Shown here piece by piece: positions 1 to 64,000 of a DNA stretch of 64,000 nt (within the stretch, counting starts at the first letter, position 1; every line of letters begins with the position of its first letter). The translations under genes were made by a program, and so were the position numbers. Under the pieces are notes generated by a model. It was given only the letters and a program-made list of their open reading frames with translations, was not told where the DNA came from and searched no databases. This stretch comes from a virus (Duplodnaviria; Caudoviricetes): positions 1-64,000 of the IMG/VR virus record IMGVR_UViG_3300028797_002495; one strand, written 5' to 3'.

Positions 1-447
1 AGAGATTGTGATTATCTTGTTCAGTTAAGTGATAGTGAGGGATTTTGTTATTCTATCATAGAAGCTCTTGAATTAGGAGTTCCTGTTATTACTACTCCTC
101 TTCCAGTGCTCAAAGAGCTGGGTGTACGTGATGGTATAGATGGTTATTTTGTTCCATTTGATATGAATGGGATTGATTTAAATAAAATATATAATAATAT
201 TCCAACTGTTAATTACACATATAATAATCAAGAATGTATAGATGAATGGATTGAAATTCTTGGAGATCCTAATCCTGTTGGAGATTATGTATATCATGAA
301 GAAGACAATTTAATTAAAGTTCAAATTACAAATGATTATTATGATACATACTTCCAAAGAAATATGAGTACCAGAGACGTTGTATGGATGCCAGTAGATA
401 GAGCTATTTATATTTCTAATTCGGGATATTGTAAGATTTTAGATTAG
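1..447 (+). CDS. Glycosyltransferase, GT-B/GT4 family, C-terminal part (gene starts before the window)
   Basis: Frame is open from base 1: RDCDYLVQLSDSEGFCYSIIEALELGVPVITTP, containing the GT4 E-x7-E motif followed by GVPVI. The ORF-track start at 106 is internal. Confidence 0.8.
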   Translation, partial: RDCDYLVQLSDSEGFCYSIIEALELGVPVITTPLPVLKELGVRDGIDGYFVPFDMNGIDLNKIYNNIPTVNYTYNNQECIDEWIEILGDPNPVGDYVYHEEDNLIKVQITNDYYDTYFQRNMSTRDVVWMPVDRAIYISNSGYCKILD

Positions 448-457
448 GAGGATAGTC

Positions 458-1540
458 ATGTATTTAGATTATGCTGCTTCTACTCCGATTATTCAACCCG
501 TTAAAAATAAAGTAATTGAATTAATGGAGTATTTTGGAAATCCCTCTTCTTCACATTCAGAGGGGTTAAAAGCAAAAAATATTATTGCTCTTACTAATGA
601 TATTATTGCTAACTCTATTAATTGTAATATGGATGAATTGCATTATACATCTGGCGCAACAATGAGTAATAATATCGCTATTCAAGGATATTTATGGAGA
701 CATTTTGGGGCATTATTTATAACTTCCACTATAGAACATAATGATATTATTCTTTTGGGCAAAAGTTATTTTAATACTGAATTTATCAGTGTGAATAAAG
801 ATGGATTTATAAATATAAAAGAACTAGAAGATATTTTAAAGTTTAATGAAGGTAAAAATATTATATGTTCTATACAAATGGCAAATAGTGAAACTGGGGT
901 TGTGCAAGACATAGAGAACATATCTCGTCTTGTACATGAATACGGTGGAGTATTTCATACTGATGCTACACAATATATTCCTTATTATTCTGTAGATGTA
1001 AATAAGTTAGGGATAGATATGATGAGTATGTCCGGTCAAAAGATAGGATGTATTAAAGGTACTGGATTGCTATATGTAAAACGTAATATTGATATTCAGT
1101 CGGTTATTTATGGGGAACAAGGATTAATTGGTGGAACTGAAAATACATTAGGTATTGGTTGTCTTGGTGAAGCATTTAAACATATTAATTATGATTACAA
1201 TAATACTATTTGTCGTAGAGATGAATTAATTAATGCTTTGGATGGTGAACTAGTTGGATCTCGTTTTAAGAGATTGCCAAATAATGTTTATGTATTATTC
1301 AACGGAGTCAAATCTGAAAGGCTACAAGAAATCCTTAATGCAAATGAAATATATGTTTCAGGTGGTTCTGCTTGTTCTTCTCTCACAGATGAACCAAGTC
1401 ATGTAGTTCAAGCGATGGGATATAGTAGTGACGAAGCTGGAAGTTGTGTAAGATTTACTCTTCCTAGAGATATAACAACTACCGAAATTGAATATGTAGC
1501 CAAAGTAACAAATATTAATTATAAATTACTGAAAGGATAA
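458..1540 (+). CDS. iscS: Cysteine desulfurase (IscS/NifS-like, PLP class V aminotransferase)
   Basis: N-terminal YLDYAASTP, then SGAT, HTDATQ, PLP lysine motif SGQKIG, GGTEN and catalytic loop SGGSACSS. GGAGG RBS. Confidence 0.9.
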   Translation: MYLDYAASTPIIQPVKNKVIELMEYFGNPSSSHSEGLKAKNIIALTNDIIANSINCNMDELHYTSGATMSNNIAIQGYLWRHFGALFITSTIEHNDIILLGKSYFNTEFISVNKDGFINIKELEDILKFNEGKNIICSIQMANSETGVVQDIENISRLVHEYGGVFHTDATQYIPYYSVDVNKLGIDMMSMSGQKIGCIKGTGLLYVKRNIDIQSVIYGEQGLIGGTENTLGIGCLGEAFKHINYDYNNTICRRDELINALDGELVGSRFKRLPNNVYVLFNGVKSERLQEILNANEIYVSGGSACSSLTDEPSHVVQAMGYSSDEAGSCVRFTLPRDITTTEIEYVAKVTNINYKLLKG

Positions 1541-1541
1541 A

Positions 1542-2027
1542 ATGGATAAAAGGGTAAGATTGATAAGTTGCGACACTTCTACAAAATGTAGCGGAGTTGC
1601 AACTTTTGATAATTGTGAACTCGTGGATTATCAACTTTTTGATTTTAAGAAAGAGAAAGATGTGGAAAAAAGAATTAATATGATGGGGAAAGAATTGCTT
1701 TCTTATCTTAAAAAACAAAAGCCCGACATTATATGGATTGAACATCCTCAAGGTCAAGGTAGTAACGTCTCTATGGTAGGAAAACTTTGTGAGATTCTTG
1801 GAATTGTTAGAGCATATGCCATAGAGAAAAAAGTTGATTATCATGAAATTACTCCGTCTGAATGGAGAAAGTATGCTAAGTTTGATCAAGGTAAAAAACA
1901 GCGTCCAGAACTTAAACAGATGAGTATTGAATATGTTAAAGAAAATTTTAATATAGACGTTACTGATGATGTTAGCGATGCTATTTCTATTGGATGTGCA
2001 GTAATTAATTATTTTAACGAATATTAA
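1542..2027 (+). CDS. RuvC-like Holliday junction resolvase
   Basis: N-terminal ISCDTSTKCSGVA, internal IWIEHP and C-terminal DDVSDAISIG match the RuvC acidic catalytic motifs. Confidence 0.8.
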   Translation: MDKRVRLISCDTSTKCSGVATFDNCELVDYQLFDFKKEKDVEKRINMMGKELLSYLKKQKPDIIWIEHPQGQGSNVSMVGKLCEILGIVRAYAIEKKVDYHEITPSEWRKYAKFDQGKKQRPELKQMSIEYVKENFNIDVTDDVSDAISIGCAVINYFNEY

Positions 2028-2040
2028 GGAGAAAAAGGAT

Positions 2041-2556
2041 ATGACAGTTAAAGAGTTTTTAAAAAAATATGAAAAAAATAAAGACATAAGCAAATATATA
2101 ACCAAAAAATATCTTCCTTATGCAGAAAAAATTACATTTTGTAATCGTATTATAGATGCAACTTGTTATACAAAAATATCAGATGATAAGAAAATATTTA
2201 AAATAGACACTCCTTCTCGTCAAATGTTATTAATGCTTTCTATAATAGATAAGTATACAGATATTGATATTAATTGGGAAGATGCTTTGGCAGACTTTGA
2301 TGCTTTAAGTGAATCTGAATTATTGGGAGAGATTCTTAAAGTAATTCCTGAAAACGAAGTAACTCTTTGCTCTTCTCTTTTGGATATGTGTGTAGATGAT
2401 TTAATGACAAATACAAGAGATTTGCTTTCTTGGGTTGAAAGTAAAGTTGAGGCTTCTAATATGGTTATTAATACGATATTAGAAACAGTAATGAATACAG
2501 ATGAATTAAAACCAATTATTAATTCTTTAGGAATTGGGGAGATCTTGTCTAAGTAA
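2041..2556 (+). CDS. Hypothetical protein (possible tail assembly chaperone)
   Basis: 171-aa acidic helical ORF with AAGGA RBS, two genes upstream of the tape measure gene. Function is from position only. Confidence 0.5.
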   Translation: MTVKEFLKKYEKNKDISKYITKKYLPYAEKITFCNRIIDATCYTKISDDKKIFKIDTPSRQMLLMLSIIDKYTDIDINWEDALADFDALSESELLGEILKVIPENEVTLCSSLLDMCVDDLMTNTRDLLSWVESKVEASNMVINTILETVMNTDELKPIINSLGIGEILSK

Positions 2557-2593
2557 ATAACATATTATTGGAAAGGTTTAATACTTTTCTTTT

Positions 2594-2635
2594 AGCATTT
2601 ATGGTACTTGCCAAGGTTCGACTCCTTGGGATGCT
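2594..2635 (+). other. tRNA T-arm-like minihelix in intergenic region
   Basis: CCAAGG-TTCGACT-CCTTGG hairpin (2611-2629) enclosed by AGCAT/ATGCT. Confidence 0.5.
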
Positions 2636-2647
2636 TTAGAGGTTACA

Positions 2648-3178
2648 ATGAAAAGAAAAAATAAAGTACATATTACTGCTGATTTAAAAACTGACTTAAA
2701 TAAATTTTCAGTAGAAGTAAGTAAAGAATTGGCAAAACAAGTTAGACAGGAGATGCTAGAAACTGCACAAGATGCTATTGCTAGGTTTTATGCAAGTTAT
2801 ACTCCTGTGCGATATAAAAGACATTATTATAATTTTATTAAGAATTCATTTAGAGGGTATTATAAAAATCCCCATAATCAAATTATTCGTGGGGGAATAG
2901 AATTAACACCTTATCTTATGGACGATATATATCGTGGAACAACAAAGTATAAAGAAGCAGAAGGCAATATTACTGATTATGTATTTAATTTAGTATATAG
3001 TGGTTATCATGGTAATATCCCTATGTTGGGCAATGGTGGAGAAGCTCCTAGAATGGAGCCAAGTCCGTTAGATCTTATTATTAATAAAAGACGTTATATT
3101 GTAGAGAATATTAAAACTTATAAACATGGTGCATTTTTAAAAGCTAGCGGAGAGTCGTATAAAACTCTTCGTTTTTAA
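2648..3178 (+). CDS. Hypothetical virion morphogenesis protein (HK97 gp10-like by position and character)
   Basis: Basic 176-aa ORF with FYASYTPVRYKR, directly upstream of the tape measure gene. Confidence 0.5.
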   Translation: MKRKNKVHITADLKTDLNKFSVEVSKELAKQVRQEMLETAQDAIARFYASYTPVRYKRHYYNFIKNSFRGYYKNPHNQIIRGGIELTPYLMDDIYRGTTKYKEAEGNITDYVFNLVYSGYHGNIPMLGNGGEAPRMEPSPLDLIINKRRYIVENIKTYKHGAFLKASGESYKTLRF

Positions 3179-3194
3179 TTTTGAGGAGTAAAAT

Positions 3195-6100
3195 ATGGCT
3201 GAAAAAGGAATCATTATTGACGTTGGTTTTGCGCCACAATGGAAAGATTTTTTAGATAGTATAGATAAAGAGTTATCTAAACTGGATTTAGATAAATATT
3301 TAAATCTTGATGAAGCTTTTGAAAAACAGTCTAAAGAAGTTAGAGCAAAATTAAAACAACTAAAAGTAGAAATAGATCAAGCTATTAATGGAATTGGAAA
3401 AGATCCAATTAAGGCATTTAATGAATTAAATAAGTCAGTTAAATCATTATCTGGCGTAGTTCTTAATATGGCTAAAGCCATGCCAGATGGAGCTAAATAT
3501 GCTCAAGAAATTAACTCGATAACAAATTCAGTTGATAAATTAGAGACTGAGGCTCATGGTGCTATAACTGTTTTAGAGGAATTGAATTCTACTTCTGCTA
3601 ATAAATTACAATTTAAAGATCAGTTAAATCAAATTAGAGATTTATATGGATTATTAGAAAAGGCAAGTAGGCTAATTAATAAAAATCAAGGAGCAAGTCA
3701 ATTTGATGTAAACAAATATAATGATAATCAAGAACAATTATTATCAGAACTTAAAGCAGAATATCAAAAATATTTAGATATTAATAATCAAATTGAAGAT
3801 ATTCAAGATGATACTGTTTTATCCACTGAATCAATGAATGATAAATTGGATAATGCATATCGATCTTTAGCTCAAACCGTTGGCAATATAAATAAATTAT
3901 CATCTACAATGGCTCAAATTGGAATTGGATTTGATATAGAAATCGAACCCAATTTTTCAGTTGAGGATGTAAATACCGAAATAGATAGCCAAATTGAAGA
4001 AATTAGAGATTATCTTAATAAAGCAAAAGCCAGATTACAAAATGAATTTACTCAATTAGGTGGAGATTTAAATCTTTCAGAATATTTTTCTAAAAGAGTT
4101 TCTAAACAAGAAAAAATTAAAATTCCAGTAGGAATAGATGAATCATCAAAATCAAAATTATTACAAGATACAAAAGATTTGATTCAATCGGTTCAATCAA
4201 AAATTACAGAGCCTATATTAGTTGAAGTTCAATTAGTTTCTGCATATCAATCTCGTGGAAATCAAGAACTTTTATCTCAGATTCAAAAAGAAATAGATAA
4301 TATTGATGACGGAGAAATAACTGAAAAACTTCGTGGTCTAATAGATAAAATGAATAAGCGTGTTGAAAACGCATTAATGTTTAATATTTATGTTAATACT
4401 CAAAACGCTACAAATCAAATAAGACATTTTAAGAAAGAAATAAAAGAAGAAATATCTGAAATTCAAAAACTCTTAACTATTAATCCAGAATTTGAGTTAA
4501 CTCCTGAAGTAAGACAAAAACTTGTAGATGAGATCAATAAAGTTCAAAACGAAAATCCTTTAAAGGTAGATCTTGACTTTGGATTAGAATCTAAAAATTT
4601 ACAAAAAGAATTATTAGATTTAAATAATATATATAAGGGATTAGAAGCTATAAAATCGGCTGTGGACGCTAAATCAGCGGCTTTCATAGAAGAAGGTAAA
4701 AAAGTTGATTTTGTATCTGATAAAGAACAAAGAGATCTTGATGTTGTAAGACGTTGGGTCGAAAGAATTACTAAGGCGGTAAAAGAAAAATCTGATGCTT
4801 TTATTGCTTCTGGTAAAATAGTAGATAAAATAGCTAATCAAGAACAGAGTTCTTTAGATAAAGTTAAAGTACAAGTTGAAGTAGATAATTATGCTGACAT
4901 AGAACAAGAAATAAATAAGGCTGTAGAAGCATTAAATAAACTTATTGCAACAGGCACAAAAGGAGATAAATTAACATCTTTATTAAAAAATTTACGTTCT
5001 TCGTTATTAACTTTATCAAATGATAAAAGTTCTGATAAAATAAAAGCCTTTGCAGATAATCTAAAAGAAATACAGACGGCTATTAAGCCTTTATCAAATA
5101 TAAAAGATAATACATTTTTATCTTCTATTCAAGACATACTTAATAAAGGTAATGAATTAAAAACATTTGCTGAAATATTAAAATCAACAAAAAAAGAATT
5201 ACAAAATGCTAAAGACGTTTTAGATCAAGGTAGTTCAAATGTAGGAAGTCTAAATCTAGAAAACTATTCTGATGTTTTAAAACAGCGTGCTTTAAATAAT
5301 ATTCCAGATATAGATTATAAATTGATGAGCCAGTCACTTGAAGCAACAGCTGAAGGATTGGTAAGGATTACTACTCTTATTAAAACTGCTAATGGAGAAT
5401 ATTTAAGATATATTCATACTTCTACAGATGGAGAAGAAATTCAACAAAAGAAAATAGAATCTGGAACTGCTAGTATTTTAAAACAAGCTCAAGCCATAGA
5501 AAGATTAAACGATAAGGCAAAAACCAGTGAAACATTACAAAAAATTGGTGCTGTAACACCTAATACTGAAAAATGGCAAGAATTAGTTGAGTTAGTTGAA
5601 AGCTTTGGAATTGCAATAAAAGATGTTACATCTATAGAACAAAATATAGACGAATTTGGATATGAATCATTTAGAGTTTTTCATGGAGATGGATTACGTA
5701 CCACTTTAGGAATGAACTCTGCGGATATTTTATTTGAGAAAAATGCAATTGTTGATTTAGATAAAGCGACTAAAGAATTCGAATCAACCATCAAGAAATT
5801 ACCGGCTGAATTTAAAAAAGCCTTTAAGGATGACGGTCTTGGAACTGGAACATTTATTAAAGACATCCAGAAATTACTTGAGTTATTTCAAAAACTTCAA
5901 GTTTTAGGTGCCTCTGGTTTAGATATTAATATTGAAGATTATAAACAAGAAATTGATAATTTACAACAATCAATATCTAATATATTTAAATTTGATCAAT
6001 CTTCTGTAACTAAAGATTTTGAACAAGAATTTGTAAATATTAGAAATAACTTTTTAGAATTATTTAAAACAATTACTCAAGGAACATCTATGAGTGATGA

Positions 6101-7268
6101 CGAAATTCAATCTCTTGTTGCTTCTTTAGGTTTAGTTGGAAAAGAATTTGATGAGCTTAAAGATAAATCAAACAACTTGGCAAATCAAAAATCCATTGCA
6201 AATATACTTAAAACAGTACGAACTGAATTGTTCAAAAACGGTGCAATGGATAAAGAATATAAAGTTCTTTTAGAGCAATATAGAGAAGAATTACAATCTG
6301 CTTTAGAATTATATAGTCAAGGCAGAGAAAAGGAAGCTAATCTTACAAAAGAAAGACTTCAAGAAATCATTGCTGGAGTAATGGATATTCAAGGTAAAAT
6401 TCAAGAATCCGGCAAAACTGGTTTGACGATGATTAACAAAATAGGTCAAGCCATAAAAACAAATTTTGCTCAATATGTAGCAAGATATTTTAGTTTATAC
6501 GACATTATTCGTTATATAAGAACTTCAGTTGAAGAAGTTAAAAATCTTGATACTGCATTAACAGAGTTAAGAAAAGTATCAAATGAAACAACTGAAAGAT
6601 TACAGGTTTCATTTAAGCAATCTGCCGAAACTGCTAAAGAATTAGGTAATACTCTTAGTTATGTAATTAATATTACTGCTGACTGGTCTAGACTTGGATT
6701 TGCAATAGATGAAGCTGAAGAACTTGCTAGAGTTACTACGTTATTTAAAAACGTAGGTGATAATATGAGTGCTGATGATGCAAGTTCATATATGATTTCT
6801 ACTCTTCAAGGTTTTCAGATTACCGCCGAAAAGAGTGAAGAAATAGTTGATAAGTTTAACGAAGTTGCAAATAATTATGCGATTGATACTCGTGGAATTG
6901 GCGAGGCACTTCAACGTTCGGCTGCATCATTTAACGCAGCAAATACAAGTTTAAGTGGAGCAATTGCTGTTGTTACAACTGCTAATGAAGTAGTACAGAA
7001 TCCAGAAATGGTTGGTACTGCAATGAAAACCTTGTCGGCTAGAATTCGTGGTTCAAAAGTAGAACTTGAAGAGCTTGGAGATGAAGAGGCAAATGTAGTT
7101 GATTTAACATCAAAACTACGTAGCGAAGTAAAAGCTATGACTGGCTTTGATATTATGCTCGATGAAAACACTTATAAATCTATAGATGAAATAATTATAG
7201 GAATAGGTGAACATTGGGATGAATTAACTGATATACAACAAGCGGCTCTTGCTGAAGATCTTGCTGGT
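3195..7268 (+). CDS. Tape measure protein, exon 1 (1358 codons)
   Basis: Long coiled-coil ORF ending in a TP901-type TMP core (LDTALTELRKV...ADWSRLG...VDKFNEVANNYAI...VGTAMKTLSARIRG...LAEDLAG). The ORF-track extension to 7325 is read-through into the intron. Confidence 0.9.
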
Positions 7269-8603
7269 ATTTTTTTACCAGTATGTACAGAAATGTGCAT
7301 AAAGAATATATTTAATTGCAGGTAATGCGTAAAGCTCAACACCACAATAATGGGGAAACCACATTATGAAGGTACGAAAGTAGAAACAACGTTGAGATGG
7401 TATATGGTCAAAAACCTAAGTACTGATTACAATCGCTGTTCATGCAGCCAAGTACCCTAACGTTATACTTGGATTACAAGATAGATAAGTCGAGGGTAAA
7501 GGTTCATCGACTAGATTCATGTCGAGATACAGACTAGAGAATAAAGGTGAAAATCCTGAATATCTGTATCAATAATCGTAGGGCGCAAATCGCAAATGGC
7601 GTGGGTGAAATCCCCTTAAATCGAAAAGGTATACTCCTCTCCTATTTTGGGAAGGATGAAGAAATAGTCAGGTCTTATATGAAAATATAAGTAATATTAT
7701 AATTTTTTATGCTCCTTATTAAGGAGTTTTTTATGCCAAAAAATAAGTGGACTGATAACGATTGTAATAAATTGTTACAAAATTATTCAGTGTTGTCAAA
7801 AGAAGAATTACTAGAATTATTTCCGGATCGCTCATGGTCATCTATTGTAACAAAAGCGTGCAAATTAAATATTGTTAGAAGAGAACCATGGAGCGAATAT
7901 GAAAATAATTTATTAATTTCTGTTTATGAAAATACTGATATTAATGATGTGTTTAATATGTTTCCTAATAGAACTCCTAATGCAATTAAACTTAGAGCTG
8001 AAAAATTAGGGCTTTCATCTCCGAATTGTATTATATGGACTGACGAACAATTACAATTTATTAAAGATAATTGGATGATATTATCAGATTATGATATGGG
8101 GAAAAAATTGGGAAAGACTAAAAACGCAGTAAAAAGACAAAGAAATCTTCTTGGATTACATAGACAAGACAAAACTCAACAAACATATGAAAATATTTCT
8201 AAATATATACGTGGAAATATATATCAGTGGAAAAAAGACTCAATGAAACAATGTCAATATTGTTGTGTTTTAACTGGCAGTAAAGATTTTGAAATACATC
8301 ATTTATATCCTGTAAACAAGCTAATTAATTCAATCTTTATAAATAATAACATTGAATATAAAAATTTTAATGATTATACTCAAAATGAATTAAATAATAT
8401 CTTAAAATTGTTTATTATTGAACAAAATAAATATCCTTTAGGAGAATGTGTTCGTAAAGACATACATTCTCTTTTTCATCGTTTATATGGTCAATATAAT
8501 ACAACTATAGAACAATGGAAACAGTTTAAAAATGATTATATAAATGGAGTATATAAAAATTATAATAATATAAATACTGTTGCGTAGTATTTAAAACATT
8601 ACG
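7269..8603 (+). mobile_element. Group I intron (1335 nt) in the tape measure gene
   Basis: Exon 1 ends in U (GGT) and the intron ends in G. Joining gives in-frame LAG|KRNSNVMIALLQN. P1 CTGGT/ACCAG, P10 ATTTTTTT with exon-2 AAAGAAAT, R element GTTCATCGACTAG (about 7502-7514), S element GAAGAAATAGTC (about 7658-7669), P9 CTTATAT-GAAA-ATATAAG. Confidence 0.9.
7733..8587 (+). CDS. Intron-encoded HNH homing endonuclease with N-terminal helical repeats
   Basis: AAGGAG RBS at 7721-7726. Repeated W-x-x-x-E...L...FP.R units, then CCVLTG..FEIHHL...CVRKDIHSLFH. The ORF is looped out by a stem pairing about 7696-7710 with 8552-8566. Confidence 0.85.
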   Translation: MPKNKWTDNDCNKLLQNYSVLSKEELLELFPDRSWSSIVTKACKLNIVRREPWSEYENNLLISVYENTDINDVFNMFPNRTPNAIKLRAEKLGLSSPNCIIWTDEQLQFIKDNWMILSDYDMGKKLGKTKNAVKRQRNLLGLHRQDKTQQTYENISKYIRGNIYQWKKDSMKQCQYCCVLTGSKDFEIHHLYPVNKLINSIFINNNIEYKNFNDYTQNELNNILKLFIIEQNKYPLGECVRKDIHSLFHRLYGQYNTTIEQWKQFKNDYINGVYKNYNNINTVA

Positions 8604-11600
8604 AAAAGAAATAGTAACGTAATGATTGCGTTACTTCAAAACGCAGAAAAAGTTAAAGATGTTTATAAAACTGCTGAAGAATCTGCTGGTTCTGCTCAAA
8701 GAGAACAAGAAAACTATGCAAAATCTATTCTGTATTCAATAGATAGAGTTAAGGCAACTTGGTCAGAGATGATTGCTAATATTCTTAAGTCTCAAGACGT
8801 TAAGAAATTAATTGATACAAGTGCCGATGCTTTAGCTAAACTTGGGGATACTGCGGAGAAATTATCTGCTCCATTAGCCAATATAATGAAATTGTTAGGA
8901 ATGATTGCTAATGCTTTAGCAACCATTATCAGTATTGGTGATGGAATTCCTGCGATAGGTATTGCCGGTGGATTAGGTGCTAAAAAATTATATGATAATT
9001 TTTCTGGAAAAGAAAAAGGTAAATCTTCTAATATATTTCAAAAGATATTTAATTCTAAAAATAATAATATTGATGATGTAGCCGAAGATATTGCTCAAGA
9101 TTTTTCTGAAAATTTAATTGAAGACATTGCAGAAGAATCTATTGGAGATAAAGTCAAAAAAGAACTTGCAGATCAAATGTCTGGGAAAATATTTTCTAAA
9201 CAAGGACTTGCTCAGGCATTAAAATCTTATGATCCTCATGAAAAAGATTCGGCAATGAAACTCGTTTCTCAGCTGGCTTCGTTTAATGAAGATAGTATTA
9301 ATGAAGCATTAAATGCGACCGATCTTATCACTTCTCAGAAGAATTCTATAAAAAATGCAATAGAAAAATATGTTGAGGAACACAAAGACGATGCTCAATT
9401 CGCAGGATTTTGGGAAGACTTTATAGACGAAGAAACCGAAGAAGGAATGGAAAAGCTTTATGGTTTCTTTGATGAGCTTGGATTAGCCGAAGAAAAACTT
9501 GAAGAAGGCTCGGAAAAAGCATCTCTATTTTCTAAAGCTGGTATTGCTGTTCAAAAAGCATGGAAAAAAGCGGGCGAAGCTCTTGGGTTAACTAGTCTTC
9601 AATTAGGAGCATTAACGGTTGCAATAACTGCATCTATCGCTGCAATTGGTTATCTTATTTATAAATATAATGAATTAAATGTTACAGTGGCAGATATTGA
9701 TACTGAAATTGATGAAGTTAATTCTAAAATTGGAGATTTAAAATCACGCATTCAAGAGCTTGAAGATATAGGATATAGAAATTCTCAAGAAAATGCAAAA
9801 CTTGCTGCGTTAAGACAAGAATTAGATTTACAAGAAAAAATACTTGAAGTAGAAGAAAAACGTAGAGCACATGAGCTAACAGAAGATAATTCAATCTTCT
9901 ATTTCGATAAAGATAATTTAAGTGATAGATATGAATATGATTTTGGAGAATCTGCAAAAGTTTCAGAAATGTCTGGAGCGGCAGGTGTTTGGAGAGCCAT
10001 TAAATCACTTAAAGAATATAAAGAGTATGGAGATACCGTAGGTGATTTATCAGATAAAATTGATGAAGAATTAAACGAATATAAAACTGCGGTAGATCAG
10101 ATATCTCAAGGTATTGATGCTACTGAAGAAAAAGACGATTCAGTCGAGAAACTTAATAAGTATTTACTTGATTTATCAAAAGCTAACACTGCTTATATTG
10201 ATGGAATTAATCAATTAGAAGATGTTTTAAATTCTGAGTATGCATCAAGGGCTGATAAAAACAAAGCACAAGATTTATTAGATAAATATAAAGCAGCTCA
10301 AAAAGAAATTCAAACCATAATTGATGATACCCAAAAAGATATGGGCGAATATGATTATTCTACGGCTATTCAAGGAATGCTTGATAATGTAGATGGATTG
10401 GAAAATAAACTTGTTGAATTATATCAACAAGGTGAATTAAATGCGGATAATATATATGATATTATAGATCAGAAAATAGTTAAAGCATTAGAAGATGCAG
10501 AAATTGAAGCTTCTGATGTATTAGCATTAATTCAGAATATTGCAGATCCTGATAAATTATGGAGAGATCAAACAAAAAATCAACTATATGAACAACTTAA
10601 AAATGTAGAAGGAACTGCATTTAATCAAAGTCGTATTAATTATTTGTTTGATCAGGCTGGAATAGATTTAGAAAATAAAGATCATTTGCAAGCGTATCTT
10701 GATGTTCAAGCAAATTTTGGTGATGAAAGAACAAAATATTGGACTTTAGATAAATGGATTGAAGAAATTCAAAAAAAACTTTCTCAATCTGATTTAGAAG
10801 TTTCTATTGAATCTCCTACTCTTAAAGATTTAATGAAGCGCAATACTGGAAAAACCGAAGAAGATAAAGATAAAACCTTTGGAGATGATATTGATAATTA
10901 CAGTAGCAAAATAAGCACTCTTGAAGGATATTTAGATAAACTTCAAGATGGAACTTATACTGATACAGATTTATTAGAGCTAAGTAAAGAATTCGGTATT
11001 ACTGCTTCAAGCGTTGATCAATTAAAGGTTCGCATTGCTGAATTAGGACAAGAAGAGTTAGATAAACTTAATGAACAAATAGAAGAATATAAAAAAGAAG
11101 CAGAAGAAAATGGTGATACAGAACTAGTAAAAGGTCTTGAAGAAATTCAAAAAGCTTCTAAAGCGGTTTATGACCAAATGGTAGAAACCAATGATGTCTT
11201 AAAACAAAATAAAGATATTAGATCTGATATTTGGGGTAGCAAGGCTGGAATGGATCAGTTATCTGCTATTTATAAAGATATTAAAGATGGTGCTGAATTT
11301 GACTGGTCTTCTATTGTTAATAATAATGAGTTTAGAGAAAACTTTAAAAGATTCGGAAAAGAATATGAAGATTTTATAAATGGTGTATTTGCTCATCCTA
11401 AAAATATAAAAGCAAATCAAGAAGCGTTTAATGATTTAGCCGATTCATATTTAAAAGCGGAACATATTCTTGATGGATTAAATGAATCCGAAAAAGAACA
11501 ATCAAAGAGGTTGCTTGATAGTATTGGTGTTATTAATTCTACCGAAATGATCAAGGCAGAACAAACAAGTCAAATAATTGATCAAGCGTTTAAACAAGCT

Positions 11601-13847
11601 CAAGCCACTCAAGAAGTTACTCAACGTAATGTTGAAATGGCTAAATCTGAACAACATAAAGAAGAAACTATTTATGCTTCTTTAAGAACGGAAGAAGCTG
11701 AAATAGCTTCGTTGTTTAAAGTTGGTGGAGCATTAGAAAATGCTACTCGAGCAGAAAAGGCTTATTATCTAGAAAAATATCTTGCAAGTATTGTTGACTT
11801 TACAAGTAATGATGTTGAACAATTAAAAGTTATAGTTGATGCGTTAGGATTAGGCACAGATGCTTGGGAATCTTATTATAATTCTAGAGCAAGACTTGCA
11901 GACGTAGAAGCTCAATTTAAGGCTGGTAAAATTAATTCTACGGCATATATAAAAATGACCGAAGGAATAAAATCTCAACTTAATTCTGAAATGGAAGGTT
12001 ATAAGAGTGAAATATCAGATATAGCATCTCATTATTTATTTGGTGGAGATCCTGCCGATGCCGGAACTGAAGCTGCGGACGCATACCTTGAAGCATTTAA
12101 TAAAGAACTTGGAGAACTTGATGCACTAAAAGATGCTGGAATTATAAGTGAAAAAGAGTATCTTGAGAGATTAAGAGCTTTATATATTAAATATTTTGCC
12201 GATAAGAAAAAATATTATCAGCAATTTAAACAATATGAAAAGCAATATCTTGAAGGATTAAAAGGTCTTTATGAATCTGCTATTTCTGCATCAATAACTA
12301 TACTTAATGATAGTAAAGAAGAAATTGAAAAGCAGAAAGACGAAACAATTAAATCTTTAGAAGAGCAACGTGATTCTGAAAAGAAAACTATTCAGGAAAG
12401 TATAGATGGTCTTGAAGACGAAAAAGAAGCTCTTGAAAAAGCCAACGAAGAACGTGAGAAGGCGATGAACCTTCAAAAGGCTCAATATGAATTAGAGCGT
12501 GCTCATTCTCAAAGAACAAGACTTATATATAAGAATGGTCAGATGCAATATGTCAACGATAGTGCAGATGTACGTGATGCTAAAAATAACGTTGACGACC
12601 TTCTTAGACAGCGTGCCGTTGATGAACTTGATGATAAGATAGATGGTCTTAATAAAAAACTTGAAGAAGTTGAGGATCACTATACTAAACTTATTGAAGA
12701 AACTGAAAAGATGTATGATGAGCAAATCGAGGGTGTTCAAAAACTCATTGATATGTGGGAGAAACTTCAGCATCAAGCAGAATTAGTTGAAGTATATGAA
12801 GCTCTTGGTAATTTTGGAATTACTGCTCAAGATGTTCTTTCGGGAAATCTCGATATATTTAACCAAATCAAAGACGGATATACTGGAGTATTTGCTGGAT
12901 TAAGTGATGATATTGGAGCTGTAGCTCAAGCATTTGGTACGACTGCGGATCAAGCAATAGTATTTAAAAACGCATTGCTTGGATATGATGCTGCTACTCA
13001 GGCATTCTCCGATATGGATGTTAAGCTTAAAGATGTTGGTTATGCTGCCGAAGAAGCTGCAAGAGCAATTGGTGATGATAATGATTTTCAGACAACATCT
13101 GGAGGCATAAGTGCTGTTGGAGCAACCGAGAAATTAGGAACTACTGTCGCATCTGTTACTGATGATGCTATTACTAGATTTAACAATTGGCATAATACTA
13201 TTACTTCTTGTGCAGAAGACTTAGAGGCTTTAGCAAACCAAGTTGCCAAGATGAATATGCCAAAGTATGATGCAAATGGTTTCAAACTGAATACTAATTT
13301 CAGAGGAACTGCTTACGCAAATGGTAATTGGTCTGCTAAATCAAAAGGTGCTGATGGAACATCATTAGTTGGTGAACTTGGTACTGAATTGGTTGTAGAT
13401 GGTAAGACTGGACAGTGGCGTACCGTTGGAAATAAGGGTGCCGAATTTACACATATCAAAGCTAACGATATTGTATTTAATCATAAGCAAACCGAAGATC
13501 TTCTTAAGAACGGCAAAATCAATTCTCGTGGCAAAGCATACGCTTCAGGAAATAATAATAAATTTACTTCTCTTTCATCTGAAGAGTTGAGTAAATATAC
13601 AAAACTAAGTTTCACAGCAGACTTAGCCGAGAAATTAGATTTCGGAAATCAAAAGCTAATGAATATAGATAAAGCGGTAAGTACAATAAGTAATAATAAG
13701 ACGGTTAATAATAACCCTGTTATTAACGTCAACAATCCTACATTTACTTGTACCGGAGTTAATTCAGAACAAGTTGTTGCCGAGATTCAGGCAGCATTTA
13801 CTGGATTGTTCTCTAATGCTTATCAGCGTAGTATGACAACAAAGTAA
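8604..13847 (+). CDS. Tape measure protein, exon 2 (1747 aa)
   Basis: In frame with exon 1 after splicing. Coiled-coil and Ala/Gly-rich amphipathic segments, with a C-terminal ANG...LVGELGTELVV motif common to TMP ends. There is no SD before the ATG at 8622. Confidence 0.9.
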   Translation, partial: KRNSNVMIALLQNAEKVKDVYKTAEESAGSAQREQENYAKSILYSIDRVKATWSEMIANILKSQDVKKLIDTSADALAKLGDTAEKLSAPLANIMKLLGMIANALATIISIGDGIPAIGIAGGLGAKKLYDNFSGKEKGKSSNIFQKIFNSKNNNIDDVAEDIAQDFSENLIEDIAEESIGDKVKKELADQMSGKIFSKQGLAQALKSYDPHEKDSAMKLVSQLASFNEDSINEALNATDLITSQKNSIKNAIEKYVEEHKDDAQFAGFWEDFIDEETEEGMEKLYGFFDELGLAEEKLEEGSEKASLFSKAGIAVQKAWKKAGEALGLTSLQLGALTVAITASIAAIGYLIYKYNELNVTVADIDTEIDEVNSKIGDLKSRIQELEDIGYRNSQENAKLAALRQELDLQEKILEVEEKRRAHELTEDNSIFYFDKDNLSDRYEYDFGESAKVSEMSGAAGVWRAIKSLKEYKEYGDTVGDLSDKIDEELNEYKTAVDQISQGIDATEEKDDSVEKLNKYLLDLSKANTAYIDGINQLEDVLNSEYASRADKNKAQDLLDKYKAAQKEIQTIIDDTQKDMGEYDYSTAIQGMLDNVDGLENKLVELYQQGELNADNIYDIIDQKIVKALEDAEIEASDVLALIQNIADPDKLWRDQTKNQLYEQLKNVEGTAFNQSRINYLFDQAGIDLENKDHLQAYLDVQANFGDERTKYWTLDKWIEEIQKKLSQSDLEVSIESPTLKDLMKRNTGKTEEDKDKTFGDDIDNYSSKISTLEGYLDKLQDGTYTDTDLLELSKEFGITASSVDQLKVRIAELGQEELDKLNEQIEEYKKEAEENGDTELVKGLEEIQKASKAVYDQMVETNDVLKQNKDIRSDIWGSKAGMDQLSAIYKDIKDGAEFDWSSIVNNNEFRENFKRFGKEYEDFINGVFAHPKNIKANQEAFNDLADSYLKAEHILDGLNESEKEQSKRLLDSIGVINSTEMIKAEQTSQIIDQAFKQAQATQEVTQRNVEMAKSEQHKEETIYASLRTEEAEIASLFKVGGALENATRAEKAYYLEKYLASIVDFTSNDVEQLKVIVDALGLGTDAWESYYNSRARLADVEAQFKAGKINSTAYIKMTEGIKSQLNSEMEGYKSEISDIASHYLFGGDPADAGTEAADAYLEAFNKELGELDALKDAGIISEKEYLERLRALYIKYFADKKKYYQQFKQYEKQYLEGLKGLYESAISASITILNDSKEEIEKQKDETIKSLEEQRDSEKKTIQESIDGLEDEKEALEKANEEREKAMNLQKAQYELERAHSQRTRLIYKNGQMQYVNDSADVRDAKNNVDDLLRQRAVDELDDKIDGLNKKLEEVEDHYTKLIEETEKMYDEQIEGVQKLIDMWEKLQHQAELVEVYEALGNFGITAQDVLSGNLDIFNQIKDGYTGVFAGLSDDIGAVAQAFGTTADQAIVFKNALLGYDAATQAFSDMDVKLKDVGYAAEEAARAIGDDNDFQTTSGGISAVGATEKLGTTVASVTDDAITRFNNWHNTITSCAEDLEALANQVAKMNMPKYDANGFKLNTNFRGTAYANGNWSAKSKGADGTSLVGELGTELVVDGKTGQWRTVGNKGAEFTHIKANDIVFNHKQTEDLLKNGKINSRGKAYASGNNNKFTSLSSEELSKYTKLSFTADLAEKLDFGNQKLMNIDKAVSTISNNKTVNNNPVINVNNPTFTCTGVNSEQVVAEIQAAFTGLFSNAYQRSMTTK

Positions 13848-13893
13848 TGTACTGCCATTTATCATAGATTATGATTAAAAGGACATTTGTTTG

Positions 13894-13919
13894 GGAGAGT
13901 GGTTTCACCGCCACTCTCC
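13894..13919 (+). terminator. Hairpin after tape measure gene (terminator or processing site)
   Basis: GGAGAGTGG-N8-CCACTCTCC stem with only a weak U tract. Confidence 0.55.
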
Positions 13920-13939
13920 TATTTCGTGAGGAAATTAGC

Positions 13940-14407
13940 ATGAACGTACAAGAGGAAATTTTGAATGCCATAGATGTTATGGTACAAAAAGGAATAGAAA
14001 AGAGTAATCCCGAAACCACTCGTCGTGGAGTTGTTACGGGTATGGAAAATGGAAAATACCAAGTGTCAATTGATGGCACTGAAGTTAGTGTATATGATTC
14101 TGTGGGTTGCAACCCGAAGATTGGAGACGGTGTTTTTGTACAGACACCCAATGGTAGTTTAATTAATGCCTTTATTACCGGACTGCTTAAAAGTAATGCC
14201 AAAGGTGGTGGAGGCGGCACTGATGTGGTTGCTAATCCTGAAGGACAAGCGACGGGTGATTTAGAGAAAATACAAATATCTGGTGTTATATATGATGTGG
14301 TTGGTGGCGGTATGGGAGATCAGGCAATTGTTTCTGTAAATGCGATGCCAACTGTTAGAGTTCCTAATTATGTATATATTATTCGTGGAGACGTTGCGTT
14401 GATGTGA
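13940..14407 (+). CDS. Hypothetical tail/baseplate protein
   Basis: GAGG RBS before the ATG at 13940. The ORF-track start at 13871 runs through the hairpin. Confidence 0.55.
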   Translation: MNVQEEILNAIDVMVQKGIEKSNPETTRRGVVTGMENGKYQVSIDGTEVSVYDSVGCNPKIGDGVFVQTPNGSLINAFITGLLKSNAKGGGGGTDVVANPEGQATGDLEKIQISGVIYDVVGGGMGDQAIVSVNAMPTVRVPNYVYIIRGDVALM

Positions 14408-14408
14408 G

Positions 14409-16055
14409 GTGTTTATGGGAAGACAAAGAAATAAACAGAATCAAACTGCACGAATATATTATAGAGAACGAGATCATCGTGAAGTAATAATGGATGATAG
14501 TTATCATGGAGCAATGTATTTGCCCGATCAAGTCGAACCAGTATGGAGAAGATATAAACCAAGATTGGTTATGGGGTCGGTTGTTACTTCTGAGAATTCT
14601 AGCTCAGGGCACAACTCGCATCTGGTAACAGTAGACGTAGAAAATAAATATTTTACAATGTTAACTTATATTCCTGATTATTATCAATATGTTGGAGTTT
14701 TAAGAACTGTTAGTTGTTCAAGAATTTTTATTCCAAACAAAGATATTATATGGGTTTATTACGCTGAAACATATTTAGATAGAGGAGACGGAGGATTTCC
14801 TTCGTGTGGACTTATAAGCAAAAACGGGTATGATTGGAAACCTATGCAATATTGGCCATTACCCCCCGGAGTACATAACTACGGGCAACATGAAAGAGTA
14901 TTTGGAGACGGTCATTTCATATTCGACGATCAAACAAATTTGTATAGCGTATATGATTTTGATTATCAAGAAGGAGAAAATGTCGCAACTATAATATGTT
15001 TAGGAAGTGTTCCAAGAAATAATGTTTACGGGTACGCCATAGCTCCAATAAATACAGAGCAATATAGTGGATATATATCTTATAAAAACACTACTACATA
15101 TGTAATAAGAAATAGAATATATTATTATACTTATAAGTATGATGTTAATATATATGATTATTTATCAAGTTCGTGGGTTAATATATATCATAAAGATGGC
15201 GCAAGTAATGTACAAGCGCAAGCATATGATGTAGACAGACTGGACGATGTTCGTGCAACATATTGCCTTAATGATCAAATATTTTTTATCGAGTGTTGGA
15301 CGAAAACGTCTCAAAGCACAGGAATGACAACTCAAAGATTTGTATGTGTTCATTCTCCTATGTCAAATATAAATTTGAATTCATGGACTGAATCTGAATT
15401 TTTTTCTTGGGAATATAGAGCAACACCATCTTCAAGCGCAGACTATTATGTAAATAGACTTTCTTTCATAATGGTTAGAAACGATACGGTGTATTTATAT
15501 ATGGTTAGACATTTTTCTGCAAACAATGAAAAATGGGCATTGTTTAAAACTTCAAATCTTATCGATTGGGAGGAGATAGTTTTGCCTGACTATTTAGATG
15601 TTCCATATTTTAACGAAGACAATTCTAATGGTAAATATGGAGTCGTTGTAGAAAGTGAATATGATTATGTAAGAATCCCAATTTCTATGTCTGCTTTAAA
15701 TAATGTGCCGTCAAATATTGTTTTAGCAACTGATGATTATATTAAAATTTTTGGAGGAAATATGGGGTTTCTTCCAACTGGTTATGGAAATAATGAACCC
15801 AGAAGTGAGGATGTTTGGTTTGAGATATTAGACGGAAAAATCACAACAGACGTTCCAAGTGAAGATTTATGGATATTTGATGTGTGTCCTAACACTATTA
15901 TATATATAGATAATATGACATTTAGTGAAAGTTCAAATAATTGTGCATATGCTATTTATGAACCAAAAACAATAGAAACAATACCTGATTATCATTATGA
16001 TATACATCCATACAAAGAACCAATAGATGAATCAGATTATATATTTAATTCATAG
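14409..16055 (+). CDS. Tyr-rich beta-structured tail protein
   Basis: 548-aa ORF with GTG start after GAGG, lying between the TMP and baseplate genes. Confidence 0.5.
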   Translation: MFMGRQRNKQNQTARIYYRERDHREVIMDDSYHGAMYLPDQVEPVWRRYKPRLVMGSVVTSENSSSGHNSHLVTVDVENKYFTMLTYIPDYYQYVGVLRTVSCSRIFIPNKDIIWVYYAETYLDRGDGGFPSCGLISKNGYDWKPMQYWPLPPGVHNYGQHERVFGDGHFIFDDQTNLYSVYDFDYQEGENVATIICLGSVPRNNVYGYAIAPINTEQYSGYISYKNTTTYVIRNRIYYYTYKYDVNIYDYLSSSWVNIYHKDGASNVQAQAYDVDRLDDVRATYCLNDQIFFIECWTKTSQSTGMTTQRFVCVHSPMSNINLNSWTESEFFSWEYRATPSSSADYYVNRLSFIMVRNDTVYLYMVRHFSANNEKWALFKTSNLIDWEEIVLPDYLDVPYFNEDNSNGKYGVVVESEYDYVRIPISMSALNNVPSNIVLATDDYIKIFGGNMGFLPTGYGNNEPRSEDVWFEILDGKITTDVPSEDLWIFDVCPNTIIYIDNMTFSESSNNCAYAIYEPKTIETIPDYHYDIHPYKEPIDESDYIFNS

Positions 16056-16068
16056 AAAGGAGGAATAA

Positions 16069-17295
16069 ATGCGTCCTGTCATAGAACAAATAGACAGTTT
16101 TGATGCGACCAATGGTAGATCAATTAAATTTTATTATGGTGGCAATCAATCATATGGAAGCTTATTAAATGTATATGAAGCAAATAATTTACGCACTCCT
16201 GTCTATACAAATAAAGTAATAAATATGAATTATACTAATGCCATAGCAAGCTCAATACTTAAAAATGGCATTCAATATGTAGCAGAAATCATTTCATATG
16301 ATAATAATGGATTTCCTAGCGAACCTTCAAATAAAACGTATTTTTGGTGTTTTGCAACTCCCACATTTAAATTCTCAAATTTAACCGATGGAGATATTTT
16401 AGATAATCAATCTTTCGTTGCTGATTTATTATATCAACAAGAAGACGGAATAGATATTTCACAATTTAGATATGAACTTTATGACTATCAAATGACATTA
16501 TTGTCTGCAAGTGATTATTATTCAGATTATAATAATCATTCTTCTTATAGTTATAATGGACTTGAAAATAATCAAAGATATTATATTCGTGCATATGGAT
16601 TTACAACTAGATCTCAAATATTAGATACGGGGTTTTTAAGTATTTTTATTTTATTTGAAAATCCGGATGCTTATTCTATATTATATGCTAATGCCGATAA
16701 TGATAATGGTGTAATAGAATATAATACTAATATTAGACTTATAGAGGCTAATCGAGATTACAAATCTTATCAATACCAAGGTGGAGTAATAGACTTAACG
16801 AATGATAAGTTGGTTTATGATACTAATTTTGTTATAGATGGTAATTTTATTATGGCGGTGAGACATAAATATGTTATTGGAAAAATTCTTATGTGTTCAA
16901 ATATAAATAAAGGATTTAATTTGGAGATAATAGAATGTCCAAACAATTTATATAGATATAAACTGTCTGTTCCCAATGAGGTTTGTAATTATATTCTTTA
17001 TTCTTTGCCATTTGAAATGGATGAAACTAGTTTGATAACTTGTTGGATAAGAAGAGTTAATAATTTATATGAATTAACGGTGTTCAATGGCAGAGACACT
17101 TCTAGTGAATATAATTTATATCTTGGTTCGGTTCGTCCTTATAGCGACGTTATGAGATATGACTTATGGATAGATACTGATAGAACTCCTACTGTAAGAA
17201 TTGAAAAAGAAGATGTTGTTGTTTGGAAGCAACTTACCGAGCCTGAAACTGCTGAATTTGGTAATATTTGGATTGATGTAGAGGAGGGGACATAA
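16069..17295 (+). CDS. Tail/baseplate structural protein (fibronectin-III-like beta repeats)
   Basis: AGGAGG RBS, beta-rich segments such as YNGLENNQRYYIRAYG, tail module context. Confidence 0.55.
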   Translation: MRPVIEQIDSFDATNGRSIKFYYGGNQSYGSLLNVYEANNLRTPVYTNKVINMNYTNAIASSILKNGIQYVAEIISYDNNGFPSEPSNKTYFWCFATPTFKFSNLTDGDILDNQSFVADLLYQQEDGIDISQFRYELYDYQMTLLSASDYYSDYNNHSSYSYNGLENNQRYYIRAYGFTTRSQILDTGFLSIFILFENPDAYSILYANADNDNGVIEYNTNIRLIEANRDYKSYQYQGGVIDLTNDKLVYDTNFVIDGNFIMAVRHKYVIGKILMCSNINKGFNLEIIECPNNLYRYKLSVPNEVCNYILYSLPFEMDETSLITCWIRRVNNLYELTVFNGRDTSSEYNLYLGSVRPYSDVMRYDLWIDTDRTPTVRIEKEDVVVWKQLTEPETAEFGNIWIDVEEGT

Positions 17296-18248
17296 TGATA
17301 TTTTTAAGCTATAACTCTTCTACTGTTGGTTCTACGTTTTTAGGAGGAGATATTTTTACACTTCCATGTGCTCCTACAAACATAGACCATATAACTAGTG
17401 TTGAGTTGTCTAATGCTGAATTTGATGAATTATATGTTACTTATAATGTAGATAGCTCTGGGTTAGAAACAAATGAAATTCCAGACTCATGGGATTTTGA
17501 TACAATAATGCTTGCTCATTATAATAGCGATCATTCTGCAGGAAATGTTAATTGGCATTTAAAGGAATTAAGCAATTTATTAATAAAAGTAAAACCTCAA
17601 AATGAAAGTACATGGATAATAAGCCATGTTAAAAACATTGAAGATTATGATGATTTAGTAATAATTGGAAAATTTCTTGCAGCAATGACTGGTGTGTGGA
17701 ATGTAGCTTTAGTTCCAGTTACTTCTGGGCTTGAAGGAACATATATTAAATTAGCTGTAAACGTTGAAGTAAATAGATTAGTTTTATTAGATTCTGATAA
17801 TATACATAATACATTCTTGGTTGATAGTGCCGTAAGCACTCAGTCAGTTATGCCTAATGAAGCGGTGAATACTATTCATAATAAATTCCCTTATATTGTT
17901 AGAAATACAAGAGCGAATTATGAAACTGTTGATGTTACATGTACATTTTTACCTGATGATATCACTTGTTTTAATAGCGACACTGAGATTAAGGCGGCGG
18001 CAAAATGGAACAGAGAACTTAAAGCGTGGATTATGAATGGTAAAACTAAGATACTTAAAAGCCCCGAGGGAGATATGTGGCTTGGTTATATTACTACTCC
18101 TGTTTCAGATTCTCCTTATGATGATGGAGTTCAAGAATTAAGAAAACTGTCATTTGGATTAACAGAAACTGGATTACCAAATATAACAAAAGATTTATAT
18201 GAGGCAAGATTATTAGATGTTTCAGTAACAGATGAATGGGTAGTATAA
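17295..18248 (+). CDS. Distal tail-like protein
   Basis: Translationally coupled to the previous gene. C-terminal KTKILKSPEGDMWLG...LSFGLTETG resembles phage Dit-like domains. Confidence 0.5.
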   Translation: MIFLSYNSSTVGSTFLGGDIFTLPCAPTNIDHITSVELSNAEFDELYVTYNVDSSGLETNEIPDSWDFDTIMLAHYNSDHSAGNVNWHLKELSNLLIKVKPQNESTWIISHVKNIEDYDDLVIIGKFLAAMTGVWNVALVPVTSGLEGTYIKLAVNVEVNRLVLLDSDNIHNTFLVDSAVSTQSVMPNEAVNTIHNKFPYIVRNTRANYETVDVTCTFLPDDITCFNSDTEIKAAAKWNRELKAWIMNGKTKILKSPEGDMWLGYITTPVSDSPYDDGVQELRKLSFGLTETGLPNITKDLYEARLLDVSVTDEWVV

Positions 18249-18260
18249 GGAGGTGATATT

Positions 18261-20222
18261 GTGGCGACATATAATATTACCGGAGAAGATCATAGACTTA
18301 TTGCTCAAAAAATTATTGAAACAATTATAAAAATAGACATTTATGATGATTACGATCATTTTTTAGATAGCGTTTTATGTGGAGTAATTTCTTGTACAAT
18401 GTCGATTAATTCCGAATCAGACGTAAGAAGAACAGCCTCGTTAGAATTGATACCTTTAAAAAAATCAAATACTATTATCTCTGAAGATGGATTAATATGG
18501 ATAAATAGAAATATTAAATTATCTATTGGAATAAAAGATTTGTATACAAATGAATATAGATATTACAAGATGGGGACATACATTATTATGTCTCCATCTT
18601 CTTCTTATAATGAAACAACAAATGTTTTATCATTGTCGCTTTCAGATTGGACTGCTAAATTAGATGGTTCAAGAAACGGAACTCTTGGTCAATTAAAAAT
18701 AGTATATCCAGCTTATAATGATTATTTTAATACTAATTGGGTTGAGATAGCCAGAAATGAAGGAGTAGATGTTACAAACCCTACTGCTCTTATAAATTGG
18801 GCGAAAAATAATCCAAACGATGAATATCATAATAAACTTACAGAATCGAATGATCCCAATGTTATTAATGCGGTTTTTCAATTAATGACAAATACAAATT
18901 TAACAGAGGCACAACAGGATCAATATATGTCTATTATTAATCAAATTTATCCCGATGCTATTCTTGATGAATTTAGAACTATTGTTTCTGATGAACCGAT
19001 AGTTATTACGTCTATTAGAGAATATAGTATAATTCGTGACGCTATGATGACATGTGTTGGGCAGCTTGCATTTATTAAAGATAGAGACATAGACGAGCTT
19101 GGAGAATCAAAAGGTATGCCATACCATTTTCCTAATTGGGACTGGATGGGTTATAGAAAAGAAAATTATTTTTGGAATAAGATCCCTTATGATCTTGAAT
19201 TTGATAAGGGTTGTACTGTGTGGCAAATTGTAACTACAATGCGTGATTTATATGAAAAATATCAATGTTATTTTGATATTAATAATACGTTTTGTTGCGA
19301 ACTAGCTCCTAGAGGATATGATGAAATTGTAACTTTTGATAATGAATTTTTACAATCAATATTAATTTCAGAAAATACTTCTATAGATTTTAATGAAGTT
19401 AAAAACGTTACAGAAGTTTGGGGAGCAATATTTGAAACTGATTGGTTTGCTTTTGACGGAGTATCTTATAGTGGATCTATTTATTCTGTAAATATTAATG
19501 GATATACGGACGAAACTCATACCTCGTATTATAACGGAGATATGATTGCAATTAAAATTCCACAAAATAATTCTGGTCAATGTTATTTAAATGTTAATTC
19601 ATTGGGAGCAATTCCTATTTATGATGAAAATTATGAAGTTCCTATTAATGGAAGCTCAGATACTATGAATTTAACTGCCGGAGAAACATATGTGTTTAAA
19701 ATAGTTAAAAGGCGTGAGAATAAACAAGATATTATTCGTGCATATCTGTTGGGACAATATCAATCTCATGCTATGTGTGTTTTAACAGATGGTACTGTTG
19801 GTGAAACATATACAACTACAGGAGGTGTGGCGGTTGCAAAATATTCTAAAGAATATTTTAAGAAGGTATATAACGTTGATAATGTTTATATGGATGTGGT
19901 GCCTGATAGTCCTTTTACTATTCAGAAACTTGGAGTTCTTTTAAAAGTTTATGATGACGAAACAAACATACAGTCTTGCGCTACAGCTTTAGAAACGGCG
20001 AGACAAGAAAATTATAGGTCAAGTAGGTTAACGGATAATATTTCTTTAACTACCAAATTAGTTCCTTATGCTGATGTAAATCAAAAAGTTTCATATCAGC
20101 GTAGCGATATGAATTCTCCACAAGAATACTTAGTAACATCTATATCTCATGATATAGCTGGTGGAACCACTAATTGGACTTTGATAAAATATTATCCTTT
20201 ATATATTGATACGGAGGATTAA
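18261..20222 (+). CDS. Baseplate hub / Tal-like tail protein
   Basis: 653 aa, GGAGG RBS. SESDVRRTASLEL and YYKMGTYI motifs, and a C-terminal YLVTSISHDI typical of hub proteins. Confidence 0.6.
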   Translation: MATYNITGEDHRLIAQKIIETIIKIDIYDDYDHFLDSVLCGVISCTMSINSESDVRRTASLELIPLKKSNTIISEDGLIWINRNIKLSIGIKDLYTNEYRYYKMGTYIIMSPSSSYNETTNVLSLSLSDWTAKLDGSRNGTLGQLKIVYPAYNDYFNTNWVEIARNEGVDVTNPTALINWAKNNPNDEYHNKLTESNDPNVINAVFQLMTNTNLTEAQQDQYMSIINQIYPDAILDEFRTIVSDEPIVITSIREYSIIRDAMMTCVGQLAFIKDRDIDELGESKGMPYHFPNWDWMGYRKENYFWNKIPYDLEFDKGCTVWQIVTTMRDLYEKYQCYFDINNTFCCELAPRGYDEIVTFDNEFLQSILISENTSIDFNEVKNVTEVWGAIFETDWFAFDGVSYSGSIYSVNINGYTDETHTSYYNGDMIAIKIPQNNSGQCYLNVNSLGAIPIYDENYEVPINGSSDTMNLTAGETYVFKIVKRRENKQDIIRAYLLGQYQSHAMCVLTDGTVGETYTTTGGVAVAKYSKEYFKKVYNVDNVYMDVVPDSPFTIQKLGVLLKVYDDETNIQSCATALETARQENYRSSRLTDNISLTTKLVPYADVNQKVSYQRSDMNSPQEYLVTSISHDIAGGTTNWTLIKYYPLYIDTED

Positions 20223-20227
20223 ATAAT

Positions 20228-20974
20228 ATGGCTGATAATATTGTTACTGGAAGAAAGTACAGAATTAAAGCTGCCGAAAATATTTGGGATTTAATTAGTT
20301 TTTGGACTAAATCTATAGACGTAGAAATGGATGACGGAACAACTTTACAAGATAGTTTTTCTGGTTTAAAAACTTCAAGTGATGCACAAGGCGTTATTTT
20401 AGAACAACTTGCGGACGATAACGCCGCTGTCGTAGACGGTGCTCCGGGATACAGTGATACAAAAAAATATGAAAAAGGAGACATTGTAACTTACAATGGA
20501 TCACAATATTATTGTAAAACAGATATTACAAATCCTGAATCATGGAATAGTTCTCATTGGGAATTAATAACTGGATCTTTACCATTTAAATTTGGTATAG
20601 ACGCAGAGGGTAATTATGGTTATATAAAGGCAGGTGCAGATTCAGTTACCCCTTTTAGCAATTCTAAATCATTTTATATGGGAAGTGTTAATGGTAGTGG
20701 AACCTTTTATTTAAGAGATTATGGAATTAAAGAAAGTAAATGGTCAGATTTAACCGTCAATAATTTTATAGTTGGAGCTGGTTCTGCTTCTGTTAATTCT
20801 GGATGGTATTATACTGAAGGATTCGAAGGTGTTGGAGCGGGTCTTGGTGTTAGTAAATCATTTGATGCTCATGCTGGAACATTAAGTGTAAGTTCTACGC
20901 TAAGTATTTCAAGAGGAAGCGACACTAACCGTACATATCCAACCGTATATGTAACTTTTGTGGATAATGAATAA
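20228..20974 (+). CDS. Minor tail protein with small carbohydrate-binding-like module
   Basis: YSDTKKYEKGDIVTYNGSQYYC...W resembles CBM5/12-type modules. Also carries FKFGIDAEGNYGYIKAGADSVTPF. Confidence 0.5.
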   Translation: MADNIVTGRKYRIKAAENIWDLISFWTKSIDVEMDDGTTLQDSFSGLKTSSDAQGVILEQLADDNAAVVDGAPGYSDTKKYEKGDIVTYNGSQYYCKTDITNPESWNSSHWELITGSLPFKFGIDAEGNYGYIKAGADSVTPFSNSKSFYMGSVNGSGTFYLRDYGIKESKWSDLTVNNFIVGAGSASVNSGWYYTEGFEGVGAGLGVSKSFDAHAGTLSVSSTLSISRGSDTNRTYPTVYVTFVDNE

Positions 20975-20998
20975 ATTATGTAATAAAAGGAGAAAATC

Positions 20999-21328
20999 AT
21001 GAGTGAAATAAATTATACGCATGAATATGGTTCTCAACTTCCTAATACTCCCATGTCTTTACATCATTTTTTAGATGCCACAGATGCAATTTCTTCATTA
21101 ATAAATGAGGTAAAAGAATTACAAGCTCAGGGATTATATGCTGAAGCTGCTAATGTGATTACAGCTAACAATTTAAAAAGATATATGTTGACTAGCGAAT
21201 ATATTAATTTAATAGACGAAGAAACTCGTAATTTAGAAATTATGTGTAAAACAAATCAACAGAGTATATATTATATGAATAACGAACCGGCTTTTGCATT
21301 AATTTCTGATGTGTGGATTGGAGAATAA
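20999..21328 (+). CDS. Hypothetical tail protein
   Basis: AAGGAG RBS, 109 aa. Confidence 0.6.
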   Translation: MSEINYTHEYGSQLPNTPMSLHHFLDATDAISSLINEVKELQAQGLYAEAANVITANNLKRYMLTSEYINLIDEETRNLEIMCKTNQQSIYYMNNEPAFALISDVWIGE

Positions 21329-21330
21329 TC

Positions 21331-21708
21331 ATGAGAAGTTCAGATACTGTTTTTGTATCTCCTGATTATGATATTGATAGTAGATTATATTTTTCTGATA
21401 TAAGTATTAACAAAGAACCCATTATGAATGAGTATCAAAGACTATTAAGTCTGGGACAATATGATGATGCACTTAATCTTATTCAAGATGAAGATTTTTA
21501 TGGGGCTTGGTTATTAAATTTATTAGAGAATAGGGTGCATAATTTATATATATATATAAATGAATTAATTAAACCCACGTTAGGTATTTATCAGGACGAA
21601 GAGCCAGTTGGTGTAAATAATGGAATGGTATGGATAGAAAAGGCTACACATGAAGACATTTATCCGTCTTCTAATACATATCCATCATATATCTTATTTC
21701 CCACATAA
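21331..21708 (+). CDS. Hypothetical tail protein, probable paralog of the preceding gene
   Basis: GGAG RBS before MRSSD. Shares the pattern (Q/S)..GQY..A...I and ends near a similar (D/G).VWI motif. Confidence 0.55.
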   Translation: MRSSDTVFVSPDYDIDSRLYFSDISINKEPIMNEYQRLLSLGQYDDALNLIQDEDFYGAWLLNLLENRVHNLYIYINELIKPTLGIYQDEEPVGVNNGMVWIEKATHEDIYPSSNTYPSYILFPT

Positions 21709-21720
21709 TAGGAGAAATAT

Positions 21721-21813
21721 ATGGCAATAATTCTAATATCAGGAGTATTGTCTTTAGGAATAATTAGCGCAGCCTGTGCTATTGCAAAGGCGGGTGAATA
21801 CATGAATGATTAG
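21721..21813 (+). CDS. 30-aa hydrophobic membrane peptide (not in ORF track)
   Basis: AGGAG RBS, MAIILISGVLSLGIISAACAIAKAGEYMND, overlapping the next start codon. Confidence 0.5.
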   Translation: MAIILISGVLSLGIISAACAIAKAGEYMND

Positions 21814-22240
21814 ATTTATTAAAAAATTCATTGAAATACGTAAGCGTCGTAAGGCGAAACCTATGGGGACTACAATTATTGTAGAAAAAGATACTAACCC
21901 ATTAGATGTAGATCTTGTAGACGACAATTTAAATACTAAAGACAAAAAGAAATTAAGACAATATACAAAATGTCTTGTAACAGCTCTTACCATTATGGCG
22001 TGTATATGGATAACTATTAGTTATATCTACGCTGGTATAGGGCTGTTTTTATATGGTAATCCAGAGGTGTTAATTGAACTCTCTAAACAAGTATGTGTGA
22101 CTATACTAGGAGTTACTATCTCCTATTGTATAAAAGCTTACATGGAAAGTTATAGTGAGGCAAAACATCTTGAGGATATGGCAAAAATAGAACAGCCATT
22201 GATTCCTACTAGTGAGGAAGACGATGACGCTGTCGGATAA
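21806..22240 (+). CDS. Two-TM membrane protein (holin-like)
   Basis: Two hydrophobic stretches, basic N-terminus and acidic C-terminus. Confidence 0.5.
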   Translation: MIRFIKKFIEIRKRRKAKPMGTTIIVEKDTNPLDVDLVDDNLNTKDKKKLRQYTKCLVTALTIMACIWITISYIYAGIGLFLYGNPEVLIELSKQVCVTILGVTISYCIKAYMESYSEAKHLEDMAKIEQPLIPTSEEDDDAVG

Positions 22241-22252
22241 TGAAATGAGGAT

Positions 22253-22612
22253 TTGATTATGATAAACACAATTATATCACTTTGGTATGTATGGGTAACT
22301 GTTTTAGCAATAGGTCTTGTTTGTGGATATAACGTAAAGACATTCTTAGAGAAGCCTCATGGTGCTCAGATACAAGTAATCAAAGACTGGGCGGTTGGTG
22401 CTTTAGTTGAAGCAATTGCTGCTTGGGGTGCGGATGCTGATGCAGATGTTGTATTACGTGAAGCTTATTCCGCTTTTATAAAAATGTTTCCTGTATTTGC
22501 AAAATATGTGTCATATGAGCAATTTAAAGGATGGACTGTTAAATCATTAGAAAAAGCAAAAGAGATTATAGAGAACGAGCCTGTTGTTAAGGCTTATGTT
22601 AACGGAGAATAA
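22253..22612 (+). CDS. Putative holin (LL-H-like single-TM type)
   Basis: N-terminal TM followed by IKDWAVGALVEA...VYSAF...F..W..K.LE pattern. Confidence 0.5.
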   Translation: MIMINTIISLWYVWVTVLAIGLVCGYNVKTFLEKPHGAQIQVIKDWAVGALVEAIAAWGADADADVVLREAYSAFIKMFPVFAKYVSYEQFKGWTVKSLEKAKEIIENEPVVKAYVNGE

Positions 22613-22614
22613 AC

Positions 22615-23211
22615 ATGACAATTTGGATGAATTACGACAAGTCGTTAATTATTACCAAATATAATATCATTAGACAAGATGATAGTGATGTTCCGCAGAT
22701 TATGTATTTTCTTTTTCCAACAGAATATAATGGCACGGATTTGACTGGTTTTACAGCAAATCTTTTTTATCAGATTCCTAATGGAGATGTGTTTAACGTG
22801 CCATTGGTTTGCGACGAAGAATTATATAAGAATCATATAAGATTTACTATGCCGTCTGCTCAAGACTTTACTAAATTTGGTGGTCAAGTTGCTATGAAAA
22901 TAATTTTAAATAAAGTAATTGATGAAACTATTTTCACTCTTACTACTGGCGAAGTATTTGTAGACATATTAGGAAATCCTGATTATTACATCGATCCTAC
23001 TCCGGGAACAATCGATCATATTGAAGAAGAAATAGCCGCTATTAATGCAAAACTTAGCACTATGGCAGATGATATTTCTCTTAATTCTATTACTAATGAG
23101 TTATATCTTACAAATGCTGGATTGCCCGTTGGAACTCCTATTACTATGGAAGACCTTGGTGATGCACTTGTTAATGCGAATGATGAAGGTTTGAATAGAG
23201 TTATTTTATAA
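22615..23211 (+). CDS. BppU-like baseplate/fibre anchor protein
   Basis: Ig-like N-terminal fold pattern (IIRQDD...FTKFGGQV), located at the start of the fibre cluster. Confidence 0.45.
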   Translation: MTIWMNYDKSLIITKYNIIRQDDSDVPQIMYFLFPTEYNGTDLTGFTANLFYQIPNGDVFNVPLVCDEELYKNHIRFTMPSAQDFTKFGGQVAMKIILNKVIDETIFTLTTGEVFVDILGNPDYYIDPTPGTIDHIEEEIAAINAKLSTMADDISLNSITNELYLTNAGLPVGTPITMEDLGDALVNANDEGLNRVIL

Positions 23212-23222
23212 GGAGGATATGT

Positions 23223-23534
23223 ATGGCTAGAGAAGACAGAGTTAAATTTGCATATCTAACTTATGATGATATGATGGATAAACTTCAAGAGGGAGAGTTA
23301 AATCAATATGACAGAATTATTGTTACAGATAGAAATCATTCAGAGTATGTAATATCTCCTTTATTAGAAGCTGTTCCGATGACGGCTTTAGAAGACGATC
23401 CTACTGTTCCTGATTGGGCAAAAAGTTTAACTAAACCAGCCTATACTGCCGACGAAGTTGGTGCGGTAGATGCTGATAATGAATTAAGTTTTGCGGCAAT
23501 AGATGCAATGTTTAGTGCTGTATTTGGAGGATAA
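23223..23534 (+). CDS. Hypothetical fibre-associated protein
   Basis: Contains EDDPTVPDWAK..KPAYTADEVGA, a motif recurrent in phage fibre proteins. Confidence 0.5.
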   Translation: MAREDRVKFAYLTYDDMMDKLQEGELNQYDRIIVTDRNHSEYVISPLLEAVPMTALEDDPTVPDWAKSLTKPAYTADEVGAVDADNELSFAAIDAMFSAVFGG

Positions 23535-23537
23535 AAA

Positions 23538-24191
23538 ATGTCTAATATATATTATGTTGGTAATACAGATACCTTATATATTTTAAATAAATTAAAGGCA
23601 GTATTAGATGGAACTAATGGGTTTACTCCCGGTTATGTACAAAAAGTACCTGGCAAGCAACTTTCAACGGAAGATTTCACAACTGCTCTTTTGACAAAAT
23701 TAAATGGTATTTCAGATAGTGCTGATGCTGTTTCGTGGAATCAGATATCACAAACTGGAACGAAAGTTGCTGAAATTACAATTAATGGAACTACTACAGA
23801 TATTTATGTTCCTGCCTCATCAACCATTACAATGGATACTGAAATGAGCGATAGTTCTGAAAATGCAGTTCAGAATAAAGTAATTAAAGAATATGTTGAT
23901 GCGGCTGTTGGTTCTGTTGTAGAAATAGAATTCAGAGTTGTACAAACTCTTCCTGCCGAAGGAGAAAACGGTGTTATTTATCTTGTCCCTAATGGTGGTT
24001 CTGGTACAAACGTTAAGGATGAATATGTATGGATTCCTGGAACTGGTGGAGCGTCAGGCTCTTGGGAAAAAATTGGAAGTACAGACGTAGATTTGTCTGG
24101 TTATGTTCAGACATCAGATTTAGTTGAAGTCTCAACTTCTGATATTGATAGTATGTTTAATACGGTCTTTGGACCAGTAGTTAGTTTATAA
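23538..24191 (+). CDS. Fibre/whisker protein
   Basis: VQKVPGKQLSTEDFT..L.KL and VVQTLP..GENGVIYLVP...DEYVW...WEKIGSTDVDLSGY motifs. Confidence 0.6.
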   Translation: MSNIYYVGNTDTLYILNKLKAVLDGTNGFTPGYVQKVPGKQLSTEDFTTALLTKLNGISDSADAVSWNQISQTGTKVAEITINGTTTDIYVPASSTITMDTEMSDSSENAVQNKVIKEYVDAAVGSVVEIEFRVVQTLPAEGENGVIYLVPNGGSGTNVKDEYVWIPGTGGASGSWEKIGSTDVDLSGYVQTSDLVEVSTSDIDSMFNTVFGPVVSL

Positions 24192-24218
24192 ATTTATATT
24201 ATTTTAGGAGGATAAATC

Positions 24219-26675
24219 ATGAGTTTTGATTATTTTTCTAAACGCAGGATGCAATATATCCTCGAAAAATTAAAAACTATTTTTGATACAAAGGCAGATG
24301 TTTCAGATTTGCCAACGGTTAATGATGGCGTATTAACTATTCAAAAAAATGGTACTACGGTACAAACTTTTAATGCTAATTCAAGTAGTAATGTGAACGC
24401 AAATATATCTGTACCAGATATCTTAGTTGGAACTTCAGATCCTTCAAATAATCTTGGTAAAGATTCTGATATATATGTAAAAGTATCAATAGCGGATTTT
24501 GGAAAAAGCTTCACAATACGTACAACTTCAACTGGCATGGAAAGTGCTAGTATTGCCGTTGATACTGTAATAGAAGGAGTTGTAACAAAAACAGATAGTA
24601 TTCATTATAGAAGTCCTTATAAAACTTATTCAGATTTTTCTACTTCTTATGGTGGTGGACAATGGAGTGTTACCATTACTTCTAATAATGTTTCTAATCG
24701 CACACAAGGACAAGTTATATCATGGAGCTATACAACGTCTACTAATTTTACTTTAACAATAAACGCTCCTGTTGTTTATGCTACATTTGTAAAAAGTAGG
24801 GGGATATGGATAAAAACAACAGACGTTCCCATTAGTACTTTTGCTGATTTAACAGATACGGCATTTAATAATTTACAAAATGGTCAAGTTGCAATATACA
24901 ACAATACAACAGGTAAGTGGGAAAATCAGAATCTTCCTAGCAGTACTGATATATTTACAATTACACTAACAGTAAGCGAAGACCCTCAAACGGGTGAAGT
25001 TACTTTTACTCCAGACAAATTGCCGTCTGAAGTTATTGCTGCAAAGAATAATGGGAACATTATACGACTAGTTACAACAGATACGGCAGATTATTATTTT
25101 GATTTAAGTGCTGATTATGTTGGTGTAGAAGATACCGAATTTATATTTACTTGTATTCATTATACTAGTTCAGATTATCGAATGTTATCTTCTGGGTTTA
25201 TATTTATAAAAGATGAAAATTCAGATACGTGGGCAAGTATTGAGGCGGTTAGCTCGGAGGCTAGTGAGTCTTTAATTATTGAAATGGAAGAAAATAGCGG
25301 AGCATATAGTTGTGATGTGAGTTTTAGCACACTTGATGAAGCCTATTGGCATTCCGTTGACATGGTTATAGATTTTAATAAAGAAATCTTTAGACTTGCA
25401 AAATATGATAGTTCAGAGGATACATTCTACTTTTCTAACACTATAGCAGATTCTAATGGAATTACGACTAAAACGTTTGTCATGGTTGGTGATGAGAGTG
25501 AAAACGAGTGGACAAGTATCTCTTTAGTAGAGTCTAGTGGTGGCGACCCTAATGCTATTAAGTGGTCCGAAGCCAAGACAAGTGTAAAGAAAAATTATTC
25601 ATTACCAATAAACAACTGTACTGTAAACGGTGTAACATTTACAACAGACACTAAAGGTGTAATAAATGCTAATGGTACTGCATCATCATCTGGTGGAAGA
25701 TTAAATGCGGTTAGCAATTCGTTTATGTTGCCTGCGGGGGAATATTTATTAAGTTCAGAAATTAGTGATTCTAATATAACAGATTCACTATTAACTGCTG
25801 TAATAATGAGGGCAAGTGATAATTCCGTTATACGTAATGCTGTCGATAAAAGAATTCCGTTTATATTATCTGAAGATACTTTGTGTTTTATGGGAATAAA
25901 TGTTACCCAAAATACTGTGTATACAAATGTAAAGATTAAATATATGATACGTTTATCATCAGTTGCTGATGATACATACGTACCGTATATACCCGATAAC
26001 ACAGAATTAATGGATTGGAAGAGCAACAGTGTTCTTGGGGCAAAGAATCTAATCAATTCTGGTTTTGATTCATGGACATTTAATGCTAATGAAGATTTTA
26101 GTAAAATCGTAGGTTCTTTATATCTTAATGTTGGAGATAAAATAACGTTCTCTGCAAATCAGAATAATGCATTGACTAGTAATACGAGGAATCTTTTGCG
26201 AATTTTAAAACCTAATAATGAATACGCATATGAACCAGATTCTGTTACTACCAATTATCATTTAGCAGCTGGACTTCATAAAATGGAATTTACTGCGACT
26301 GTTGCAGGTACACATAGTTTTGTTATTTGGGTTCATACACCAAATGTAAATGTTACATACAGTCAATTTATGGTTCGTCTAGCATCAGATACAGATGATA
26401 CTTATCAGCTTTTTGCAATGACTAATCGTCAGCTTACGGCAAAAGTAGAAGACCTAGACTACCACCTTGACCAAACAGCGACCACATCTACGACAGACCC
26501 CACAACGTATACATTTACAGATGCAAGAATAACATCTAATAGTGTAATAGATGTATATGCAGATATTTTCGGAGTATCACCTTCATCGGTAGCGGCTTCA
26601 GCAGGAACATGTACAGTAACATTCCCTAAACAGGACTCAGCTCAGTCTATGACCTGTAGGATTTATATTAAATAA
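24219..26675 (+). CDS. Tail fibre / receptor-binding protein
   Basis: 818 aa and S/T-rich. NDGVLTIQKNG and GTSDPSNNLGKDSDIY motifs. The C-terminal domain ends MTCRIYIK. Confidence 0.65.
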   Translation: MSFDYFSKRRMQYILEKLKTIFDTKADVSDLPTVNDGVLTIQKNGTTVQTFNANSSSNVNANISVPDILVGTSDPSNNLGKDSDIYVKVSIADFGKSFTIRTTSTGMESASIAVDTVIEGVVTKTDSIHYRSPYKTYSDFSTSYGGGQWSVTITSNNVSNRTQGQVISWSYTTSTNFTLTINAPVVYATFVKSRGIWIKTTDVPISTFADLTDTAFNNLQNGQVAIYNNTTGKWENQNLPSSTDIFTITLTVSEDPQTGEVTFTPDKLPSEVIAAKNNGNIIRLVTTDTADYYFDLSADYVGVEDTEFIFTCIHYTSSDYRMLSSGFIFIKDENSDTWASIEAVSSEASESLIIEMEENSGAYSCDVSFSTLDEAYWHSVDMVIDFNKEIFRLAKYDSSEDTFYFSNTIADSNGITTKTFVMVGDESENEWTSISLVESSGGDPNAIKWSEAKTSVKKNYSLPINNCTVNGVTFTTDTKGVINANGTASSSGGRLNAVSNSFMLPAGEYLLSSEISDSNITDSLLTAVIMRASDNSVIRNAVDKRIPFILSEDTLCFMGINVTQNTVYTNVKIKYMIRLSSVADDTYVPYIPDNTELMDWKSNSVLGAKNLINSGFDSWTFNANEDFSKIVGSLYLNVGDKITFSANQNNALTSNTRNLLRILKPNNEYAYEPDSVTTNYHLAAGLHKMEFTATVAGTHSFVIWVHTPNVNVTYSQFMVRLASDTDDTYQLFAMTNRQLTAKVEDLDYHLDQTATTSTTDPTTYTFTDARITSNSVIDVYADIFGVSPSSVAASAGTCTVTFPKQDSAQSMTCRIYIK

Positions 26676-26686
26676 GGAGGCTTAAT

Positions 26687-26983
26687 ATGTATTATTATGT
26701 AGTTATACAGGACTTAGAGGATGGTACTTCTCCTATGTCCGTTACAACCAGACCCACATATGATGAGGCTGACGCACAGCTTCACTATGATATGTGGTAT
26801 GCGAAGAGTAACACAGAAACATTCAAATCTATCAAGTGTCTTATCCTGAACGAGCAGGCTAACACGGTAAAGATGGATAAATGGAATAAACCTCTTCCTC
26901 CTCCGGAGATCATAGAGGAGCCCGTTGAGGATGAAACAGAAGAACCGGTAGAAGAGATCGAAGAGAACGTAGAGGAGGGATAG
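26687..26983 (+). CDS. Hypothetical protein with acidic tail
   Basis: GGAGG RBS, 98 aa. Confidence 0.6.
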   Translation: MYYYVVIQDLEDGTSPMSVTTRPTYDEADAQLHYDMWYAKSNTETFKSIKCLILNEQANTVKMDKWNKPLPPPEIIEEPVEDETEEPVEEIEENVEEG

Positions 26984-26986
26984 CCT

Positions 26987-27958
26987 ATGCCTTTCTATAG
27001 ATGTATGCCTCCAGCAAGCTCCGGTGGTGGAGGAGGCGGTGGTGATGGCTGTGAACATATAACGTATACTTATAATGGTCAAGAACATGAGGTCTATTTT
27101 TCACCATCAGACACGCTTACAAACCTTACAGATAATCAATTTGGAAACAACTATACATTTAATAGTCCAATTACTATTGGAGATCATATATTAAGTGCAG
27201 CAGGATTGTTTAAATTATGTAGAAATTTTAATTCAACAATTGATTTATCTAATGCTGTGAATCTTATAAGTGTTTATTCAATGCTATATCACTGCAGTAA
27301 TTACAACTTGCCTATTATCTTTCCTTATGGATCTATAAATAATTATAGCTCTATGCTTAGTAATGCATATAATTATGATCGGGCTATCAATTTTTTAATC
27401 GGGCTTAATAGTTCAACTTATACTTCAATAAATCAGGCTTTAGAAAATTGTTTTAATTTTAATTCTAAAATAACATTTACAATGTTTAATAATTTAACAA
27501 ATACACATTATACAGGAATGTTAAGAAATGCACATTCTTTTAATCAGCCATTAATTTTAAAACAGGCTTTTACTTGTGATAGCATTTTAAGAGATGCCAC
27601 TAGTATGAGTTGTCCAATAATAATTGATTTAATTTATCGACAAATTAATATAGGGTCTAATATATTAAATAATTCCTTAGTAAATACTGTGATTATATTA
27701 AATTACAACAATCATCAATGCTCTTGGTTTGGGTCTGTTGATGATATGAAATATTATGTAAGTGATCCAGATATATTTATAAACAAGTGTTCTAGACTTC
27801 ATAAAAATATAAATAAATTAAATTTTGAAGAAACTACAAATGGATATAGGAGCATCGATGAAGGAATTAATGTATATGTTTTGAATAATGTTGGAGATGC
27901 TTGTAATGAATTCAATAATGTTTGGTATAACTACTATAATGAATACCCGATTTATTAG
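26987..27958 (+). CDS. BspA/DUF285-like repeat protein, paralog 1
   Basis: Starts MPFYRC, then a poly-Gly linker. About 26-residue (F/Y)N(Q/S/L)(P/K/T)I repeats. Ends YYNEYPIY. Confidence 0.6.
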   Translation: MPFYRCMPPASSGGGGGGGDGCEHITYTYNGQEHEVYFSPSDTLTNLTDNQFGNNYTFNSPITIGDHILSAAGLFKLCRNFNSTIDLSNAVNLISVYSMLYHCSNYNLPIIFPYGSINNYSSMLSNAYNYDRAINFLIGLNSSTYTSINQALENCFNFNSKITFTMFNNLTNTHYTGMLRNAHSFNQPLILKQAFTCDSILRDATSMSCPIIIDLIYRQINIGSNILNNSLVNTVIILNYNNHQCSWFGSVDDMKYYVSDPDIFINKCSRLHKNINKLNFEETTNGYRSIDEGINVYVLNNVGDACNEFNNVWYNYYNEYPIY

Positions 27959-27969
27959 GAGAAATTATT

Positions 27970-28935
27970 ATGCCATTTTATAGATGTATGCCTAGAAGTT
28001 CAGGAAACAATGGCGACCATTGTGGACATATAACTATTAATTATATTAATGAACAATATGAAGTTCCATTATTTTCAAATGTACCAATATATAATATGTC
28101 TATGGGAGAGTGTGAAGATAATGTTACATTTAATTGCCCCATCAATATAGGAAGCGCAATGAAAAGTGCTGAAAACTTATTACAATATTATAATAATTTT
28201 AATTCATATATAAATATGCAAAATGCAGATAATTTAAGGTCTGTAGCAAATATGATTTATTTATGTAATAATTATAATCAACCCACAATTTTTCCTAAAA
28301 ATATATATAATTATTATATGTCGCTTAGACGTTGTAGAACATATAATCAACCCACAGAAATATTCATAAATTGTCCAGATTCAGCAGAAGCTAATTTGGC
28401 AGGAATGTTTATGGAATCAAGTTCTATAAATTCTAAAATTACTATATCTTTACAATCTGAAAATTCAAGGAATTGTGATTATACTTCTTTTTTATATGGA
28501 GCAAGCTCATTTAATCAGCCGTTAATTTTAAAAGGTGTTACTGGATTAAATTTTACATTAAATAGCGCAAACAATATGAATTGCCCCATAGTAGTTGATT
28601 TTTCAACAAAATATCCAAATTTAACAACTGGTAATAATACTCTTTGGGGGGCAAGAGTTGATAATATAATTGTATTAAATTATGTTAATCAAGCGATAAA
28701 GTGGGATGGAACTCTTCAAGATGTAACATTCTATGTAAATGATCCATACACGTTTGTAAATAGATGTACTAGATTATATAGACAGGGAGTGGATAAATAT
28801 AGTTATATTCCAATAGAAAATGGATTGCAAGCGGATGTAAGGTACAATATTAGAGTTTTATATAATGTTTCAGATGGATTAAATTATTTCAACAATGTTT
28901 GGCATAGTTACTACAACGAATATCCTGAATATTAA
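27970..28935 (+). CDS. BspA/DUF285-like repeat protein, paralog 2
   Basis: Starts MPFYRC, has YNQP/FNQP repeats, ends YYNEYPEY. Confidence 0.6.
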   Translation: MPFYRCMPRSSGNNGDHCGHITINYINEQYEVPLFSNVPIYNMSMGECEDNVTFNCPINIGSAMKSAENLLQYYNNFNSYINMQNADNLRSVANMIYLCNNYNQPTIFPKNIYNYYMSLRRCRTYNQPTEIFINCPDSAEANLAGMFMESSSINSKITISLQSENSRNCDYTSFLYGASSFNQPLILKGVTGLNFTLNSANNMNCPIVVDFSTKYPNLTTGNNTLWGARVDNIIVLNYVNQAIKWDGTLQDVTFYVNDPYTFVNRCTRLYRQGVDKYSYIPIENGLQADVRYNIRVLYNVSDGLNYFNNVWHSYYNEYPEY

Positions 28936-28962
28936 GAGGGCGAATAAAATCGCCCTCTTTTT
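28934..28962 (+). terminator. Rho-independent terminator
   Basis: AAGAGGGCGA-ATAAAA-TCGCCCTCTT followed by a T run. Confidence 0.8.
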
Positions 28963-29074
28963 ATAAAATTGATATATCTGTGTTCGTATTGAGGTGATTA
29001 TGGATTTTATACATTAATAATTATTTAGATTTGGCATATAAAAAGATATTTTTTATATATTTAGGAGAAAATAT

Positions 29075-29473
29075 ATGAGTTACATAAAACATTTTGTGCC
29101 GACCTATGAAAATGGTTGGCAGAGTTCTCCCGCAACTACTACTCCAATATCGGCAACTGCTTTAAATAATTATGATGATGCAATTGAATATATTGAAGAT
29201 TATTTAGAAGATGCGGAATTGTTAGATAAAGAAGCTGCTGATGAGATTTATATACAAAATAAATCTTTTTCATTAACTAAAGTGTTAAGTACTGCTACTG
29301 ATACAACCTACACTTTTAGTAACAATGCAATTACTGTTGACAGTACTATTGATGTGTACACGAGTATAAATATGAATTATAAATCTATGAATATTAGTGC
29401 TGGAGAATGTATTGTTGTATATCCCAAACAAGACGAAGCAGTTTCTATGACATGTAAAATTTATATTAAATAA
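29075..29473 (+). CDS. Short fibre protein duplicating the C-terminal domain of 24219-26675
   Basis: TYTFSNNAITVDSTIDVY...PKQDEAVSMTCKIYIK versus TYTFTDARITSNSVIDVY...PKQDSAQSMTCRIYIK. Confidence 0.65.
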   Translation: MSYIKHFVPTYENGWQSSPATTTPISATALNNYDDAIEYIEDYLEDAELLDKEAADEIYIQNKSFSLTKVLSTATDTTYTFSNNAITVDSTIDVYTSINMNYKSMNISAGECIVVYPKQDEAVSMTCKIYIK

Positions 29474-29487
29474 CGGAGGAAATAATC

Positions 29488-30573
29488 ATGCCATTTTATA
29501 GAAGCACCTTACAAGACACCAGTGGAGGTGGGGGTGGAGGAGGCGATGTTTGGGGAAGTATATATGTTAAATACGAAAGCATAGATGATTATTTTACCCA
29601 AAATCCTCCACAAATATCTTTAGGAAATAATAGAATATTTGCTTCATTGAACAACATAGAAAATGCAAGCGCACTAACAGAAATAAAATTTGGAAATGGA
29701 GTTAATGCGATTTCTAGTGTTTTTTATGGATATTCATATTTTAATTGTCCTATTAATTTATTTAATACTTTTTCATTGACTTATGCAATATCTTGTGTGG
29801 GAAATTGTTTTAATTATAATTCACAAATTGAATTTCCCAATTTTATACAATGCCCTCCACATACGCAATATTCTAGTTATGTCAATATAGCGTATAACTG
29901 GATATTTGCAAATTGTAATAATTATAATCAGCCCACGACAATTAGAATTCATGCTCGTCCCGGAGACGACTCTTCTGATCTATATGGATATTTTGATGAT
30001 GTGTTTTATAATTGTAAAAATTTAAATTCTAAAATTATTTTTGATATATTTAAATATAATTATAACAATGAAATCTCAGATACTGAGATTCTTAATCATT
30101 CATTGTCTGATTTTTTTTGTGGGTGTTCAAATTTTAATCAACCCATGATATTTTATCCGGGAGCTAGTTTATATCGAACATTTTCTGGGTGTCATAATTA
30201 TAATCAGCCAGTAGTATGCGATTTTAGGAATAGTTATTTTGAGAGAATGTTTGATGGTGCAAATAATATGAGTTCAGATATTATATTCTTACATTCGAAT
30301 GATGAACAGTTATACTATCCTACGTTTAATGGAATGATTAGTAATATGAGTAGGGGAAATTCAATAAATATATATATATATAATATGACGAATATTAAGC
30401 AAGATAATATTGTAGCTAATGTTTCAGTCGTTCCTACTTGGACTGCTGTAACCAACGGCTTTTATAATTCAACATATAATATTTATCTATTAAATAATGT
30501 TGAAGACGCTTTAAATAATTTTAATAATTATTATCATAATTTTTATGGGGAATACCCTATATTTTTTGATTAA
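29488..30573 (+). CDS. BspA/DUF285-like repeat protein, paralog 3
   Basis: Starts MPFYRS with poly-Gly, has YNQP/FNQP repeats, ends FYGEYPIFFD. Confidence 0.6.
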   Translation: MPFYRSTLQDTSGGGGGGGDVWGSIYVKYESIDDYFTQNPPQISLGNNRIFASLNNIENASALTEIKFGNGVNAISSVFYGYSYFNCPINLFNTFSLTYAISCVGNCFNYNSQIEFPNFIQCPPHTQYSSYVNIAYNWIFANCNNYNQPTTIRIHARPGDDSSDLYGYFDDVFYNCKNLNSKIIFDIFKYNYNNEISDTEILNHSLSDFFCGCSNFNQPMIFYPGASLYRTFSGCHNYNQPVVCDFRNSYFERMFDGANNMSSDIIFLHSNDEQLYYPTFNGMISNMSRGNSINIYIYNMTNIKQDNIVANVSVVPTWTAVTNGFYNSTYNIYLLNNVEDALNNFNNYYHNFYGEYPIFFD

Positions 30574-30585
30574 AGGAGAAAAAGG

Positions 30586-31083
30586 ATGAAAATAACGGTA
30601 GGTATACCAGCTTATAAAGCAAAAGGACATATAGAAAATTGTTTATCTTCAATACAGATACAGACAATAAGAGATGAAGTTGAAGTAATAATTGCTTCAG
30701 ATTTTCCTGAAGATAATTATGAATATCTTAAAAATCTCTTTCCTGATTTAAATATTACAATACTTGAATGTGAAGAAAATACTGGTCCAGGATTGGCAAG
30801 ACAGAGAGCGCTTGACGCTTGCAAAACAGATTGGATTACATTTATTGATGCCGATGATTTATTTTATACTCCATTTGCCTTAGAGACATTAGGAGGAGCA
30901 ATCACTCCAGATTCAGTTGTTGTTCAAGGAGTTTTCTTACAAGAAGTTGATCCTAATCCACAAAAGATTAGAACTGTTCCTATAGACAATAAAAATCATC
31001 CATGGGTATTTGGAAGATTATATAATAAGAAATTTTTAGATGCTAATGAGATTGGTTTTTCTGAATTGAGAGCTATGGAGGAT
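30586..31083 (+). CDS. GT2 (GT-A) glycosyltransferase, exon 1
   Basis: ITVGIPAYKA, IIASD, NTGPGLARQ and FIDADD (DxD) motifs. Ends RAMED. Confidence 0.9.
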
Positions 31084-32002
31084 TGACTATTTACTAGTCC
31101 TCCCTAAACGATGTGAACGCTAACCAGCGGTGTGCGTAGATTAAAATTAATAACTACGTGCTAACGGCGAAACTCTAGACCAGACAACGCCGTGCTAAGA
31201 CTTTTCATCAATATAGTTATTCGAGGTGATAATGACTGGAATATACTGTATTGAAAACACTTTAAATCATAATAAATATATTGGACTATCTACTCAAATA
31301 GAAATTAGATGGCAAAATCATAAAAGATTATTAAAGCGAGGTAAGCATGAAAATGTTCATCTCCAAAATGCTTATAATAAATACGGAGACGTATTTATTT
31401 TTTATGTTATAGAAGAATGTAAACAAGAAGAACTTAATGAGCGAGAAAAGTATTGGATAAAATTTTATGATACTAAAAACCACGGCTACAACGAATCAGA
31501 AGGTGGCGGTGGTATTTTTAATCCTACAGATGACGTTAGAAGAAAAATATCTGAAGGATTAAAAGGCGAAAAGAATGGAATGTATGGAGTGCATCTTTGT
31601 GGGGAATTAAATCCTAATTATGGAAAACATCATTCTAAAGAAACTAGAAAAAAAATATCTGAACAAACAAAAAAGAGGATAGGAGAAAAAAGTAGTAGAG
31701 CAAGAAAAGTTCAAGCTTCAACTGGCGAAATTTTTAATGTAATGTTAGAGGCGGCTAAATGGGCTAATCTTAAAGATATTTCATCTATAGGCAAGGCTTG
31801 TAGAGGAATTGCAAAAACAGCTGGAAAACATCCTATTACTGGAGAAAAGATTAAATGGAAATATATTGATGAAAAGTAAAGTGTAACGACTATCCCCGAT
31901 GAATGTAAGGGAGTAGAATGTCTATTGGTACGACATTCGAAGTGCATCGCTACGAAAGTAGATGAAATAGTCTATTCCTTATGGGGACATAAGGTATTAA
32001 AG
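31084..32002 (+). mobile_element. Group I intron (919 nt) in the GT2 gene
   Basis: P1 GGAGGAT/GTCCTCC with a U.G pair at 31083/31097. P4-P6 CTAACGGCG...CGCCGTGCTAAG, R GTAACGACTATC, S GATGAAATAGTC, P9 CCTTATG-GGGA-CATAAGG, terminal G at 32002. Splicing gives MED|GEFNW. Confidence 0.9.
31232..31879 (+). CDS. Intron-encoded GIY-YIG homing endonuclease with NUMOD3-like repeats
   Basis: TGIYCIEN..NHNKYIG..RW..H motif and GEKNGMYG / GELNPNYGKHHSKETRKKIS repeats. Looped out by a perfect 16-bp stem ACTTTTCATCAATATA/TATATTGATGAAAAGT. Confidence 0.92.
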   Translation: MTGIYCIENTLNHNKYIGLSTQIEIRWQNHKRLLKRGKHENVHLQNAYNKYGDVFIFYVIEECKQEELNEREKYWIKFYDTKNHGYNESEGGGGIFNPTDDVRRKISEGLKGEKNGMYGVHLCGELNPNYGKHHSKETRKKISEQTKKRIGEKSSRARKVQASTGEIFNVMLEAAKWANLKDISSIGKACRGIAKTAGKHPITGEKIKWKYIDEK

Positions 32003-32596
32003 GGTGAATTTAACTGGAAGATACGTATGACAATTGAGGGAACTCCTCTAAAAATATCTTTTATAGAAAATCCAGTTTATGTTTGGAAAATAGGTTCAGA
32101 ACATAGTATTACAAGAACTGGAAAAGATGATAAAGGAATTCCTCAGTATAACTTCGATCTTTGTCAGGTTGGTGCTACTATCGCTTCTATACGTGCAGCG
32201 AAATTCTGCAAACAAAAGAATCCATTTAACGGTGGAATTGATAGATTTATTACAGAAATGATGGTTGATAAATATTTTACATATGTCGAGTGTGTAGATA
32301 AAAAACCTATATTTGCTGAACAGAATTTGTTTAATGCAAAGAGATTTTATCATGAATGCTATAAAGAAATTGAACCAAAGATTAGTGATAAGATTCTTAA
32401 AGATATGTATACAATGCAGAGAGGTCTTCATGCCAATGAATTATTAGGGATTATTCCTGATATTTCTTTCTTTGAATTTATGGACAAAGTTAGAAATGAT
32501 GAATATGGTGGCGAAGAAGAACTTAAAGCAATTAGAGCAAAACTTCCTCAAGATATTATAGATAATGATATTAAGACGGGGGTTGCTATATTTTAA
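32003..32596 (+). CDS. GT2 glycosyltransferase, exon 2 (spliced protein 363 aa)
   Basis: In frame after splicing. VYVWK..SEHSITR is typical of GT2 C-terminal halves. Confidence 0.85.
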   Translation, partial: GEFNWKIRMTIEGTPLKISFIENPVYVWKIGSEHSITRTGKDDKGIPQYNFDLCQVGATIASIRAAKFCKQKNPFNGGIDRFITEMMVDKYFTYVECVDKKPIFAEQNLFNAKRFYHECYKEIEPKISDKILKDMYTMQRGLHANELLGIIPDISFFEFMDKVRNDEYGGEEELKAIRAKLPQDIIDNDIKTGVAIF

Positions 32597-32608
32597 TTAG
32601 GAGGCACT

Positions 32609-33415
32609 ATGGATTACGAAAAAGAGTATTCTTTTTGTGGAGCGTTGCCATCTCCTGATGATGAAAGGGATTATAAATTAGATAGTTTAATTATGAGAGC
32701 AATACAACTACCTGAAGAATATATTGTTCCGATTCCTGCGATTATTGCAGATCAGAAAAACGTAGGTAGCTGCGTAGCTTCAACTATCGCACAAATAAAA
32801 CATTCTCAAGAATTTGAAGAATTAGGCGACACTGAAATGTTTAGTGCCGCCTATATTTATGCAAATCGCAAAGATACAGATTATCAAGGGTCGGGAATGT
32901 ATCCTAGAGAAGCGTTACAAAATCTTGTAGAAGACGGTATTTGTCACCAAAAAGATTTTCAAGGATATGACAAATATGAATATGCTGATTTAAAAGCACA
33001 GTATCTTTCGCAAAAGGATAAATTAGATAAAATTGCAAAGCCGTATAGGATTGCATCTTATTACAGATTGAATGATTTGGAAGATATTAAAATCGCTCTA
33101 ACAACTGTGGGATATGTGCAAGTTTGTTATCCAGTTTATAAGTGCCTTTATAATCCAGATAAAAATGGGATGGTTAAATATAACAAGCTATCTCACGGAA
33201 AGAATTATGGCGGTCATAGTATGACTTGCGTTGGATATTCAGACAAGAAGCAGGCGTTGGCGATTGTTAATTCTTGGGGGAAAGATTACGGCACTTCTAT
33301 TGAGGGAGTTGCCGATGGTGGCTGTATTTGGATTCCGTATGATTACGAATTTACAGAAGCTTGGGCTTTAGTTGATGCGACCACTCAAAAAGAACTTTTA
33401 AGATTGTTTAATTAA
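32609..33415 (+). CDS. Papain-like cysteine peptidase (C1 family)
   Basis: QKNVGSCVA (oxyanion Gln and catalytic Cys), GGHSMTCVGY (His), IVNSWG (Asn). Confidence 0.9.
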   Translation: MDYEKEYSFCGALPSPDDERDYKLDSLIMRAIQLPEEYIVPIPAIIADQKNVGSCVASTIAQIKHSQEFEELGDTEMFSAAYIYANRKDTDYQGSGMYPREALQNLVEDGICHQKDFQGYDKYEYADLKAQYLSQKDKLDKIAKPYRIASYYRLNDLEDIKIALTTVGYVQVCYPVYKCLYNPDKNGMVKYNKLSHGKNYGGHSMTCVGYSDKKQALAIVNSWGKDYGTSIEGVADGGCIWIPYDYEFTEAWALVDATTQKELLRLFN

Positions 33416-33423
33416 AGGAAGGA

Positions 33424-33648
33424 ATGATTATGTATTGGATAGACGGAACTCTTAAGCAGGTTATGTTTATTGCTGATTCAGCAAGCGACGTTAACAATCT
33501 TCCTACAATGACAACCGAAGGAACGCAACAGGGCGTAGACAACGTTTCTAACAACAAGGTTGCTATGGGATCAAAATGTTTAATTATACCAACTGGAGAG
33601 GTATATATTCTTAATTCTTCTAACCAATGGGTTAAGATAGGAGGATAA
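33424..33648 (+). CDS. Small hypothetical virion protein
   Basis: 74 aa with RBS. FIADSASDVNNLP...GSKC...GEVYILNS..W motif. Confidence 0.6.
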   Translation: MIMYWIDGTLKQVMFIADSASDVNNLPTMTTEGTQQGVDNVSNNKVAMGSKCLIIPTGEVYILNSSNQWVKIGG

Positions 33649-33649
33649 T

Positions 33650-35119
33650 ATGGCTTTAGATATTATTTCTTATGCCCTTTCTATGGGCTATACTGACGAA
33701 ACCGTTATTGGTGGAGGAGCCATTAAAGGTAAGAACTGTACTATAGATAGTATCGATGATATACCTAACGGCAAAAGAATAACTTTCTTGTGGACTTTAG
33801 ACGATGGTTCAACAAGAACCACCACAATGGATGTCCTTAACGGAGAAAAGGGCGATGCTGGCGTTCAGGGTCAGACCGGAGCCAAGGGCGATAAGGGAGA
33901 CAAGGGCGATAAAGGCGAACAAGGAATACAGGGACAAAAGGGAGACAAAGGAGATGTTGGTGCTCAAGGATTAACTGGGGCACAAGGAATACAAGGAATA
34001 CAGGGCGTTAAAGGCGATAAGGGCGATGACGGATATCCATTCTTAATTTATAAACAGTACGACACTATTAGTGAGTTTGACGCATCAGACTTCCCAGAAA
34101 TAGGGCTGATGTTTATGGTTATGACTTTTATAGAGGATATGGGCTATCCGATTTATCGTTATACTGGCGTAGGAACACCGCCCTACTCTCTTATTACTTA
34201 TATGAATACTGAAGGAATTAAGGGAGATAAAGGGGATAAGGGTGATACTGGAGCACAAGGTATTCAAGGAGAACAAGGCGAAACTGGTCTTGGAATAAAG
34301 AGCGTTGATATTGATGCTAATAATCACCTTATTATTACATACACAGATAACGAAACCGAAGATGCTGGCGTGATATATGGAGACGCTTCTCTTGTTGCGA
34401 GTGTGACTGCAAACGCTTCTGTTGGAGCAATATCAAGCGGAACCACGATTACGGCAGGAACTTCATTTACTGATTTCGTAAGAAAGTTGCTCATTTCTGA
34501 ACTTGCTCCTACTATAGGTTTCTCTATTAGTAAGAGCGGAAATGTTGTGTATGGAAGTTCTTATACAGAAACTCTTACAGTTAATGTTTCTAATATGGGA
34601 ACTGCAAAAAAGATCAAGAGTATTGCTTGGTATCAGGATAATACGTTGTTAAGAACTGATACTATAGACAGCACAACGACTGGCTCTTGGACATATACAA
34701 TGGGTAGTGCCACAACAAGTACGACCACATTTAAGGCTATTATAACCTATACAAAGTCGGACGATATTGATACTACTTCAACAAAAACTGCAAGCATTAA
34801 TTTCTACTATAACAAGTTCTATGGTGCGGTTAGCGATGTTAATCCTAGTGAGGCAACGGTCGAAGCCCTTACCTCTGCTCTTGGCACTGCAAAGGGTGGC
34901 ACGTATTCATTTACTGTTACGGCAGGCAGAATATGTTATGCATATCCTAAGAGTCTTGGTGCTCTTGCAAGTATTAAGGACGGTAACGGATTCAGCTTAT
35001 TTGATTCATTCACAAGAACAGAACAGACATATACGCAAAATGGAACAAGTGTTGTTTATTACAGATACGTACTTACAGATGCGACCACGGTTAGTGGCTA
35101 TAGCGTAACGTTTGCATAA
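33650..35119 (+). CDS. Collagen-like fibre protein
   Basis: Two G-X-Y runs (GEKGDAG...GDKGDDG and GIKGDKG...GETG) followed by a T-rich beta domain. Confidence 0.85.
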   Translation: MALDIISYALSMGYTDETVIGGGAIKGKNCTIDSIDDIPNGKRITFLWTLDDGSTRTTTMDVLNGEKGDAGVQGQTGAKGDKGDKGDKGEQGIQGQKGDKGDVGAQGLTGAQGIQGIQGVKGDKGDDGYPFLIYKQYDTISEFDASDFPEIGLMFMVMTFIEDMGYPIYRYTGVGTPPYSLITYMNTEGIKGDKGDKGDTGAQGIQGEQGETGLGIKSVDIDANNHLIITYTDNETEDAGVIYGDASLVASVTANASVGAISSGTTITAGTSFTDFVRKLLISELAPTIGFSISKSGNVVYGSSYTETLTVNVSNMGTAKKIKSIAWYQDNTLLRTDTIDSTTTGSWTYTMGSATTSTTTFKAIITYTKSDDIDTTSTKTASINFYYNKFYGAVSDVNPSEATVEALTSALGTAKGGTYSFTVTAGRICYAYPKSLGALASIKDGNGFSLFDSFTRTEQTYTQNGTSVVYYRYVLTDATTVSGYSVTFA

Positions 35120-35133
35120 GGAGGTGATTTAAT

Positions 35134-36297
35134 ATGGCAATTAATGTAGCGGATAATTTTAGTTACAAAGGCAGTAAGCCTCTTGATGCAAGAATTAAAG
35201 CAAATACAGTTTCAGATTTAGTAAGCACTCCCGCCGCTGATTTATATGACGGATGCTTTGCTTATGTAACGGGAACAAAGAAATATTATAGTTATGATTC
35301 TACAAATACATCAGATCCCACTCTTGGCAAATGGCGTGAGTTTCAGCAAGGTGGAGGAGGCGGCGGCTCTCTCCCATCTGGTGGAACAACAGGACAATCA
35401 CTTGTTAAACATTCTGATTCCGATGACGATGTTGAATGGTTTGATGTGACAAAAGAAATAAGTCTTGATGATTTCAATAATCTTACTCAAGAAGAAAAAG
35501 ATAATGGTACATCATATTATATTCCCGATGCTACCGTTGTATCTAATCTTACTGTAATGGGTAATAGATTTGATAAGGCTAATATTTATACTACTGATGA
35601 AAGAGTTGTTGGCTCGTTTTTAGGAAAGCCTCTTTATCAAAAGACTATTACGGGATTAAAATTTCCGGCATCAATAACCGATGGAGAAGCGAAATCAAAA
35701 TCGTATTATCTTGGCAATGATTTGGGAATCGAAAATGTTGAGACTGTTACATATTATACTGGTATATATTCTGAAAACACTATTCCAATGATTTGGTTTA
35801 GAAATAGTTCTTTATATTGTAGAAGAATAGCTTTTCAAAAAATAGTAGATGATATGTATATAACAACATCGTCAAATAGAGATAGCGATTCTGATCAAAC
35901 TATAGATTCTATTACTATCCAATACACCAAATCAACCGACACCACGGTTAACATAGGTACAGGGAATGACTATTCTACTGATGAGCAGATAATTGGTACT
36001 TGGATTGACGGAAAGCCGTTGTATCAGAAGACTATAGATCTTGGGAACTTACCCAATGCTACTACTAAACAAGTTAATACTGAAATCTCAAATGTAAAAA
36101 GATTGATAAACTATTCAGCAACTGCAACAGATAGTAACGGAGGTAATATTGCATTCCCTAGGCTATGGTTAGGCGGATCTGGTGACATGTATATAGGATT
36201 TGGATCAAATCTCTCAACTATTAATGTAGCTACTACATCTGACAGAAGCGGTATGACTGGATATTGTACAGTTCAATACACCAAAACCACAGATTAA
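35134..36297 (+). CDS. Fibre protein with two C-terminal GKPLYQK...QYTK modules
   Basis: N-terminal NFSYKGSKPLDAR, LPSGGTTGQSLVK linker and two repeated modules. Confidence 0.65.
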   Translation: MAINVADNFSYKGSKPLDARIKANTVSDLVSTPAADLYDGCFAYVTGTKKYYSYDSTNTSDPTLGKWREFQQGGGGGGSLPSGGTTGQSLVKHSDSDDDVEWFDVTKEISLDDFNNLTQEEKDNGTSYYIPDATVVSNLTVMGNRFDKANIYTTDERVVGSFLGKPLYQKTITGLKFPASITDGEAKSKSYYLGNDLGIENVETVTYYTGIYSENTIPMIWFRNSSLYCRRIAFQKIVDDMYITTSSNRDSDSDQTIDSITIQYTKSTDTTVNIGTGNDYSTDEQIIGTWIDGKPLYQKTIDLGNLPNATTKQVNTEISNVKRLINYSATATDSNGGNIAFPRLWLGGSGDMYIGFGSNLSTINVATTSDRSGMTGYCTVQYTKTTD

Positions 36298-36309
36298 GGA
36301 GGAAAGTTC

Positions 36310-37335
36310 ATGAGTACAATATATAAAAATGGTACATATTATGGTCAAATAGAAACAATGTTTGGCTATACGCCTTTAGGAACTATTATCTCCTACTATG
36401 GTGAAACCGCTCCAAGATTTTATTTGGCATGCGATGGAACTATTTATAATAAAACAGATTATCCAGAGCTTGCAGAGCATTTGTTATCTTTAACAAATCA
36501 TTCTCAGTACGAAGTTTCTGGCGATAATACTAAGTTTAAAGTGCCAGACTTAAGAGGAGAATTTATTAGAGGTACTGGAACTAATTCACATATAGGTCAA
36601 GGGTCAGGTGAATCTGTAGGAGAACATCAGTCAGCGACAGACTTACAATATTTTGGATTTTACGAAGGCACGCTTTATGCTTCTGGAGAATATCCTACTA
36701 ATTATGACGGTTTGCGACATAATGGTAAAAGATTAAATGTGAATAATTTGACAGGATCTTATACTACAGTTGCAGAAAGTTCTTCTTTGTCTCAATTTGA
36801 AACAAATATTTATGCTCGCCCCACTAATACTTCAGTTCTTTATTGTATTTCTTATAAAGACATATATACCAAACCTATAGAGGAAGATATGCCTCCTGCA
36901 GATATGGAAGAAGTGCTCTCCCCTCTTCCCTCTGTGATGTCTCGTAGAATGATATATAGCACGACTGAGCAGGTAATAGGTCAGTGGATAGACGGTAAGC
37001 CACTATATCAAAAGGTCGTACAACTTACCAATCAGCAATTTGGTGATGTGAATACAACTAAATATTTCAATTTAATGGATGCGACTGATTTATCTATAGT
37101 ATCTATGAAAGCAACAATATCTTTTGTTATGGGTGGGGCAACATATATGCTTAATGTAGATTCTACCTTATTTAATGATGCCGGCACATTAAATTCTTTA
37201 AGAACGATAGTAGCATATGATACCTCAACGAAGAAAGTAAGACTGAAAACCATTCAATCTATAACCGGTACAGTTGAAAATATACCTATAAATGATATTA
37301 CTGCGATTATTCAATACACAAAAACCACTGATTAA
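36310..37335 (+). CDS. Tail-collar domain fibre protein with one GKPLYQK...QYTK module
   Basis: TPLGTIISYYG..AP..YLACDG...YPELA...VPDLRGEFIRG is the phage tail collar motif. Confidence 0.8.
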   Translation: MSTIYKNGTYYGQIETMFGYTPLGTIISYYGETAPRFYLACDGTIYNKTDYPELAEHLLSLTNHSQYEVSGDNTKFKVPDLRGEFIRGTGTNSHIGQGSGESVGEHQSATDLQYFGFYEGTLYASGEYPTNYDGLRHNGKRLNVNNLTGSYTTVAESSSLSQFETNIYARPTNTSVLYCISYKDIYTKPIEEDMPPADMEEVLSPLPSVMSRRMIYSTTEQVIGQWIDGKPLYQKVVQLTNQQFGDVNTTKYFNLMDATDLSIVSMKATISFVMGGATYMLNVDSTLFNDAGTLNSLRTIVAYDTSTKKVRLKTIQSITGTVENIPINDITAIIQYTKTTD

Positions 37336-37349
37336 GGAGGAACATATAA

Positions 37350-38186
37350 ATGAGTTTAACAAACCCTAATTCAGTTGTAACTGAACAGAGATTATCAGAA
37401 TTTTATCAAGGTATACTTCCTTATCTTGGTGGTATGCCTGATATATTAGCTAATAAGTTTGATAAGGCTAATATGTATAGTACGGATGAAAAGATCATCG
37501 GGCAGTGGACTGACGGGAAACCGTTGTATCAGAAAGTTATTACATTTAATTCTGCCGTACAGATAAACATGAACGCTTCTGATCAAACATTATGCGACAT
37601 TACTGATTTAAATATAGATAAATTAGTTGATTTAGAAGTGTTTAGAAATGATTATTGCAAACAGAATATGTGGGCACAATATATAGATACCACTAATAAA
37701 TTAATCAAGGTTAAGCCGTTGGCATATAATCCATCAGAAACCGTACAGACTGTTCCTATTTTAAGACTCATAGTGAAATACACCAAAACCACAGATTCAC
37801 CAGTAGCAATCGGAATAGATACAGACTATTCTACAACAGAAAAGATTGTGGGTACATGGGTAGATGGACGACCAATCTATCAAAGGACTATTGATGGTAC
37901 AATGCCTACACCGAGTGAAGATTTTGGAACTCCTGAAATAATAAGTATAGATATAAATACATGGAACATTGATGATTGTCTTTCTATTCAAGTTACTGGA
38001 AGTACTCCATACAGTCTTGGATTTTATGGTGTATGGGTAACACGAAATAATACAACAGGTGCAGCAGGAATTACTTCAGCCTTTTATGACCCAGCAAATT
38101 CTAGAATTAGAATAACTAATAATAGAACTGGTTATAGCGGAATGAATGTAAAACTCACTATTCAATATACTAAAACTACAAATTAA
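37350..38186 (+). CDS. Fibre protein with two GKPLYQK...QYTK modules (paralog of 35134-36297 C-terminus)
   Basis: NKFDKANMYSTDEKIIG versus NRFDKANIYTTDERVVG. Confidence 0.65.
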   Translation: MSLTNPNSVVTEQRLSEFYQGILPYLGGMPDILANKFDKANMYSTDEKIIGQWTDGKPLYQKVITFNSAVQINMNASDQTLCDITDLNIDKLVDLEVFRNDYCKQNMWAQYIDTTNKLIKVKPLAYNPSETVQTVPILRLIVKYTKTTDSPVAIGIDTDYSTTEKIVGTWVDGRPIYQRTIDGTMPTPSEDFGTPEIISIDINTWNIDDCLSIQVTGSTPYSLGFYGVWVTRNNTTGAAGITSAFYDPANSRIRITNNRTGYSGMNVKLTIQYTKTTN

Positions 38187-38446
38187 TGAGTTTTAATTAT
38201 TATCTTTATACTGAAGATGATGAAATAAGGGATCAATTAATATTTGACGCTCGTCAAATAAATAGCATTTACGCAGTTACAAAATTATTAAATGAATACA
38301 ATATATATTTGAACGACTATACCAACACCTCAGAAGTATCCACGTCGCTTTGTAAAATCGATTTTAAGACACTTTACAAGCGTAAGGGTACTCTGGGGTG
38401 TATTGGGTTTGGAAGTCACTTTTATGAGGTCGTTACGGACTCGTAG
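38186..38446 (+). CDS. Hypothetical protein
   Basis: 86-aa ORF coupled to the previous stop (TAATG). Confidence 0.5.
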   Translation: MSFNYYLYTEDDEIRDQLIFDARQINSIYAVTKLLNEYNIYLNDYTNTSEVSTSLCKIDFKTLYKRKGTLGCIGFGSHFYEVVTDS

Positions 38447-38526
38447 AGTTATTCGCTTTGCGGGTTAAGATAACGAATAATTTTACGTTTAAAACGAGTA
38501 ATAATTAACAAGAAAGGAGGAATCAT

Positions 38527-39975
38527 ATGCCAGATATAGAAAAAGCTGTTAAATATATGGAAGACATTGCCAATGATGATTCTCATGGCTACGCCCAAGA
38601 TAATCGAGGAGGAAATCCAGACTATGACTGCTCCTCTCTTGTAGGTACTGCTTTAAATGTGGCAGGCTTTAATGTTTCAAAGGGGAGCACAACTAGAAAT
38701 CTTTATCAGCAAATGATTAATTGTGGATTTAAAGAAATAGCAATTGATGCTCCTAGAAAAAGAGGCGATGTATTTTTAAGCGTTGGTCATCATGTAGTAA
38801 TGTGTACCGATGCTGACAATATAGTACACGCTTCATTAAATGAAAATGGTGGAATTAAAAATGGACAGCCTGGCGACCAGACTGGTAAAGAGATTTGCAT
38901 TAGAAGTTATTACAATCATAAGAATGGTTGGAGCTATCATTTAAGATACGAATCTTTTACTCCAAATCCTGTAACTCAAAAGGGATTCTTGGTTGATATA
39001 AGTCATCATAATCTTATATTAGATTGGGTTGATCTTGCAAGAGAAGTTGACGGAGTTATAGTGCGTGCTGGATACCGTGGTTATCAGAATGGAACCATTA
39101 CAGAAGATAAACTATTCGATTATCACATAAAAGAATTGACAAAAAGGAATGTAAAGGTGGGCTTGTATTTCTACTCTCAGGCAATTACAGAAGTCGAAGG
39201 AGTCGAAGAAGCCAAATGGATTATAGATAAAGCAAAAGCATATAAAATTGATTACCCGATTTTTATAGATTCGGAATATGCTAATAAAACTCATAATGGT
39301 AGAGCTGATGCGTTAAGTAAAGATGCAAGAACGAAAATTACAATTGCGTTCTGTAATGAAGTTGCTAAAGCGGGATATGTTGCCGGGGTTTATGCTTCAG
39401 AGAACTGGTTTAAGAATCAGTTAGATTTTAATAAATTAACTAATTACTTTATATGGTGTGCAAAATATAGCACAAACAAACCTAATATACCACATTACGA
39501 TGCATGGCAATATGGCAGCAAACAATTCTCGTGGGCAAAAGCACCAATAGATGTTAACGAATGGTACAATAATAATCCTAAAATTGTAACCCCTGACGTT
39601 ACACCAACTCAACCGTTTAAAAATACAGTAAAAGTAAATACACATCTTAATATTCGCAACAAGCCAGTAGTAGGTGAAATTGTTGGAAAACTCAATAATG
39701 GAGATACCGTTGTAGTTATTGGATATCAAAAAGGATGGCTACAGATTGGATCTAACGAATGGGTAAGTGAGACATATGTTCACAGTTCGTATGGGCTTGT
39801 TACTGCTAACTCACTAAATGTTCGTAAGGGTAATTCTACTGCTTATGAAAGTCTCGGATTTGTTCATAAGAATAACAATGTTAAAATCGTTAAAGAATTA
39901 GGTGGGTGGTATCAGATAATTGCTCCAAACGGATTGTTTGGTTGGGCAAGCAGTAAATATATAGACTTGATTTAG
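38527..39975 (+). CDS. Endolysin: NlpC/P60-type amidase/peptidase + GH25 muramidase + two SH3b domains
   Basis: YDCSSLV...HV catalytic Cys/His, VDISHHN..DW..VIVRAGYRGY..IFIDSE (GH25), LNIRNKP and LNVRKG (SH3b). Confidence 0.9.
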   Translation: MPDIEKAVKYMEDIANDDSHGYAQDNRGGNPDYDCSSLVGTALNVAGFNVSKGSTTRNLYQQMINCGFKEIAIDAPRKRGDVFLSVGHHVVMCTDADNIVHASLNENGGIKNGQPGDQTGKEICIRSYYNHKNGWSYHLRYESFTPNPVTQKGFLVDISHHNLILDWVDLAREVDGVIVRAGYRGYQNGTITEDKLFDYHIKELTKRNVKVGLYFYSQAITEVEGVEEAKWIIDKAKAYKIDYPIFIDSEYANKTHNGRADALSKDARTKITIAFCNEVAKAGYVAGVYASENWFKNQLDFNKLTNYFIWCAKYSTNKPNIPHYDAWQYGSKQFSWAKAPIDVNEWYNNNPKIVTPDVTPTQPFKNTVKVNTHLNIRNKPVVGEIVGKLNNGDTVVVIGYQKGWLQIGSNEWVSETYVHSSYGLVTANSLNVRKGNSTAYESLGFVHKNNNVKIVKELGGWYQIIAPNGLFGWASSKYIDLI

Positions 39976-39991
39976 AAAGGCACAATTACAA

Positions 39992-40531
39992 ATGAAAGAC
40001 GTTATCGAATTAATACAATTATCAGGACTGGAGGTTCCTGCATGGATTTTCTTAGTGGCACTTGGAGGTGCTCTTATTTATTTTATAGTAAAATTCTTCA
40101 GAAAAACTCTCGTTCCTAAAGTTGAAGAATATATAAAAATTAAGAGTGACATCATGGCTATTCCGCTTATCAGAAGTAAGCAAGAAGAAGCCATACGAAA
40201 ATCTATAGAGGGAGATCAAATGTTAGAACACAGGATTGATAAAATGGATGAGAAATTGGATCAAATTGTGAATGTGTTGACTGAACTTCAAGCTATGACA
40301 AAAGAACAAGCCTCAAATAGTGCAGCTCAGTCTTCTGGGTTGAAGATGATGCTTGCTAATGAATTGGATAAACGTTACAGAAGATACTTAGAACTTGGTT
40401 ATATTCCTGACAAGGAATTTGATGAGTACTGCGAAACCTATCGCATATATCATGATGAACTTGGTGGAAATCATACAGGCACACAAAAGTATAATTATGT
40501 AATGGAACACCTAGAGAGAAAGATCATCTAG
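39992..40531 (+). CDS. Membrane-anchored coiled-coil protein (lysis accessory or holin-like)
   Basis: Single N-terminal TM. C-terminal Y..YH.ELGGN.TG motif common next to lysins. Confidence 0.55.
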   Translation: MKDVIELIQLSGLEVPAWIFLVALGGALIYFIVKFFRKTLVPKVEEYIKIKSDIMAIPLIRSKQEEAIRKSIEGDQMLEHRIDKMDEKLDQIVNVLTELQAMTKEQASNSAAQSSGLKMMLANELDKRYRRYLELGYIPDKEFDEYCETYRIYHDELGGNHTGTQKYNYVMEHLERKII

Positions 40532-40558
40532 GAATCTTATAGAAAGGGGGAATGAGGA

Positions 40559-40705
40559 ATGGACGAAAGAGAAAAATATTTACAACTGATAAATGAGAAA
40601 GACGACATCAAGGATTTAGAAAAATATTATGACAATGTGGACGTGACCAAGTTAACCCTTTCTGAATTGAAAGAATATCTGATTCATGTCATAGGACATT
40701 GTTAA
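40559..40705 (+). CDS. 48-aa hypothetical protein (not in ORF track)
   Basis: Purine-rich RBS, MDEREKYLQLINEKDDIKDLEKYY...HVIGHC. Confidence 0.45.
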   Translation: MDEREKYLQLINEKDDIKDLEKYYDNVDVTKLTLSELKEYLIHVIGHC

Positions 40706-40756
40706 GTCGGACTAGAGACCTTAAACCTAATTCCATTGGTCGAGAGACCTAAAACC

Positions 40757-40798
40757 AAAAAGGAAGTAAGAGCTAAAAACTCCTACTTCCTTTTTTTT
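40757..40798. terminator. Bidirectional terminator between convergent late and integrase units
   Basis: A5-GGAAGTA...TACTTCC-T8 stem with A and T tracts. Confidence 0.75.
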
Positions 40799-40891
40799 AC
40801 CCACAATATTTGTGGTAAAATCATTGTTTTTTACCACATATTTTTCGGGTTGTGTTTTGGAAGAGTACAATTCAAGTGCTCCTCCTTTCCG

Positions 40892-41067
40892 TTTGCTTAC
40901 CTTTTTGCTTACCTTTTGAAGCACCGAGTCTGCAAACCCGCATAAATACGGCATTTTTTCATGCCTCAGACCGGAATCGAACCCTGGTTCAAATGGGAAG
41001 AATCCAGTATTTACTAGGCTTTCCAGACTTTTTCTTTGCTTACTTTTTGACTATTTTGCTTACCTTT
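40892..41067. other. attP: tRNA 3'-end core (40962-40983) with arm-type repeats on both sides
   Basis: The - strand reads GGTTCGATTCCGGTCTGAGGCA (T-loop plus 3' acceptor strand). TTTGCTTAC(C/T)TTT repeats at 40892, 40904, 41035 and 41055. Adjacent to the integrase 3' end. Confidence 0.8.
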
Positions 41068-41083
41068 AATGATAAACATTAAA

Positions 41084-42283
41084 TCAAATATTGATAGCTC
41101 TCTGTATCTGATCGACTTTTTCTTGGTGACTTTTATTAGAGAAATAATAAAACTTTCTTGTGGTCGTAATATCCGCATGACCCATTTGTTCCATGACTGT
41201 GCTATCATCGGCTCCCGAATCTATAAGCATCGTTCCGTATGTCTTTCGTATCTTATGCATACTCATTCTTGGAATGCCAACTGCATCACAGGCTTTATAC
41301 AAATAATCATTAAAAGATATCTTACCGATCTTTTTCCCGTCCTGCATCATCATGTATTCGCCAAAGGGATTTAATCTACGAATCATCTTAATTGTTTCAA
41401 TGGCTTTAGGAGTAAGGATAACTCCACGTTCTCCTGCTTCTGTTTTGGTGTAAGGTACAATTTCATATATCATGTTTCCAGCATCATCTTTATAACGAAC
41501 TTCTTGTCTTCGAATGTTTAAAATGTTGCCGTCAACGTCACAGTATTTTAACGCTGCAAGCTCACCTTCTCTTAACCCAGTTTGAAACACTAAGAGTATT
41601 CCAAGATTGCCCACGGTGGGATGATCCTTTAACCATTTAACAACTTTTTCTGTTTCTTCTTCGGTAAACACTTGTTTCTTCTTTTCTGTTTTTTTGAATG
41701 TCTTTTTGGATATCTGAAGATCTCCCAAGAAAGAAGTAATACTGAAATCACTATAGTGTTTACGTTTTGCTAGTTTCATTATTCCTATGAGTAATGTTTT
41801 CATGTTACCATAAGATTTTGTTGTTAATTCTTTTTGGACTATTGTTGTTTTAATTAGGGATTCAAGGTATTCTTCAGTAACAAAATCTATCCTCATATTA
41901 ATAAAACCAGTGTCTCCAAAGAAACGTTGAAAATCGTCTCTGTATCTGTTTAAAGTTGTATTCCCTATCTCGTCCCACTCTTTTTTTAGAGTGATCCATT
42001 CTTCAAATACATCTTTAACAAGCGGATGAGTTTCTTTAGTTTTATAAAAGTTGTAAATTATTTCTTCTACGTCTTCTAAATTTTTTCTCTTTATTAATCT
42101 CCTTTTTTCGCCACCTATGGCAGGGAGTTCGGTATACCATTTGCCGTTCTCTCCTTGCCATATTCTGTTTTTGTGCATATCCAAATATTTTTTTCTTTCA
42201 TACATTTCGATCTGCACTTGAATTGTACTAAAGTCAATTATACCCTGAGCTAAAGCAAAGTTCAATGCTTCAGTTTGAGTCAT
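41084..42283 (-). CDS. int: Tyrosine integrase
   Basis: TGLREGEL (R), HKIRKT (H-x-x-R), MGHADITTTRKFY (H/Y), plus an N-terminal arm-binding region. Confidence 0.95.
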   Translation of the reverse strand: MTQTEALNFALAQGIIDFSTIQVQIEMYERKKYLDMHKNRIWQGENGKWYTELPAIGGEKRRLIKRKNLEDVEEIIYNFYKTKETHPLVKDVFEEWITLKKEWDEIGNTTLNRYRDDFQRFFGDTGFINMRIDFVTEEYLESLIKTTIVQKELTTKSYGNMKTLLIGIMKLAKRKHYSDFSITSFLGDLQISKKTFKKTEKKKQVFTEEETEKVVKWLKDHPTVGNLGILLVFQTGLREGELAALKYCDVDGNILNIRRQEVRYKDDAGNMIYEIVPYTKTEAGERGVILTPKAIETIKMIRRLNPFGEYMMMQDGKKIGKISFNDYLYKACDAVGIPRMSMHKIRKTYGTMLIDSGADDSTVMEQMGHADITTTRKFYYFSNKSHQEKVDQIQRAINI

Positions 42284-42285
42284 AA

Positions 42286-42807
42286 TTATTCTCCTGTACT
42301 ACCTATTCCTCCGACTCTTTCAGTCTCAACTTCATCGTTATATGTAATACCAAAAGGTACAAACATTCCTTGACATATCTTATCTCCAGCTTTGATATCA
42401 AAAGTCTTTTCTCCGTGGTTTACTAATTTTACCCAGATATGCCCCTCATTTTTTGCGTTATAATAATCGCTATCAATAACTCCTATAGTGTTAGCGAGCA
42501 TGATATGATATTTAAACCCTACGCTGCTTCTTGGAACTATTTGCAACACCCAACCATTTTCAATAAAGCATCTAATTCCGGTTGGAATTTTTACTACCTC
42601 ACCTGGCTGAAGTACTATATCAAAAGGAACTACAAAATCATATCCTGCACTGCCAGATGTTCCTCTTTCGGGAAGCTTAATATCATCATACATCTGATAA
42701 ATTGCATTAATCTGTTCCTCTTCCATTTCTTTTATAGGGAACTCTCCGATAAAATCATTGAAGAATTGTTCCCTACTTACTTTTTCAAAACGAGCCACTC
42801 TGTCCAT
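42286..42807 (-). CDS. dut: Trimeric dUTPase
   Basis: SGSAGYDF, IVPRSSVG, GVIDSDY, QGMF and RVGGIGSTG motifs I-V. Confidence 0.95.
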   Translation of the reverse strand: MDRVARFEKVSREQFFNDFIGEFPIKEMEEEQINAIYQMYDDIKLPERGTSGSAGYDFVVPFDIVLQPGEVVKIPTGIRCFIENGWVLQIVPRSSVGFKYHIMLANTIGVIDSDYYNAKNEGHIWVKLVNHGEKTFDIKAGDKICQGMFVPFGITYNDEVETERVGGIGSTGE

Positions 42808-42818
42808 TGGTCTTCTCC

Positions 42819-43007
42819 TTATTTGCCATTTTTGTCTACTTGTTTGTCTTCACATGGAATACATTGTCCCCAACGGAAGAACTTATTGCCCTTTGCCGAA
42901 CAACATATCCCAATATTTCTTGCATCATCTTCATTTTCTAATGTGCAATATTTGCATTTTTCTTTTTCAGACGGTATGCAATCTTTTCCTATGATAATCA
43001 TTCCCAT
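42819..43007 (-). CDS. Small Cys-rich hypothetical protein
   Basis: 62 aa with 7 Cys including CxxC pairs. Confidence 0.55.
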   Translation of the reverse strand: MGMIIIGKDCIPSEKEKCKYCTLENEDDARNIGICCSAKGNKFFRWGQCIPCEDKQVDKNGK

Positions 43008-43348
43008 CCTTTTATACCCAGCTCCTTGAATTTATCAATTATTTTTTCATCAATTTTTCTTATAACTTCATTGTTGCCAATATCTCTACTGTACCATGAA
43101 GCATAAAGTGATCTTGATCCACCATCGTAACAACCAAGCCTAATATTCCCTGTATTAATATCTATTCTAATTTCAGCTTCTATTACTCCTGCGTTGCCAT
43201 AATTCCACACGGTAAAGCGATGAAAATATACTGGATTGTCCGCATCTGAGAAGATGCGGCTCCAGTAAAAATGATTTTTTTCAAGCCAATGAGCATTTAA
43301 TTTTTTCTTACTTATATAAAGTTTATGTATCTCATTTAATGGCTTCAT
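42998..43348 (-). CDS. Hypothetical protein
   Basis: GGAG RBS, 116 aa. Confidence 0.6.
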   Translation of the reverse strand: MKPLNEIHKLYISKKKLNAHWLEKNHFYWSRIFSDADNPVYFHRFTVWNYGNAGVIEAEIRIDINTGNIRLGCYDGGSRSLYASWYSRDIGNNEVIRKIDEKIIDKFKELGIKGWE

Positions 43349-43357
43349 GTTTTTCTC

Positions 43358-44317
43358 CTACATACTCTTTCTTTCTGCAATCTCTGCCATTTTAGCAGCG
43401 TTAGATCTAGTATAACCATGTACTCTTGAATACTGTAGATAACCATTCATTCTATCAATCTTGGTTATCATTGAACTGCCACATATTGGACATACGTCCA
43501 TTTCAAGTTCTTCATGACCACAATCTTCACAATATGCCAATGAAAGATTTACGCCTTCGTAGAAGCCGATTTGCATAGCTCTGCGAACGATTGATTTAAT
43601 TGCTTGAATATTATATCCAAGATGATATCTACAATACTGTATTTTTCCACCATTGAAATAATCCCAAAATCTTCTTTCAGCATCTTGTTTTTGAATGGGA
43701 CTAATGTCTTCTGTTACATGACAATGGAATGAATTACTTACATAAGGACGATCTGATACTTTTTCAACCACTCCATATTTCTTACGGAACTGTTCTACTT
43801 GTGTTCCACATAAACTCTCTGCTGGTGTTCCGTAGATCGCATAGAGTATTTGGTCTTCTTCTTTAATCCTATCAACATAATCATTGATATATTTCATTAC
43901 TTCTAATGGAAACTGTCCGTCCTCTAATATTGATTTTCCATTATATAATTCATTTAATTCATTTAATGCAGTAATTCCAAAACTCATTGTCATAGGTTTA
44001 AGCAATGGCTTGATTTTTTCATCAGCCTTAAGATGACCATTAAGTAATCCACCTTGCATCCATGCCATAGGGTTTGTACTTGCTTTCTTTTCACCTAAAA
44101 AGTCGTATGTTCTCTTATGTAGATTTCTTATCATTTCAAGATAATAATCAAGGACTTTATAGAAATCTTTATTTTCTTGTCTTGATTTTGCAAGAATCAT
44201 TGGTAAATGCAATGATATTACGCCAAGATTGCAACGAGATATAAATATTGGTACATCGTTTTCATCAGCCGGATGCATTCCACCACGTTCAAACCAAGGA
44301 CTTAAACTAGCTCTACA
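43358..44317 (-). CDS. nrdD: Anaerobic ribonucleoside-triphosphate reductase, exon 2
   Basis: CRASL continues the MG|CR active-site motif. CNLGVISL, TPAESL, CEDCG/CPICG Zn site and glycyl-radical loop RMNGYL. Confidence 0.95.
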   Translation of the reverse strand, partial: CRASLSPWFERGGMHPADENDVPIFISRCNLGVISLHLPMILAKSRQENKDFYKVLDYYLEMIRNLHKRTYDFLGEKKASTNPMAWMQGGLLNGHLKADEKIKPLLKPMTMSFGITALNELNELYNGKSILEDGQFPLEVMKYINDYVDRIKEEDQILYAIYGTPAESLCGTQVEQFRKKYGVVEKVSDRPYVSNSFHCHVTEDISPIQKQDAERRFWDYFNGGKIQYCRYHLGYNIQAIKSIVRRAMQIGFYEGVNLSLAYCEDCGHEELEMDVCPICGSSMITKIDRMNGYLQYSRVHGYTRSNAAKMAEIAERKSM

Positions 44318-45132
44318 CAAACCTTATAAATTTCATAAGGTTCAGACTATATCTTCACATATTATTCTGTAACCAAATAATATGTGCTCCGCACTTCCAC
44401 TTGAGGAATTTCACCTCAAATGTACTCTACTCGCTTCTTCATACAAGTTTTTCTCTTATATTATGCTTTCGATAGTCGTTTGACTTAAATGTAACTGAAT
44501 AAATAACCTAAATAATCTTCGTTAAGTTCACCTTTTAATACTCTAGCAATTTTATGTCTATCAAGTTTTAGTTGTTTACCACATTCTCTGATCGATTTAA
44601 AATTAAAGCTTTCTCCATTTATTATATTCACTGCTTTAATTTTGGTATTATTTCTATGTGTACGATTTCCGCTTTTCCAACCGTGTAAAACATTATATGA
44701 ATTTGTACACCATTCTAAATTATCTAACTGATTATTTAATTTATTACTATCTATGTGATTAATATATTTGTATTCATTCGGATTTGGAATGAAACAATGT
44801 GCTAAAATCACATGAACTCTTTGATGATGATTCTTACCAGTTTGATCTCGATATTGAACCTGCATATATCCGTCTGTCCCTTTATGAGGAGTTAATTTCA
44901 AACCGGTTCTTTTACTATATATATTTAAATTATCATCTACTAAAAATCCTTTATATTCTTTCAATACCTTTATCCTCAAAGGTATTTATTCAGTACATCT
45001 TTAGCACAGGATTATCTCTTTTGAGCCTTCCCTGTTAGCCATTCTATTAGTTGCCATTTCCTGCAATTACTTTCGTTAGAATGACACCCTAGATTTCTAG
45101 GTTCACGGAGTTTTACATGAGCTATATTACTA
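44318..45132 (-). mobile_element. Group I intron (815 nt) in nrdD
   Basis: P1 CATGGGT/GCTCATG with U.G. CTAACAGGG...CCTGTGCTAAAG, R GTCAAACGACTATC, S AAGATATAGTCTG, P9 CCTTAT/ATAAGG, terminal G at 44318. Splicing restores SLMG|CRAS. Confidence 0.93.
44485..44979 (-). CDS. Intron-encoded HNH homing endonuclease
   Basis: RVHVILAHCFIPNP...INHIDSNKLNNQLDNLEWCT..YN..H, with a C-terminal NUMOD1-like FKSIRECGK.L helix. Confidence 0.92.
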   Translation of the reverse strand: MRIKVLKEYKGFLVDDNLNIYSKRTGLKLTPHKGTDGYMQVQYRDQTGKNHHQRVHVILAHCFIPNPNEYKYINHIDSNKLNNQLDNLEWCTNSYNVLHGWKSGNRTHRNNTKIKAVNIINGESFNFKSIRECGKQLKLDRHKIARVLKGELNEDYLGYLFSYI

Positions 45133-46395
45133 ACCCATGAGGGAAATAACTTTCCCATATTTTTTATAAATATTAGCTATATATCCCTCTCCTGTAAGAG
45201 ATAAATAATCGGGATACATTGTTTTACTACTACACAAAACGGCTTTATCAAATAAATATTCGTAAGCCTTGCCGTCTCCATGTAGATTATCATCATATAA
45301 GAATGTTAATTTTGGAAAGAGTACTGGTTTCTTAAAACCATCTTTGCCCTGACCATCTCTTCTTACATCTAATGCTATTTCAGAAATAATCAATCCCCAC
45401 TTAGAAGTATTAATCCCAAAAGACATTGCAATAAACGGATAATCACCTCTTGAAGATCCAACTGTATTAAACTTATATTCCCAACCTTGGAATCCTTGTT
45501 CTATATCTCTTCTTACATCTGCTTCAGCATTCATCTTAGCATCTTCTGATGCCAATTCATAAATAGCATTTAATTGAACTTGATCTAAATCAGCCATATT
45601 AATGCCTGCCGCACGTAAAGTTTTTCTTTGTGTTGAAGTTGCCATATTATGATATTTTTTAAAGTATTTCTGATAAGACTTTTCAGCATACGGAGATAAA
45701 ATATCATCAACTTGTGGTATTGTAAAACCACCATACTGCTGGCTGGCAGCACTTAATACAATATCGCCGATTACGTCAAAGGCTGTATCAACAGTCTTGG
45801 GTTCGTTGTACCATATGTTACCCATTTCAAAACCGCCTTTAAGAACTCCACCAACATCAAATAAACAACAGTTGATTCCATCAAGTCTATCTTTCATATC
45901 GTTGATGTAGATATATCCATCTTCAGCAGCTTGTAATTCTTCTTTATTTAAGAAAAACTTTTGGTATAATTCTTTATTAAGCTGACCGTAGATCAAACTT
46001 CTTTGAGAACTTATCATGGCTGAATCAGTGTTGGCATTAGATACATCACCTATATATCTAATTTCTTGGCTCTTTTTATAAACTTCATCTAGCATCTTTA
46101 CAAAAGCGGTTTTATAATCTCTATATTGTTTATATGATTCTCCGACCTTTGGATAAAGTTCAGTAAGAGCATTTTCTACTATGATGTGCATATCTTCGAC
46201 CGGAACTAATTCCTCATCATATTCTTCAACATAGAAGTCTTCTTCAGCTATAATATCTGCAACACGATTGCATATTGCACTATAATCTTCTTCGGTAAGC
46301 TTTTGTAAAGCTCTGTGGGCAGATTTGTTACAAGCATCAATTATCTTTTGTTCGTCATACGGAACAATCACACCATTTTTCTTAATGACTCTCAT
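45133..46395 (-). CDS. nrdD: Anaerobic ribonucleotide reductase, exon 1 (spliced protein about 740 aa)
   Basis: ATP-cone start MRVIKKNG, NANTDS, YINDMKDRL..INCCL, SQQYGGFT, FPKLTF and MYPDYLS. Confidence 0.95.
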
Positions 46396-46412
46396 CTTTA
46401 GTACGCCTTTCT

Positions 46413-46811
46413 TTACTTCCAATAATGTTCTGTTATATAATTAACTGCTTCAAGCATTGAAGGAAGTACTACGTCACAAGCGTCTTTTGCCCAGGGATAA
46501 ACTTCAATTTTACCAAATCCAATAATTGGTTTATTTAAAGCTTGAGCAAATCCAATTTCGTAGTTAGTTCCACAGCTTGAATCAGAAAAATCAAGATTGA
46601 CAAGCAAGATATCACTTTCACGTAGATGATTTAAAAATAATTTTCTACATTCTTTATCACTAGCGGGAAGGAATGATACATAATCATAATGTCTATTAGG
46701 ATTAAATGTATTAAATTCACTTCCTAAAGCGGTACTTACATAATCTCTCCATGATGAACTAATTTCTTGGGATACGTTTCTACACGCTCCACTAAGATAT
46801 ATTTTCCTCAT
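46413..46811 (-). CDS. Nucleoside 2-deoxyribosyltransferase-like protein
   Basis: MRKIYLSGA, FNP, SDILLVNL and GTNYEIGFA..LNKPII motifs. Confidence 0.8.
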   Translation of the reverse strand: MRKIYLSGACRNVSQEISSSWRDYVSTALGSEFNTFNPNRHYDYVSFLPASDKECRKLFLNHLRESDILLVNLDFSDSSCGTNYEIGFAQALNKPIIGFGKIEVYPWAKDACDVVLPSMLEAVNYITEHYWK

Positions 46812-47154
46812 TCTTAAATTTCTCCTTATTATATGCTTCACGATCAAGTTCTAATATTGTTAAAAGACAGTAGTTGCTAAGATCCATAAGAGTATCTCTT
46901 ATTGATTCGTCTTTAACTTGTGCTTTTTTCCCCGAAGCAAGATTCATTAATCTGTTATATTTATCAGAAATCCTTATGAGAGCGCTTGTAATGCCAAACT
47001 GTTTATAAGCCATAGAAAATGCATCTCCATAATCTTGATTTTTGGCTTCATAAATTCTATTTAATTGTTTACAAAGTTCTTTGTGTCTCTGTACTTTAGG
47101 AATTTTTCTAGCAGAAACTTCTTTAACCTCTTCGGTTATTTTGTTTTCTTCCAT
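46792..47154 (-). CDS. DUF1599-type nucleotide-modification-associated protein
   Basis: IYEAKNQDYGDAF...RISDKYNRL...ESIRDTLMDLSNYCLL. Confidence 0.8.
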   Translation of the reverse strand: MEENKITEEVKEVSARKIPKVQRHKELCKQLNRIYEAKNQDYGDAFSMAYKQFGITSALIRISDKYNRLMNLASGKKAQVKDESIRDTLMDLSNYCLLTILELDREAYNKEKFKNEENIS

Positions 47155-47342
47155 TATTTCACCTCCTTAAAATCTCCATCAACAAATTTAATAAACTGCA
47201 TATATCCGTTTTCTTCATTACAAATTGTTCCAAAATAACTCATAGTATAAATACCTTCACGCTTTATTCCTGTACCACGAAGACATTCATTAAATTTTGG
47301 ACAATCTGTTGTTCCGCATAAACAAATATCGTAGTCGATCAT
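47154..47342 (-). CDS. Small Cys-containing hypothetical protein
   Basis: DICLCGTTDCPKFNECLR, AGGAG RBS. Confidence 0.6.
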   Translation of the reverse strand: MIDYDICLCGTTDCPKFNECLRGTGIKREGIYTMSYFGTICNEENGYMQFIKFVDGDFKEVK

Positions 47343-47371
47343 TGTTTATATTCTCCTTTCTTCCGTGATAT

Positions 47372-48019
47372 CTATTTATAAAAGTGGTGACAATTATCAC
47401 TAAACACATAATCACCGCCACTGAATTTTTCTTGCTTTGTCATAGAGTGGAACCACAAACAATCATCCGCAGCCGTAGCTACACAAAAAGCATATTCTAC
47501 AGCCAGCTTAGTTTCTTCATCAATTTCTGTTTTAGAAACATAAAATTGATTAGGTTGCATGATCACTTCGGTTAAAGTATCGGGGAATCTTTCGTTCTCA
47601 AGTCTTGCTAATACCACCGCTGCCACATGAGTTTTACTTTCAAAGTCAGCCCCGTGACATTCGCTTTCTACAACTCTTTCTAATAAATAAATCTCATCTT
47701 CGGAAAATACATCATCAATCCATTCGATCTCGCCATAGTCTGCAAATTCTTCATTCAAATCCTTATATGCTTTAAACCATTCAAGACTATCCTGAATATC
47801 ATTAATTTCATCAAGCCTTTCAAGATATAGATCTCTAGGATTTATTACTGTTTGAACTTCATAAACTATAGGCTCTATTGAATATTCTTCATAAACAACT
47901 TGTACTGGCTCTTTTTTAGGTGCTTCTTCAGTTAAAGCAATAGTTAAAATAAAAGCCAGTACATAAATAAAAATAACTACACAAATAAATATTAATACGT
48001 CTATAATTTTTCTTTTCAT
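47372..48019 (-). CDS. SleB-like cell wall hydrolase (Hydrolase_2) with N-terminal TM anchor
   Basis: TM at about residues 6-29. LLERVVESE...VAAVVLARL....FPDTLTEVIMQPNQF motif. Confidence 0.8.
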   Translation of the reverse strand: MKRKIIDVLIFICVVIFIYVLAFILTIALTEEAPKKEPVQVVYEEYSIEPIVYEVQTVINPRDLYLERLDEINDIQDSLEWFKAYKDLNEEFADYGEIEWIDDVFSEDEIYLLERVVESECHGADFESKTHVAAVVLARLENERFPDTLTEVIMQPNQFYVSKTEIDEETKLAVEYAFCVATAADDCLWFHSMTKQEKFSGGDYVFSDNCHHFYK

Positions 48020-48105
48020 CTAAGCCTCCAAAACTTTCTGATTAAAAATTCTTTGTTACCTATATAAATCAACCAACACGTTGGGCAATTATATATCCTT
48101 ATCAT
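48016..48105 (-). CDS. Possible 29-aa peptide
   Basis: AAAGGAG RBS, MIRIYNCPTCWLIYIGNKEFLIRKFWRLR, stop overlapping the next ATG. Confidence 0.35.
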   Translation of the reverse strand: MIRIYNCPTCWLIYIGNKEFLIRKFWRLR

Positions 48106-48149
48106 TTCATTAACTCCTTTAATTTAATCAACACTTAATACATTTAAAT

Positions 48150-48212
48150 AGTGTTGGTGGGATTCGAACCCACAGATGCGGCTACATCTCTCACCCTTTT
48201 GTGAGCAACACT
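48150..48212 (-). ncRNA. 63-nt tRNA-like perfect four-way-junction element
   Basis: AGTGTTG | CTCAC-AAAAGG-GTGAG | AGATG-TAGCCG-CATCT | GTGGG-TTCGAAT-CCCAC | CAACACT. Confidence 0.7.
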
Positions 48213-48299
48213 CGTCTTTGAAAGGAGGTTTACGCATGTCACAAGAAACAAAAAAGACATGGAGTAAAGAAATTGAACCTATTTGCAACTAGGTTCTCG

Positions 48300-48371
48300 C
48301 TGGGATAGTTGGATTCGAACCAACGCATAACAGAGTCAAAGTCTGTTGTCTTACCGCTTGACGATATCCCA
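48300..48371 (-). tRNA. tRNA-Gln (TTG), CCA not encoded
   Basis: TGGGATA/TATCCCA acceptor stem, ACAGA-CTTTGAC-TCTGT anticodon arm, GTTGG-TTCGAAT-CCAAC T arm. Confidence 0.95.
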
Positions 48372-48380
48372 GTATTTTTA

Positions 48381-48578
48381 TTATAATTCTTCAATTACTT
48401 TGAAAAAATTATATTCTCTATTAAGTTCTTCATAACGTTTAACCAAAACATCATGTCCGTTTTCTGAGAGCCAATTTTTTCCAAACTTAGCTACTATGTT
48501 GCAAACATGATAATCAGTTAATTCATGTTTAGGAATATTTATTCCTTTCTGATTTGTCCAATAATATTTTTCTTCCAT
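48381..48578 (-). CDS. Hypothetical protein
   Basis: AGGAGG RBS, 65 aa, embedded in the RNA cluster. Confidence 0.65.
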   Translation of the reverse strand: MEEKYYWTNQKGINIPKHELTDYHVCNIVAKFGKNWLSENGHDVLVKRYEELNREYNFFKVIEEL

Positions 48579-48589
48579 TTTAACCTCCT

Positions 48590-48733
48590 AATTTTGGGCA
48601 GTTCCAATGGGGGAGATGCTAAATCTAGTCTCATTACATTCTCACCGCTAGTTGTGAGCAACCCTTCTTGGCATTGTCATTCTCTGTGTGGTGTCCTGCT
48701 CTCTCACACATCATCTGGTCGCTATCCAGCCTC
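48590..48733 (-). ncRNA. Structured spacer RNA 1 (unassigned)
   Basis: GC-richer than flanks. Hairpins CTGG/CCAG, GTGTG/CACAC, CTCAC/GTGAG and GAGA/TCTC. Confidence 0.35.
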
Positions 48734-48817
48734 TGCACTCAGCGAGACTTGAACTCGCACGAGATAATTCTCAGCGGATTTTAAATCCGATTCGTCTGCC
48801 TATTCCGACATGAGTGC
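48734..48817 (-). tRNA. tRNA-Leu (TAA), type II
   Basis: GCACTCA/TGAGTGC acceptor stem, A73, D arm GTCGGAATAGGCAGAC, CGGA-TTTAAAA-TCCG anticodon arm, long variable arm, GCGAG-TTCAAGT-CTCGC T arm. Confidence 0.93.
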
Positions 48818-48820
48818 TTA

Positions 48821-48931
48821 ATCATGGGTAGGGACTCGAACCCTACATGATAGAACCCCTTTCCTAACATCAATCCTCCTTGCGTTCTATCTTTACCAAC
48901 TCTTTAACGTCTACCAATTCGTCACCATGAT
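48821..48931 (-). ncRNA. tRNA mimic A (no anticodon arm)
   Basis: ATCATGG/CCATGAT acceptor stem, D arm ACGAATTGGTAGACGT, internal helix GATAGAAC/GTTCTATC, T arm GTAGGG-TTCGAGT-CCCTAC. Confidence 0.7.
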
Positions 48932-48933
48932 TA

Positions 48934-49066
48934 CTAGAATATTACCGGATATCTAGGAGTTGTGTAGTGGATTACTTCCTTCCACATGGGATCAACTCAC
49001 ATCCCAAGGGACATTCTGCCACCTGCCCTCTAGGGGGAAGTTTATACGAATGCTTCCAAATCGGCT
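48934..49066 (-). ncRNA. Structured spacer RNA 2 (unassigned)
   Basis: GGAAG/CTTCC hairpin, then three consecutive hairpins GGGCA/TGTCC, TGGGAT/ATCCCA and GTGGA/TCCAC. Confidence 0.4.
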
Positions 49067-49180
49067 ATCATGGGTAAGGATTTGCACCTTACATGATGCT
49101 TGTTAGTTTTTCTGTACGTAGGAACTATGTAGCATCCAAAATACCTATACTATTGCGTCTACCTATTCCGCCACCATGAT
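49067..49180 (-). ncRNA. tRNA mimic B (no anticodon arm)
   Basis: ATCATGG/CCATGAT acceptor stem, Leu-like D arm GCGGAATAGGTAGACGC, internal helix GATGCT/AGCATC, T arm GTAAGG-TGCAAAT-CCTTAC. Confidence 0.7.
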
Positions 49181-49305
49181 AATCACTCTCTTAACATACT
49201 GCTTGCTCATTACGTGATTAAATCGAGCACTGTACTCCGTGTATGCTTGGAGTAGGTTTAGCATCACGCTGCATCCCCTCGGTCTTTTACGTGAATTCGA
49301 CTACT
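49181..49305 (-). ncRNA. Structured spacer RNA 3 (unassigned)
   Basis: Hairpins GCA/TGC, TACTCC/GGAGTA and TGCTC/GAGCA. Confidence 0.35.
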
Positions 49306-49394
49306 ATCATAGACAAGGACTCGAACCCTGCACACGATTTCCTACGTGACCACCGACTTGCATCGATGTACCTTGACCATTCAGTTACTATGAT
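49306..49394 (-). ncRNA. tRNA mimic C (type II-like, 6-nt anticodon-position loop)
   Basis: ATCATAG/CTATGAT acceptor stem, CATCGA-TGCAAG-TCGGTG arm, variable arm CACG/CGTG, T arm GCAGGG-TTCGAGT-CCTTGT. Confidence 0.65.
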
Positions 49395-49411
49395 TATTGG
49401 GGGATATATAA

Positions 49412-50323
49412 TCAATGATTTCTCATCATTTGATTTTTTACTTGTTCATTAATTAATTCTGCCATACTCGTATAAGCATTCATTCTAACATTTTGTTGAT
49501 GTTCTTCTTGAATCATATATCTTATCGCAGACTCAATAAATAACGGAGCTTTTTCCCTACCAGACAATTTGAAACGATTATAATTAATGTCAAGATAATC
49601 GTTTATTTCTTCTGGAAGAATCTCAATTTGTTTATATGAAGATTTATCTTTTGCCGTACACATCTTACAAAGATCATTCTTTATATATAATTGAGATTTA
49701 TTATAAGCTTCATAATGATCTCTTGCCCTTCTTGGACAATCTATTCCGCATTGTTCATCTACAAGAAGTTCAAATAAATTATGTGTTGTAAATGACGATA
49801 ACGCTTTTAAATACGGTATGTCTTTATTTTTATATTTAGATACTACTATAGTTGAATATTTATCTAAGTCTTCTGTAGTAATTGTTGCATCATTAATAAT
49901 TGATCTTGCAATTCTAATGTTCGGATATTTATCTCTGATATATTTTTCGAGAATATCAGAACATATTAATATTTCTATATCATATCTATTCGCAAGATCT
50001 AAAAGAGCGTTGCCATATCTATCGTATACATCATTTTCTTCAAGAAGAAAATTTGTGAAAGTAAACTGTATGTCTGACAAGAAACTTTTATAAAATGAAA
50101 TGATCATTTCAAGAGTTTCAATGTCGTATTGTTGCCCCATTATTAAGCGTCCACCATTCCAGATACAATTATTAGGACAGCCATATCCAACAAGTTTAAT
50201 ATCTCCTCTATTAATATTAGTATCAAGTAATGCATGATAAATATAATTTATTCTGTCAAAAATACCTATTTCAAAATATATTGGTACATGGAAATATACC
50301 GTGTTTTTATAATTAAATTCCAT
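49412..50323 (-). CDS. Peptidase U32-like, putative Fe-S protein
   Basis: AGGAG RBS before MEFNY. NNCIWNGGR, SDILEKYIRDKYP, LLVDEQCGIDCPRR..HY, C-terminal Cys and FKLSGR (compare the U32 KIEGR motif). The family assignment is by motif recall. Confidence 0.55.
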   Translation of the reverse strand: MEFNYKNTVYFHVPIYFEIGIFDRINYIYHALLDTNINRGDIKLVGYGCPNNCIWNGGRLIMGQQYDIETLEMIISFYKSFLSDIQFTFTNFLLEENDVYDRYGNALLDLANRYDIEILICSDILEKYIRDKYPNIRIARSIINDATITTEDLDKYSTIVVSKYKNKDIPYLKALSSFTTHNLFELLVDEQCGIDCPRRARDHYEAYNKSQLYIKNDLCKMCTAKDKSSYKQIEILPEEINDYLDINYNRFKLSGREKAPLFIESAIRYMIQEEHQQNVRMNAYTSMAELINEQVKNQMMRNH

Positions 50324-50347
50324 TACAACTCCTATATACGGAAAGGT

Positions 50348-50377
50348 GTGGGGACGAGTGCCTGTTCTCATCCCCAC
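50348..50377 (-). terminator. 11-bp GC-rich hairpin (terminator or attenuator)
   Basis: GTGGGGATGAG-N8-CTCGTCCCCAC. Confidence 0.55.
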
Positions 50378-50426
50378 TGTCAACAGAAAGGAGACGCATT
50401 AAGCATCTATATAAACCATGGAAGGT

Positions 50427-50783
50427 TTATTGCAAAGTTAATTGAATATCCTCCCAGAGTTTTTCGGGAGTGTCTATTCTTACAGTGTTGCCGTCGGGGT
50501 AAGTAACCTCATTATAGTTATCGTCCTTACCGTAAGACGTATCATAGATCCACCATTCAATATTATATTTAACATCTTTAATTTTGTCAGGTTTTTCACT
50601 AGCCACAGTCGCAGCTAATAATTCAGTGATCAAATTCTCAGCCGGAAGAACTATAGTGTCTTCCCCGATAAAATCGGTATTAACGCATTTTAATCCTTGA
50701 ATTAAACCAGATACTTTATTACGGAACTCTGTGAGTTCTTCAAGAGTATTAATTGTTTTAAGGAATAATTCTTTCTTGTCCAT
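50427..50783 (-). CDS. Hypothetical protein
   Basis: AAAGGA RBS before MDKKEL. NIEWWIYDTSYG...T.EKLWE motif is common in phage proteins. Confidence 0.65.
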   Translation of the reverse strand: MDKKELFLKTINTLEELTEFRNKVSGLIQGLKCVNTDFIGEDTIVLPAENLITELLAATVASEKPDKIKDVKYNIEWWIYDTSYGKDDNYNEVTYPDGNTVRIDTPEKLWEDIQLTLQ

Positions 50784-50806
50784 ATGTAACATCCTTTCTA
50801 TGTAAT

Positions 50807-50834
50807 AGTTTATCACTTTCTGTAATTTTGTCAA
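50807..50834 (-). promoter_or_regulatory. sigma-A-type promoter
   Basis: TTGACA-N16-TAAACT with TG at the extended -10. The -35 overlaps the dnaE stop codon. Confidence 0.65.
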
Positions 50835-53800
50835 CACTTAATCACTAAATATTTTTGTAAAATTTCTTCAAGATCATTTTCGTCTCTATACCATTGCTTT
50901 TTTCCATTCTTATCAAGGATCTCACGACCATTTTCATCCTTAACAAGTTTAAATTTTGGCTCAGGGCTAATCTTTTCTATCTTAATAATAGTTCCTTTAG
51001 TGATAGGATTCTGGGTTTGTGTTTTTTTACGACACTTAATCTTGATAGTTTCACCAGCTCTTAATTGATATAAAGTTAACATAGCTTCTTTAATATCAGT
51101 AATATAATAATACTTTTCGCCTATATCAATAGTGGTTTGTATATACCCAAGATGTTCCTGTTCGTAAGTTAGTTTATCAAGCAGCGTGGTCTTTGGATAA
51201 TCAACAACTTTAAGAACTTCTTTAAGTAACGTTACGCAATCAAGTATCTTATATTGTTTTTCAGTTTCTGTACAATATTGTGCCAATAAATACTTCGGAA
51301 TATAATCCGGTACCTTATTTTTGGTCAACTGTTTTGCTTCACCTTTTTTGAAAAAATTGTAGATTTCTACAATTTTAAGGATTTGATTAATGTCTCCGAA
51401 CTCTTCAAAAAATCCTAACTTAATAAGAATATCAAGTTGCCTACTATTACAGCTTGTCTGTTCTATATCATAAAGTAAATCAATAAAACTATCATATTTG
51501 TTGTCACGAAAATTGTATAATTCTTGAGACACAGATTCGTTCATGAATTTAATACTAGCTAATCCTTTATATATAATGCGTTCAGCAGGATCACACGAAT
51601 AATTAAATATTGAATGTCTAAATCTAATTGAAGATATTTTGATACCTTGTTTTCTAGCATAAGCAGTTAATGCAATAGTCTTATCTTCGTTATCTTTATT
51701 GATATTTAAAGCACAAGTTAAAAATTCTACGGGATAATGATATCTTAAATATCCACAAGCATATCCTTCATAACTATATGGCTGAGAATGATTTAACGAA
51801 AACAGATATGAACTAGCGTCTTCTATAACCTTAATAAATGCGACTATATCTTCTTCGGATTTAGATTCTTCTATGCCATACTTATCTTTCATCGTCTTAA
51901 TATATCCGTCTATATAATGCTGACTTTTATCTGTAAGATAACCGCCATTTTTAATAATCGGAATATATTGATCTGTACCAGTTTTCTTGGCAAATCCACG
52001 TCTTACAATGTCAGCTTCACCCATTGTAAATCCACAATATAAATGTAGAAAATCGATAATCTGACACTGGAACACCAAATAGCCAAATGTATTACTTAGG
52101 AAGTCATCTATTGGCTTAGATCCCGTACTACGAATTACTCCGTTGGCAAGGTCTTCTCTGTAAGAAGCACCAGCAGGACGAATAGCAGAATTTCCTATAC
52201 TCAACAAAGTCATTCTGTCTACGTTTTCATCTAATTCTTGAAACTTCTTAATGTTTTTATCAGAGAGTAGTTTCTTAATATAATCATCACCAGTCTTACC
52301 CTCCCATTGGAATATAGCCGTTGTATCATCACGCATCGAATTCCAAACATCTACATCATTGATATCTAAATCATCAGGCAACAACATTGGTATTCCTGCC
52401 ATATCACAAGTGTTAGATATTAATTCGATAGTGTCGAGCTTAAGTAAATCCAACTTAACATAGTTAAGACCATCAATCTCTTTCATATATATTTGCGAGA
52501 TTGGACAGTTATCAGTAGAAGTTGAACATAATCCCATGCTGTCTTCAAGAGGCTGAGGAGATACAACCATACCACACGGATGATTTCCTATACTAACTAT
52601 TACTCCTTTAACCAAATCAACATAATGAAATAGTTCAGGATATTTTTCTCTGCTCTTAATATATTCTTCTTCATTATCAACTGTATCACATATTTCAGCT
52701 ACTTCTGACAATGGCATATCTAATGCTCTACCTATATCACGGATTGCTCCTTTGTCAGCAATTGTATTAAATGTAATAATATCAGAGCAATATAATCCAT
52801 GATGATTAAATATATATTGCTTAACTTCTTCAATCCTTGACGGAGGGAAATCGGTATCTATATCCGAAAGACTAACTCTTTCAACATTCATAAACCTTTC
52901 AAAGTTCAGCTTGTGCTTAATAGAATCCATTTCTGTGATGCCTAAAACCCAAGCAATCACGCTACCATTTACTGAACCTCTTCCATACCCGATATGAATA
53001 TTCTGAGTTCTACACCACGAAACAATATCTTCCATAAGAAGCATGAAGTCAATAGCTCCATTATGTTTGTATGCTTGCATTTCGTATTTAATACGGTCGG
53101 CATATTCTTGTCTGTTAGGATATTTATCTACCCCACGATCCTTTAATCCTTGCTTAATCTTCTGCCATAATAATTTTTCAGAATCTTCCCATAGATGAGG
53201 ATATTTATAGCTTCTATCTAATTCAAATGCTTCTACAGAATCTGCAATAACATTTGTATTTTCTATGGCTTGTTTTACAATGTCCATGGGTAATGAATCT
53301 TGTAATTCATAAGCTGCAATTAATTCATCGTAAGACTTAAATGCCAAATCCCAACCTTCTTCATTATCAAAATATATTTTCTTTGATTTCTGAAGCATAT
53401 CTCTGCCGTCAAAATGATCCTGGTTTAAATAATGAGTATCGGTCATGGCAACTAAACTTAACCCATACTTTTGACTAAGTTTATAAAGATACTGGTTATA
53501 CTTTTTTTGTTGTTCGACATTATGATGTTGAATCTCAAGATAGCATCTGTGTTTATTGTTCTTTAAAAACTTAATAAATTTTTTTCGTATATCGTCAGTT
53601 CCACACACAAGAATTCCACCAAGACAAGCAGTAGAAATTATTATATTATCTGAAGTATTTATTAATTCATCATAAGTTATACGAGGAACATAATAAAAAT
53701 GTCCGTCTTCTCTGTTAAAAGATTTAGAAGATAGTGTATTAATCTCTTCTACTCCGGCATAATTTTTCGCAATTAATAAACAATGATAATTATCTCTAAT

Positions 53801-54043
53801 TATCTTATCAAGAGATTCTGTGACATAAAATTCTTCAGCATGAATATATTTCATCCCAGCCTTTTCTATTGTTTCTTTTTTCTTGACCCATTGAAACACA
53901 GATCCATGCTCAGAAAAAGCCATAGCGGTCATTTCTAACTCTTTGGCTTTATCTATATAATGATAATATTTAGTTATACTATCTATATTAGTAATACCAT
54001 TACTAAGATCGCTATGAAGATGTAATACGGTATAATTCTGCAT
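50831..54043 (-). CDS. dnaE: DNA polymerase III alpha subunit (family C)
   Basis: PHP domain LHLHSDLS...FSEHG, GRGSVNGS, RVSLSDIDTDF, KLDLL, FSLNHS..Y, YYPVEF-like motif. Confidence 0.95.
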   Translation of the reverse strand: MQNYTVLHLHSDLSNGITNIDSITKYYHYIDKAKELEMTAMAFSEHGSVFQWVKKKETIEKAGMKYIHAEEFYVTESLDKIIRDNYHCLLIAKNYAGVEEINTLSSKSFNREDGHFYYVPRITYDELINTSDNIIISTACLGGILVCGTDDIRKKFIKFLKNNKHRCYLEIQHHNVEQQKKYNQYLYKLSQKYGLSLVAMTDTHYLNQDHFDGRDMLQKSKKIYFDNEEGWDLAFKSYDELIAAYELQDSLPMDIVKQAIENTNVIADSVEAFELDRSYKYPHLWEDSEKLLWQKIKQGLKDRGVDKYPNRQEYADRIKYEMQAYKHNGAIDFMLLMEDIVSWCRTQNIHIGYGRGSVNGSVIAWVLGITEMDSIKHKLNFERFMNVERVSLSDIDTDFPPSRIEEVKQYIFNHHGLYCSDIITFNTIADKGAIRDIGRALDMPLSEVAEICDTVDNEEEYIKSREKYPELFHYVDLVKGVIVSIGNHPCGMVVSPQPLEDSMGLCSTSTDNCPISQIYMKEIDGLNYVKLDLLKLDTIELISNTCDMAGIPMLLPDDLDINDVDVWNSMRDDTTAIFQWEGKTGDDYIKKLLSDKNIKKFQELDENVDRMTLLSIGNSAIRPAGASYREDLANGVIRSTGSKPIDDFLSNTFGYLVFQCQIIDFLHLYCGFTMGEADIVRRGFAKKTGTDQYIPIIKNGGYLTDKSQHYIDGYIKTMKDKYGIEESKSEEDIVAFIKVIEDASSYLFSLNHSQPYSYEGYACGYLRYHYPVEFLTCALNINKDNEDKTIALTAYARKQGIKISSIRFRHSIFNYSCDPAERIIYKGLASIKFMNESVSQELYNFRDNKYDSFIDLLYDIEQTSCNSRQLDILIKLGFFEEFGDINQILKIVEIYNFFKKGEAKQLTKNKVPDYIPKYLLAQYCTETEKQYKILDCVTLLKEVLKVVDYPKTTLLDKLTYEQEHLGYIQTTIDIGEKYYYITDIKEAMLTLYQLRAGETIKIKCRKKTQTQNPITKGTIIKIEKISPEPKFKLVKDENGREILDKNGKKQWYRDENDLEEILQKYLVIKC

Positions 54044-54076
54044 TTAACTCTCCAATCGTATAATCATTATAATATA

Positions 54077-54104
54077 ATTATACTTACCGATATAATTTTG
54101 TCAA
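54077..54104 (-). promoter_or_regulatory. sigma-A-type promoter for dnaE
   Basis: Perfect TTGACA-N16-TATAAT upstream of the GGAG RBS. Confidence 0.8.
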
Positions 54105-54107
54105 CTG

Positions 54108-54824
54108 TTAGGCTAATAATTTATCAAGTGGGAATCTTAATTCAGTAGTTTTAAGCCAATCAATATATGAGGGATCATTATCCATAACTTCTTCAAGTGT
54201 TTCTCCATTATGCTTGCCAAATGTAAATCTGTATTCAGCAGGAGTAGGAACTGCTCTCTCAAATCTCATTTCAATATCTTTACGTGAAGCAAGATAATCT
54301 GCCCAGTGAATGATCTTCTGATATTTATTGCTAGGCTTAGGAAGAACTACCTTACTTCTATCTGAAGTATTCCACTGCCCCATATGTGATTCTATCGCAG
54401 TAGCGATAATTTCTATTTCAGTGTCTGGAATTATATTACTTCCTAAATAATCTCTAACAACTGATGCTGCGAGTAAAGGATGTTCAAATTTTGTATATTT
54501 ATTCTTTTCATAATCTTCTTGTGATCCACTCTTACGAGTATCGTGCATAAGTCCTGCAATACGCATTAAATCTTTCTCACGAGAAGTCCAGGAAGATCCC
54601 ATACAATCTATTTCGAAAGTATAATTAAGAATACGAACCAAAGCTATTGTATGACGAACTAATCCACCCTCGCCTAAAGCATATGCGGGATGGTATTTTC
54701 CCGTAGAGCTACTTGGAACATGATAAAAATATTCCGGAATCGTTGTAAGTAGCTCTTCTGCAAATTCTTTTATATCATCGTTTTCAATTTTTACAATAAT
54801 TTCATCCAACACATTTGTTTTCAT
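54108..54824 (-). CDS. HD-domain phosphohydrolase with C-terminal FGKH (DUF3820-like) module
   Basis: SSTGKYHP...GGLVRHT, LMHDTRK, ESHMGQW, IIHWADYLASR and FTFGKHNGETL...PSYIDWL. Confidence 0.85.
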   Translation of the reverse strand: MKTNVLDEIIVKIENDDIKEFAEELLTTIPEYFYHVPSSSTGKYHPAYALGEGGLVRHTIALVRILNYTFEIDCMGSSWTSREKDLMRIAGLMHDTRKSGSQEDYEKNKYTKFEHPLLAASVVRDYLGSNIIPDTEIEIIATAIESHMGQWNTSDRSKVVLPKPSNKYQKIIHWADYLASRKDIEMRFERAVPTPAEYRFTFGKHNGETLEEVMDNDPSYIDWLKTTELRFPLDKLLA

Positions 54825-55635
54825 CGTAACTCTCCTTCATACTCTGGTGATATCCATATTTGCCAAAATATTTTTCCTCTCCTTGAATACGAGCAGATAT
54901 AGCATTATTAATGTTTGAATAGTTTCCTAAATGAATAGTTTTACCATTATACCAAATATATGCTCGCCACTTACCTTTTTCAAAACTTACACCGGTTACA
55001 CCGCTAGTGTTATTAATCGCTAATTTTTCATTCATTGTATTTTGATGTGTCGTTACCAAACGTAATTTTTCTTTTCGATTATCCCAATTGTTATGTTCTT
55101 TATGATCAACGACAATTTTAGGATCATCAATTTCCATTACTAATCGATGCATCATAATTTCTTTAGCTCTTTTTGAAACTATATAACCATTAGGATTTTC
55201 TTTCCACGAGTGTAATTTAATTTTGTCAAAGTCTTCAAGGTCAAAATAAAATTCTCTATTAGTATTATATGTCCAACCTCTTCCATATTCTCCTGTTAAA
55301 TCATATTGATTTTCTTTTTTTCTTTGATGACAACATTCTAATTTATAGCAACCACAAGATTGAGCACTCCCACTAGTTAGACCGTCTTTTCTATGTATAG
55401 ATATATTTCCACAATCACATAAACATAGATATTTTCTATTGCCAATATAATACAACACTTTTAATCTGCCAAATTTTTGCCCAGCTATATCATAATATTG
55501 CTGATGCATTTTAACATAGGGATATTGTACTTGATAATCTCTAATGATTTCTAATTCTTTTAAAGAATATTGATTAATTAAACATAATTCTTTTAAGTCT
55601 ATATTTATTATCTCATCTAAAACATTTGATTTCAT
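54802..55635 (-). CDS. Free-standing HNH-AP2 homing endonuclease
   Basis: IAGQKFGRLKV..CLCDCG...QSCGC, MHRLVM..VVDHK..N.WDNRK..LR and AP2-like NNTSGVTGVS..GKWRAYI...LG.Y. Confidence 0.9.
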   Translation of the reverse strand: MKSNVLDEIINIDLKELCLINQYSLKELEIIRDYQVQYPYVKMHQQYYDIAGQKFGRLKVLYYIGNRKYLCLCDCGNISIHRKDGLTSGSAQSCGCYKLECCHQRKKENQYDLTGEYGRGWTYNTNREFYFDLEDFDKIKLHSWKENPNGYIVSKRAKEIMMHRLVMEIDDPKIVVDHKEHNNWDNRKEKLRLVTTHQNTMNEKLAINNTSGVTGVSFEKGKWRAYIWYNGKTIHLGNYSNINNAISARIQGEEKYFGKYGYHQSMKESYDENKCVG

Positions 55636-55674
55636 TCTTTCTCCTCTGGGATTTCTTCAAATCATGAGTGTTTA

Positions 55675-56289
55675 TTACTTGTGACTATTCCTATATTTAG
55701 CCCTTATTTTTTCAGCAGTATCACTAATATCCATACAATGTTCAGTTATTCCTTCTGTAGAATATCTTCTCCATCTCATTTCATCAGCCATATGATAATC
55801 TCCACAGACATAATCTGTATAATGTCCTTGCGGTGCCCATTTATTTATTTTTTGATTATGTTCGAAACACTCTTGACATTCCGGACTTATCCATCCAGTA
55901 TCCAACATCGGAACATCTGGCTTGCCGCATCTTATGCAAATATTCTCACTAAGAGTGCTATATTTTTCTACAATATTATGTATTTCGTCTGCCCCTGAAA
56001 AATAAAAACGAAGCTGTCCATACTTTTCTTTAATCTGTTCTATATAGATTGTCGTATTAGTTTGCTTGAGGACTTTATCTATTTCTTCAAACATCATGTC
56101 TCCAAAAGCTTTTCTCCAACCTCCAGGTAGATCATCTGCCCAGGTGGTTTCATATCTATAATCTTTCCATATTTTACCATTCCATACATTATAAGGTTTA
56201 AGCCAAGGATACTTCTTTATTAACTTTTTATTTTGTATTCTTCTACGTTTTATTTTTATGCGTTCTTTTTTATTATTTGCTATCCTCAT
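55675..56289 (-). CDS. Conserved phage hypothetical protein
   Basis: LPGGW...IEQIKEKYGQLRFY...CIRCG motif. Confidence 0.65.
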   Translation of the reverse strand: MRIANNKKERIKIKRRRIQNKKLIKKYPWLKPYNVWNGKIWKDYRYETTWADDLPGGWRKAFGDMMFEEIDKVLKQTNTTIYIEQIKEKYGQLRFYFSGADEIHNIVEKYSTLSENICIRCGKPDVPMLDTGWISPECQECFEHNQKINKWAPQGHYTDYVCGDYHMADEMRWRRYSTEGITEHCMDISDTAEKIRAKYRNSHK

Positions 56290-56292
56290 TTA

Positions 56293-56592
56293 TTACTCCT
56301 GTAATTTCAAAGTAAAATCACTTCTACTCCATCCACCATGCCCATTTACTTCTTTAATTTCCTTATCTAAATATTCAGCTGGTAGTGAAGATAATAATTT
56401 CCCACATCTATATTCGCATTTAGGATTTCCAAAAACTTCTCTTTGTTCATATATTCCTATATAACCCCATTCAAAAGGATAGTCTGTAAGTAACTCGTCA
56501 ACAAATTCCTTTACGGTCATAGGTTTACTAATAGCGACATCATATAATCCAGTACAATCTGATCCAAATGTTATCTGTTTAAAAGTTATCAT
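56293..56592 (-). CDS. Hypothetical protein
   Basis: GGAGG RBS, 99 aa. Confidence 0.65.
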   Translation of the reverse strand: MITFKQITFGSDCTGLYDVAISKPMTVKEFVDELLTDYPFEWGYIGIYEQREVFGNPKCEYRCGKLLSSLPAEYLDKEIKEVNGHGGWSRSDFTLKLQE

Positions 56593-56609
56593 ATTTCCTC
56601 CAAATTATT

Positions 56610-56813
56610 TTATTTGCAATCATCTTCAAAGGGAAATCTATAATCCTTTCCTAAATATTTATATTCTTGTTCTAACTCTCCGTCTTCATTTATCATTACA
56701 TCGTTGACAGCTTGAAGATAATGACCAAAGAAACAAATCACTTCTCCTTTTCGTGCTCTTGTAGTAAATGAAGCACATTTAGTTGGATCGATTCCAGTAA
56801 TTTTAATATTCAT
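56610..56813 (-). CDS. Hypothetical protein
   Basis: AAGGAG RBS, 67 aa. Confidence 0.6.
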   Translation of the reverse strand: MNIKITGIDPTKCASFTTRARKGEVICFFGHYLQAVNDVMINEDGELEQEYKYLGKDYRFPFEDDCK

Positions 56814-56880
56814 AATATACTCCTTACAAAGAAAGTCGCTTTAAATAAACTTAAAACGACTTTCAAATTATTTATAAAGA

Positions 56881-57153
56881 TTAAAATCCAAATATGTTTA
56901 ATAAAGAAGCAACATACGGATAGTCTTCAAGATCAACAAGTTTTGTCGAATAGCTTTCATAATCTTCAAGATACTTTTCTTGCAAAGTCTTATATTTCTT
57001 ATAAGCTTCTTTGACTTCCTGTAAACGAGCTTCTCTTTCTTTTTCCTTCTTAAGTTTTTCAGATGCTTCGGCTAACTTTTTTTCTTCATAAGCCTTGCAT
57101 TCTTTTTCTGTTTCAAACTGCTTGCCGTCCTCGGCTAAATACATTGTCTTCAT
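56881..57153 (-). CDS. Hypothetical coiled-coil protein
   Basis: YLAEDGKQFETEKECKAYE motif, AGGAG RBS. Confidence 0.65.
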   Translation of the reverse strand: MKTMYLAEDGKQFETEKECKAYEEKKLAEASEKLKKEKEREARLQEVKEAYKKYKTLQEKYLEDYESYSTKLVDLEDYPYVASLLNIFGF

Positions 57154-57165
57154 ATTCTTTCTCCT

Positions 57166-58269
57166 TTAAAATAAATCTTCATCTTCTGTACTGTTATCTA
57201 AAGTATCTATATAGTCTCTTAAATAAGGACATTCTTTACTATGAGAGCAAAGTTGTTGGCAAAAGAATGTGTCTCTTACTTCTTTACCGTTCTTTTGAAC
57301 TTTAGTGAAAGACCTTGGAGGATAATTCTTAACATCGTCACCAAGCGATTCCCACATTTCAATAGTTTGATTAATATAATCTTCACACTCTTGCTTAACT
57401 TCATCTGTTACCTCATATTTAAGAACACATGGTTTCATTTTATATTTGCTCTGAATCTCTTCAGGAAGACAATCAAACTTATTGGTGCTCTTAAATTCAT
57501 TTAAATATATCTCGGTGTCAACTTCATCATAACCTGCATCAAGTAAATCTCTTTCAACATATTTTTCAAGTTCTGTTCCAATCTTTTTACGTTCTATGGT
57601 TTTAGTGAGCAATGTCTTTTCTTTGCTCTTTGCTGTTTTATATCCCATAAATTCAACATCGACATATTTTAAGAAAATCCATGCAACCGATTCTACTTGT
57701 TTATCTTCCTGCTCTTTGCCCATTTGATACACAACGAGCTGACGACCATGAGATTTTAAATCTTCACCTTTATATAAGGTGCTAGTTTTATAATCGTAAA
57801 TGTCCAATCCGTTCTTTTTAAGATTTTGTAAATCTATATAGCCGATCAAGACATGTCCATGGCTAGTTGTATATATAAATAATTCCTCAGTAGATAAATT
57901 TTTATTTCTTGGAGCTTTGTATGTTGTACAAAAATGCTCCATATCTTTTATCCAACCTTCACGAATCGAATCACCGCCTTTAGAATCCTTCGGAAATGTT
58001 ATATCAAGAGTATCCATATCATCTAGTTCAGTTTGCATTGCAGGAAGTAAGTCCTCCTCAGTGTTTTCTCCATTGGTTATGCCTTCAAGAATATCATGAA
58101 TCTTCCCACCCATAATGGCATATACATTATTGCTGCCACGCTTATGTAATTTATAAGTAAGATAAGCACCATATAAACAATTATTGATACTATCTATGCG
58201 TGATATTGAATAAATCGGAACGCCCTTGTCATACAGTTCTTGAAGTCTAGGATCAACTTCTCGTGTCAT
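57166..58269 (-). CDS. PD-(D/E)XK exonuclease (RecB/Cas4-like)
   Basis: YSISRI, GGKIHDILE, GYIDL...DIYDYKTS, QLVVYQ and terminal C..LCSH..ECPY. Confidence 0.8.
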   Translation of the reverse strand: MTREVDPRLQELYDKGVPIYSISRIDSINNCLYGAYLTYKLHKRGSNNVYAIMGGKIHDILEGITNGENTEEDLLPAMQTELDDMDTLDITFPKDSKGGDSIREGWIKDMEHFCTTYKAPRNKNLSTEELFIYTTSHGHVLIGYIDLQNLKKNGLDIYDYKTSTLYKGEDLKSHGRQLVVYQMGKEQEDKQVESVAWIFLKYVDVEFMGYKTAKSKEKTLLTKTIERKKIGTELEKYVERDLLDAGYDEVDTEIYLNEFKSTNKFDCLPEEIQSKYKMKPCVLKYEVTDEVKQECEDYINQTIEMWESLGDDVKNYPPRSFTKVQKNGKEVRDTFFCQQLCSHSKECPYLRDYIDTLDNSTEDEDLF

Positions 58270-59287
58270 TTTCTACCTCTTTACAACTGATTCTGCTATG
58301 TTTGTATAAGTTCTGCCATATTTCTTTTCCAAGATCTGTAGGAGAAGCTTTACTCCCCTTTGGCAGATATAAATTATCTTTATCAAAAATGTATGAAACA
58401 TTATTTTTATAAGTAAAATTATCCACAACCAACTTATTGGCTTCATACTTTATTTCGTCCTCACATAAAGATTCATCAAAAGCTACAATAATATTTTCTA
58501 TCATTAAACTTTTAATTATTCTCGCCTGAGTATCACTAATGCTATGTCCGGCAATTGCACATGTACAACATAATCCGAAGTCCCATGCCTGCATTACTGA
58601 TTTTTCTGATTCAAAAATTATCAAAGTCCTTTTGTTAATTATATTTTTATAATTCCAGTTTATTCCGTAGACCACATGACTTTTAGCATATGGAAGCCAA
58701 GCGAACCAACGATTATTATAATCTTCGTTAGAGTTATTTCTTGCTTTAACCCCCACCAGTTCATCGGTCATAGAATAAACTGGAATTAAAATACAATCAT
58801 CTTCATGACAATATCTCACTTTAAAATGTTTCTGTGCTTCAACAGAGATATGGTCATCAATAAAAAGTTTGCTAAAACTATCTAATGGTGGGAGCAGATT
58901 TTCGTTATAGATCTTCAAAGAGGATTCTGGCTCCAATTGCTCTTTTAAGATGCGTTTATAGAATGCATTAAAAGGCAATTTAATATCATATTGGAGGTTA
59001 TGAGTGATTCCTAGCCACTTGGCTATGGTATCGAGAGCTTTTGGAAAGTTACAGCCAAGGTCATCCATGACTAATGTAAATAGGTTCCCGCTCCCACCGT
59101 GGGAAAAGTTTTGATATCCTAATGTATCAATGAGTATGCTACAAGCATTAGGATTATCTCCGCTTATATTAGCAAACGTTATATATTTGCCACGAGCTTG
59201 TATACGCTCATGACCTAATTTAGTCAAGACTTTAATAATGTTATCTGTGTTGTCTATAAGTTCATTATTAAGAGTCTGAACATTCAT
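58253..59287 (-). CDS. DNA primase (TOPRIM)
   Basis: ILIPV...VGVKAR, VYGIN, IIFESEKSV and IIVAFDE motifs. Confidence 0.85.
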   Translation of the reverse strand: MNVQTLNNELIDNTDNIIKVLTKLGHERIQARGKYITFANISGDNPNACSILIDTLGYQNFSHGGSGNLFTLVMDDLGCNFPKALDTIAKWLGITHNLQYDIKLPFNAFYKRILKEQLEPESSLKIYNENLLPPLDSFSKLFIDDHISVEAQKHFKVRYCHEDDCILIPVYSMTDELVGVKARNNSNEDYNNRWFAWLPYAKSHVVYGINWNYKNIINKRTLIIFESEKSVMQAWDFGLCCTCAIAGHSISDTQARIIKSLMIENIIVAFDESLCEDEIKYEANKLVVDNFTYKNNVSYIFDKDNLYLPKGSKASPTDLGKEIWQNLYKHSRISCKEVENDTRS

Positions 59288-59296
59288 CTTTTGTAC

Positions 59297-59878
59297 CTAC
59301 CAAGTTTTATTATTATTATATACCCATTCGTCTGCTTGTTCTTGAGTATATCCAGCCTTTACCATCTCTTCAGCCAATCTTCTTCTATAATACTGATGAA
59401 GATTGTCATGCAGTCCTTTAACATTGGCAGATGTTGGATGTTCTTTTACTCTCCTATATATTTCAGATATCATGGTTTTATCTGATACCCAAGAGAGTTC
59501 TTTCTGAACATATTCTTCAGTAAATTCTATTTTCTTACGCTTACATCTTCTGTATAATTTCTTTACATCACGAAGATACCATGCAAATCTTTCTTCTTCT
59601 TCCTGATCTACAAATGAACGGCTTCCAATATGTGCTGTATAAAAACCGTCTTTATTTCCTCCTGCTGCACCAACAAGAAACGCCGCATATGGTAAAAGAT
59701 CTTTTATACTTTTTATATCTAAAAGCAATTCTCCTTCCCATTCTAATGTTTTTTCGTTAAGGTGTGTGTCAGGAGTATATTGATATATTTTTATTTTAGA
59801 CCAATCAGATTCATCGTTTAATTCTCTTATATTTACAAGAGAATCCCATAAATCACATTTACCACAATATTCACTAAT
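59297..59878 (-). CDS. Hypothetical protein, probable ATT start (193 aa)
   Basis: The frame is open for 50 codons upstream of the ORF-track start. GGAGG-N8-ATT AGT GAA TAT TGT GGT AAA TGT GAT. Confidence 0.6.
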   Translation of the reverse strand: MSEYCGKCDLWDSLVNIRELNDESDWSKIKIYQYTPDTHLNEKTLEWEGELLLDIKSIKDLLPYAAFLVGAAGGNKDGFYTAHIGSRSFVDQEEEERFAWYLRDVKKLYRRCKRKKIEFTEEYVQKELSWVSDKTMISEIYRRVKEHPTSANVKGLHDNLHQYYRRRLAEEMVKAGYTQEQADEWVYNNNKTW

Positions 59879-59902
59879 AGCAACCGCCTCCCTTCTTATA
59901 TT

Positions 59903-59930
59903 ACTTTATCACTTTATATAATTTTGTCAA
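59903..59930 (-). promoter_or_regulatory. sigma-A-type promoter
   Basis: TTGACA-N16-TAAAGT with TG extension. The -35 overlaps the stop codon of 59927-60124. Confidence 0.65.
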
Positions 59931-60124
59931 GTGTTATCTGGAGAATATTTTCCAAGAATTGATAAATCAATATTTAAATCAATAAGTTCAGTGAGAACAA
60001 ATGTAATTCCTTTAGCAATTCCGGTTTCAAATATCATTTTCTGTTCATTAGTTAACGGACTGTTGGTTTCAATTTCCTTATAAAATTCATTAATATAATC
60101 TATTAATTTTCTTTCGTTACTCAT
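59927..60124 (-). CDS. Hypothetical protein
   Basis: AAAGG RBS, 65 aa. Confidence 0.55.
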   Translation of the reverse strand: MSNERKLIDYINEFYKEIETNSPLTNEQKMIFETGIAKGITFVLTELIDLNIDLSILGKYSPDNT

Positions 60125-60269
60125 TAATCTACCTTTCTTGCTTCTACAGAATCAAATAGCCTAATGTATTTATACCAAAATACCCAGAACCATGAGATCC
60201 AATTTGGACAATATCTTACTAAAGTCCACGACCAACTTCTATTATTTTTTATTAATATTGCTTTCATAA

Positions 60270-61721
60270 TTACCTCGTTCTAAACTGATCAAATGGACAC
60301 TCATACCATCCGACATCTTTATAGGTATTAAAATTTAAATTACGTTCCATGATAATTTGAGGATCTTCTTCTCCAAATCTATTTTTAGGAGTAAACACCA
60401 TAATATAGTCTTTATTATCATCTAAATCAGTAATCTTTCTAATTTTACCATCATAATTATATGGTTTAACTTTCGTTTTTTCGTCCGATGTTATAGGTCG
60501 TAACATTACAACTTGTGTTGCTGTTTCTCCTATGGCTTTTGCCTTACCGATACAAGTCATATCAAGATACATTCTTGTCATTGCTTCAGGAGAAAGCTGA
60601 CAGGTTGCTATTGCAGCTACATCAAGTTTTTTAGCTTGTAAAAATATTCCTTTTGCAACTTCTGAAAATTCCCCCCACGCCTTATCTGAAGCGTCATTTT
60701 CTGGCTTAAGAGTATCTATAATAAAATAACTACAACCAATTGCTGCATATTTTGACATAAGTTTTTTAATATTTTCTACTCCATAATCTTGAGTTTCAAG
60801 AAATAAAATTTTACCCGGTTGATTTTCTAACCAGTCGGCGGCTTCTTTCATCTTCTTTTTATGTTCTTCAGTAAATCCACCCACCATCATCTTTCTTCTA
60901 GAAAATCCATCAACTTTACCAATTTTATTAAATAAAACTGTTGATAAAATCATCTGTCTCCATTCAGAAACACCTTGTTCATTTGCAATAACTACAACGT
61001 CTTGTGTTTCTATGGCTGGTAAAATATACCAAGCGATTGCTGAAGAAGTTTTACCTTTACCTATACTAGCTAAATGAAGCAGTAAATTAGATTTATGAAC
61101 TCCTAACAATCTATAATTAAGCATCGATGAACCAACTTTAAATCCTATACTGGCTCCCTTATCCCATTCTTCAATCCACTCATCATATCCTTGAGTAAGA
61201 TCTTCAGCATGAATTTTTTCAATCTTACCAACCGCTATGTTGCTTAACTGATATTCGTAATAGGCATAAACTTCGTTTGAATTCATTTCATTAAATTTAT
61301 CTAGCTTACTAAGAACATCAAATCCTGCGTTTTTAAGACGAATTAATAAATTACTTTTTACTAAATCATCATAATAAGCATCTATGTTATTAAGAGACAA
61401 CATGCTAGTTATCTCTTTTACGGTTCCGCTACCACCTCTACGTTCCCAGCCGTCCTTAAGAGTTTTCTTATCTTCAAGAAAAGTATAGATACTCATATTA
61501 TCAGCACTATTAAATCCAGCCTTTTTCATTCCTTGAAGAATACCATAATAGAACTGTCCGTCTTCTGTAATTAAGTCTTCACCATTAACTATATTAGAAT
61601 AGTCATTCATCAGACTCATATCTTTATAAAGAGAAAGGACAAAGTTGCACTCTAAAACCTGTCTCTTTTCAAGTAATTCTTTAGGTATATCTTTAGTCTT
61701 CAATCTTCGTCCTCCAACCAT
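60270..61721 (-). CDS. Replicative DNA helicase (DnaB-like)
   Basis: Walker A LASIGKGKTS, ANEQ, Walker B FIIDTLK, ATCQL, KAIGETA and arginine finger KNRFG. The true start may be TTG at 61703. Confidence 0.85.
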   Translation of the reverse strand: MVGGRRLKTKDIPKELLEKRQVLECNFVLSLYKDMSLMNDYSNIVNGEDLITEDGQFYYGILQGMKKAGFNSADNMSIYTFLEDKKTLKDGWERRGGSGTVKEITSMLSLNNIDAYYDDLVKSNLLIRLKNAGFDVLSKLDKFNEMNSNEVYAYYEYQLSNIAVGKIEKIHAEDLTQGYDEWIEEWDKGASIGFKVGSSMLNYRLLGVHKSNLLLHLASIGKGKTSSAIAWYILPAIETQDVVVIANEQGVSEWRQMILSTVLFNKIGKVDGFSRRKMMVGGFTEEHKKKMKEAADWLENQPGKILFLETQDYGVENIKKLMSKYAAIGCSYFIIDTLKPENDASDKAWGEFSEVAKGIFLQAKKLDVAAIATCQLSPEAMTRMYLDMTCIGKAKAIGETATQVVMLRPITSDEKTKVKPYNYDGKIRKITDLDDNKDYIMVFTPKNRFGEEDPQIIMERNLNFNTYKDVGWYECPFDQFRTR

Positions 61722-62212
61722 TTACTAATATTTGTTGCGGATTGTTTCTTATGCTTTAAATTAATATCTTCGATGTTAATAATTTCAGCTTTTAATCCGC
61801 TATTTTTTCTTCTTTCTTTCACAATCTTTTTGTATTCGTCCATGACATTATTATCTATAATCGCCATTATATACATGACCTTAGCAACCTCACTGCCAAA
61901 ATCTTTATTTTTTAAAGCCCATTCTATAGATTTAGCCTGAGATATCATTGTATTATATACCGCTTCATATCCCACACCTTCTTCGTACTTTTTATTTTTC
62001 AGTAGTTTAAAAAAATAAGTTGGTAGGATCATGTTAGGTTTATAACCCATAACCTCGAACATTTTATCTATACATTTATTTTTATATTCTATGTTTGTTT
62101 TCCATTTAATATAAGCTTCTTCAGTTGAAAAGTATTTTTTATTTGGGGCACGAAAAGAAATATCACTTGTTGACATCTCTCCTGTATCGACCAATTTTAC
62201 TAATCTACCCAT
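61700..62212 (-). CDS. Hypothetical replication protein (helicase-loader position)
   Basis: 170 aa, overlapping the helicase start. Confidence 0.55.
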   Translation of the reverse strand: MGRLVKLVDTGEMSTSDISFRAPNKKYFSTEEAYIKWKTNIEYKNKCIDKMFEVMGYKPNMILPTYFFKLLKNKKYEEGVGYEAVYNTMISQAKSIEWALKNKDFGSEVAKVMYIMAIIDNNVMDEYKKIVKERRKNSGLKAEIINIEDINLKHKKQSATNISKWLEDED

Positions 62213-62221
62213 CTTAATCTC

Positions 62222-62614
62222 CTAATACCAAATATCTGACCGATCATATCTTGTCGGCATATAAGCCCAAGCAAGCACATCGTCATTTTTATATCCATCA
62301 AATGTTTCGCCGTTCCATTTAGCAACGTCAACCTCTTTTGTAGTATCTGCCGGTGTAATTAAAAATTTATGTCCTATTTCGTATTTAGTCGGCAATTTGC
62401 TATATTTAGGTTGAGACCACTCAATAACATAAGGCATATCATTTAATGGAATATTATATCCAGCCATAACTAAAAATGAAGCAGCCGATTGTATAAGTTT
62501 GTGAGCTAAATCATTTTCTTCAATTTCTTCAAAATTTTGTTCAACTTTATATTTACCAATACCTTCGTCTGCATAATCATATTTAATCTTTAATTTTGCA
62601 TATTCTCTTTCCAT
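62222..62614 (-). CDS. Hypothetical protein
   Basis: GGAGG RBS, C-terminal VLAWAYMP (DUF551-like). Confidence 0.6.
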   Translation of the reverse strand: MEREYAKLKIKYDYADEGIGKYKVEQNFEEIEENDLAHKLIQSAASFLVMAGYNIPLNDMPYVIEWSQPKYSKLPTKYEIGHKFLITPADTTKEVDVAKWNGETFDGYKNDDVLAWAYMPTRYDRSDIWY

Positions 62615-62625
62615 AAAACCTCCAA

Positions 62626-62649
62626 GGTGGAGGTCTTCATACCTCCACC
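62626..62649 (-). promoter_or_regulatory. 9-bp hairpin directly upstream of an RBS
   Basis: GGTGGAGGT-ATGAAG-ACCTCCACC then TTGGAGGT. The stem's ACCTCC could alternatively pair with the RBS. Confidence 0.45.
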
Positions 62650-62663
62650 ATCATCCAAGGGGA

Positions 62664-63266
62664 TTAAAATTGATTAATGTCTATATAATACCTGTTAATT
62701 CCATGTGCTCTTTCAAGTTTATAACCATGTTTGAGTAAAAGATGTTCCCATTCATTATGACAAGGAATTGTAGTACCGGGTTTAGTTGATTCCATACAGA
62801 ACACCCAAGGTCTATAATTCCAGTCCCAACCCTCAAGAACTTGTTTTTCGAAACCTTCAACATCTATCTTGCAAAAATGAATTGTTTCAGGTTTATATTT
62901 GTTAAGTATCTCAGTCATAGTAAACACTTCAACTTGAAGAGCAGGCTTTGTTTCATAGTGATTTTCATAGATAACCTTGCTACTAAACGTAGAGCCATAA
63001 TCACACACTCTCATAGTAAGTATGTCGTGTTTATTACCAACTCCAATATTAAGATTAATATCACGGTCACGCTTTTGGCATAATTCTTGATACATATCTG
63101 GAAGTGGTTCTATATTAATTCCATTCCAACCTTGTTCATAAAATAACTTGGTTACGCTTAGAGCGTCGGGGCTATTTGCCCCAACATCTATATAAAAACC
63201 TTTATTAACATCTTTAAGAATTTCTGCAAGGATTATATCCTCTTGGTCTTGTGCATATGTAATCAT
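62664..63266 (-). CDS. FkbM-family SAM-dependent methyltransferase
   Basis: YAQDQED, FYIDVGAN..SVTK.FY..GWNGINIEP and FCKIDVEGFEKQVLEG. Confidence 0.9.
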   Translation of the reverse strand: MITYAQDQEDIILAEILKDVNKGFYIDVGANSPDALSVTKLFYEQGWNGINIEPLPDMYQELCQKRDRDINLNIGVGNKHDILTMRVCDYGSTFSSKVIYENHYETKPALQVEVFTMTEILNKYKPETIHFCKIDVEGFEKQVLEGWDWNYRPWVFCMESTKPGTTIPCHNEWEHLLLKHGYKLERAHGINRYYIDINQF

Positions 63267-64000
63267 TAAAATAACTCCGCTATCTCTTTAAGAATTGTTA
63301 TGTTTAATTCGGGATCTGTAAACTTCTTTACGCCACCAGACGCAAGCAGTTCCTTTGCTTTCTTCTTAGTATCAACATCTGCATCTTGGAACTTTTCCTG
63401 AATAATTGCTATGTAATCATCACGGTTCTCTTCAAGTTCAGCTTCGATCTTTTTTTCACGAGCCTTTGCTGAATTTTCTGATGCAACTTTTGCAGCTTCT
63501 TTAGCCTCAGCCTTTTGCTTCTTAGTCGCTTCTGCTACAGATATTCCATCATAACTCTGTTCTGCAAGAATTGCATCCTGCATAGCCTTAATAAATGCGT
63601 CAGAATCAAAAGGAATTCTATCTACAATGTTAGCAAATCTACATTTACTATCTACGGAATAAGTGTCATCACGGAAATTAATTACACGAGATTCAGCTGA
63701 AATTCTATTTTTCTCAATTTCTTTTCCGTCTTTATCTTTCTTTTTGCTCTTGTACTTTACTAAGTCACGATCGATATATGCCATTCCTAAAAAATCCAAC
63801 TTTGTTTTAATAGCATTAAAATATTTCTGAGTCGTATTAGCGGTTAACATTGTGTACTGTTCTTCTGTCATAACATCAGTAATATCTGTTCTTTTAACAT
63901 GAGATATTATAATAAAAGAAACACCAACACTTTTTAATTCCCACAGCTTGCTCAACATAATATCTATGGTTTTATCAAGACCTTTACCATACGAACCCCA
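63266..64000 (-). CDS. AAA_24 / Sak4-like phage ATPase (recombination), 5' end outside window
   Basis: Frame open to the window edge (WGSYGKG...). FIISHVK, DFLGMAY and SRVINFR..SKCRF motifs. Confidence 0.7.
   Translation of the reverse strand, partial: WGSYGKGLDKTIDIMLSKLWELKSVGVSFIIISHVKRTDITDVMTEEQYTMLTANTTQKYFNAIKTKLDFLGMAYIDRDLVKYKSKKKDKDGKEIEKNRISAESRVINFRDDTYSVDSKCRFANIVDRIPFDSDAFIKAMQDAILAEQSYDGISVAEATKKQKAEAKEAAKVASENSAKAREKKIEAELEENRDDYIAIIQEKFQDADVDTKKKAKELLASGGVKKFTDPELNITILKEIAELF

Follow-up and report, generated by a model that had tools for sequence, protein, structure and literature searches.

The tRNA clusters of phages T4 and T5 have been known for about fifty years to contain stable RNAs of unexplained function (for T4, PMC3014915). 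The T4 RNAs are rnaC (species 1) and rnaD (species 2), which are 139 and 119 nt long, and a review gives the role of this pair as unknown (PMC3014915). Both are stable and lie directly downstream of tRNA-Arg, with gaps of 1 and 6 nt in the series tRNA-Arg, rnaD and rnaC, and rnaC contains a T-arm-like element (GGGUUCGAAUCCC). In T5 (NC_005859), RNA1 and RNA2 are annotated as 'tRNA-like stable RNA with unknown functions', and RNAI, RNAIII, RNAIV and RNA2H are annotated as well. The T5 stable RNAs lie in the tRNA region on the tRNA strand; gaps of only 0-4 nt separate the successive genes for RNA1 (144 nt), RNAI (107 nt), RNAIII (106 nt) and tRNA-His.

In the tRNA punctuation of mitochondria and of the TMERs of murid gammaherpesvirus 68, tRNA or tRNA-like folds directly flank the RNAs that are released, whose ends are defined by RNase P and RNase Z. 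YrlA-type Y RNAs are non-decoding tRNA mimics with a tRNA-like D/T elbow that are bound by Ro60/Rsr, and some of them are encoded in phage tRNA arrays. In a YrlA RNA, the ends make up the Ro-binding stem and the tRNA-like portion lies distally.

Here, we analyzed an array of two tRNAs, three tRNA-like mimics (A, B and C) and three spacer RNAs (eCB, eBA and e140) in a 64,000-nt stretch of phage DNA, hereafter the window (Table 1). The order of elements proposed in a preliminary description of this DNA was borne out on the minus strand from 49394 to 48150 by ARAGORN, Rfam, sequence and folds, and all array units were co-oriented with the flanking tRNA genes. The layout resembles that of the T4 and T5 stable RNAs, and the RNA families themselves are new. 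The locus had been put forward as the best candidate for an undescribed system, which goes too far given that T5 and T4 already have annotated stable RNAs, some of them tRNA-like, abutting tRNAs. T4 carries two such RNAs at the end of its cluster, whereas six non-tRNA units outnumber two tRNAs here. No match to the eCB, eBA and e140 profile HMMs or to the e140 covariance model was found in the T5 region or in the T4 RNAs.

Table 1. Features of the array in the order of the putative transcript (positions in the window)
Feature	Position	Strand	Length or type	Evidence or remark
Mimic C	49394..49305	-	90 nt	sequence, fold, acceptor/T-arm scan
eCB spacer	49304..49181	-	124 nt	conserved structured RNA; homologues and covariation
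Mimic B	49180..49066	-	115 nt	anticodon-less family member
eBA spacer	49065..48932	-	134 nt	conserved structured RNA; homologues and covariation
Mimic A	48931..48820	-	112 nt	anticodon-less family member
tRNA-Leu(UAA)	48817..48734	-	canonical class II	ARAGORN; Rfam RF00005, 51.3 bits
e140 spacer	48733..48595	-	139 nt	conserved pseudoknotted RNA; alignment A8
65-aa ORF with Shine-Dalgarno site (AGGAGG)	48578..48381	-		ORF list
tRNA-Gln(UUG)	48371..48299	-	canonical	ARAGORN; Rfam, 65.8 bits
Terminator-like hairpin with U-rich tail	48296..48275	-		directly 3' of tRNA-Gln
Four-way junction	48212..48150	-	63 nt	fold z = -3.4; separated from tRNA-Gln by an 86-nt spacer

The tRNA-Leu and tRNA-Gln genes were the only tRNAs called by ARAGORN and the Rfam tRNA model, and blastn of the whole array against cultured phages returned matches to these two tRNAs only. 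None of the tRNA or tRNA-like genes of the array has an encoded CCA. The spacers are, as first described, GC-richer than the genome: the GC content was 42-48% across 48600-49400 versus approximately 27-33% on either side, and this region forms one continuous block without a conserved ORF. No terminator-like site was found inside the array; the single one, immediately after tRNA-Gln, is likely the 3' end of the operon. No sigma-70-like promoter was found just upstream of mimic C. The gene upstream of the array encodes a 323-aa protein that had no relatives in viral contigs, no significant match in Pfam, PHROGs or NCBIfam and no match in PDB; its best NCBIfam match was a ferredoxin with E = 0.12, far below the cut-off. 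A U32-like Fe-S enzyme identity considered for this protein was rejected because no significant domain or PDB match supported it. The 65-aa ORF embedded in the array is a real protein gene, with a 58%-identical homologue elsewhere in a related phage (L011, 17258-17434) and no match in Pfam, PHROGs or NCBIfam.

The four-way junction, previously taken as the last element of the array, fits that place only in part: it folds well alone, but it is located past the terminator-like hairpin, and e140 positions 64-99 are partially duplicated in its 5' half (local alignment score of 34 versus a maximum of 26 in 2000 shuffles). The element is a linker-free, mini tRNA-like fold (7+5+5+5 bp) with a UUCGAAU T loop. 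Its T arm is the sole part matching relatives, and its best Rfam match was tRNA-Sec (17 bits, E = 4). The spacer between tRNA-Gln and the junction gave a fold z of -2.7.

A canonical tRNA was defined by the RF00005 gathering score of 29 bits or an ARAGORN call. Mimics A, B and C received no ARAGORN call and were unmatched by the Rfam tRNA model at E up to 10. Their acceptors are paired 7/7, and all three fit the T-arm pattern of a 6-bp stem (GURAGG/CCUYAC) capped by a UKCRAAU loop, for an acceptor/T stack of 13 bp. An anticodon arm with a 5-bp stem and a 7-nt loop is absent from all three, the arm at the anticodon position of mimic C having a loop of 6 or 8 nt. Mimic B has an AUCAUGG acceptor, U8 and G9, a D arm of the exact family type (GCGGAAUAGGUAGACGC), the T arm GUAAGG-UGCAAAU-CCUUAC and discriminator A. 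Mimic A has the acceptor of mimic B, a D arm close to the family type (ACGAAUUGGUAGACGU), an 8-bp long arm, the T arm GUAGGG-UUCGAGU-CCCUAC and discriminator U, with 2 nt between the discriminator and the start of tRNA-Leu. Mimic C is a divergent paralogue of A and B; its 7-bp acceptor is AUCAUAG/CUAUGAU, its T stem has 6 bp and a UUCGAGU loop, and its extra arm has 4 bp, and it deviates from the family in U8-A9 and in its D arm (ACUGAAUGGUCAAGGU). The centres of A, B and C are 53, 56 and 31 nt long, respectively. The arms of mimics C and B are complementary over 9 nt, which was set aside as chance, being reached by 7 of 300 shuffles, uncorrected for the 21 pairs compared.

Compared with class II tRNA-Leu (RF00005), the mimics keep the 7-bp acceptor, U8, the D arm, the T arm and mostly the discriminator A, but have no anticodon arm, a 6-bp T stem and a T loop that is often UGCAAAU. 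By eye only, T5 RNA1 has the same tRNA-Leu-like frame: U-G followed by the D arm CCGGAAUUGGUAGACGG, a long centre and the T arm GAAGG-UUCAACU-CCUUC, in which the T stem, also by eye, is 5 bp versus 6 bp in the mimics. Unlike those of YrlA RNAs, the mimic ends form a normal acceptor stem, and the Rfam Y-RNA model had no match in the region at E up to 10. The 13-bp stack of the mimics (7+6, not 7+5) could shift or weaken the action of RNase P, RNase Z and the CCA enzyme.

The mimics belong to a very large, tRNA-Leu-derived family without an anticodon arm, which is unannotated in the records examined: neither Rfam nor the GenBank annotations inspected contain it. A first mimic pattern was too strict and gave zero matches in viral contigs. 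Members were found in more than 117 viral contigs, in 29 mainly Firmicutes genomes and in the cultured phages LN34 and EFDG1; the hosts of the phages and prophages that carry it are lactic acid bacteria, enterococci, bacilli and Clostridia of the gut and rumen. In EFDG1 (KP339049) the mimic lies at approximately 46494..46701, immediately past the tmRNA, and in LN34 (NC_024388) it lies at approximately 146..240. In a sample of 122 unique sequences, chosen by D-arm and T-arm motifs only, the acceptor was paired 7/7 in 92 and at six or more positions in 115, through 78 different acceptor sequences. By comparison, 7/7 pairing occurred in 3% of controls with shuffled partners and never in slid registers. 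U8 was present in every member (122/122), whereas the conservation of the T stem and loop in this wider sample is by construction, their pattern having been part of the search. G.U exceeded A.C by 34 to 7, indicating an RNA on the gene strand. The centres, which replace the anticodon and variable arms, are hypervariable (approximately 45-120 nt; 119 distinct among the 122), and a hairpin with a 7-nt loop follows the D arm in only five members, with no preference for 7 nt.

None of the 14 family members in bacterial loci, mainly of Firmicutes, was called as a tRNA by ARAGORN or Rfam. In most of these loci the mimic stands alone, with no tRNA called within the fetched 5-8 kb, and in two it lies upstream of terminase genes. 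Because the family also occurs alone in prophages, punctuation is not the mimics' sole role, and the earlier proposal that they act as excision marks is too narrow. The fully conserved D arm and T arm suggest that the family very likely has a job of its own. Since Leuconostoc phage LN34 and Enterococcus phage EFDG1 are cultured, processing, charging and phenotype are directly testable.

The spacers had been described as each folding into several hairpins. The stability of the lone folds was no better than that of shuffled sequence (z = -0.18, +0.24 and +0.50), so hairpins are not above chance from the window sequence alone; covariation in related phages is the sole support for the spacer structures. 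The helices of each module close inside that module, and many G-U pairs in the helices fit an RNA transcribed from the minus strand of the window. All three alignments contain indels whose lengths do not divide by three, indicating that eCB, eBA and e140 are non-coding. Rfam 15 families gave no match for any of the three, even at E up to 10. These scans were run with the gathering threshold and permissively, on the whole region (47900-49700 at E up to 10) and on eCB and e140 alone, and beyond the tRNAs they returned only noise, e.g., miRNA and lncRNA models. Short motifs in eCB and e140 that by eye resembled conserved regions of RNase P and the core of a group I (IC3) intron were dropped, because two unrelated families were resembled at once and no covariance model supported either.

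The eCB RNA leaves no gap to either mimic: its first nucleotides, GUAGUCGA, immediately follow the mimic C discriminator, and its 3' end adjoins +1 of mimic B. Homologues were found in L047 (1040-1168), L125/L126 (995-1120) and L127 (2412-2555), and in all four lineages, the window included, the start GUAGUCGA lies right after the discriminator of tRNA-Trp or of a mimic. The first nucleotides of eBA, GCC, immediately follow the mimic B discriminator, and 2 nt separate its 3' end from mimic A; homologues were found in L020 (4430-4566), L023 (3352-3486) and L277 (1216-1353). Across its four lineages, the window included, the eBA start, (A)GCC, always directly follows a tRNA-Thr, a long tRNA-like RNA or mimic B, and the 3' neighbour of eBA is always another tRNA-like unit, which in the relatives is a 62-nt mini tRNA-like unit. 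In eCB (alignment A6; mean column identity of 80%), 98% of cells were paired and six pairs were changed on both sides, as matched by 1-2 of 500 shuffles; in eBA (alignment A9), 91% were paired and eight pairs were changed on both sides, as matched by 0 of 500, each from four lineages with structures derived from the same alignments and then scored.

The e140 RNA starts directly after the tRNA-Leu discriminator and ends in ...GGAACUGCCCA. Alignment A8, with ten sequences from eight lineages, gave five helices and a covarying pseudoknot; 93% of cells were paired and 17 pairs were changed on both sides, a result matched by 0 of 500 shuffles, and slid controls reached 30-48% paired. Long invariant single-stranded stretches, with approximately 50 invariant unpaired nucleotides, were also present. 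A further possible pairing, of GCAG with CUGC, would join the second-helix loop to the 3' tail and is invariant in sequence. The covariance model (R1) matched the known copies only, at 122-158 bits. A metagenome scan returned 82 stretches, most of which were unrelated conserved coding sequence of gut bacteria; eight were real copies and added three new lineages (L047, L112 and L113). Being compact, pseudoknotted and conserved at the level of ribozymes or riboswitches, e140 is a good candidate for structural work.

The upstream neighbour of e140 lies at 0-3 nt in all eight lineages and is always tRNA-Leu, tRNA-Glu, tRNA-Tyr, tRNA-Trp or a mimic. Its end, ...CUGCCCA, lies 0-1 nt before +1 of the next tRNA in five of the eight lineages. 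In the remaining three (the window, L047 and L113), a Shine-Dalgarno site and an ORF follow, so that the 3' end of e140 there would not be set by RNase P. These ORFs encode a 65-aa protein, a primase fragment and a 114-aa protein, which are unrelated. Thus, e140 does not lie consistently upstream of one gene or gene class, as would be expected of a riboswitch or other cis-regulatory leader.

The boundaries of the units were regular. In all lineages, the 5' ends of eCB, eBA and e140 lie 0-3 nt past the discriminator of a tRNA or tRNA-like unit, and their 3' ends are mostly 0-6 nt ahead of the next unit. Thus, tRNA-like folds directly adjoin the putatively released RNAs in the window and in every homologous locus, and the butt-joined arrangement is kept between phages despite differing neighbour units. 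All six non-tRNA units are conserved in other phages, with folds backed by covariation. With compensatory base-pair changes and butt-joined positions across phage lineages, the spacers are genuine RNA genes rather than filler, as the preliminary description had supposed.

Such anatomy is what release by RNase P and RNase Z would look like, and the sequence evidence suggests that these tRNA-cutting host enzymes probably release each unit. A single transcript would start shortly past the 323-aa gene, end at the terminator-like hairpin that follows tRNA-Gln and carry two decoding tRNAs, the non-decoding mimics C, B and A and the unrelated structured RNAs eCB, eBA and e140. RNase P would cut at +1 of each tRNA or mimic and thereby generate the 3' end of the upstream RNA, and RNase Z would cut past each discriminator and generate the 5' end of the downstream RNA. 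The outcome would be discrete and presumably stable RNAs of approximately 90-140 nt each. With gaps of just 0-3 nt between consecutive units, all ends would be set by the tRNA-maturation enzymes of the host, and RNase Z fits because the array genes have no encoded CCA. The array shares its abutting tRNA-fold anatomy with tRNA punctuation; it differs in that the host and enzymes are bacterial and that structured RNAs of 124-139 nt take the place of mRNAs or miRNA hairpins. Taken together, we regard the region as a phage tRNA operon that has largely been converted to a small-RNA operon, whose units are released by tRNA-maturation enzymes, with a probability of roughly 0.65.

Alternatively, the tRNA-like units might be the sole products, and the spacers might act in cis as insulators, processing enhancers or 5'-UTR regulators before being degraded. 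The position of e140 directly before a Shine-Dalgarno site and an ORF in three of eight lineages is consistent with such a role, as is a small covarying hairpin that separates eCB from its 3' neighbour in L047, L127 and L125/L126, three of its four lineages. However, the ORFs after e140 share no relationship and give way to a tRNA in the other five lineages, the sequence invariance and pseudoknot of e140 exceed what an insulator needs, and the analogues in T4 and T5 carry stable-RNA annotations. We therefore consider this cis-acting role unlikely.

A functionless, decayed tRNA array, in which the mimics are pseudogenes and the spacers are eroded tRNAs or intergenic DNA, is strongly disfavoured and very improbable. 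Related phages do hold larger arrays (16, 13 and 8 tRNAs) with Leu(UAA) and Gln(UUG) in the same order, the mimics fail tRNA detectors and the spacers alone fold no better than shuffles. Decay, however, does not account for compensatory changes in all six units across lineages or for 122 family acceptors that stay paired through 78 sequences, and invariant single strands and a covarying pseudoknot, as in e140, are not expected of pseudogenes.

GOLLD and ROOL RNAs occur in phages beside tRNA genes, and the preliminary description offered one large RNA of this kind as its alternative, here a single molecule of approximately 800 nt with tRNA-like domains. The continuous GC-rich block would suit such an RNA. 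In the Rfam scan that the description had proposed, however, the two tRNAs were the only real matches, and GOLLD and ROOL, for which we take Rfam to hold models, were unmatched over 47900-49700 at E up to 10. Moreover, the modules are separate, with helices that close within them, and occur in differing orders and subsets: Gln, mimic, mimic, eCB, mimic and e140 in L047; Trp, eCB and Gln in L125; Trp, e140 and Leu in L038; and Thr, eBA and the mini tRNA-like unit in L020. A single large RNA is accordingly a very remote prospect. That the conserved blocks are DNA signals for packaging, replication or recombination, or short protein genes, is hardly credible: a mimic does lie within approximately 180 bp of the genome end in cos-type Leuconostoc phages, but the 34-to-7 excess of G.U over A.C points to RNA from one strand, the homologues do not maintain reading frames, D and T loops of the tRNA type are retained and the units share the orientation of the tRNA genes.

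Our working guess is that the released RNAs would act in trans and affect host tRNA metabolism, translation or tRNA-targeting defences. The mimics keep the parts of tRNA-Leu read by tRNA-handling proteins, i.e., the acceptor, the D/T elbow and mostly A73. A more speculative possibility, which we hold to be doubtful, is that the array supplies the phage with a set of trans-acting RNA tools targeting the host tRNA world. The anticodon-less tRNA-Leu frames would then be matured, given CCA and perhaps charged with leucine, and the mimics, as decoys or as carriers of exposed hypervariable arms, would for example counter defence nucleases that cleave tRNAs or keep tRNA-handling enzymes occupied. On this view, e140 could be a new class of ribozyme or of ligand- or protein-binding RNA rather than a passive sRNA.

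The window and its relatives reveal clear structural selection on at least four separate RNA families. In light of these loci, the stable RNAs of phage tRNA clusters are not curiosities. Should these RNAs turn out to manipulate the tRNA metabolism of the host or defences directed at tRNAs, they would represent a new layer of phage-host conflict.

On the minus strand of the window, the order of units given in the preliminary description was reproduced exactly (see the table): three non-decoding tRNA-like RNAs derived from tRNA-Leu (mimics A, B and C), the structured spacers eCB, eBA and e140, two tRNAs, a small ORF and a mini tRNA-like element, the four-way junction. The spacers are also GC-richer than the genome, as claimed, with 42-48% GC across the RNA block versus roughly 30% in the flanks. 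ARAGORN and Rfam made no calls in the region beyond tRNA-Leu and tRNA-Gln. The IMG/VR virus record containing the window is 81.8 kb long and approximately 52% complete, and the neighbours of the array, encoding a DnaE-type DNA polymerase, NrdD, a cell-wall hydrolase and an HNH endonuclease, are gene surroundings of the large-phage type.

Features of the array and over-long tRNA-shaped RNAs of related loci (window coordinates unless a locus is named)
Feature	Position	Strand	Called by
Mimic C	49394..49305	minus	
eCB, 124-nt spacer	49304..49181	minus	
Mimic B	49180..49066	minus	
eBA, 134-nt spacer	49065..48932	minus	
Mimic A	48931..48820	minus	
tRNA-Leu(UAA)	48817..48734	minus	ARAGORN and Rfam
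e140, 139-nt spacer	48733..48595	minus	
Shine-Dalgarno site and 65-aa ORF	48578..48381	minus	
tRNA-Gln(UUG)	48371..48299	minus	ARAGORN and Rfam
Terminator-like site (hairpin after tRNA-Gln)	48296..48275		
86-nt spacer	between tRNA-Gln and four-way junction	minus	
Four-way junction, 63 nt	48212..48150	minus	
Over-long tRNA-shaped RNAs	L004 3390-3500, L039 5066-5176, L038 13281-13393, L042 1622-1738		
Over-long tRNA-shaped RNAs	L004 3820-3928, L039 5350-5455, L042 1351-1453		
Over-long tRNA-shaped RNA	L038 11218-11457		

Several other features were observed nearby. A Cys-rich 323-aa protein (49412-50383, minus strand) stops 17 nt short of mimic C; neither Pfam, PHROGs and NCBIfam at family cut-offs nor PDB sequences yielded a match, and viral contigs contained no relatives of it. 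Antisense to the spacer after tRNA-Gln, an 18-codon ORF (48236-48292, plus strand) has a near-perfect Shine-Dalgarno site (AAAGGAGG, 7 nt, ATG), and this ORF may be due to chance. The nrdD gene is split into two ORFs (430 and 320 aa; 43358-46422, minus strand) by an HNH/NUMOD homing-endonuclease ORF (44485-44979), and with a sub-threshold group I intron match at 44324-44450 (28.6 bits, E = 4e-5), the interruption is probably a self-splicing intron.

A DNA polymerase search of IMG/VR yielded 16 related loci (43-69% identity), several of which hold large arrays of 16, 13 and 8 tRNAs. Within these arrays, short-word BLAST identified homologues of mimic B and, unexpectedly, of e140, and further lineages came from scanning viral and metagenome contigs with patterns. 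Aligning ten e140 sequences, drawn from 8 lineages, gave a mean column identity of 79% and showed long single-stranded runs that are invariant. Its consensus consists of five helices and a pseudoknot joining the loops of the fourth and fifth helices, and the long-range pairing GCAG/CUGC is invariant. In total, 93% of cells were paired and both sides had changed in 17 of 39 pairs; none of 500 shuffles reached the observed values, and slid registers gave 30-48% pairing. A covariance model scored its ten copies at 122-158 bits and found nothing beyond them in 443 kb of related DNA and the T4 and T5 tRNA regions, and e140 scanned alone matched no Rfam family. The first base of e140 lies 0-3 nt past the discriminator of tRNA-Leu, Glu, Tyr or Trp or of a mimic in all 8 lineages, and its CUGCCCA end lies 0-1 nt ahead of the next tRNA +1 in 5 of them. 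In the window, L047 and L113, e140 is the last RNA and is followed by unrelated ORFs.

Directly 3' of e140 in L006 (2412-2490) and L002 (5024-5100), tRNA-shaped genes uncalled by ARAGORN carry AUUUAUU (anticodon UUA) as the loop at the anticodon position and may be ochre-suppressor-type tRNAs of related phages. In L047 (1447-2728), a primase-like gene start is duplicated on both flanks of a GIY-YIG-type endonuclease ORF, as is typical of free-standing homing endonuclease insertion.

The other two spacers were each recovered in 4 lineages, a small sample in which the scored structure was derived from the same alignment. Homologues of eCB (L047, L125/L126 and L127; 80% mean column identity) always start with GUAGUCGA immediately past the discriminator of tRNA-Trp or a mimic. 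Compensatory changes were seen in two helices, with 98% of cells paired and 6 pairs double-changed, values reached by 1-2 of 500 shuffles. For eBA, an HMM search gave only a weak match and a motif scan identified three further lineages. It starts with (A)GCC directly past tRNA-Thr, a long tRNA-like RNA or mimic B; its first helix occurs in three compensatory versions, 91% of cells were paired, 8 pairs were double-changed and 0 of 500 shuffles reached these values. The 3' half of the window eBA has differing hairpins at roughly corresponding positions.

A small covarying hairpin follows eCB in three lineages (UAUCG/CGAUA versus GCUAG/CUAGC). UAUCG-GAAAGA-CGAUA precedes tRNA-like units in L047 (1169-1190 and 767-788) and L127, L125 has the compensatory variant, and this hairpin may serve in processing or as a spacer. 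In relatives, the RNA next after eBA or eCB is a conserved mini tRNA-like unit of 62 nt (L020 ~4567-4630, L023, L277 (L038 13078-13139) and L127), with a 7-bp acceptor, the motif AAACGGACUCAUAAGGCU and a UUCGACU T loop; it resembles the four-way junction in size, not in sequence.

Folded singly, eCB, eBA, e140 and mimics A, B and C were no more stable than dinucleotide shuffles (z -1.2 to +0.5), and the evidence for the spacer RNAs is thus not from single-sequence folding. Stability beyond that of shuffles was confined to the four-way junction (z = -3.4) and the hairpin following tRNA-Gln. Because this hairpin is a terminator-like site, the operon probably ends there, leaving the four-way junction outside. 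The match of the junction to relatives was limited to the T arm, and its 5' half plus 5 nt upstream aligned with e140 positions 64-99 (score 34; shuffles mean 14, maximum 26, 0 of 2000 reaching it). The element resembles an e140 segment fused to the 3' half of a tRNA and is sited past the terminator.

The acceptor AUCAURG is common to mimics A, B and C, which also have U8, a D arm of the tRNA-Leu type and a 6-bp T stem and lack a usable anticodon arm. A pattern of D-arm and T-arm motifs only, with acceptor positions left out, matched more than 117 viral contigs and 29 GTDB genomes, the latter mainly Firmicutes (including Leuconostoc, Weissella, Levilactobacillus, Facklamia, Paenibacillus, Heyndrickxia, Lachnospiraceae and Oscillospiraceae) and a few MAGs with other labels. 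Among 122 unique matches, the acceptor paired at 7/7 positions in 92, and 115 had at least 6 paired positions, with 78 different acceptor sequences; 7/7 pairing occurred in 3% with shuffled partners and never in slid registers. U8 was invariant, the discriminator was A in 61%, and CCA was not encoded. G.U exceeded A.C (34 to 7), so the structure is that of RNA made from this strand. The centres (119 distinct) had mild structure only (mean z = -0.75) and no preference for a 7-nt loop. ARAGORN and Rfam called none of these elements. They were solitary in most of 14 genome loci examined, lay upstream of terS and terL in two (L129 and L135), and were unannotated in cultured phages, namely Leuconostoc phage LN34 (between an HNH gene and the genome end) and Enterococcus phage EFDG1 (inside a tRNA array, immediately after tmRNA). 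Leucine charging of these frames is conceivable; against it, in many of them position 55 of the T loop is G and the stack is 13 bp long, which may interfere.

In EFDG1 (L275, ~1975-2313), the tmRNA-like gene, whose reading frame apparently encodes a tag with a LAVA end, lies 3 nt upstream of a mimic family member of ~205 nt. Relatives also hold at least three more families of over-long tRNA-shaped RNAs (102-120 nt) uncalled by tRNA finders, some with normal D arms and expanded anticodon and variable regions.

The array had been proposed as the best candidate for an undescribed system in the window, and T4 and T5 offer precedents for this kind of arrangement. In T5, RNA1, RNAI, RNAIII and tRNA-His are annotated as abutting genes, like the joined units of the window; RNA1 is a "tRNA-like stable RNA with unknown functions" whose frame, judged by eye, is tRNA-Leu-like as in the mimics. 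In T4, tRNA-Arg, rnaD and rnaC are consecutive, and the roles of rnaC and rnaD are called unknown in a review (PMC3014915). No homology was found between eCB, eBA or e140 and the T4/T5 tRNA-cluster RNAs. The array RNA families themselves appear to be undescribed in Rfam 15, the GenBank records examined and the literature searched.

During bacterial tRNA maturation, RNase P makes its cut at position +1 and RNase Z 3' of the discriminator. Unrelated RNAs are butt-joined to tRNA-type units repeatedly and regardless of lineage, as would be anticipated were these two enzymes to set every end, and the lack of an encoded CCA fits RNase Z. From this anatomy and established tRNA maturation, we infer that the array units are released by the two enzymes, whose cuts would define all RNA ends. 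The idea of mimics as excision marks freeing phage sRNAs holds in part: the units are arranged as described and the spacers are genuine RNA genes, and the mimics, because they occur alone and conserve the whole elbow, are more than punctuation.

Follow-up and report, generated by a model that had tools for sequence, protein, structure and literature searches.

The stretch of phage DNA analysed in this study (64,000 nt, hereafter the window) carries three tRNA-shaped elements, A, B and C, which raise the question whether they are tRNAs, remnants of tRNAs or RNAs of another kind. They are read on the minus strand, as are the adjoining genes for tRNA-Leu(TAA) (48817-48734), which lies 3 nt downstream of A and is recognised by ARAGORN and by the tRNA model of Rfam (51.3 bits), and for tRNA-Gln (48371-48299). 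A preliminary description had proposed a family of three tRNA mimics sharing the acceptor sequence ATCATRG and an acceptor-T domain of 13 bp.

Architecture of the three elements

Element A (48931-48821, minus strand) has a length of 111 nt. Its 7-bp acceptor stem ATCATGG/CCATGAT (48931-48925 paired with 48827-48821) is followed by U at position 73 (48820), and its T stem of 6 bp (48846-48841 paired with 48833-48828) carries a canonical T loop. The anticodon arm is absent, and a giant variable arm is formed by an 8-bp helix closing a 27-nt loop. Element B (49180-49067, minus strand; 114 nt, A73 at 49066) has the same acceptor as A, a two-helix variable arm and a 6-bp T stem; the anticodon position is occupied by a 4-bp stub hairpin, the loop of which is not an anticodon loop. 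Element C (49394-49306, minus strand; 89 nt, A73 at 49305) folds into a complete cloverleaf with the acceptor ATCATAG/CTATGAT; its T stem includes two G-U pairs, and its extra arm is 4 bp long. Its anticodon stem of 5-6 bp closes a loop containing CAA/GCA, which has 6 nt, as reported earlier, or alternatively 8 nt.

The coordinates of the preliminary description were all correct, and so was most of the architecture. In all three elements the 6-bp T stem abuts the 3' acceptor strand, giving 7+6 = 13 stacked pairs, and the D arm has the 3-bp stem and GG-containing loop of class-II tRNAs. The T loops, described as intact, are canonical in A and C only; B displays the sequence UGCAAAU. The 7-nt anticodon loop is indeed missing from A and B, where a helix closing a long loop (27-30 nt) adjoins the T arm. 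The covariation claimed between both elements is real and concerns the D stem (ACG/CGU versus GCG/CGC) and one T-stem pair (G-C versus A-U). A loose acceptor-plus-T pattern matched A and C, with 0.02 matches expected by chance.

Comparison with known RNA families

A known RNA family or an ordinary tRNA was ruled out by ARAGORN, with and without introns, and by Rfam. All three elements were missed by ARAGORN and remained unmatched in searches of the window with Rfam 15, both at gathering threshold and up to E=10, tRNA model included; eight loci of the family described below did not give any match to an Rfam family either. None of the elements shows the anticodon arm of a canonical tRNA (5-bp stem, 7-nt loop, U33 and purine 37) or its 12-bp (7/5) acceptor-T domain, all three being 7/6. 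The tmRNA search of ARAGORN was negative and the G3:U70 pair is absent, while the tRNA-Sec model (RF01852) did not match A, B or C.

True decoding tRNAs that regain an anticodon arm by removal of an intron, or by splicing or editing, are considered extremely improbable. It is true that nrdD of this phage is interrupted by a group-I-like intron with an HNH endonuclease, but the intron mode of ARAGORN came out empty and the Intron_gpI model gave no match within 48000-49700 up to E=10. Moreover, removal of the large arm would leave a stub loop of 3-7 nt, or nothing in the case of A, and the insert is located at the variable-arm position, outside the anticodon loop. Neither an existing family nor a spliced tRNA, either of which would have refuted the preliminary description, accounts for A and B. 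Rfam 15 has no entry for the class that they represent, nor was it found in GenBank phage annotation (cultured Leuconostoc phages included) or in the searchable full-text literature, conserved motifs included; the preliminary description had considered an undescribed non-decoding class possible. The family may nevertheless be among the 10,006 unnamed viral RNA candidates of a published catalogue (PMC10690425).

Assignment of A and B to a phage RNA family

Relatives were reached through DNA polymerase III alpha and a T-arm pattern, while the exact D-arm-plus-acceptor pattern gave none. The family comprises at least 134 distinct members, carried by at least 117 IMG/VR stretches, by 59 genome contigs, mostly of Bacillota (prophages), and by 13 records of cultured Leuconostoc phages. 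It spans phages of Lactobacillales, Bacillales, Clostridia and Negativicutes and is present in streamlined virulent phages of 28 kb. A sample of 150 other Bacillota genomes contained one carrier only. The sources are phages of dairy, gut and rumen Firmicutes. Many loci harbour tandem arrays whose members differ in their variable arm, and in one of them (L149) the copies stand back-to-back, 4 nt apart.

A family model (R2) was made from other contigs only, with the window excluded. Over the whole 64 kb, it detected B with 89.8 bits (E=1.7e-19), A with 61.3 bits (E=1.3e-12) and C with 23.6 bits (E=0.002), the genuine tRNA-Leu(TAA) of the window (45.9 bits) ranking above C and below A and B. The family model tested alongside (R1) gave 92.3 bits for B, 64.4 bits for A, 34 bits for the tRNA-Leu of the window and, with filters off, 21.2 bits for C. 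For comparison, R1 scored the tRNA-Leu genes of related phages at 28-30 bits, and true tRNA-Leu genes overall, which often adjoin members, obtained 26-46 bits with the family models.

The features of the conserved part of the family, termed the shell (G7-C66, U8 G9, a 3-bp D stem with Leu-type loop, U48, and a 6-bp T stem stacked directly on the acceptor), are found in A and B, the D arm of B being the consensus one. Both also combine an absent or stub-like anticodon arm with a long variable arm abutting the T arm. The T loop UGCAAAU, with G55, is present in 106 of 120 members and in B; A and C have the canonical loop of a minority of members. Element C displays the 7/6 stack and U48, but its D arm is divergent and it has neither the reduced anticodon arm nor the long variable arm. 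From these features and scores, A and B are assigned to a large phage family of non-decoding, tRNA-Leu-derived RNAs, B being a typical member. As C scores below a genuine tRNA-Leu, it is read as a separate, more tRNA-like relative and not as a clear member; it is better read as a less derived tRNA-Leu(CAA)-like relative with a shortened 6-nt anticodon loop and a 7/6 stack. Its T-arm pattern retrieved no homologues, the matches being ordinary tRNAs only.

The family of three is not supported in the form proposed. Besides the position of C, the acceptor on which it was based is hypervariable in the real family, and the shared ATCATRG is a quirk of this genome. Identical acceptors inside one genome are unusual for the family. 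Genome-specific acceptor identity was considered as a family rule and rejected (3.4/7 identical positions within genomes versus 3.1/7 between genomes).

Relation to tRNA-Leu

The family resembles bacterial and phage tRNA-Leu in its 7-bp acceptor, U8, 3-bp D stem with Leu-type loop, A15:U48 pair and extra arm next to the T arm, and the shell is taken to derive from tRNA-Leu genes of the kind found in the window. It differs from tRNA-Leu by the lack of a 7-nt anticodon loop, by a T stem of 6 bp instead of 5 bp, by G55 in most T loops, by position 73 not being fixed as A (81 A, 49 U, 10 G and 6 C) and by an extra arm that measures 40-220 nt. U prevails at position 74, and CCA is not encoded. A pair between positions -1 and 73 is possible in 72% of members against 45% expected by chance (68% against 67% for true tRNAs in the same test), and extension of the helix to -2:74 and beyond was not above chance in the family.

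Leucyl-tRNA synthetase (LeuRS) ignores the anticodon and the extra arm. The members might be leucine acceptors outside translation, which LeuRS would charge, thereby diverting leucine or LeuRS itself, or which would feed an aminoacyl-tRNA-dependent transferase. Retention of the Leu-type shell, of A14, of the A15:U48 pair and of G18G19 is in line with this proposal. Furthermore, leucylation of E. coli tRNA-Leu persists when its anticodon and extra arms are removed (PMC9976931), and EF-Tu could be kept off by the 13 stacked pairs, as happens in tRNA-Sec (PMC5389517). However, A73, which is essential for leucylation, occurs in 55% of members only and is replaced by U in element A, and the G18:U55 contact, important for leucine identity, is altered by G55 in most members. 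No transferase gene was found linked to members. Leucine acceptance is regarded as very improbable.

Conservation of the shell

Across the family, the residues of the tRNA tertiary core (U8, A14, A15, G18, G19, U48, U54, C56 and A58) are kept, U48 in 120 of 120 members, and the shell as a whole is nearly invariant. The stems are paired in 97-99% of cells, and the covariation score amounts to 0.53-0.55; shuffles reach 0.12-0.13 and slid controls no more than 0.14. In the D stem, which had no part in the selection of members, GC to AU and CG to UA changes were observed. The sixth T-stem pair changes from GC to AU in three members and is never broken, and the 7-bp acceptor stem keeps its pairing while its sequence is hypervariable. 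The covariation noted earlier between A and B is thus massive across the family, and selected RNAs are indicated.

These data bear on the view that the elements are decaying tRNA-Leu pseudogenes or selfish recombination debris devoid of function. Some variable arms include pieces of other tRNAs or T arms (L106, L082), fragments move between array positions, and the scarcity of the family in the sampled Bacillota genomes would fit as well. Against this stand the number of distinct members, their pairing with hundreds of compensatory changes, the invariant tertiary core and the presence in small virulent genomes. Already disfavoured, this explanation is considered very improbable.

The anticodon arm is a stub across the family, with a loop of 3-7 nt, and none remains in A. 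Such an RNA cannot decode. The absence of an anticodon also argues against three of the roles proposed at the outset, i.e. decoys for anticodon nucleases, T-box ligands and RelA ligands.

Turnover of the variable arm

The variable arm, hereafter the cargo, is a hypervariable insert that is wholly different even between orthologous copies. The loci L083 and L149, with 83% identity over 1.2 kb, contain orthologous arrays of three elements, in which three of three acceptors are identical and three of three cargos have been replaced. Conversely, the core of B recurs in L099 (93% identity) and in L198 (86%), two loci that share nothing else with the window and whose acceptors differ from that of B. 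The cargo arm turns over faster than the surrounding genome.

A common cargo motif was not found beyond a weak k-mer enrichment, and a suspected GUAC motif was not general. Local antisense activity of the C4 type was rejected, the longest complementarity of cargos to their own 4-kb flanks being 8.72 nt against 8.62 nt for foreign flanks. The cargos are modestly more structured than shuffles (mean z = -0.95). Lacking a shared motif and any antisense target in the 4 kb flanking each side, and being so modestly structured, they could be tolerated filler at the sole site of the tRNA fold that accepts insertions.

Genomic context and processing

Members are co-oriented with and tightly packed between genes, often at most 25 nt from the upstream stop codon or at most 50 nt from the next start codon, and they also occur inside tRNA clusters. 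In temperate phages a member is found between the gene of an ArpU/Alt-type late activator and the HNH, TerS and TerL genes, and in Leuconostoc phages at the end of the early operon, adjoining cos. No defence or counter-defence gene was seen linked to members.

In the window, the tRNA-Leu is directly followed by a conserved, structured RNA of about 139 nt (S3; 48595..48733, minus strand). Homologues of S3 with 74-85% identity occur in at least eight loci. Compensatory changes were observed at 16 of the 29 predicted pairs, and the S3 motif pattern matched in 13 IMG/VR contigs. S3 represents a second family without an Rfam entry and is always bracketed by tRNAs or by members of the shell family, the latter occupying its 5' flank exactly as true tRNAs do elsewhere. 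This arrangement gives some positional support to the processing role that had been suggested earlier. On the other hand, the spacers between C and B (S1, 49181..49305) and between B and A (S2, 48932..49066), considered on the minus strand, show no folding signal (z = -0.29 and +0.06, respectively), and BLAST found no homologues of them in the compared loci.

In its simplest form, a processing role would be pure punctuation in cis: RNase P and RNase Z would cleave at the elements and split mRNA segments, as at the early/late boundary by the packaging genes, or free small RNAs such as S3, and the excised RNA would have no role. The placement of members, their close spacing to coding sequences and their interchangeability with true tRNAs beside S3 agree with it. 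However, any tRNA would do this job. No reason is given by it for a 7/6 stack, for G55 in the T loop, for giant arms or for the closely spaced tandem copies of L149, and the spacers S1 and S2 show neither structure nor conservation. Punctuation alone appears unlikely.

Possible function of the shell and the cargo

The best reading, plausible though tentative, is that of a tRNA-processed, non-decoding scaffold that would carry an exchangeable RNA cargo. The element would be transcribed within operons or tRNA arrays and excised by RNase P and RNase Z like a tRNA; CCA would then be added and a stable L-shaped RNA would accumulate. The positional evidence for handling of this kind is co-orientation, location in tRNA clusters and the flank of S3. 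An argument against it is that RNase P and RNase Z use a 12-bp ruler, from which the 13-bp stack departs. The extra stacked pair and the missing anticodon would exclude the RNA from translation. While the shell would serve as scaffold for processing and stability, the variable arm would be the effector, acting for example in an arms race as sponge or aptamer of factors made by the host or by competitors, and cargos would be shuffled between phages by recombination among conserved shell blocks.

In a more specific version, which is possible but held with less confidence, Bacillota phages would possess natural cassettes built on a tRNA scaffold. The constant shell derived from tRNA-Leu, processed by the host and untranslated, would display a hypervariable effector arm in phage-host or phage-phage conflict (for instance as aptamer or sponge against defence proteins), and recombination at shell blocks of 20 nt, used as handles, would exchange cargos among unrelated phages.

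There are hints that the shell itself is the interface, as conservation of the D loop and of the unusual T loop with G55 is tighter than a mere scaffold would seem to require. The acceptor sequence may matter too, given the identical acceptors in arrays with 83% identical flanks. The members might be decoys of the top half of tRNA, in which acceptor, T arm and elbow titrate a host tRNA-binding protein blind to the anticodon and the cargo is filler. Candidate targets are abortive-infection toxins that cleave or modify tRNA 3' ends or class-II tRNAs (nucleotidyltransferases of the MenT/AbiEii type, toxic small alarmone synthetases), RNase P, the CCA-adding enzyme and LeuRS. Such toxins act on acceptor ends or on class-II tRNAs. 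That D loop, T loop and U48 hardly vary among phages of four bacterial groups would point to a universal host partner; the consistent loss of the anticodon loop and the acceptors conserved in orthologous arrays are also in favour of a decoy, whose dose could be raised by arrays. However, no linked defence gene was seen, acceptor sequence and position 73 vary widely in the family, and neither the complete replacement of cargos nor the spread of one cargo between unrelated phages is explained. A decoy function is considered doubtful.

With the cargo as effector, phages would have a new, modular means of deploying small RNAs; with the shell as decoy, the family would point to defences or host enzymes that read the upper half of tRNA. 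Either way, nature provides in the 7/6 acceptor-T domain a test of the 12-bp rulers attributed to RNase P, RNase Z, the CCA-adding enzyme and EF-Tu. Cultured Leuconostoc phages are among the carriers, e.g. phages LN34, phiLNTR3 and P974 of Leuconostoc mesenteroides, and the element could be deleted there; in record KC013027 it occupies 146-231 (complement).

Relation to other tRNA-like RNAs

To our knowledge, only isolated examples of non-coding RNAs with a tRNA shape have been described, i.e. the T4 species 1 and 2 RNAs, the vtRNAs of herpesviruses and YrlA. By contrast, a single family of more than 100 distinct members is described here, with an almost invariant shell and a cargo arm of fast turnover. 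As the family is invisible to ARAGORN and Rfam, such phage genomes hold an unannotated gene.

The T4 species 1 and 2 RNAs (rnaC and rnaD) are small stable RNAs of phage tRNA clusters, a stability that is putative in the present family, and rnaC terminates in a tRNA-like T arm and terminal helix. Unlike the family, they have no Leu-type D arm, belong to proteobacterial phages and are not known to be a hypervariable-cargo family. Homology to the family was not detected: with R1 and filters off, rnaC obtained 8.9 bits (E 0.33), and no match to rnaD on the strand that encodes it was among those up to E=10. In the murine gammaherpesvirus 68, tRNA-like RNAs are fused to pre-miRNAs, and tRNA scaffolds and tRNA-gRNA arrays have been engineered. 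There, the attached RNA owes its RNase P/Z processing and its stability to a tRNA-shaped module that is not aminoacylated, and arrays exist. These systems are of eukaryotic-virus or synthetic origin and bear the cargo outside the tRNA body or in place of the anticodon arm, whereas here it sits at the variable-arm position. The C4 antisense RNA of phages P1 and P7, which is in Rfam, is a regulatory RNA matured by RNase P via a tRNA-like terminal structure. It has defined nearby antisense targets, unlike the family, which shows no local complementarity, no Rfam match and a different fold. YrlA, with its Ro-binding terminal helix and internal tRNA-like module, has the opposite topology, since here the RNA ends form the acceptor stem, and it gave no Rfam match.

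The analogy with tRNA-Sec drawn in the preliminary description holds for the total of 13 stacked acceptor-T pairs, to which the long extra arm can be added. It does not hold for their split (7/6 instead of 8/5 or 9/4), for the Leu-type D arm with its 3-bp stem (6 bp with a 4-nt loop in tRNA-Sec) or for the UCA anticodon, which is missing. EF-Tu reads a 12-bp rule, to which the 13-bp domain of tRNA-Sec is an acknowledged exception (PMC5389517). Allo-tRNAs and other irregular phage tRNAs share with the family a non-canonical acceptor/T partition, the class-II shape and the occurrence in phage tRNA clusters; allo-tRNAs (8/4, 9/3), however, have 12 pairs and a working anticodon and are translated (PMC5389517), in contrast to the 13 pairs and missing anticodon of the family.

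Surroundings and probable end of the array in the window

Upstream of C lies an ORF of 323 aa without relatives in IMG/VR. Its identity as a U32-like Fe-S protein was rejected, neither Pfam (limit E=1) nor NCBIfam (limit E=0.1) giving a match. No promoter-like site was found on the minus strand between this ORF and element C. At the other end, tRNA-Gln is followed by a terminator-like hairpin (48275..48296, minus strand), which is the probable end of the transcription unit of the array.

tRNA-like elements of the window

Three tRNA-like elements were confirmed on the minus strand at the coordinates proposed in the preliminary description, namely elements A (48931-48821), B (49180-49067) and C (49394-49306). 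A tRNA-Leu(TAA) (48817-48734) and a tRNA-Gln (48371-48299) are located on the same strand. All three elements display U8 and an acceptor stem of 7 bp, which reads ATCATGG in A and B and ATCATAG in C. Their D stem has 3 bp and a class-II-type GG loop, and a 6-bp T stem directly abuts the 3' acceptor strand, giving the claimed 7+6 domain of 13 stacked pairs. In element A the anticodon arm is absent and an 8-bp helix closing a 27-nt loop adjoins the T arm; in B, a two-helix arm accompanies a stub of 4 bp. Element C forms a whole cloverleaf with a short extra arm and an anticodon loop of 6 nt (or 8 nt with the closing A-U pair open) containing CAA/GCA. Neither ARAGORN, with introns allowed or not, nor Rfam 15, up to E=10, accounted for any of them; that they represent spliced tRNAs is considered extremely improbable.

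Two covariance models (R1 and R2) were used for the shell family, i.e. anticodon-less tRNA-Leu-like phage RNAs made of a conserved shell and a variable arm, the cargo. Over the whole window R2, trained on other contigs only, gave 89.8 bits for B, 61.3 for A, 45.9 for the genuine tRNA-Leu and 23.6 for C. R1 gave 26 bits for tRNA-Leu and 22 bits for tRNA-Ser of phage T4. In view of these scores relative to true tRNAs, A and B are members of the family and C is a class-II tRNA-like relative set apart from it. The initial proposal of a three-member family was thus retained for A and B and abandoned for C, which scored below the genuine tRNA-Leu. The latter element is best interpreted as a gene of the tRNA-Leu(CAA) type that has lost one loop nucleotide and acquired an extra T-stem pair. 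In the phage tRNA clusters of two polymerase relatives (L004:7913-7996; L006:3949-4037) and of an unrelated contig (L196:5330-5404 and 6287-6373), ARAGORN reported 'tRNA-???' genes whose anticodon loop has 6 or 8 nt. These genes represent another class of irregular tRNA, which resembles C.

The source is an 81.8-kb IMG/VR virus record (estimated as ~52% complete, G+C ~32%), in which two unknown ORFs and DNA polymerase III alpha lie upstream of the array. An ORF of 323 aa (49412-50383, minus strand) ends 17 nt before C; it had no match in Pfam (up to E=1), PHROG or NCBIfam (up to 0.1), and no relatives in IMG/VR by peptide patterns. No promoter-like site was found before C, and a terminator-like hairpin is located after tRNA-Gln. 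The minus-strand spacers between C and B (49181-49305) and between B and A (48932-49066) are 125-135 nt long with a G+C content above that of the genome, give no folding signal (z about 0) and have no homologues among about 200 loci.

Conserved shell and covariation

In an alignment of 68 sequences, for which acceptor pairing was a selection criterion, 99% of the cells pair and the covariation score was 0.553, against 0.116 after shuffling and at most 0.136 with partners slid. A fairer test was done with 117 model-selected matches on other contigs: pairing reached 97.2% and 14 of 16 pairs were altered on both sides, including GC to AU and CG to UA changes in the D stem. The earlier argument that the stems covary under selection is supported by these values, and decay is regarded as very unlikely. 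At the sixth position of the T stem, 109 members have a GC pair and three an AU pair, and the pair is broken in none. G7-C66, U8, A14, A15 and G19 are essentially invariant and the nucleotide preceding the T stem is U48 in 120 of 120 members; therefore the tRNA tertiary core is kept.

In 106 of 120 members the T loop reads UGCAAAU and has G at position 55. The nucleotide at position 73 varies (81 members have A, 49 U, 10 G and six C), position 74 is mostly U and an encoded CCA is absent. Both position 73 and G55 touch Leu identity elements (PMC9976931), and their state weakens the idea that the shell RNA is leucylated, which is judged quite improbable. Position -1 could pair with position 73 in 72% of members versus 45% expected, with no such excess in the true tRNAs of the same loci, suggesting that many members may form an 8/6 domain.

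A hairpin of 4-5 bp with a loop of 3-5 nt usually occupies the anticodon position. The variable arm extends from about 40 to 220 nt with modest structure (mean z = -0.95), and some arms enclose hairpins resembling a T arm or even what seems to be an entire tRNA (L106:174-565; L082:688-837; L114:14136-14293), which suggests recombination among tRNA and tRNA-like genes.

Distribution and genomic context

In relatives identified through DNA polymerase III alpha (43-69% identity), tRNA clusters hold similar long tRNA-like elements. The T-arm sequence of B was found in at least 117 IMG/VR stretches and 59 genome contigs, the latter nearly all from Bacillota (Weissella, Leuconostoc, Pediococcus, Levilactobacillus, Megasphaera, Heyndrickxia and Lachnospiraceae MAGs). 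A perfect 7-bp acceptor stacked on a 6-bp T stem was present in 102 of 129 T-arm matches, with long spacing in 99. Genome contigs included, 146 elements (134 distinct) were obtained, 131 of which carry a Leu-type D arm directly 3' of the 5' acceptor strand. Eight member loci gave no match in Rfam, and the conserved motifs were not found in print in the searchable literature. A single carrier among 150 other Bacillota genomes sampled fits sporadic prophage carriage.

Cultured Leuconostoc phages (LN34, phiLNTR2/3, CHA, CHB, P974 and others) carry the element, unannotated, where the early operon ends, behind an HNH gene and beside the cos end. In temperate siphoviruses an ArpU/Alt-type late activator is found on one side of the element and the HNH, TerS and TerL genes on the other. 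The element has the same orientation as the adjacent genes and is often separated from them by no more than 25-50 nt. In large phages, elements occur within tRNA clusters, frequently next to true tRNA-Leu genes. Copies are commonly arranged in tandem, two to five per array.

A conserved structured RNA of ~139 nt (S3; 48733-48595, minus strand), without a family in Rfam 15, directly follows the tRNA-Leu of the window. Homologues were found at no fewer than eight loci and its motif pattern matched 13 IMG/VR contigs, with compensatory changes in 16 of 29 predicted pairs. The start of S3 is invariably 0-2 nt from the end of a preceding tRNA or shell-family member; in many cases S3 runs up to the 5' end of a tRNA-Leu(TAA), and tRNAs or family members always bracket it. 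Family members thus share the positional role of true tRNAs, the only indirect evidence that they may be handled like tRNAs. Operon positions and S3 are also consistent with elements serving purely as punctuation, an unlikely explanation which leaves the 7/6 stack, the G55 loop and the back-to-back copies unaccounted for.

Exchange of variable arms and possible function

The core of B (all but the outer six acceptor pairs) is 93% and 86% identical to elements of two contigs (L099 and L198, respectively) that have other acceptors and no further similarity to the window. Compensatory differences between the copies affect the arm, D stem and T stem. Conversely, two loci with 83% identity over 1.2 kb carry orthologous three-element arrays (L083:3559-3926; L149:4148-4557) in which all three acceptors are identical and all three cargos replaced. 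One cargo piece was relocated between array positions, and the first L083 copy has an insertion within the D loop. Cargo turnover is thus much faster than that of the backbone. Recombination may plausibly use the conserved blocks of the D and T arms as handles. The ATCATRG acceptor did not hold as a family trait, copies within a genome being alike at 3.4 of 7 positions versus 3.1 of 7 between genomes.

A scaffold with an exchangeable arm is tentatively favoured, because the shell is constant and the cargo hypervariable, and because the elements form arrays and exchange cargos. In this reading, the shell RNA would undergo host tRNA processing, the scaffold would be kept out of translation and the variable arm would be the putative effector. 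The main rival, a putative shell decoy for a host protein recognising the upper half of tRNA, better accounts for the extreme elbow conservation and the sequence-conserved acceptors in orthologues, and is given a lesser, rather low probability. Previously suggested roles as anticodon-nuclease decoy or as T-box or RelA ligand are unlikely because the anticodon is absent.

Additional features of the window

A 63-nt mini tRNA-like four-way junction (48150-48212, minus strand) follows the terminator after tRNA-Gln. Besides a terminal helix of 7 bp and a canonical T arm, it has two short hairpins; its fold gives z = -3.4, and it weakly matches the tRNA-Sec model (17 bits). A plus-strand ORF of ~18 codons with a strong Shine-Dalgarno sequence (48222-48278) runs antisense to the sequence immediately 3' of tRNA-Gln and may be due to chance.

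The nrdD gene (43358-46422, minus strand) is split into ORFs of 430 and 320 aa. Within the gap of ~800 bp, an ORF for an I-HmuI-like HNH endonuclease lies at 44485-44979, and positions 44324-44450 match a group I intron below the threshold (28.6 bits, E 4e-5). The interruption is probably a mobile intron, as in nrdD of T4.
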